Virus record (IMG/VR): IMGVR_UViG_3300048009_000280
Span: 1 to 25,333 of that record
Strand: one strand, 5' to 3'
Length of the DNA stretch: 25,333 nt
Origin: a virus
Taxonomy: Duplodnaviria > Caudoviricetes
The position numbers and the translations under genes were made by a program. Each line of letters starts with the position of its first letter. The stretch's first letter is position 1. The notes beneath the pieces were generated by a model that worked only from the letters and a program-made list of their open reading frames with translations, was not told the origin of the DNA and did no database searches. This document shows positions 1-25,333 of the stretch, one piece after another.

Positions 1-2
1 TC

Positions 3-1709
3 CACTATGTTGTACCAACTCCAGAATTCCTTGAGATCAAGGACGCAGTAATGCGTGATGCTGAATTATTCAGTCCACTTGCTTGGCCAATGCTCATCGA
101 ACCTAATGACTGGACACATGAAAAATGTGGCGGTTACATCCTAAATGAGGTGATGCGAGGCCATGATATGGTGCGACGTGGTACGGGCGGATGTATACAG
201 GGAGAGAGACCTATTGAGTTCTTGAACCGAATTCAAAAGGTTGCTTACCGTCTAAACCCCTTTACTGTGGGTGTAGCGGAAGAACTAGATAGATTGGAAC
301 GAGCTGTCGGTAAGTTTCTCCCTATTATTCATCATGACTTACCTCCTAAACCTGTAGACATAGCAACTAATAAAGAAGCTCGTCATAGTTATAATAGACA
401 AGCTGCTGCTGTTTACAATCTACAAGCACAAGAGTTTAAGAAGTCATGTAGAACAAGAATGACAATGGAAGCTGTACAAAGATTTAAAGGTAAAGATAAA
501 TTCTTTATTCCTTGGTCTTTTGATTACAGAGGTAGAGCTTACCCAATCCCTGCATTCTTAACACCACAAGACACAGACTTTGGAAAAAGTTTATTGTCTT
601 TTGCTGAACCAGCTTACATAACTCCTGAAGCTGAAGACTGGTTAGCCTTTCAAGTAGCTACTACTTATGGTCTAGATAAAGCTACGATGCAAGAAAGATT
701 AGATTGGGTAAAGAATAATACTCATCTTATAACTTGTGTCGCTAGTGATCCTATCTTACACATTCACGACTGGGAAGCAGCTGATGAGCCATGGCAATTT
801 CTTGCAGCATGTGATGAGTATTATCATTGTGTGCTTAAGTGTGATCGTCATTTTACAAGCTTGCCTGTAGCTACAGATGCTACTTGTAGCGGGTTACAGA
901 TACTAGCAGGTCTTGCTAAAGATAAGAATACTGCTAGTCTTGTTAACGTATTACCGTCTGATAAACCACAGGATGCTTATGCTGTCGTCGCTCGTACTGC
1001 TACTCCTTTCTGCCCTAGTTCTATTCGTAATCATATGGATAGAAAGGTAGTCAAACGTGTTGTAATGACCGTACCTTACAATGCAAAACCTTTCTCTAAT
1101 CGTGGATACATCAAGGCCGCACTACTTGAAAAAGGTATTGAGATTGATAAAGATGACTTAACAAAAACTGTCATCGCTGTTAGAGATGCTATGGATGAGG
1201 TCGTACCTGGTCCTATGGCTGTCATGAGTTGGATTGAAAAGGAGGTTGCTAAAGCAATCGACATGGGTAAAACAGAACTAACTTGGTCTACACCATCAGG
1301 TTTTGTTGTTAATCAAAAACTTATGAAAAAAGAAGTTGTAACAGTTAAATTACAACTGCTTGGTCGTTGTGAGTTAGAAGTTGCTACACAAGATAGTGAC
1401 AAGGTTGACAAACAACATCACAAGAATGCAACAGCACCTAACTTAATTCATTCACTTGATGCTTCCCTTCTCCACTTCAGCGCATTGGCTTTCAATGCAC
1501 CGATCGCTCTCATTCATGATTCTGTATTGTGTCGTGCTACCGACATGTCTACTCTCAGTACAATTGTACGAGAGACATATATGCACCTCTTTGCCGAACA
1601 CAATTACTTGCAAGACTTTGCTAACCAAATAGGAGCAGAGTCTGATCCACCGATTATCGGAGATCTAGAACCTAGCTCCGTAATTGATTCCACTTATTTT
1701 TTCTGTTAA
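3..1709 (+). CDS. T7-like single-subunit DNA-dependent RNA polymerase (5'-truncated by window edge)
   Basis: Frame is open from base 3 (HYVVPTPEFLEIKDAV-M51...). Motifs DYRGRAY, DATCSGLQ (A), RKVVKRVVMTVPYNA (B), IHDS (C) and C-terminal YFFC. Confidence 0.98.
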   Translation, partial: HYVVPTPEFLEIKDAVMRDAELFSPLAWPMLIEPNDWTHEKCGGYILNEVMRGHDMVRRGTGGCIQGERPIEFLNRIQKVAYRLNPFTVGVAEELDRLERAVGKFLPIIHHDLPPKPVDIATNKEARHSYNRQAAAVYNLQAQEFKKSCRTRMTMEAVQRFKGKDKFFIPWSFDYRGRAYPIPAFLTPQDTDFGKSLLSFAEPAYITPEAEDWLAFQVATTYGLDKATMQERLDWVKNNTHLITCVASDPILHIHDWEAADEPWQFLAACDEYYHCVLKCDRHFTSLPVATDATCSGLQILAGLAKDKNTASLVNVLPSDKPQDAYAVVARTATPFCPSSIRNHMDRKVVKRVVMTVPYNAKPFSNRGYIKAALLEKGIEIDKDDLTKTVIAVRDAMDEVVPGPMAVMSWIEKEVAKAIDMGKTELTWSTPSGFVVNQKLMKKEVVTVKLQLLGRCELEVATQDSDKVDKQHHKNATAPNLIHSLDASLLHFSALAFNAPIALIHDSVLCRATDMSTLSTIVRETYMHLFAEHNYLQDFANQIGAESDPPIIGDLEPSSVIDSTYFFC

Positions 1710-2273
1710 ATGCCACGTCAAATCCACAAAACCGCACAGCCTGTAGTCCTTGAAGGTTATCAAGCTGTACTGAAACCAAGTAAGTTTGGTTATTCTCTTG
1801 CTGCTCTAGTTGATCAATCAATGGTTGATGTACTAGAAGATGATCGTGTTCAATCCCTTAAGTGGGCAGAAGCTAAACTGAAGAACCCTAAGCGTTCTAC
1901 TCTTAAGCCTGAACCTTGGGAAGAAGTTACTGAAGGACAATACAAAGTTAAGTTCTCTTGGAATGAAGAATCTCGTCCACCTGTTGTCGATACTGAAGGG
2001 ACAGTTATCGATGATGAGAATACACCTTTGTATGCTGGTAGTCGTGTTAAGCTTGCGTTCTACCAAAAACCCTACATCCTCCGTGATGGAGTTACGTATG
2101 GAACAAGCCTTAAATTGGTTGGTGTACAACTGGTGTCTCTCAATACATCAGCTGGTGTAGACACTGGTGATATGTCTGCTGAGAACGTTGCAGCACTATT
2201 TGGTAAGACTGAAGGGTTCAAAGCTGATGAGCCTAATGTAACGCCTTCTGAAACTGAAGAGGATGACTTCTAA
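1710..2273 (+). CDS. Single-stranded DNA-binding protein (T7 gp2.5-like)
   Basis: Follows RNAP. GTSLKLVGVQLV strand and acidic tail ending in Phe (ETEEDDF), typical of gp2.5. Confidence 0.92.
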   Translation: MPRQIHKTAQPVVLEGYQAVLKPSKFGYSLAALVDQSMVDVLEDDRVQSLKWAEAKLKNPKRSTLKPEPWEEVTEGQYKVKFSWNEESRPPVVDTEGTVIDDENTPLYAGSRVKLAFYQKPYILRDGVTYGTSLKLVGVQLVSLNTSAGVDTGDMSAENVAALFGKTEGFKADEPNVTPSETEEDDF

Positions 2274-2626
2274 TGGCATTTCGATCAGGACTTGAAGAAA
2301 GAGTTGCTGATCTTATGTGTGAGCTGGGTGTAAAATATGAATATGAATCTACTAAGGTTCCATATATCATCCAGCATATCTACACTCCTGATTTTCTATT
2401 ACCCAACGGGATATATTTAGAATGTAAAGGTTATTGGGAAGCTGAAGACAGACGTAAGATCAAGAACGTAAAAGAACAACACCCTGAACTTGATTTACGT
2501 ATGGTCTTTCAAGCACCATATAATAAAATTAGTAAAGGATCAAAGACGACATACGCTAAATGGTGTGACAAACATAACATACCGTGGACATCATTCCACA
2601 ATATCCCAATCGACTGGCTCCTCTGA
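2273..2626 (+). CDS. Endonuclease I / Holliday junction resolvase (T7 gp3-like)
   Basis: FRSGLEERVA, YTPDFLLPNG and LECKG (PD-(D/E)xK) motifs. Confidence 0.96.
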   Translation: MAFRSGLEERVADLMCELGVKYEYESTKVPYIIQHIYTPDFLLPNGIYLECKGYWEAEDRRKIKNVKEQHPELDLRMVFQAPYNKISKGSKTTYAKWCDKHNIPWTSFHNIPIDWLL

Positions 2627-4184
2627 GTTTGTAAGACATGCACCCTGCGATAGTTGTGGCTCATCTGATGGTAATAGTATTTATACAGATGGCCATGGCT
2701 ATTGTTTTGTATGTCATACTTACACTGATGGACAAGAAATAACAACACACATTCACACTAATTCTATTGTGCAAATCAAAGGCTCAGCCGAACGGTTGCA
2801 GAAACGCAAGATCAGCCAGAAGACTTGTGAGAAATTTAAGGTATATCGTGATGGAGATAAGCTAAGGTTTTACTATCATGATCCATCTGGCATTGTAAAA
2901 GGTGCTAAGATAAAAACTAAAGACAAACAATTTACTTACGAAGGAGAAACACCTGGTACATTCTTTGGTCAACATTTATGGGGAAGTAGTGGTAAGCGTA
3001 TAATCATCACAGAAGGTGAGTTAGATTGTGTGTCTTATGCAGAGCTATACCCAACTTGGCCTGTAGTATCATTACCCAGTGGTGCAGCAGGAGCCAAGAA
3101 AGCAATCCAAAAGAACCTGGAGTTCCTTCAAGGTTACAGCGAGATCGTACTTTGGTTCGATGCAGATGAACCAGGCCAGAAGGCTGCTGAGGAAGCTGCA
3201 AGTGTATTACCACCTGGCAAGGCTTACATCGCCCGTCTAGAGGCTTACAAGGACCTCTCAGAAGCCTTACAAGCTAGCGATAACAAGGCTATCGATGATG
3301 CATTCTTTAAACGTAAGGTATTTAGACCAGATGGTATTGTAGATGCTAAATCTTTACTTGAATTAGTTACCACACCACAACCACCAGCAGATTATGACTA
3401 CCCATTTCAAGGATTACAGTCAAAGCTTCACGGGATTAGGCGCGGAGAGCTTGTCACAATTACTTCAGGATCAGGCCAAGGCAAGTCGTCCGTGTGTCGA
3501 GACTTGGCTGCTCACTTGTTATCGAACGGAGAACGGGTTGGATACTTGGCACTTGAAGAGTCAAACCGCCGTACAGCTTTAGGTTTGATGTCTGCTGCTG
3601 TAGGTAACAACCTAACACTAGGAGAACATAGTCATGACACTCTTACAAAAGCGTTTGATTCCAGTATTAATAAGTGGAACCTTTATCTTTTCGATGGCTT
3701 TGGTAGTTTTGATCCTGATATCATTTATAACAGGATTGAATACCTAGCCTCAGGACTTGATTGTAAGATCATCTTCCTTGATCACCTATCCATTCTTATG
3801 AGTGGACTTGATGGTGATGAACGTAGGATGATAGATCAAACAATGACACGCTTACGTTCACTTGTTGAGCGTACTGGTATCGTATTATTTTTAGTTTCAC
3901 ATTTAAAACGAGGATCATCCGATCAAAACCATGAAGAAGGTGCACGTGTTACACTCGGACAACTTAGAGGAAGTGCGGCAATCGCTCAACTTAGCGATGC
4001 AGTTATTGGACTCGAAAGAAATCAACAGAGTGAAACTAAACACTCTGATACAATTGTTAGAGTTCTCAAGAATCGCTACTCTGGGGAAACAGGCATTGCT
4101 TGTCGATTAACTTATGACTTATCCACTTGTAAATTCAATGAAACAACAGCACCAGAAAACTTCGATCCATCGACCGACTTCTGA
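2565..4184 (+). CDS. Primase/helicase (T7 gp4-like); start codon uncertain
   Basis: Zn finger CDSC...CFVC, TOPRIM ITEGELD and WFDAD, Walker A GSGQGKS, FLDHL, LRGS, KNRYSG. No in-frame ATG precedes the Zn finger. GTG 2565 is the nearest standard start; the ORF track uses TTG 2490. Confidence 0.96.
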   Translation: MTNITYRGHHSTISQSTGSSEFVRHAPCDSCGSSDGNSIYTDGHGYCFVCHTYTDGQEITTHIHTNSIVQIKGSAERLQKRKISQKTCEKFKVYRDGDKLRFYYHDPSGIVKGAKIKTKDKQFTYEGETPGTFFGQHLWGSSGKRIIITEGELDCVSYAELYPTWPVVSLPSGAAGAKKAIQKNLEFLQGYSEIVLWFDADEPGQKAAEEAASVLPPGKAYIARLEAYKDLSEALQASDNKAIDDAFFKRKVFRPDGIVDAKSLLELVTTPQPPADYDYPFQGLQSKLHGIRRGELVTITSGSGQGKSSVCRDLAAHLLSNGERVGYLALEESNRRTALGLMSAAVGNNLTLGEHSHDTLTKAFDSSINKWNLYLFDGFGSFDPDIIYNRIEYLASGLDCKIIFLDHLSILMSGLDGDERRMIDQTMTRLRSLVERTGIVLFLVSHLKRGSSDQNHEEGARVTLGQLRGSAAIAQLSDAVIGLERNQQSETKHSDTIVRVLKNRYSGETGIACRLTYDLSTCKFNETTAPENFDPSTDF

Positions 4185-4374
4185 AAAACTGTATGAGTAC
4201 TACTCCTCTCAGACTTATGACTGGACTGAAGTCGAGGATCAAATGCATGACTACTACCTATCTGAATATTCTGAAGAGCTTGAGACTGGATTGAAACGAC
4301 CTAATCCTCCTACTGAGGAGGCAGTAAAACGTGCTAAGTTTGTTGATAAAACCTATCAATGGCAAGGACGTTGA
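4138..4374 (+). CDS. Small hypothetical protein between helicase and DNA polymerase
   Basis: Fills the 4184-4375 gap and its stop abuts the next ATG. ATG 4138 or 4114. C-terminal LKRPNPPTEEAVKRAKFVDKTY. Confidence 0.6.
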   Translation: MKQQHQKTSIHRPTSEKLYEYYSSQTYDWTEVEDQMHDYYLSEYSEELETGLKRPNPPTEEAVKRAKFVDKTYQWQGR

Positions 4375-4914
4375 ATGCTACTCTTTGATTTAGAAACTGA
4401 CGGCCTATTAAATGATGCTACCAAAATCCACTGTCTTTGCATCTACGACACCAACACTGAAAAAACAATGGTCTTTAATGATCAATCGTTTACGTCAGCT
4501 ACGCAGAAACAAGCGGCTGAACCTATCGTACGCGCTATCCAATACCTCGAAGACGCTGATTGTATTGTCGGTCATAACATTATTAATTATGACCTTAGCA
4601 TCATCAATAAGTTTTATCCATGGTTTAGACGTATTGGTGATTGCTTGGACACTCTTTTGCTTAGCCGTCTTTATCACCCGAACATGATGGAATGGGATAA
4701 ACAAAAGACTTGGCCTGGTATGCCACTTAAACTTTACGGATCACATTCACTAGCTGCTTGGGGTTATCGACTTGACGAAGCTAAAGGTGATTATTGTAAA
4801 GATACTGATTGGAAAGAGTGGTCACCAGAAATGGAAGACTACATGATACAAGACGTTACTGTAACTAAAAAACTTTGGACACACTTCCAACCATACCTGA
4901 ATGGGTTGCGTTAG
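4375..4914 (+). CDS. DNA polymerase family A, 3'-5' exonuclease domain (N-terminal part of a split gp5)
   Basis: ExoI FDLETDG, ExoII GHNIINYD, DTLLLSRL, HSLAAWGYRL, ExoIII YMIQDV. Confidence 0.95.
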   Translation: MLLFDLETDGLLNDATKIHCLCIYDTNTEKTMVFNDQSFTSATQKQAAEPIVRAIQYLEDADCIVGHNIINYDLSIINKFYPWFRRIGDCLDTLLLSRLYHPNMMEWDKQKTWPGMPLKLYGSHSLAAWGYRLDEAKGDYCKDTDWKEWSPEMEDYMIQDVTVTKKLWTHFQPYLNGLR

Positions 4915-6146
4915 AACATGACGCAGCAGAAATCCTCACAAAACAAGAACTACATGGATGGTATTTTGATGAACGCGCTGCATGGCAACTTACATCAACT
5001 CTCAGACAAGAGCTTGAAGAAACTTATCAATTACTACGTAACAGGCATCCTTACGTTGCCGGACCAATATTTACTCCTAAGCGAGATAATCGGACCCAAG
5101 GCTATGTCAAAAACGCTCCACTTACACGCCTTAAAGAACTAAATCCTACATCACGAGATCATATAGCATGGATCCTGCAAACATTTCATGGTTGGACTCC
5201 AACCCAGAAGACACCTACTGGGAAGCCTATCATCGACGAACCGATACTGAAGGAGATAGGGACAGAGATTGCCCTTGCATTCCTCCAGATTTTGACGATA
5301 ACGAAGATGCTTGGAATGATATCAGAAGGCGCGAACGCTTGGCTGAAGCTATCTACGACTGCTAATAGGATACATCATCATTGTTCTGTCGCTACTTCTA
5401 CCTTTAGATGTGCACACCGAAACCCAAACCTTGCCCAAGTTCCCAGTGACCCACGATTTAGACAACTTTTCTTACCATCTCCAGGTCAAGTCATGGTCGC
5501 TGCTGATTTGTCTGGGATTGAGTTACGTATGTTGTCTCATTTCCTTTCCAGATATGATGATGGACGATATGCAGACATCTTACTTAACGGAGACATCCAT
5601 CAAGTAAATGCTGATAAGATAGGTATCTCTAGGAAATTAGTTAAGACGGTAACTTATGCATTCCTATATGGTGCAGGTGACGAAAAAATTGGACACAGCT
5701 ATGACAAACTTCTTTCATCCACAAAAGCCAAGAAGAAAGGTAAGGAAATCAGAGAAGCATATATTAATGCAATTGATGGACTCGATAAACTCTTGGAGGC
5801 TATTAAGAAAGCTTCAGAACGAGGATATATCAAAGCTATCGATGGCAGAAAAATTATGGTGGATAGCCCACATAAAGCGTTAAACTACTGCCTTCAAGGT
5901 AACTCTGCCATCCTGGCAAAACGTTGGATGGTCATCAATCAACAAAACATTAAAGAATTAAATTTATGTTGTTCACAACTAGCTTTTATACATGACGAAT
6001 TGCAATTCGAGTGTTCCCCTGAACAGACAGCTGACTTATCAACATCCTTGGTATTTAGCAGTCTCGCAGCTGGAGAATACTACAACCTCAGAATCAGAAT
6101 CGACGCAGAAGCCAAAACAGGAAACAACTGGAGTGAAACCCACTAA
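4875..6146 (+). CDS. DNA polymerase family A, polymerase domain (C-terminal part of a split gp5)
   Basis: NPTSRDHI, PNLAQVP, motif A ADLSGIELR, motif B KTVTYAFLYG, motif C FIHDE. Lies in the -1 frame relative to the exonuclease ORF. Confidence 0.96.
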   Translation: MDTLPTIPEWVALEHDAAEILTKQELHGWYFDERAAWQLTSTLRQELEETYQLLRNRHPYVAGPIFTPKRDNRTQGYVKNAPLTRLKELNPTSRDHIAWILQTFHGWTPTQKTPTGKPIIDEPILKEIGTEIALAFLQILTITKMLGMISEGANAWLKLSTTANRIHHHCSVATSTFRCAHRNPNLAQVPSDPRFRQLFLPSPGQVMVAADLSGIELRMLSHFLSRYDDGRYADILLNGDIHQVNADKIGISRKLVKTVTYAFLYGAGDEKIGHSYDKLLSSTKAKKKGKEIREAYINAIDGLDKLLEAIKKASERGYIKAIDGRKIMVDSPHKALNYCLQGNSAILAKRWMVINQQNIKELNLCCSQLAFIHDELQFECSPEQTADLSTSLVFSSLAAGEYYNLRIRIDAEAKTGNNWSETH

Positions 6147-6274
6147 TGAGAAGTAAATCAATGATGGGATTACAAAACGTAATTCCGTTTACATCAAAGA
6201 AAACCCGTCAAGGTAACGGTTTGCATAGTAAGCCACGTAAAGGTAAAAAGAAATATAGAGGCCAAGGTAAATGA
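6146..6274 (+). CDS. 42-aa basic protein (MRSKSMMGLQNVIPFTSKKTRQGNGLHSKPRKGKKKYRGQGK)
   Basis: Translated by hand, below the ORF-track cutoff. Coupled by a TAATG overlap upstream and an ATGA overlap downstream, exactly filling the gap. Confidence 0.8.
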   Translation: MRSKSMMGLQNVIPFTSKKTRQGNGLHSKPRKGKKKYRGQGK

Positions 6275-7038
6275 AGTTATTTGTTGACGCAGATTACATT
6301 GTTTATAAGGCTTGTGCCTCTTGTGAGTCTGACTTAGACTTTGGTGATGATGTAATTGTAGTTGTCAGCAAATTCAGTGAAGCATACGCAGCAGTAAAAC
6401 GTGAACTAAATAAAATTAAAAATAAGTTCATGTGGGATGTTCCTGAAGTAGTTCTTTTCTTTAGTGATAGTACTAACTTTCGTAAAGAGATCATGCCTGC
6501 TTATAAAGGACATCGTAACCGCAAAAAACCTTGTGGATACAAACGTGTGATCAATGCTCTCAAAGATGAGTATGAAGTTATACTGATGAATACTCTTGAA
6601 GCAGATGATAGCATGGGTATTTACGCTACTGAATATCCTGGTAACATTATCGTCAGTCCTGACAAGGACATGCGACAGATACCTGGAACGCTCTACAACA
6701 TGGATGAAACCGTGAATGTGGATGAAGCAGAAGGACAACGTTGGCACCTCATACAGACGCTTGCAGGTGACCAGACAGATGGTTATGCTGGTGTACCTGG
6801 TATTGGTATCAAACGTGCTGTTGCTTTATTTGAAGAAAAAGGTTACACTTGGAAAACAGTTGTAGATGCTTTTGCTGAGAAGGCTCTTGGTGAAGACATT
6901 GCACTGCAAAACGCAAGACTTGCAAAGATCCTTACCACCGATGATTATGACTGGACCGCTAAACAACCAATCCTTTTTACCCCCTCCTCCAATTACAAAG
7001 TTGACAGTGGAGCAGGAATTCAAGATAAGAAGACTTGA
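6271..7038 (+). CDS. 5'-3' exonuclease (T7 gp6-like)
   Basis: VDADYIVY, NFRK...YKGHR, LEADD, SPDKD and GDQTDGYAGVPGIG (helix-hairpin) motifs. Confidence 0.96.
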   Translation: MKLFVDADYIVYKACASCESDLDFGDDVIVVVSKFSEAYAAVKRELNKIKNKFMWDVPEVVLFFSDSTNFRKEIMPAYKGHRNRKKPCGYKRVINALKDEYEVILMNTLEADDSMGIYATEYPGNIIVSPDKDMRQIPGTLYNMDETVNVDEAEGQRWHLIQTLAGDQTDGYAGVPGIGIKRAVALFEEKGYTWKTVVDAFAEKALGEDIALQNARLAKILTTDDYDWTAKQPILFTPSSNYKVDSGAGIQDKKT

Positions 7039-7213
7039 AGACCTACTACCTAAAGCTGATAAATCAGATATTATTACTTTATTTATGGCACTGCAACGTC
7101 AAAACTTTGCCTTAGCTAACACCGTATCCAACCTAGTAAAACAATGGCCGAATCCAATTCAACTGGACCCTCGCACTACCGAAGAGGAAATATCCAGGTT
7201 TGGGACTTTATAA
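6941..7213 (+). CDS. nblA: NblA-like phycobilisome degradation adaptor, overlapping both neighbours
   Basis: LTVEQEFKIRRLEDLL...IITLFMALQRQNFALANTVSNLVKQW matches the NblA pattern (L-S/T-x-EQ-x-F ... LxKxW, two helices). Start uncertain: ATG 6941 or 6947; ORF track gives 6866. Confidence 0.75.
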   Translation: MIMTGPLNNQSFLPPPPITKLTVEQEFKIRRLEDLLPKADKSDIITLFMALQRQNFALANTVSNLVKQWPNPIQLDPRTTEEEISRFGTL

Positions 7214-7443
7214 GAGACCAAAACCTCAACTACCACTTAGGCAATGCTGTCAAATACATCAGCCGAGCTGGTTATAAGGACAGTAAAACAGACGACCTAA
7301 AGAAAGCAATCCACTACCTTGAAAATGAACTTGAAAACACACAAAACGACTCTATTGGATCAAGCAAAAGAGTTCCGGGACGCTTACAATTTGCAAGTAT
7401 CTGGGATGAGTGGGAGACAGACCCAGAAATCTTTGATCGATGA
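7144..7443 (+). CDS. DUF3310 family protein (related to T7 gp1.7 nucleotide kinase)
   Basis: PSHY...GNAVKYISRAGYK...DLKKAIHYL signature. Confidence 0.85.
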   Translation: MAESNSTGPSHYRRGNIQVWDFIRDQNLNYHLGNAVKYISRAGYKDSKTDDLKKAIHYLENELENTQNDSIGSSKRVPGRLQFASIWDEWETDPEIFDR

Positions 7444-7702
7444 AGAATGGTCAGAGTTTCACGAAGCATTTCATTTTAAAAATGAACACGAACAACTAAA
7501 AGAACTTTGTGATCTTGTCTATGTGTGTTATCAGTTTGCTGCTAACGAAGGCTGGGATTTAGACAAAGCTATGGATCGTGTGCATAAATCAAATATGTCC
7601 AAACTAGATGAGAATGGACAACCTATTTATCGACCAGACGGTAAAGTCCTAAAGGGACCAAGCTACAAACCTCCAAACCTAACTGATCTACTCAATGACT
7701 AA
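7325..7702 (+). CDS. MazG-like / all-alpha NTP pyrophosphohydrolase
   Basis: EEWSEFHEA...KELCDLVYV, VHKSNMSK, RPDGKVLKGPSY. ATG 7325 (ORF track uses TTG 7319). Confidence 0.88.
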   Translation: MNLKTHKTTLLDQAKEFRDAYNLQVSGMSGRQTQKSLIDEEWSEFHEAFHFKNEHEQLKELCDLVYVCYQFAANEGWDLDKAMDRVHKSNMSKLDENGQPIYRPDGKVLKGPSYKPPNLTDLLND

Positions 7703-9062
7703 TTTAATCTCACGCACAGGACGTGTTCAATCATGGATCGATGATCCTACTCATCGCTTACCTGTCAGCTGCACTGTATTTGTAGTTGAAAATGAAATGG
7801 AAGGACCGAATGGTATTGAGGCTAGCTGGAGGTTTGCCTCTCATGCTCTTAGGTACGGCGCAGGTTGTGCTATCCATCTTTCTAAACTTGACCCAAAAGG
7901 TTATGTACGAAAGTCAGGTGTTACTGCTTCTGGTCCTGTAAGTTTTGGTAAAATTTATTCATCATTAAATGAAATACTTAGACGTGGGGGTATCTACAAG
8001 AATGGTGCGATTGTGTTGCACCTTGACTTATCCCATCCTGATGCTAGGGAGTTTATTACTGCTAGTAGATCCGAACTACCTTGGGTCAAACGATGCATCA
8101 ACATCACTGAAGAGTGGTGGAAGGATTGTACGTTCAAGGAAGAACTATTATTTGGAATCAAATCAGGTGACATCTGGCTCAACAAAGTAAAGTATGACAA
8201 TGAAGGAAATCGCATCAGAGGTAACGTCTGTCTCGAAGTATACTTGCCATCACGAGGTACCTGTCTACTACAGCATATCAATCTTGGAGCCTGTGAGTTC
8301 GATGACATCCCACGAGCATTTGTTGAAGGTATGTCCGAATTGTGCAGCCTACATAGTAGGACAGCTGTCGGAGATTCTGGAGAATACCTCTCGCCTGAAG
8401 TTGATAGACAGGTGGGACTCGGCATGCTTGGCCTCGCAAATCTCCTACGGAGGTACGGAGTAACTTACGATCAATTTGGACGTGCATTAGAACAATACAA
8501 CAACAAAGAAATTATCCGCTCTGCTGCTTATGAACTTGTCTCTCAAATTGCTTCAGGAGTTAACCAAGCAGCCACAATCGCTCGGATTAATAATATGGTT
8601 CGAGCCTTTGCTATCGCTCCAACCGCCAGTTGCAGTTATAGAAGCTTGGATCTGGATGGCTATACTTGCACACCAGAAATCGCTCCACCTATCTCGCAGA
8701 CAGTCGATCGCGACTCAGGTACTTTCGGAGTACAAACTTATAACTATGGTGACGTAGAGATCGCCTCTAAGGTAGGCTGGGAAGCTTACAAACGTGTTGC
8801 TGATGGCATCATGACTCTACTAGATACCACAGGGCTTCTTCACGGTTATAGCTTCAATTCATGGAGTGATATGGTAACCTACGACAATGCGTTCGTGGAA
8901 GAGTGGCTACGGTCCCCGCAAACAAGCCTTTATTATTCACTTCAAGTAATGAGTGATACACAAGATAAATCAGATGCATATGCTGCATTAGATGCAGAAG
9001 ATGTGGAGACTTATTTGGAGGACATTTTAAATGAACAAATTACATGCGATTGCCAAGAATGA
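7695..9062 (+). CDS. nrdA: Ribonucleotide reductase catalytic (alpha) subunit, minimal cyanopodovirus type
   Basis: PVSCTV, GNVCLEV (NxCxE), APTASCS, SLYY tyrosine pair, C-terminal CDC. Only 455 aa, with no ATP cone. Confidence 0.9.
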   Translation: MTNLISRTGRVQSWIDDPTHRLPVSCTVFVVENEMEGPNGIEASWRFASHALRYGAGCAIHLSKLDPKGYVRKSGVTASGPVSFGKIYSSLNEILRRGGIYKNGAIVLHLDLSHPDAREFITASRSELPWVKRCINITEEWWKDCTFKEELLFGIKSGDIWLNKVKYDNEGNRIRGNVCLEVYLPSRGTCLLQHINLGACEFDDIPRAFVEGMSELCSLHSRTAVGDSGEYLSPEVDRQVGLGMLGLANLLRRYGVTYDQFGRALEQYNNKEIIRSAAYELVSQIASGVNQAATIARINNMVRAFAIAPTASCSYRSLDLDGYTCTPEIAPPISQTVDRDSGTFGVQTYNYGDVEIASKVGWEAYKRVADGIMTLLDTTGLLHGYSFNSWSDMVTYDNAFVEEWLRSPQTSLYYSLQVMSDTQDKSDAYAALDAEDVETYLEDILNEQITCDCQE

Positions 9063-9775
9063 ACCCTTACGAAAAACTACTAAACAGAAAAAGAAAATGG
9101 ACACCAGTCCAGACAACTGCCGGATCATGCAAGGCAGGGGCGGAAGAGACGGTACTCCGTGCTCTTGCGTTGCGACATATGGAACTACCTGTGGGAGATT
9201 TTATTCGTGATGGATTGGCTACCGACGTACCAAAACTATCGAGGGAGTTACTGGAATCAAATATCACCGACGAGGAAAATCACGACCTGGCACTTGGTTA
9301 CATTGCCAATGCTTACGGTGTTGACGAAAAAGCTGAATCGGAAGCTCTCCGGATCAGGGAAGCTTGGACTACGCATCCTGATCATACGATCCTCAAAGCG
9401 ATGGTGGCCGAACGTGCAATTTTCTTCGTTCTTTTACCATTCTTCCGCTTTAATGGTGATGCTGGAATGCGAACAGTTAGTGCGGATATAAGTAGAGATG
9501 AACAAATTCACGTTGCTGCCAATAGCCTTGTTTGTCGCGAGTTGGGGCTTACTGTCAGCCCTAGTCTTGATAAACTCCGCAAGGCAACTATCAATTGGGT
9601 AATGCAACCACTAGGTAGTAATACTACCGATAAATATTTGGACAAAAAATTTTGGCTTGATTCTAGTGATCGCTTAATGTATGAGGGTAAAGCCCCAGAA
9701 CTTTCTGCAACTAAATCAGCTAGAATGCCAGCCTTCTTCGAGCATAGTAATGTCAATCTCCCCCAATACGCTTGA
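9059..9775 (+). CDS. nrdB: Ribonucleotide reductase beta subunit (ferritin-like)
   Basis: Two ExxH motifs (DEENH, DEQIH) plus MEL and AERAIFF carboxylates. ATGA overlap with the alpha stop at 9059. Confidence 0.85.
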   Translation: MNPYEKLLNRKRKWTPVQTTAGSCKAGAEETVLRALALRHMELPVGDFIRDGLATDVPKLSRELLESNITDEENHDLALGYIANAYGVDEKAESEALRIREAWTTHPDHTILKAMVAERAIFFVLLPFFRFNGDAGMRTVSADISRDEQIHVAANSLVCRELGLTVSPSLDKLRKATINWVMQPLGSNTTDKYLDKKFWLDSSDRLMYEGKAPELSATKSARMPAFFEHSNVNLPQYA

Positions 9776-9932
9776 AACCGTGGGTATGCAAGCCCGTGGT
9801 TTAGTCCATCAATTAGAAAAAGCTTTTCCACCAGTGAATCCTTCACCTGAAGATTCGCATTCAAAAATTATGTATAGATCTGGACAACGTAATGTTGTTG
9901 AATGGATCATTAAATACATGGAAGAAAACTAA
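9750..9932 (+). CDS. Conserved-looking small hypothetical protein (60 aa)
   Basis: MSISPNTL...LEKAFPPVNPSP...IMYRSGQRNVVEWI. This position before the structural module is typical of T7-like phages. Confidence 0.75.
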   Translation: MSISPNTLETVGMQARGLVHQLEKAFPPVNPSPEDSHSKIMYRSGQRNVVEWIIKYMEEN

Positions 9933-9947
9933 ACCAATTTAAACATT

Positions 9948-10487
9948 ATGACTATAAGCACAGCAGCAGGAGCTAGAAACGATTACTTTGGTCATATGGA
10001 TATGTATGCCGCTCAACAGGCAGGTACAGATCCTCGTGAAGTACTAGCTTTTTTAAATGCTAATCCAAATACATTGAGTCCAGATAACCGACCAGGAGCT
10101 GCTGGTGGGGTTTACGATATTGTTGCTCGCGACGCAGCACAAGCACAAGAAAATGAAAAACGTGCAGAGGAACGTGCACAAGAAGAAGCTCAAAGGCAAC
10201 AAGAATTAGATAGGATAGCTGCTGAGTCTAAAGCTGAACAAGAACGATTAGCTAGAGAACAAGAGGAACGTTTGAAACAATTAGAAATTGCTAGCAGGAC
10301 TGCACAACAAAATCAACTTGCTGGTAGTAGAACTGCCCAATTGCAACTTCAAAGTATTTCTAATTTACCTGGTTCACAGGGAGGTACAAGTGCATTTAAA
10401 CGTAGACCTTTACAAATCAAACCCCAAGTTTCAACAGGATTGTCTCCGGGTTTACCTGCTTCTTCTAGTTTAGGTATTAATATATAA
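9948..10487 (+). CDS. Putative virion protein upstream of portal (gp6.7/7.3 position)
   Basis: Coiled-coil E/Q/A/R-rich middle and C-terminal LGINI. TAATG coupling to the portal gene. Function inferred from synteny only. Confidence 0.65.
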   Translation: MTISTAAGARNDYFGHMDMYAAQQAGTDPREVLAFLNANPNTLSPDNRPGAAGGVYDIVARDAAQAQENEKRAEERAQEEAQRQQELDRIAAESKAEQERLAREQEERLKQLEIASRTAQQNQLAGSRTAQLQLQSISNLPGSQGGTSAFKRRPLQIKPQVSTGLSPGLPASSSLGINI

Positions 10488-12052
10488 TGACTGCTCAATC
10501 ACGTTATGAAAGATTGTCTTCAGACCGCTCCCAGTTTCTAAATACTGCTAGACAAGCAGCAGATCTAACTCTTCCTTATCTAATCCGTGGAGAAGAAACA
10601 TCTTATAAAGGTGCACGTAATCTCATTACACCGTGGCAAAGTGTAGGAGCTAAAGGTGTGGTGACGCTTGCAAGTAAACTAATGCTTGCTTTGCTACCAC
10701 CACAAACCAGCTTCTTTAAGCTACAGGTTAATGATATTAATATCCCCGGAGAACTAGGACCAGACATTAGATCAGAACTTGACTTGTCGTTTGCTAAAGT
10801 TGAACGAACTATCATGGAATCTATTGCAGCTTCTACTGATCGTGTAATTGTTCACCAAGCACTAAAGCATTTAGTCGTTGCTGGTAATGCTCTTATCTAT
10901 ATGGGAAAGGATGGTCTTAAACTATATCCTTTGAACCGTTATGTTGTAGATAGAGATGGTAGTGGTAATGTTATTGAAATTGTAACAAAAGAAACAATCT
11001 CTAAAAAACTACTCAAAAAAAATTATCCTGCATTTGACCAGAAAAACAATTGGGAAAATGTAGATGACACATCAACTGATGAATGTGATGTTTATACACA
11101 CGTAATCTTAGACAACAACAGATGGGTGTGGCATCAGGAGGTTTATAATGATATACTACCTAAGTCAATGGGTAAAGCTCCTGTTGATTCTAACCCTTGG
11201 CTTCCACTTAGGTTTAACCATGTTGATGGTGAAGCTTATGGACGTGGACGTGTAGAAGAATTCATTGGTGACTTGAAGTCACTTGAAGCTCTGTCACAAG
11301 CCCTTGTAGAAGGCAGTGCAGCCGCTGCTAAGGTAGTGTTTACCGTTTCACCCTCCAGTACAACCAAGCCTCAGACGCTTGCACAAGCAGGCAACGGAGC
11401 TATCATTCAAGGTAGACCTGATGATATTGGTGTAGTACAGGTTGGTAAAACGGCTGACTTTCAAACTGCTTATCAAATGGTAGGAGGTTTATCACAACGA
11501 ATTAGTGATGCATTCCTTATTCTTAATGTAAGGAATAGTGAACGTACTACTGCTGAAGAAGTACGTATGACACAGCTAGAACTAGAACAACAACTTGGTG
11601 GACTGTTCAGTCTACTTACTGTTGAATTCCTTGTACCTTATTTGAATCGTAAACTTTCTGTTGCACAAAAGACAGGTGAGATACCACGTCTACCTAAAGG
11701 TGATATTGTCAAGCCTACTATTGTAGCTGGTATTAATGCACTTGGTCGTGGTCAAGACCGTGAAAGCCTTGCACAGTTCCTTACTGTCATTGCACAGACA
11801 ATGGGACCACAAGCTATTCAAGAATACATTAATCCTGAAGAAGTAGTTAAACGTTTGGCTGCTTCGTCTGGTATTGATACATTGAATCTTGTTAAGAGTA
11901 TGCAAGAGATCCAGCAAGAACAACAGGCTGCTGCTCAACAACAACAACAAATGATGTTGGCTCAACAAGCTGGACAACTAGCTTCAGTAGATCAGAAACG
12001 TGAGCAAGCATCAGCTCAAATGATGCAACAACAACCACCACCACAGCAATAA
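10487..12052 (+). CDS. Portal / head-tail connector (T7 gp8-like)
   Basis: PWQSVGAKGVVTLASKL, GEAYGRGRVEE, RNSERTTAEEVR motifs; 521 aa. Confidence 0.97.
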   Translation: MTAQSRYERLSSDRSQFLNTARQAADLTLPYLIRGEETSYKGARNLITPWQSVGAKGVVTLASKLMLALLPPQTSFFKLQVNDINIPGELGPDIRSELDLSFAKVERTIMESIAASTDRVIVHQALKHLVVAGNALIYMGKDGLKLYPLNRYVVDRDGSGNVIEIVTKETISKKLLKKNYPAFDQKNNWENVDDTSTDECDVYTHVILDNNRWVWHQEVYNDILPKSMGKAPVDSNPWLPLRFNHVDGEAYGRGRVEEFIGDLKSLEALSQALVEGSAAAAKVVFTVSPSSTTKPQTLAQAGNGAIIQGRPDDIGVVQVGKTADFQTAYQMVGGLSQRISDAFLILNVRNSERTTAEEVRMTQLELEQQLGGLFSLLTVEFLVPYLNRKLSVAQKTGEIPRLPKGDIVKPTIVAGINALGRGQDRESLAQFLTVIAQTMGPQAIQEYINPEEVVKRLAASSGIDTLNLVKSMQEIQQEQQAAAQQQQQMMLAQQAGQLASVDQKREQASAQMMQQQPPPQQ

Positions 12053-12053
12053 T

Positions 12054-12701
12054 ATGTCAGAAGTTTTAACAATGAATGAAACACCTGCTGATCAGCCACA
12101 ATTTAATGCTGATGAGCAGAACTCTCTTGAAGTAGCAGAATCTATTTCAGGAGAACCACAACTACTTGCAGGTAAGTTTTCAGATCCACAAGCACTAGAA
12201 CAAGCTTACCTTGAACTACAAAGTAAACTAGGACAACCAAGAAATGAATCCGAAACCAGTGAAGAAGGGGAGCAAGAAGAAGCCCCTGAAGAAGTACTAG
12301 ACAATCAAGAAGAGCAAGAAGAATCTAGCAAAGAAGTTCTTTCTGAACAACAAGCTGAACAGTTGTTTGAAATGGTTGGTGGTCACCAAGCTTATAAAGC
12401 AATGGTTAATTGGGCTGGAGACTCTCTTTCTAAAGAAGAGGTTAAAATGTATGATTCTGTTATGGCAGATGGTAATCCCAGTGCAATCTTCTTTGCAGTA
12501 CAAGCATTGTATAGTAAATATACTGATTCTGTAGGTAAAGAAGGTCAACTGTTGACAGGTAAAGGTTCTAATCAAAAGAATGAATCATTCCGTAGTCAGG
12601 CTGAACTTGTACAAGCTATGTCAGATCCACGTTATGATAAAGATCCTGCCTATAGATCAGACATTATGCGTAAACTAGAAAACTCTGACATCTCATTCTA
12701 A
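12054..12701 (+). CDS. Capsid scaffolding protein (T7 gp9-like)
   Basis: Acidic protein with LLAGKF, VGG..Y..MVNWA and FRSQAELVQAMSDPRY..DPAYR. Confidence 0.93.
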   Translation: MSEVLTMNETPADQPQFNADEQNSLEVAESISGEPQLLAGKFSDPQALEQAYLELQSKLGQPRNESETSEEGEQEEAPEEVLDNQEEQEESSKEVLSEQQAEQLFEMVGGHQAYKAMVNWAGDSLSKEEVKMYDSVMADGNPSAIFFAVQALYSKYTDSVGKEGQLLTGKGSNQKNESFRSQAELVQAMSDPRYDKDPAYRSDIMRKLENSDISF

Positions 12702-12895
12702 TGACTGTTACCACCAACGAACACGGACAACAAAACCTATTTGCTAAAGAACCCACCATGTACACTGACAAAGATTACACTGTGACACATAACGAAAAAG
12801 CTGAAATGCTAAACGGTCGCCTGGCTATGCTAGGTGTGATGGCTGCGCTTGGAGCGTATGCACTAACTGGTCAAATTATCCCCGGTATTTGGTAA
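12701..12895 (+). CDS. hli: High-light inducible protein (auxiliary photosynthesis gene)
   Basis: AEMLNGRLAMLG chlorophyll-binding motif, one TM helix and TGQIIPGIW terminus. Confidence 0.96.
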   Translation: MTVTTNEHGQQNLFAKEPTMYTDKDYTVTHNEKAEMLNGRLAMLGVMAALGAYALTGQIIPGIW

Positions 12896-12939
12896 TGGCT
12901 GGTAAAAAGAAAGGAGGTAAAGGTGGCTGCAAAAAGTAA
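12895..12939 (+). CDS. Possible 14-aa basic micropeptide MAGKKKGGKGGCKK
   Basis: ATG overlaps the hli stop (TAATG). Contains the AAGGAGGT SD of the next gene, so it may only be a coupling device. Confidence 0.4.
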   Translation: MAGKKKGGKGGCKK

Positions 12940-13183
12940 ACCTTCCGTAAAATTAAAAATTGGTACACACAAGTCACGATCTGGTGGTCTTACTAAAGCT
13001 GGTCGTGATAAGTATAACCGGGAAACTGGTTCTAATTTAAAGGCACCTCAACCTGGTGGAGGAAAGCGTAAGAAGTCTTTCTGTGCTAGGATGGGTGGGG
13101 TCAAAGGACCAATGAAGGACAACAAGGGTCGTCCTACACGAAAGGCTCTTGCATTACGTAAATGGAAATGTGGTAAATCCTAA
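12923..13183 (+). CDS. Small basic phage protein (86 aa)
   Basis: GTG start with perfect SD AAGGAGGT at 12911-12918. GGLTKAGR..YNR..GSNLKAP...RKKSFCARM...LRKWKC, a pattern I recognise from marine phage hypotheticals. Confidence 0.85.
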   Translation: MAAKSKPSVKLKIGTHKSRSGGLTKAGRDKYNRETGSNLKAPQPGGGKRKKSFCARMGGVKGPMKDNKGRPTRKALALRKWKCGKS

Positions 13184-13332
13184 TGGCTAAAAAAGGTCTC
13201 TACGCTAACATCCACGCAAAGAAAGAGCGTATCGCAAAAGGCTCAGGTGAAAAGATGCGTAAGCCAGGAAGCAAAGGTGCTCCTACTGCTGCCAACTTTA
13301 AACGAGCTGCTAAAACTGCTAAGAAAAAATGA
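13183..13332 (+). CDS. 49-aa basic protein (MAKKGLYANIHAKKERIAKGSGEKMRKPGSKGAPTAANFKRAAKTAKKK)
   Basis: Hand-translated. TAATG and ATGA overlaps with both neighbours. Confidence 0.85.
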   Translation: MAKKGLYANIHAKKERIAKGSGEKMRKPGSKGAPTAANFKRAAKTAKKK

Positions 13333-13781
13333 TTGAATGCCCACAATGTACTGCACCTCAGCAGTACGTTCTAGAACAACTACAGGCTTCTGCTGGTGTG
13401 AAAGACCGTACAGCACTAGCAGTCATTCTGGGTAACATCCAACAAGAGTCTAATTTTAAACCTAACGTATGCGAGGGTGGTGCTATCGTTCCTTACGATC
13501 GCTGCCTTCGTGGTGGTTATGGTTTAATTCAATGGACATCTAAACATCGTTACATTGGTCTTGGTAACCATTGTACTAAACGTAACGAAGATCCTAGTGG
13601 TCTTCAATGTCAAACTGATTACATGATTAATGAGATGAGGTTTAGAAAAGATCTCTATGCTTTTCAAACTAATCATCAAACAGTACGTTATTATATGAAT
13701 GCTGCTTACTACTGGTTAGGCTGGGGTATTCATGGTAACCGTACAAAATACACTTATTCTTTTTTAAATAAATTACAATGA
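13329..13781 (+). CDS. Lysozyme-like muramidase (phage tail lysozyme family)
   Basis: ILGNIQQES (catalytic Glu) and GGYGLIQWT motifs. Confidence 0.8.
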   Translation: MIECPQCTAPQQYVLEQLQASAGVKDRTALAVILGNIQQESNFKPNVCEGGAIVPYDRCLRGGYGLIQWTSKHRYIGLGNHCTKRNEDPSGLQCQTDYMINEMRFRKDLYAFQTNHQTVRYYMNAAYYWLGWGIHGNRTKYTYSFLNKLQ

Positions 13782-14149
13782 AAATTCTTGCTATCCTCCC
13801 TGCAACCCTGATTGCTTCTACTCCTGTAATGGCTGGTCCTTACGTAAATATTGAAAGTGAGTCTAAGTCTACTGGTGTAGATTTTAATAAAACAGTGTTG
13901 CGTAATGATGTTGGTTATGAAGGAGAATTCAGTGAATCAACAAAATATTATATCCAAGGTGGACCTGCTTTTGTAATGCCTGACGGTAAAGCAACAACTA
14001 CTGAAGCCTCTGGTAAAGTAGGTATTAAGACACAACTTAGTGAGCGTCTTGGTGCTTATAGTGAATTTAAATTCTTGACTAGCGGTGGTATGGATCTAGG
14101 GGAGCCTATCGGAACAACTGTTAAAGCAGGAGTTAAGTACAAATTTTAA
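13778..14149 (+). CDS. Secreted outer-membrane beta-barrel-like protein
   Basis: Signal-peptide-like N-terminus (MKILAILPATLIASTPVMA/GPY), alternating beta strands, and terminal KAGVKYKF with C-terminal Phe (BAM signal pattern). Confidence 0.7.
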   Translation: MKILAILPATLIASTPVMAGPYVNIESESKSTGVDFNKTVLRNDVGYEGEFSESTKYYIQGGPAFVMPDGKATTTEASGKVGIKTQLSERLGAYSEFKFLTSGGMDLGEPIGTTVKAGVKYKF

Positions 14150-14191
14150 TAGCTAAAACGCATATAACTTCCCCCCTTGACCTTGCTACTT

Positions 14192-14207
14192 CTAAGGCAC
14201 CTGTGAG
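14192..14207 (+). promoter_or_regulatory. Candidate phage RNAP late promoter
   Basis: CTAAGGCACCTGTGA|G matches 10/15 of the Syn5 RNAP promoter as I recall it (ATTGGGCACCCGTAA). It is followed by G and lies upstream of the capsid gene. Confidence 0.4.
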
Positions 14208-14220
14208 CGGCTAGAAGCAC

Positions 14221-14275
14221 GTCCGTTCATCCTTCGGGACGCATGACACCATAAGCATGGAACGGGGCTTGTGGA
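14221..14275 (+). ncRNA. Downstream-peptide (glutamine-II) riboswitch-like RNA
   Basis: CCGTTC(14223-28)/GAACGG(14260-65) stem, TCC-TTCG-GGA hairpin (14230-39), and pseudoknot CCATAAGC(14249-56)/GCTTGTGG(14267-74). Directly upstream of a YRG-motif peptide. Confidence 0.8.
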
Positions 14276-14294
14276 GGCTTCTAGAGAGGTTACT

Positions 14295-14342
14295 ATGCAA
14301 GGCAAAACTTATTGCTATCGCGGTGTAAAATACACCAAGTGA
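14295..14342 (+). CDS. 15-aa YRG-motif peptide MQGKTYCYRGVKYTK (DUF4278-like 'downstream peptide')
   Basis: SD GAGAGGT at 14284-14290. YRGVxY motif typical of peptides downstream of this riboswitch class. Confidence 0.75.
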   Translation: MQGKTYCYRGVKYTK

Positions 14343-14499
14343 GATAGATCTAATGAGGGGTGCAATTCCCCTCTTCACTATTGGCATTGGCCCTTACGAG
14401 GACACCCTTTGCCGTCTAGACGGTGGGATAGACCACAAATTTTTTTTAAAAACATCAAACGTTTGGTGAAAGCTATATCTTTATTATTTATTATTTAAA

Positions 14500-15636
14500 A
14501 TGTCTTTTCAATCTTCTGTTAACCCCGCTCAGCTTACTCAGCTGGGTCAGTCTAACTTGGCGGGTGATACCCGCGCTCTCTATCTGAAACTGTTTAGTGG
14601 AGAAATGTTCAAAGGCTTCCAACGTAATACGATCGCTCGCGATCTTGTGATGAAGCGTACACTTAAGAACGGCAAATCTTTACAATTTATTTACACTGGG
14701 CGCACAAAAAGTGAGTTCCATACGCCTGGAAATAGCATTTTGGGTGATAGCAACAATGCACCTCCTGTGGCTGAGAAGACCATCACGGTTGATGACTTGC
14801 TGATCAGTTCAGCTTTTGTCTATGACCTTGATGAGACTCTTTCTCATTATGATCTGCGCTCTGAGATTAGCCGTAAGATCGGTTATGCTCTTGCAGAAAA
14901 GTATGATCGTTTGATCTTCCGTGCTATCACTCGTGGTGCACGTGCTGCATCTCCTATTACTGCTAGTGGCTATGTTGAGCCCGGTGGTACTCAGGTTCGT
15001 GTTGGTACTACTGCTAATGCTTCTGATGCTTATTCTTCTAGTGCTTTGGTAAATGCATTCTATGATGCTGCCTCTGCACTTGACGAAAAAGGAGTCAGTC
15101 AGGATGGGCGTGTGGGTGTTCTTAACCCCCGTCAGTACTATGCACTGATCCAAGCTGCTGGTTCTAATGGTCTTATTAATCGCGATGTACAAGGTACTGC
15201 ACTGCAAAGCGGTGACGGTATTGTAGAGATTGCTGGTATTAAGATCTACAAGTCCATGAATATTCCTTTCTTCTCTCAGTATGGTACTAAGTACGGTACT
15301 GGTTCCGCTACTAACCCTGGCGTTACCGATCCTGGTAACACTGGTTCGTTTGTATCCGAAGCTGTTGAAGATGCTGCCAACGATGTTGCCGGTATCAACA
15401 ATGAGTACGGTGAAGAAACCGAATTTGCTAATAGCTGTGGTTTGATCTTCCAGCGTGAAGCTGCTGGTTGTGTTGAAGCGATCGCTCCTCAGGTCCAAGT
15501 GACCAGTGGTGACGTTTCTGTTATCTATCAGGGTGATGTAATCCTTGGCCGTTTGGCTATGGGTGCTGATTACCTGAATCCAGCTGCTGCTGTTGAACTG
15601 TTTGCTGGCACTGCTACCAAGCCTGCCGGATTCTAA
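14500..15636 (+). CDS. Major capsid protein (T7 gp10-like)
   Basis: ALYLKLFSGE, RTLKNGKSLQF, EKTITVDDLL, GYALAEKYD motifs. Followed by a terminator. Confidence 0.98.
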   Translation: MSFQSSVNPAQLTQLGQSNLAGDTRALYLKLFSGEMFKGFQRNTIARDLVMKRTLKNGKSLQFIYTGRTKSEFHTPGNSILGDSNNAPPVAEKTITVDDLLISSAFVYDLDETLSHYDLRSEISRKIGYALAEKYDRLIFRAITRGARAASPITASGYVEPGGTQVRVGTTANASDAYSSSALVNAFYDAASALDEKGVSQDGRVGVLNPRQYYALIQAAGSNGLINRDVQGTALQSGDGIVEIAGIKIYKSMNIPFFSQYGTKYGTGSATNPGVTDPGNTGSFVSEAVEDAANDVAGINNEYGEETEFANSCGLIFQREAAGCVEAIAPQVQVTSGDVSVIYQGDVILGRLAMGADYLNPAAAVELFAGTATKPAGF

Positions 15637-15650
15637 TTTATCTTATATCG

Positions 15651-15678
15651 GGAGTCTCTTCGGGGACTCCTTTTTTTT
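15651..15678 (+). terminator. Intrinsic terminator after capsid gene (T-phi equivalent)
   Basis: GGAGTCTC-TTCG-GGGACTCC followed by T8. Confidence 0.93.
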
Positions 15679-15689
15679 AATTATTTATT

Positions 15690-15708
15690 GAGAATAATAC
15701 TCATTATC
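15690..15708. promoter_or_regulatory. Fur-box-like site
   Basis: GAGAATAATACTCATTATC versus consensus GATAATGATAATCATTATC is 16/19. It ends 5 nt before the tail tubular A ATG. Confidence 0.55.
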
Positions 15709-15713
15709 AAATT

Positions 15714-16601
15714 ATGCCTTTTCCTACTACTGGCTCCAATACTGAGCTACAAGCTGTTAATCAGATCCTGGCGTCAGTTGGTCAGGCTCCCGTGAATACT
15801 CTAACAACTGAAACAACTTTTGTTCTTGAACCACTCATTGCTTTTATTGGTAGTATTTCTGGTACTACATTAACTACTGAAGAAGCAGACATACCTGTAG
15901 GTACTTATTTAAGTGGTACTGGTATTATCCCTAACACAGCTGTTTCTACAACAGGTGTAGCTGTTCCAGCATCAAACCCACAAACATATAATTACACTGT
16001 TAATATTTCACATTCATCAACAGGTAATATATCAATCCTAAAATCAGTTGTTTCTTATAAAGTAGAAACTCAAACTAACCCGGAAGTTGCGATTGCTTTT
16101 AATACTTTAAAAGAAGTATCACGTGAAGTTCAGTCTGAAGGCTGGACATTTAATAAAGAATTAAATCTAGAAGTAACACCAGATGCAACTACAAAGAAAG
16201 TAGTTATTCCTAATAATGCTATTCAATATGATCTTAGTCAAGATTATGTAGCTAACTTAGGAAGAAATAGTGTTAATCGTGGAGGTTATCTCTATGATAC
16301 TATGCACCATACAGATGAATGGGAAGATGAAACTCTTTACATTGATGTACTATGGGAATGGAATTATGAGTATCTACCACAACCTATTCAAGCTTATATT
16401 GTAGCTAGAGCATCTTCTATATTCTCTAGTAGAGTGATTGGTGATGGACAGCAATTCCAAGTGCTATCACAAAAAGAAGCGTATACAAGAGCAATGGCTC
16501 TCGAATACGAATGTAATCAAGGTGACCATACATTCTTTGGTCAACCACAAGGCGGTAATTATTACCGTAGTTACAAACCATTTAACGCACTGTATCGCTA
16601 A
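15714..16601 (+). CDS. Tail tubular protein A (T7 gp11-like) with an ~88-aa insertion
   Basis: ELQAVNQILASVGQAPV...NPEVAIA...VQSEGWTFNKE; synteny after the capsid gene. Confidence 0.93.
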   Translation: MPFPTTGSNTELQAVNQILASVGQAPVNTLTTETTFVLEPLIAFIGSISGTTLTTEEADIPVGTYLSGTGIIPNTAVSTTGVAVPASNPQTYNYTVNISHSSTGNISILKSVVSYKVETQTNPEVAIAFNTLKEVSREVQSEGWTFNKELNLEVTPDATTKKVVIPNNAIQYDLSQDYVANLGRNSVNRGGYLYDTMHHTDEWEDETLYIDVLWEWNYEYLPQPIQAYIVARASSIFSSRVIGDGQQFQVLSQKEAYTRAMALEYECNQGDHTFFGQPQGGNYYRSYKPFNALYR

Positions 16602-19165
16602 TGCCAGTAGTAACCCAACTATCACCTAATTTTCTAGGTGGTGTCTCTAAACAAAACGATGACAAAAAACTAGCTGGTCAGGTATCAGAATGTATTAATG
16701 GTTATCCTGACCCTACCTATGGTCTACTAAAAAGACCTGGTATGAAATTTATTGATCACTTAAAAGATACAGACGACAATGCTTATGATAAAGCTGCTTT
16801 AGAAGATGCTGTATGGTTTTTTCTGGATCGCAGTCAAACCACTTCTTATGTAGCTGCTATTAAAGGTTCTAATATTTATGCTTGGAATGCAGAAACAGGT
16901 AAAGCATGTAATGTTACAAACAATGGTGGTTCGTATTTAACAAACGCTAATACTTCAGATGATTTTCATTTCCGTAGTATTCAAGATACAACAATCATTA
17001 CAAACAAAACTAAAGTTACAGCAATGCTACCAGCTGGTACTTTTTTTGCTAATTCAGTAGGTACTTTAAAATTAGTTTCACTTGTTGATGGCTACAATTA
17101 TACTGTAACCTTCCCTGCTGCTGCTGCTAACAATACAGACGATGTAGTAGCAGAAGTAGCAGCACAACCAAATACAACATTTAATGATATGTTGTTGTAT
17201 GATGCTTCTAATGTTAATACTAACCATCATTTAATTGATGCTATTAAAGATACTATTGAAGCAGAACATACAGCAGGTAATACAAATTTTGATGGTATTT
17301 GGTATTTAGAAGGTTATAACAACAGTATTGTCATCAAACGTGGTACTGGTACTAATACAGTTAAAACTGATTACAGTGCAGTTACTGGTACTCCCTTAGC
17401 ATTTAGTATTGATGCTAGAGGTGGTTTTAATAATGAGTCTTTAGAAGCATTTTTAGATCAAGTTAATGATGTAACTGAACTACCTGCTGAATCTTTTGAT
17501 GGTCATAACGTACGCATCTTAAATACTAATAGTGATAGTGATGATTACTATGTTAAATATGTAGCTTATGATGGAATACGTGGTAAAGGTTATTGGCTTG
17601 AAACAATTGCTAGAGATGGTTCACCTGGACTAGATGCATCCACAATGCCACATAGGTTTGTATTTAATAATACAGTTAATGGTGTAGATCAATTTACATT
17701 TGAACCTATACCTTTTGTAAGTAGGCTAGTTGGTGATGACATTACAAGTCCAGCACCTTCCTTTATAGGTAAAACAATCAAGGCTACATTTTTTTATAAC
17801 AACAGATTTGGTTTGTTATCAGAAGATAATGTAATCTTAAGTGTAGCTAATGAACCTTTTAACTTCTTTGTTAAATCAGCTTTAACACAAATTGCTTCAG
17901 ATCCTATTGATTTAAATGTATCTAGTACAAGACCTGTTACGTTATTTGATGTCTTACCTACAGCTCAAGGTCTTTTGTTATTTGGTGATCGACAGCAGTT
18001 TATTTTATCTGCTACTGATGCAAATACATTGACACCTACGTCTTCTATTATCCGTACAGTATCTAACTATGAAATGGATAGTAATATATCTCCTGTAGAT
18101 ATTGGGACTACTGTAGGTTTTGTTAACAAAGTACCTGATTATGCTAAAGTATTTAGTATGCAGTTACGAGATGTAGAACAACCACCTATTGTTGTAGACA
18201 TCAGTAAAGTTGTTCTTGAATGGATCCCTGAAACTGTTGCTAGATTAGTTTCTAGTCCACAAAACTCTTTCATTATTCTTATAGATAGACAATCGTCTTA
18301 TATCTATATGTATAGTTATTATAATGATGGTGAAAAAGATCTATTTCAAGCTTGGACAAAATGGGAATTAACAGGTACTATTCAAGATGCTTACGTTTTA
18401 AACGATGACATTGTAGTTGTAACACAACAAGAAGATGCGTATTTGTTAAACTCAATTACAGTTAATGAGTTACCTACAGGGGATGTTTCTGTTGTACTCG
18501 ATTCTAATAATGAGTTTGTTGTAACAGGTAATCCATGTCTTGATTTGTTTTCACTCCCAAAATCTCCTGATGGAATTATCGATAAAGTTGTTTATATCCC
18601 AACTGACAATGTAACTAAAATCTACACACCTTATAAACCTATCAAAAATAAAAAAGGTGCACTTTTAATCGGTAAACCTGATAAAGATGCAGGCTTTTTT
18701 GTAGAAGTAACACCTAAAATTGAAGCCAATACAAACTATAACTATTTTGAAGCTGTAGGAAATTTAAGTGATGCAGCTGATAGTATTATTATTGGCTATA
18801 ACTATCACTTTGAAGTACAATTACCTACATTTTATTTTAGACGAAGAGATGGCAACTCTGTTGACTTTAGTGCTATATTAACTATTGCTAGAATTAAAAT
18901 ATCTACTGGTAGATCAGGTCCACTGGTATTTGAAACTAAATTAGGTAGCTCTAAACAATGGACTTTAATTAAAGAGGTAACATTAAGTGATGATTATGCA
19001 TTTAGTACAAGTCCTGTAAAACCTGAATATAAATTTAATGTACCTATCCATCAACGTAACACTAACTTTGAATTAAAAATGACAAGTGATTATCCATATC
19101 CTGTATCTCTTGTAGAGATGATGTGGGAAGGTAACTATTCACCTCGATATTATAGGAGGGCTTAA
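16601..19165 (+). CDS. Tail tubular protein B (T7 gp12-like nozzle)
   Basis: GGVSKQND, GLLKRPG, TMPH, RLVGDDITSPAPSF, FYNNRFGLLS, QAWTKW, WEGNY motifs. Confidence 0.96.
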   Translation: MPVVTQLSPNFLGGVSKQNDDKKLAGQVSECINGYPDPTYGLLKRPGMKFIDHLKDTDDNAYDKAALEDAVWFFLDRSQTTSYVAAIKGSNIYAWNAETGKACNVTNNGGSYLTNANTSDDFHFRSIQDTTIITNKTKVTAMLPAGTFFANSVGTLKLVSLVDGYNYTVTFPAAAANNTDDVVAEVAAQPNTTFNDMLLYDASNVNTNHHLIDAIKDTIEAEHTAGNTNFDGIWYLEGYNNSIVIKRGTGTNTVKTDYSAVTGTPLAFSIDARGGFNNESLEAFLDQVNDVTELPAESFDGHNVRILNTNSDSDDYYVKYVAYDGIRGKGYWLETIARDGSPGLDASTMPHRFVFNNTVNGVDQFTFEPIPFVSRLVGDDITSPAPSFIGKTIKATFFYNNRFGLLSEDNVILSVANEPFNFFVKSALTQIASDPIDLNVSSTRPVTLFDVLPTAQGLLLFGDRQQFILSATDANTLTPTSSIIRTVSNYEMDSNISPVDIGTTVGFVNKVPDYAKVFSMQLRDVEQPPIVVDISKVVLEWIPETVARLVSSPQNSFIILIDRQSSYIYMYSYYNDGEKDLFQAWTKWELTGTIQDAYVLNDDIVVVTQQEDAYLLNSITVNELPTGDVSVVLDSNNEFVVTGNPCLDLFSLPKSPDGIIDKVVYIPTDNVTKIYTPYKPIKNKKGALLIGKPDKDAGFFVEVTPKIEANTNYNYFEAVGNLSDAADSIIIGYNYHFEVQLPTFYFRRRDGNSVDFSAILTIARIKISTGRSGPLVFETKLGSSKQWTLIKEVTLSDDYAFSTSPVKPEYKFNVPIHQRNTNFELKMTSDYPYPVSLVEMMWEGNYSPRYYRRA

Positions 19166-20628
19166 TGTTTGACATTGAATTTAATCCTAAGGAAAGTTTT
19201 CTTAAAGAGCAGTTAGAAACATCTGGTCTTGAAATGAAAATTTTTGACGAATTGTACAACGCAGCTTTTTCTGGTCAGATAAATGAAGAAAGACGAAAAA
19301 GTGAAAGGGCTCAACAAGTAGAATTAAACGAACAAGCAAGAGATGTTTATGAATACGAAAAAGAAGTTTTTGAAGCAGGTAAGGATGATTATTATGCTCA
19401 ACGAGAGTTTGAATTTGAAACTGCATTAAAACAGTATGATTACAATGTAGAAATACAAGACTATTCATACGCTCAAGCTTTAGCACGTTACGAAAAAGAT
19501 CTTGGTATTTATGAAGCACAGCTTGGTTATAACGAAGCTGCTTTTGGATTAGCTATTGGTGATCAACAAGCTGCTTTACAAGATGTGGCATTACAACAAG
19601 CATTTCAACGTGAATCACTTTATGCAGATCTTCAAAATGAATTAATTAACCAAGGTTTTAATAGAGAAACACAAGAAGTCAGACTAGAAACTATTAAAAC
19701 AGGGTTTGAAAATCAACTTACTAATCTAGGTATTGATAAATTACAACAACAAGCAAATTTATTTGGTATACAAAGTAATAGACGTATTCAAACTGAAAGT
19801 ATTCAAACTGAACTAAAAAATCTTTCTAATTCTAATTTATTTCAACAAGAAGCTGAATTTGTTAAAGGATTACAAGCATCCGGTCAAGCTGCTTTAGGTC
19901 AGGCTGGTAAATCAACAGCTAAAAGTATAGCATCTGCTCAAGCTGAATCATTTAGAACGTTAACTCAATTAAAATCTTCTTTAAAAGGTTCTAGACGTAG
20001 TGCTGGTATTCAACTATTAAATCTAAATGTTGACTCAGCAGTTAGAGAGACTGGTGTTAATTTGAATATTAATAAAATTGATGAAGCAACTAGATTTGCT
20101 AGAGTTACGGCAGGTCTTCAAACAAAACAAGTTGGCATTGATATTGCTAGAATTGATCAAGCTATTAGCTTTGCTAACGAAGAAGCTGAATTTAATAACA
20201 GAGTATTACAAGCTAACATGGATAGTCAGATTGCTCAAATTGAACGTAACATCCAACAAATTGAACTACAAAAATTAGGTCAAGATTTAAAAGCTGAAGC
20301 CCAGATGAGTATCTTCCCAGAACCACTACCTACACTACCTGAACCACAATTGGGACCAGAAAGAACGTTTGTTAAACCTCTTAAAACAGAACCAGGCCAA
20401 GTACCTAAAGGTGCACGTATTGATCCATTAAATGAACTTTTAAGTGCTGGTGCACAGGTTGCCTCGTTTGTCGCTGGCGGTGGTGTCCAAAACATCCAAA
20501 ATCTTTTCGGCCCTACGGGTGGCGGAGGCGGTACTTCGTTTAATCCCAACGCTCCAAACCTTACAGGCAATATTGACCCCTTTGGAAATTTTGGAGATTT
20601 TGGTGGTGGAACACCGTACAATTTTTAA
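19165..20628 (+). CDS. Internal virion (ejection) protein, gp14 position
   Basis: Long Q/A/E-rich helical protein with a Pro-rich then Gly-rich tail. Assigned from synteny. Confidence 0.75.
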   Translation: MFDIEFNPKESFLKEQLETSGLEMKIFDELYNAAFSGQINEERRKSERAQQVELNEQARDVYEYEKEVFEAGKDDYYAQREFEFETALKQYDYNVEIQDYSYAQALARYEKDLGIYEAQLGYNEAAFGLAIGDQQAALQDVALQQAFQRESLYADLQNELINQGFNRETQEVRLETIKTGFENQLTNLGIDKLQQQANLFGIQSNRRIQTESIQTELKNLSNSNLFQQEAEFVKGLQASGQAALGQAGKSTAKSIASAQAESFRTLTQLKSSLKGSRRSAGIQLLNLNVDSAVRETGVNLNINKIDEATRFARVTAGLQTKQVGIDIARIDQAISFANEEAEFNNRVLQANMDSQIAQIERNIQQIELQKLGQDLKAEAQMSIFPEPLPTLPEPQLGPERTFVKPLKTEPGQVPKGARIDPLNELLSAGAQVASFVAGGGVQNIQNLFGPTGGGGGTSFNPNAPNLTGNIDPFGNFGDFGGGTPYNF

Positions 20629-20719
20629 TCTTCTCCAACAACAAGAAGATGATGCTCAAGGTTTTGCTGACGGTGGACTTCTTAGCTTTCTAGATTAAAC
20701 TATTTTTAATAAATAAACT

Positions 20720-23440
20720 ATGGCACGACTACAATACCAACCCGCTACAAGACCAAGAGGATTCCAACCTATTCAACTTAGTAGGGCTGGTATTGCTCGA
20801 ATGGAAGAAGAAAGTAACAGGATTATCCGAGGTATGGAGCGTCAACGTGACGCTGAAATAAGACAAAGAGATAGTGACCTTCAAGATATGAAGGAAAACT
20901 CTGAGTATGAAAGGCGAGCACGTGAACGCAATCAAGACATTGAAAAACTTAACATTAAAAACGAACAGCTTGCTATTGAAAATCAAGCTAAATCTAAGCA
21001 AGCGCAAGAGAAAGCTGATCAAGAATTATTTAAATCTACAGTAGGTGCTTTAGTTGATTTCAGTGTAACTGCTGGTAAAGTAGCTGCTGAAAGAACTAAG
21101 CAGATGATCATTGATCAAACTGAAGAAGGTCGTCAGGCTAGGCTTACAGAGTATAGAAATAACCCTCAAATTCAGAATGACTATGCTACAACTGAAAGTC
21201 AATTAGGTATTGAGACAGTAAAATATGATAATGTTAATTATTTAGCTGAGGCTAAAGGTTTTCAAACATCTAATGAAACATCTAAAAATTTACTGGCTAA
21301 CCCTGGTAGAAGTATCTATTGGCAAAAAGGTTACTACAATCAATTAATTAAAGAACAAACACCTTTACTTTTAGGTAGAGCCTTTCAAGGTACTAAAGCT
21401 CTTTTTACTGATGCAGCCGGTAATCAATTTAGTGGTATAGAAGCTGTTAACGATCCAGCAAGAACTACTATTGTATTAGATACTGTATTAAAAAATCTAT
21501 ATGGATCAACAGGTTTAAATATTAGTGAACTTGAACCTGGATTTTTAGCTGATTCAAATGATGCTGTTGATAAAATCCGCAGTGCTTATATTCAAAGATC
21601 TATACAAGGGGAAACAAAACAAAACTATGAAGCCCTTGCTAGTCAAGGTCAAAACTTAAGAGATAATGGTGAAATTGTACAAGCTTATCTATTAGATTTA
21701 AAAAACCCTCTTATTGGTAGAGAAAAAGCTTTACAGAATGTCTTTGATTTATACTCTGCACGAAATGCTGATGGTTCATTGCGTTATTCAAAGGAATATT
21801 TAGATAACCTTAACCTATTAGGTGATGGTACTATTCTTGAAAAACGAAGAAATAGTTCTCGTTATATGGAAGCACAGCGCTTGCGTGTACAAACTAGAAC
21901 AGACGACATGCGTGAGGATCAAGCTAGATCTAGAGTTGAAGCTAAAGATTTTGCAGCTAGTGCTGTACCAAAAATGCAAGCTTATTTTGATAATGCTGAT
22001 CCAGAAGGAGATTTAGAAGGTGCTGCTACATTTGAAAGAGAATTTTATGAAAGGTTTTCTGGTCAAAGTTTACCTCAACGTTACCTAGATGCAAAAAAAG
22101 CAGCGTTGCAAGGTAATAAAAAAACAGAATTATCACTTATTGCTCAGCAATATACAAACAAAACTATAGATGAAGCTTTTATTGAATCTATTCAAGATCC
22201 TCAAAATAAAATTCAAGCTATTGATTTGTATAAAAAACAAGAAGTAGAAAAGTATGGACCTACTTATGCTAAAACAAGAAAACTTTTAGTTGCTGATGCT
22301 AAAGGTTTGACAAAATTTCAGCTTGGTACAGAAGGCATGGATTCTACAACTTTATATGTAAAAAAATCTTTAGAAAATGAATACAAATTTTTGTTTAAAA
22401 CTTTAATAGATAAAGGTGTACCACCTGAAGTAGCCTCTAAAGAAGCTTATACACAACTTCAAGCTTATGTTGCTAAAGGTGTGGCAGGGGATAAACAAAA
22501 CAAATTTTATTCTGAAACAGGTCCAAACAACGCAACTGTTTTTCCAAACATTCAAGGTACAGCAACACAATTAAGCGTTGCCGCTCAAGAACGTCGTAAT
22601 GAATTAAATAAACTTTTAACACAAGATGATACTGGTTTATTTTCAAAACCAAATTCAATCTTATCTGAACAAGAAATTGAAACTAGTATAGGTTCTTATT
22701 ACGCTAATAATGGTACTTTTAGAATACCAGTAAATGTAGAATATACAGCTAAGATACTAGGTGTTAGTCCTATAGCAGCTATTAATGCACAGATTGAAGC
22801 TTCTAATAAAAAGTATGGGTTAAATCGTCGTTTACTTATGCCAACACCAGCTGAAGAAGCTGTATTTGATCAAGTACCTTCAGTTCAAAAACTATTCACT
22901 GATTGGACTACATCATCAGAAAATAGATTTAAGCGTGGTAATGCTTTTGTTACAGGTACAACTGGTCCTATGAGAGCTAGTATGACTGGTACTGGAGTTG
23001 CACCTATTGAACAGACAAATGCACTTGTAGAGGTTGCTGGAGAGCTAGGTGTAAGTCCTATTGATCTTGCTACTATTATTGGATTTGAAACTGGCGGTAC
23101 TTATGATCCTGGTATTGTTGGTGGAGAAGGTGGTAACTATCAGGGTTTAATTCAATTTGGTGGACCAGAAAGAACTGCTTATGGTGTAGTACCAGGTATG
23201 TCTTTTGAAGAACAACTTCGTGGTCCTGTTAAGAGATTTTTCCAAGATAGATTTGCAGTAGCAGGTATGTCCACACAAGGTGCTAATTTAGAAGATCTTT
23301 ATACTACAGTTATTGCTGGCAACCCTGGCGCAAATAGGGACGCACAGGATTCATTTGGAACTTCTGCTAGAAGTGGTGTTGCGAAAATGGGTCCACATAG
23401 AGAAAGAGCCATGCAACGCTTTGGTCTTAGTCAAAACTAA
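20720..23440 (+). CDS. Internal virion protein (gp15 position) with C-terminal lytic transglycosylase-like domain
   Basis: Synteny. C-terminal ELGVSPIDLATIIGFETGG...YQGLIQFG lysozyme-fold motif. Confidence 0.82.
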   Translation: MARLQYQPATRPRGFQPIQLSRAGIARMEEESNRIIRGMERQRDAEIRQRDSDLQDMKENSEYERRARERNQDIEKLNIKNEQLAIENQAKSKQAQEKADQELFKSTVGALVDFSVTAGKVAAERTKQMIIDQTEEGRQARLTEYRNNPQIQNDYATTESQLGIETVKYDNVNYLAEAKGFQTSNETSKNLLANPGRSIYWQKGYYNQLIKEQTPLLLGRAFQGTKALFTDAAGNQFSGIEAVNDPARTTIVLDTVLKNLYGSTGLNISELEPGFLADSNDAVDKIRSAYIQRSIQGETKQNYEALASQGQNLRDNGEIVQAYLLDLKNPLIGREKALQNVFDLYSARNADGSLRYSKEYLDNLNLLGDGTILEKRRNSSRYMEAQRLRVQTRTDDMREDQARSRVEAKDFAASAVPKMQAYFDNADPEGDLEGAATFEREFYERFSGQSLPQRYLDAKKAALQGNKKTELSLIAQQYTNKTIDEAFIESIQDPQNKIQAIDLYKKQEVEKYGPTYAKTRKLLVADAKGLTKFQLGTEGMDSTTLYVKKSLENEYKFLFKTLIDKGVPPEVASKEAYTQLQAYVAKGVAGDKQNKFYSETGPNNATVFPNIQGTATQLSVAAQERRNELNKLLTQDDTGLFSKPNSILSEQEIETSIGSYYANNGTFRIPVNVEYTAKILGVSPIAAINAQIEASNKKYGLNRRLLMPTPAEEAVFDQVPSVQKLFTDWTTSSENRFKRGNAFVTGTTGPMRASMTGTGVAPIEQTNALVEVAGELGVSPIDLATIIGFETGGTYDPGIVGGEGGNYQGLIQFGGPERTAYGVVPGMSFEEQLRGPVKRFFQDRFAVAGMSTQGANLEDLYTTVIAGNPGANRDAQDSFGTSARSGVAKMGPHRERAMQRFGLSQN

Positions 23441-23456
23441 TTAAAAAACAAACAAC

Positions 23457-25333
23457 ATGAACGATCCATTAGATTATTCAAATGTTGGTAGTGAATATGT
23501 GTTGAGTGAAGAAGATCGTAACAAGCAACTCTCTAATGAACAAATAGAAGAAATTCAACAGAGAGTTGATACTTACGAACAGCAACAACAGCAACTTCAA
23601 GAACAAGAGACACAACCTCCTACGGGAGGTCAAACTACACCAACAATTGAACAACCTGCACCTACGGGTGAGGCTACAATGCAACCTGAAATGGCTGCTG
23701 AACCATTCGATCCAAGTAAAGATTATTCTTATTATGAAGCCCAAGGTATGAGCCGTGGGGAATGGAACCGTTTACAAATGAGTGGTGGGGTTGGGAGTGA
23801 CGTAGAAGGTTTTGCTACTGATCCTAGATACGCTGCGGAACTAGCGACTGCTATTCCTGTTGGTGGTGTATTAGATCCAATCACTGATCTAGCTAATAAA
23901 TTCCTACCAAAAAGTGCACAGATTCCTAAGGTAACACCTTATGAAAACGGTGTATCATCAGCAGTAAGAGCTATTTCTTCTGTTGTTGTACCTACATTAG
24001 CCCTTCAAGGTGTTGGTATGGCCGCAGCAACTACAGCACAAACTGCAACCACTAAAGCACTTGGAGCAGGTAACGTCATCAATAGGTTAGGTAATACTGC
24101 CTTTATGAAGTTCCTTGGAACCAGGGGTGTAGAAGCAGGTGCTAGTGTTGCTGTCGGCGCTTTTAGCTCTGAGTATGAAGAAGACAATGCTTTTGGTACT
24201 CTTAAGAAAGCTTTGCCACCACAATATGATTTTATCCCTGATAGCTGGGCCACACTAGATACAGATAGTCCAGATGAAAAACGTATTAAAAACATTAATG
24301 AAGATTTAGGTCTTGGTTTTCTTATTCCTTTTGTAGGTTTTCTTGGTAAGTTTGGTTTTGCAATTAATGAAGTAGGTCAAACTTTTTCTAAAGGTCCAAA
24401 AATTGTTGGTGAGACACCTCAAGCACAGAAAATTATTAATGATCTAACACCAGTTGCTAAAAGTGATGATGCAGTAGAAGAACTTTCTAGATATGCTGCT
24501 AAACAAGAAGCAGATCTTGATGAGCTTGGCTACTACAATCAAGCTATGAATCCTAATGCTAACGTCCCACTGAAAGGTGTAAACGACGTTTATGATTGGA
24601 ATGAAGTTGGGATGCGTAGTCTTGATGATTTCGGTATCATTGGTGCTAGTGTTGATGCAGTACGTGTTGCTAAAAACAAAGGATCAGTTTATGGTCGTTT
24701 AGGTAACTTTATTAGTGAACCTGCACGTAAGTTTGCCATCAGTACACCAGGTGGTGTTGAAGAAGTTTCAATTGGTCTTGCTAAACAACTAAAAGATGCT
24801 GATCGTTATCGTGTTGATGCAGCGGATTGGGCAATTAGTTTTGATGAAATCCAAGAACAAGGTGATAACTTAGTACTTGAATTGTTTGATCCTACTGTTG
24901 GTGTAGATGAAATTCGTAAGATTCTTGATCCTGTCATTGTAAAAAATGAGTTTGGTGTAGAAACATTAACTGATGAAGGATACAGAGGTATCTTTAGGAT
25001 GATTGATGATCAAGCTAAAGCATTCACTGGCATGGATATTGCTAAAGCACAAGCTTATAGTGCTACGTCAATCTCCGGCCAAATTGCTGATCTATCTGAA
25101 GGTATTAGACTTAACCGAGGTTCAGCTGCTGTTGATCAAGCTAAAGAACAAATTCGTGATAACCTAGCATATCTACAACAACTACAAGGAACCACTAAAT
25201 ATTACTTAGATAAGAAACGTGGTATCATGGCTTTAGGTGAGCGTGTTCGTGCATTTGGTAAGACACCAGAACAACTAAACAAAGAGATTATTGAACAATC
25301 ACCACAAGCTTTACGTATTATTCAAGACGAAAG
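23457..25333 (+). CDS. Large internal virion protein (gp16 position), 3'-truncated
   Basis: ATG 23457 (MNDPLDYSNVGSEY...). The frame reads as open at both ends (…QSPQALRIIQDE), and its absence from the ORF track is consistent with no stop in the window. Assigned from synteny. Confidence 0.85.
   Translation, partial: MNDPLDYSNVGSEYVLSEEDRNKQLSNEQIEEIQQRVDTYEQQQQQLQEQETQPPTGGQTTPTIEQPAPTGEATMQPEMAAEPFDPSKDYSYYEAQGMSRGEWNRLQMSGGVGSDVEGFATDPRYAAELATAIPVGGVLDPITDLANKFLPKSAQIPKVTPYENGVSSAVRAISSVVVPTLALQGVGMAAATTAQTATTKALGAGNVINRLGNTAFMKFLGTRGVEAGASVAVGAFSSEYEEDNAFGTLKKALPPQYDFIPDSWATLDTDSPDEKRIKNINEDLGLGFLIPFVGFLGKFGFAINEVGQTFSKGPKIVGETPQAQKIINDLTPVAKSDDAVEELSRYAAKQEADLDELGYYNQAMNPNANVPLKGVNDVYDWNEVGMRSLDDFGIIGASVDAVRVAKNKGSVYGRLGNFISEPARKFAISTPGGVEEVSIGLAKQLKDADRYRVDAADWAISFDEIQEQGDNLVLELFDPTVGVDEIRKILDPVIVKNEFGVETLTDEGYRGIFRMIDDQAKAFTGMDIAKAQAYSATSISGQIADLSEGIRLNRGSAAVDQAKEQIRDNLAYLQQLQGTTKYYLDKKRGIMALGERVRAFGKTPEQLNKEIIEQSPQALRIIQDE

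Follow-up and report, generated by a model that had tools for sequence, protein, structure and literature searches.

A glutamine-II riboswitch with a YRG peptide frame, a tRNA mimic and a structured leader RNA upstream of the capsid gene of T7-like cyanophages

The locus, its aptamer and its peptide

The window, by which we mean the whole stretch of 25,333 nucleotides that was analysed, is a fragment of a T7-like cyanopodovirus with a gene order running from the RNA polymerase to the tail genes. Its major capsid protein shares 83% identity with that of S-RIP2 and 72% with that of P-SSP7, and in a capsid tree the window groups with S-RIP2 and S-SBP1. Near-identical DNA was found in many seawater metagenomes. 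Since DNA contigs of two runs that are unflagged as a possible source were identical over the region (X8, 14080-14525; X13, 14094-14540), the riboswitch region is no assembly error. An hli gene (12701-12895) and a phrog_417 frame of unknown function (13778-14149) lie upstream of the psbA relic listed below; positions 13329-13781 correspond to phrog_512, likewise of unknown function, with weak matches to endolysin and tape-measure families. The features of the locus are as follows:

14157..14214, + strand: remnant of the 3′ end of a lost psbA gene, with its final codons, its stop and an additional C; 89.6% identity over 48 nt to psbA ends
14211..14218, + strand: 5′ arm of the enclosing helix, CTAGAAGC, pairing with 14277-14284; shorter in close relatives
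14224..14274, + strand: glutamine-II riboswitch aptamer (RF01704, 42.8 bits), numbered by manual mapping onto PDB 6QN3 (description in PMC6698751)
14224-29, + strand: aptamer C1-A6, CGTTCA
14230-39, + strand: aptamer P1 hairpin UCC-UUCG-GGA, 3 bp with UUCG
14240-43, + strand: aptamer linking strand CGCA
14249-56/14267-74, + strand: aptamer P2, CCATAAGC/GCTTGTGG, 8 bp, one of them G-U
14257-66, + strand: aptamer A33-G42
14277..14284, + strand: 3′ arm of the enclosing helix, GCTTCTAG, ending on the first G of GAGAGGT
14286..14290, + strand: Shine-Dalgarno core GAGGT of the peptide ORF, judged from sequence as the best anti-SD duplex
14295..14342, + strand: ORF of a basic 15-aa peptide with one YRGxxY repeat of DUF4278 type, translation MQGKTYCYRGVKYTK
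14338..14380, + strand: tRNA mimic, overlapping the peptide stop; cut predicted between 14380 and 14381
14338-42/14375-79, + strand: acceptor-like stem of the mimic, AGTGA/TCACT
14355-73, + strand: T-arm of the mimic
14380, + strand: discriminator-like A of the mimic
14381..14437, + strand: conserved capsid-leader RNA, absent from Rfam 15
14383-90/14406-13, + strand: leader helix with internal loop C/ACAC and hairpin UACG
14412-23, + strand: leader palindrome
14423-36, + strand: leader hairpin
14500..15636, + strand: T7-like major capsid protein gene (PHROG 267 and 27239)

An earlier note, made from the letters of this DNA, had assigned the RNA to the Downstream-peptide/glutamine-II family and had proposed a search with Rfam models. 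This search bore out the assignment: RF01704 (Downstream-peptide) matched at 14221-14273 with 42.8 bits (gathering cut-off 33, E 1.7e-7) as the sole Rfam match above cut-off in the 25-kb window, and its cut-off was exceeded in 20 of 20 related loci. The sequences named in the note all lie at the positions given there; the names of its helices had to be changed. According to the description of the crystal structure (PMC6698751), the UUCG hairpin is P1, CGUUC/GAACG form a pseudoknot helix of 5 bp, CCAUAAGC/GCUUGUGG is P2, and G41 pairs with C19. Thus, the "P1 stem" of the note is a real helix which corresponds to the 5-bp pseudoknot helix, its "pseudoknot" pairing is equally real and corresponds to P2, and the UUCG hairpin, present as it had been described, takes the name P1. 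A sixth pair of the note's stem, C14223-G14265, is not general, the base before C1 being C in 97 of 122 loci.

P1 and P2 are both able to form in the window. By the hand mapping to PMC6698751, all bases named for glutamine contact or for the pocket are kept. The pocket bases C1 (14224), G2 (14225), G18 (14241), C19, A33, G35 and A37-G42 (C39 at 14263, G40 at 14264) are all present, with C19:G41 at 14242:14265, A33:G42 at 14257:14266 and G35>U4:A37 at 14259/14227/14261. Judged from its sequence, the window RNA is a true member of the glutamine-II (Downstream-peptide, RF01704) aptamers. Since glutamine binding is deduced from the identity of the pocket bases with those of the crystallised RNA, whose Kd is near 190 µM, we infer it, and rate it very probable. 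The suggestion of the earlier note that the phage senses host glutamine is supported to the same extent by the intact ligand pocket. An exact-pattern scan of IMG/VR, in which the core bases match by construction, returned 119 loci; together with P-SSP7, S-RIP2 and the window they make up the set of 122 loci used here. We estimate that about 1,700 IMG/VR stretches hold the aptamer core.

In the window, the sequence GAGAGGT (14284-90) precedes the peptide AUG, which lies 29 nt behind GGAACGG. Seven of the 122 loci are cut short, and the remaining 115 were scored for an ORF. In all 115 it starts 21-31 nt behind the aptamer and encodes the motif YRG, the script having favoured the motif-bearing start where two were possible; a Y three residues past the G occurs in 91 of 91 distinct peptides. 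The phage peptides are basic (median net charge +4), and nearly all copies comprise one repeat in 13-42 aa. Hence the YRG peptide proposed in the earlier note is real and conserved.

Its kinship to DUF4278 was confirmed by a detour. The DUF4278 model (PF14105) has 57 positions and the window peptide 15, and the 23-codon in-frame stretch holding the peptide gave no DUF4278 match at all (Pfam cut-off 25.3 bits). Among 47 phage relatives of at least 20 aa, 30 revealed a weak match to DUF4278, one being above and 46 below the cut-off. A profile built from 46 phage peptides retrieved 214 proteins at E ≤0.001, and 12 of 12 multi-repeat proteins picked among the 150 listed exceeded the DUF4278 cut-off. 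As the phage-peptide profile retrieves DUF4278 multi-repeat proteins, the window peptide is, by its sequence, one repeat of the YRG/DUF4278 family. In the ESM Atlas the best matches scored below 0.9, and one cluster was 33% DUF4278, which we take as a lead only. During infection by S-SBP1, a host DUF4278 gene was among those raised at the first time point, according to a table row of PMC7885011.

The tRNA mimic, the capsid leader and the distribution of the unit

The peptide ORF is followed by a T-arm and an acceptor-like stem which stand at the spacing of a tRNA 3′ end, as in tRNA-like processing signals. ARAGORN found no tRNA gene in the window and did not call the mimic, nor did the Rfam searches return a tRNA match. 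Among 123 distinct sequences, a T-loop-capped stem lay directly upstream of the leader in 122. Fifty-two of these are T-arms, 50 of which stand 14-15 nt from the leader; the other 70 are stems carrying a conserved 15-nt loop, and 67 of them keep a distance of 16-17 nt. For the stem type, 112 of 118 loci have the capsid gene behind it. The distance between T-loop and leader is that of real tRNAs at the same site, and in NATL1A-7 and locus L129 a real tRNA-Gly ends at the mimic's place. Acceptor-like strands paired better with their own partner (-4.79 kcal/mol) than across loci (-3.11 kcal/mol; 0 of 5000 permutations, related sequences unthinned). The T-loop hairpin was found in 21 of 22 cultured phages, with or without a riboswitch, and in none of 141 control windows; S-CBP3 has a variant T-loop. 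RNase Z cuts behind the discriminator base. By this rule the cut is predicted after A14380, where host tRNA-processing enzymes would probably free the capsid mRNA. In two loci (L365, L384), T-loop-capped stems stand before sequences that are neither leader nor capsid gene. S-TIP28 and Syn5 (L255 and L259) share a further conserved stretch rich in hairpins; it precedes the T-arm and lies some 130-250 nt ahead of the capsid start.

The mimic is followed by the capsid leader. An Rfam search of 14100-14560 at E values up to 10 did not disclose a known cyanophage RNA (wcaG, manA, PhotoRC-II) at the leader, and nothing above cut-off was obtained for it in 20 related loci. Folds like those of the HDV-like, twister and hairpin ribozymes were rejected, as there was no Rfam match and the topology differs. 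The leader core resides in about 1,600 IMG/VR stretches. In 76 of 76 loci with at least 400 nt of downstream sequence the capsid gene begins about 66-140 nt behind it, and the riboswitch is present in 27 of 37 leader loci with 1,400 nt upstream. Of the 22 cultured phages, 15 had a match to a leader model at E <1e-6. Covariation was analysed with 66 sequences recruited by way of the riboswitch: among 13 pairs, nine show changes on both sides, and pairing holds in 93.7% of the cells, which is above slid controls and above shuffled controls that keep relatedness. Eight exact leader matches were found in cellular genome records, and since seven of them adjoin a capsid gene, these are likely phage contigs. 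A record titled Prochlorococcus (G001:C8; L266, L274) includes a 43-kb contig with a capsid gene, riboswitch, 20-aa YRG ORF and leader, which probably stems from an infecting phage; the same record holds four other aptamer matches beside this contig.

The leader palindrome remains self-complementary in most variants of differing length (CATG, ATAT and two-base-shorter centres; L016, L032 and L035 were examined), and self-complementarity is lost in L075, L115, L036 and L099. Counts taken from loci recruited by the exact palindrome pattern are biased and give no evidence of conservation. Because the palindrome overlaps the first leader helix by two bases, two folds or a dimer are possible.

The unit of aptamer and peptide, unmarked in the GenBank stretches examined, occupies a constant position, with the scaffold/psbA region on one side and the capsid gene on the other. 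An open frame ends at most 200 nt upstream of the aptamer in 107 of 110 loci, and the median distance from its stop to the aptamer is 10 nt (≤20 nt in 80 of the 107). A capsid gene follows in 60 of 63 IMG/VR loci with at least 1,400 nt downstream, at distances of 232-1245 nt and often with genes between: it lies within 300 nt in 28 loci, at 301-600 nt in 22 and beyond in 10. In one IMG/VR cyanophage contig, a group I intron match (83.2 bits; L004, 2300-2513) was noticed behind the capsid gene start.

We also inspected 22 cultured T7-like cyanophages, picked by hand from 57 records after dropping duplicates and most near-copies. Thirteen possess an aptamer above cut-off, two a degenerate one with the ORF kept, and seven none. 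S-SBP1 (L243, 860-960) retains the peptide and only the 3′ half of the aptamer, lacking the 5′ CGUUCA strand and P1, and S-CBP3 (L253) has a sub-threshold aptamer next to its YRG ORF. As both keep the ORF beside degenerate aptamers, the peptide can persist without an intact switch. Over the capsid tree, from which S-RIP1 was omitted in this test since the end of the record cuts through its gene, the unit is scattered (8 changes versus a shuffled mean of 7.2) and clusters no more than shuffled labels. Its appearance is that of an accessory cassette in the variable region ahead of the capsid gene rather than of a core regulator of the capsid. The proposal of the earlier note that the riboswitch directly tunes capsid output is not supported: the distance to the capsid gene is variable and often bridged by genes, seven of the 22 cultured phages lack the unit, and the capsid leader RNA is present with or without the riboswitch.

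Control of the peptide and release of the capsid mRNA

Attempts were made to find promoters for the unit. Within 13700-14600 two sigma70-like sites were detected (2.2 expected), none of them near 14207, and none of 115 stretches upstream of the aptamer contained a sigma70-like pair. The psbA relic was identified by comparison with the intact psbA ends of L091 and L201, and no other psbA match occurs in the window. The -35-like TTGACC (14177-82) and the CTTCTA motif (14189-94) lie in its codons. A 12-mer at 14196, which we take to resemble the Syn5 promoter, was dropped since it lies within the relic; elsewhere in the window it recurs only with 2-3 mismatches. The 8-mers common to the stretches upstream of the aptamer match the psbA 3′ end and were discarded as promoter candidates. 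A start site near 14207, as postulated in the earlier note, thus finds no support. Read-through from upstream genes is the simplest reading of the spacing to the upstream stop and of the absent sigma70-like pairs, and we regard it as likely; a promoter of the phage RNA polymerase may lie inside the upstream genes. The RNA runs hold only contigs of relatives (85-99% identity) whose uncovered parts carry no meaning, so that start, end, strand and level of a transcript are unreadable from them. Contigs of this kind span the aptamer, peptide, leader and capsid gene, a contig not being equivalent to a single transcript or its ends. The 2007 transcription study of P-SSP7 reportedly mapped 5′ ends.

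We consider it probable that the phage glutamine-II riboswitch is a translational ON switch for the peptide alone, and that the capsid mRNA is released by processing that is independent of the peptide. A long late transcript would read through from the upstream genes, and glutamine binding to the aptamer would raise translation of the 15-aa YRG peptide only. Host tRNA-processing nucleases would cut the tRNA mimic behind the peptide, whereupon the capsid mRNA would start with its own structured leader at the 5′ end. That glutamine would switch the peptide on, and not off, is fairly likely by analogy with a reporter in the host MED4, where a GFP fusion of the Yfr6 copy rises after ammonium (PMC6212724, section 17). 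Under plentiful nitrogen, the YRG peptide would bind, or compete for, a host partner of YRG-repeat proteins. Our tentative assignment of its target is this partner and not the glutamine synthetase site blocked by IF7/IF17.

Peptide translation and capsid expression may also be coupled. The ORF would then function as a leader peptide whose translating ribosome unfolds the acceptor-like stem and alters cleavage of the mimic, and thereby the amount or stability of capsid mRNA would change. Among 37 loci with the T-arm directly behind the YRG ORF, 36 have the 5′ strand of the acceptor-like stem embedded in the final codons or the stop of that ORF, so peptide translation could gate the cut. The 28 of 60 loci with the capsid gene at most 300 nt away are also compatible with coupling, as is X15, an RNA-library contig of a relative which spans 14241-14792, again not to be read as a single transcript. 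Yet the capsid gene is more than 300 nt away, often behind other genes, in the other 32 loci, and in phages without the riboswitch (P60, S-CBP42) the mimic follows the stop of any upstream gene. Moreover, the self-contained stems that make up 70 of the 123 upstream elements need no acceptor strand from an ORF, and the unvarying YRGxxY, which the multi-repeat host proteins also have, suggests that the product has a binding partner. We therefore judge coupled control to be unlikely. Its boldest form, an all-RNA relay of riboswitch, YRG leader peptide, mimic and cut that gates capsid synthesis of T7-like cyanophages on host nitrogen, is quite improbable; here, the ribosome at the peptide stop codon would open the tRNA mimic, this opening would set whether RNase P/Z frees the leader-headed capsid mRNA, and the self-complementary palindrome of the leader would possibly form dimers.

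A further possibility is that the peptide directly inactivates glutamine synthetase, as a minimal IF17 made at high glutamine. Such a role has been proposed for the host copies (PMC6212724, section 21), and the phage peptide would be glutamine-controlled by its aptamer and is basic and DUF4278-like. However, DUF4278 corresponds to the N-terminal part of IF17 and not to the part that binds glutamine synthetase (PMC6212724, section 21; PMC6316151). The N-terminal part is dispensable for IF17 function, yet stabilises the protein (PMC6316151), and marine copies lack the C-terminal part required for binding (PMC6212724, section 21). The window peptide likewise consists of one N-terminal-type repeat without the C-terminal IF7-like segment. 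As it lacks the part of IF17 that binds the enzyme, direct inhibition is doubtful, and so is the modulation of glutamine synthetase put forward in the earlier note. Blocking nitrogen assimilation would presumably also be of little gain for a phage building nitrogen-rich virions. A complex prediction with two copies of Prochlorococcus glutamine synthetase (L276) and a 35-aa relative of the peptide scored 0.00, which speaks for neither side. Altogether, we hold an inactivator of this kind for decidedly unlikely. According to PMC6212724 (section 17), the hosts of YRG/DUF4278 peptides are difficult to manipulate, which has kept the function of these peptides open.

The earlier note had envisaged that transcripts started near 14207 and read-through transcripts fold differently, CTTCTA competing for the 5′ arm of an enclosing helix whose 3′ arm touches the Shine-Dalgarno sequence, and that this sets the output. 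The enclosing helix is predicted to form: it is above chance in the window (shuffle p 0.0022) and has a pair probability of 0.94-0.99 with or without CTTCTA. It covers only the first G of GAGAGGT, the core GAGGT remaining free. The pairing of CTTCTA with the 5′ arm has a probability of 0.001-0.028, and this stretch of the psbA relic is therefore no competitor. Moreover, the helix is shorter in six close relatives (8 bp in the window, 6 bp in L069, 3-5 bp in five others), and contigs from three RNA runs, belonging to two studies, have an A at position 14284, by which the end pair is lost. More in favour of the model, flanks pair slightly better with their own partner than across lineages (-4.45 vs -3.38 kcal/mol; 12 of 10000 permutations, 33 representatives), the pairing being strong, with the Shine-Dalgarno sequence covered, in four of the 33. 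Transcript length also alters the predicted fold: longer transcripts are predicted to mask the Shine-Dalgarno sequence and AUG by pairing with 14160-71, near the beginning of the psbA relic (opening energy 8.9 vs 1.5 kcal/mol; as high in 21 of 477 shuffles). As a general device this pairing failed (p ~0.1 over 40 loci), being strongest in five members of the window lineage. Together with the chance-level promoter scan, these data leave the model very improbable.

For the translational ON switch that we prefer, the enclosing helix and the pairing of 14160-71 with the Shine-Dalgarno/AUG region are predicted candidates, in the window lineage, for freeing the start site. When the aptamer core was blocked in folding, with the pseudoknot left out, the start site became easier to open in 40, harder in 29 and unchanged in 42 of 111 loci; in the window, opening was unchanged under the same setting (6.4 vs 6.5 kcal/mol). 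Folding z-scores of the whole region were weak (+0.02 to -1.5). That the unit is a host cassette carried passively in a variable island, without current function, agrees with its patchy distribution and the two degenerate copies and is still highly unlikely, given that roughly 1,700 viral stretches contain the core, that the ORF is intact in 115 of 115 loci, that P2 has at least 6 bp in 107 of 111 loci despite differing sequences, and that the phage form has one repeat against three in the host copy examined.

Relation to known systems and significance

Processing signals that resemble tRNAs are known from tRNA punctuation and from mimics of the mascRNA type. The cyanophage mimic shares with them an acceptor-like stem and T-arm of about 12 bp in all and a fixed distance to the next RNA. 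It differs by the missing anticodon arm and CCA and by its second form, a single stem capped by a T-loop-like 7-mer; its cleavage is predicted.

With the glutamine-II riboswitch (RF01704; PDB 6QN3) the window has in common the P1-pseudoknot-P2 layout, the ligand-contacting bases and the short ORF 21-31 nt behind. Unlike it, the phage copy is embedded in a run of genes, with a stop codon about 10 nt ahead of it and the tRNA mimic and capsid gene after it; neither promoter nor terminator was found. The host copy in L271 encodes three repeats in 57-58 aa and has a terminator-like hairpin, whereas the phage form has one repeat. DUF4278 proteins, i.e. Yfr6/PMM1846 of Prochlorococcus and the N-terminal part of IF17 (gifB), share with the phage peptides YRG-x-x-Y, the basic character and the glutamine riboswitch; the phage peptides mostly comprise one repeat and lack the IF7-like C-terminal part. 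Phage-borne glutamine aptamers have also been described in the T4-like marine phages Melnitz and S-CREM1 (PMC9004378, PMC9964418). Those are glutamine-I (glnA, RF01739) aptamers, thus of another class and in another phage family, and in the accessible parts of these sources they are tied to ssrA or to an unstated target, with no link to a YRG peptide or capsid gene described.

The Downstream-peptide motif was reported with 634 members and ORFs of 17-100 aa (PMC2864571), and the supplementary alignment published there in 2010 already includes the P-SSP7 copy (NC_006882.1/19588-19642). As the class and one phage copy were known, the riboswitch alone is no surprise. The core motifs of the leader did not occur as plain text in the 2010 supplements, where alignment gaps can hide motifs. 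Five candidate RNAs upstream of a major capsid gene (PHA00201), one of them with 43 nt and 74 mostly marine sequences, have been presented (PMC10690425); DNAVirus_231 and DNAVirus_3706 are two of the five. In the mostly open-access literature that was searched, we found no report of the unit before the capsid gene of T7-like cyanophages, nor of the mimic together with the leader, the candidates of PMC10690425 being compared by their description only. Nothing on the locus was found in the accessible text of PMC12379486, PMC12695635, bioRxiv 2025.10.05.680603, PMC9692554, PMC5737381 (main text) and PMC2518516.

The data suggest that riboswitch and peptide are more widespread in phages than the literature searched implies. 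The same literature did not mention how commonly the unit precedes the capsid gene in T7-like cyanophages; less is known of the tRNA mimic and the capsid leader than of the rest of the locus. S-TIP37 carries the whole unit, and phage mutants have been used with it (PMC12695635). With this phage, the function of the peptide, viral nitrogen sensing and the maturation of the capsid mRNA are therefore directly testable.
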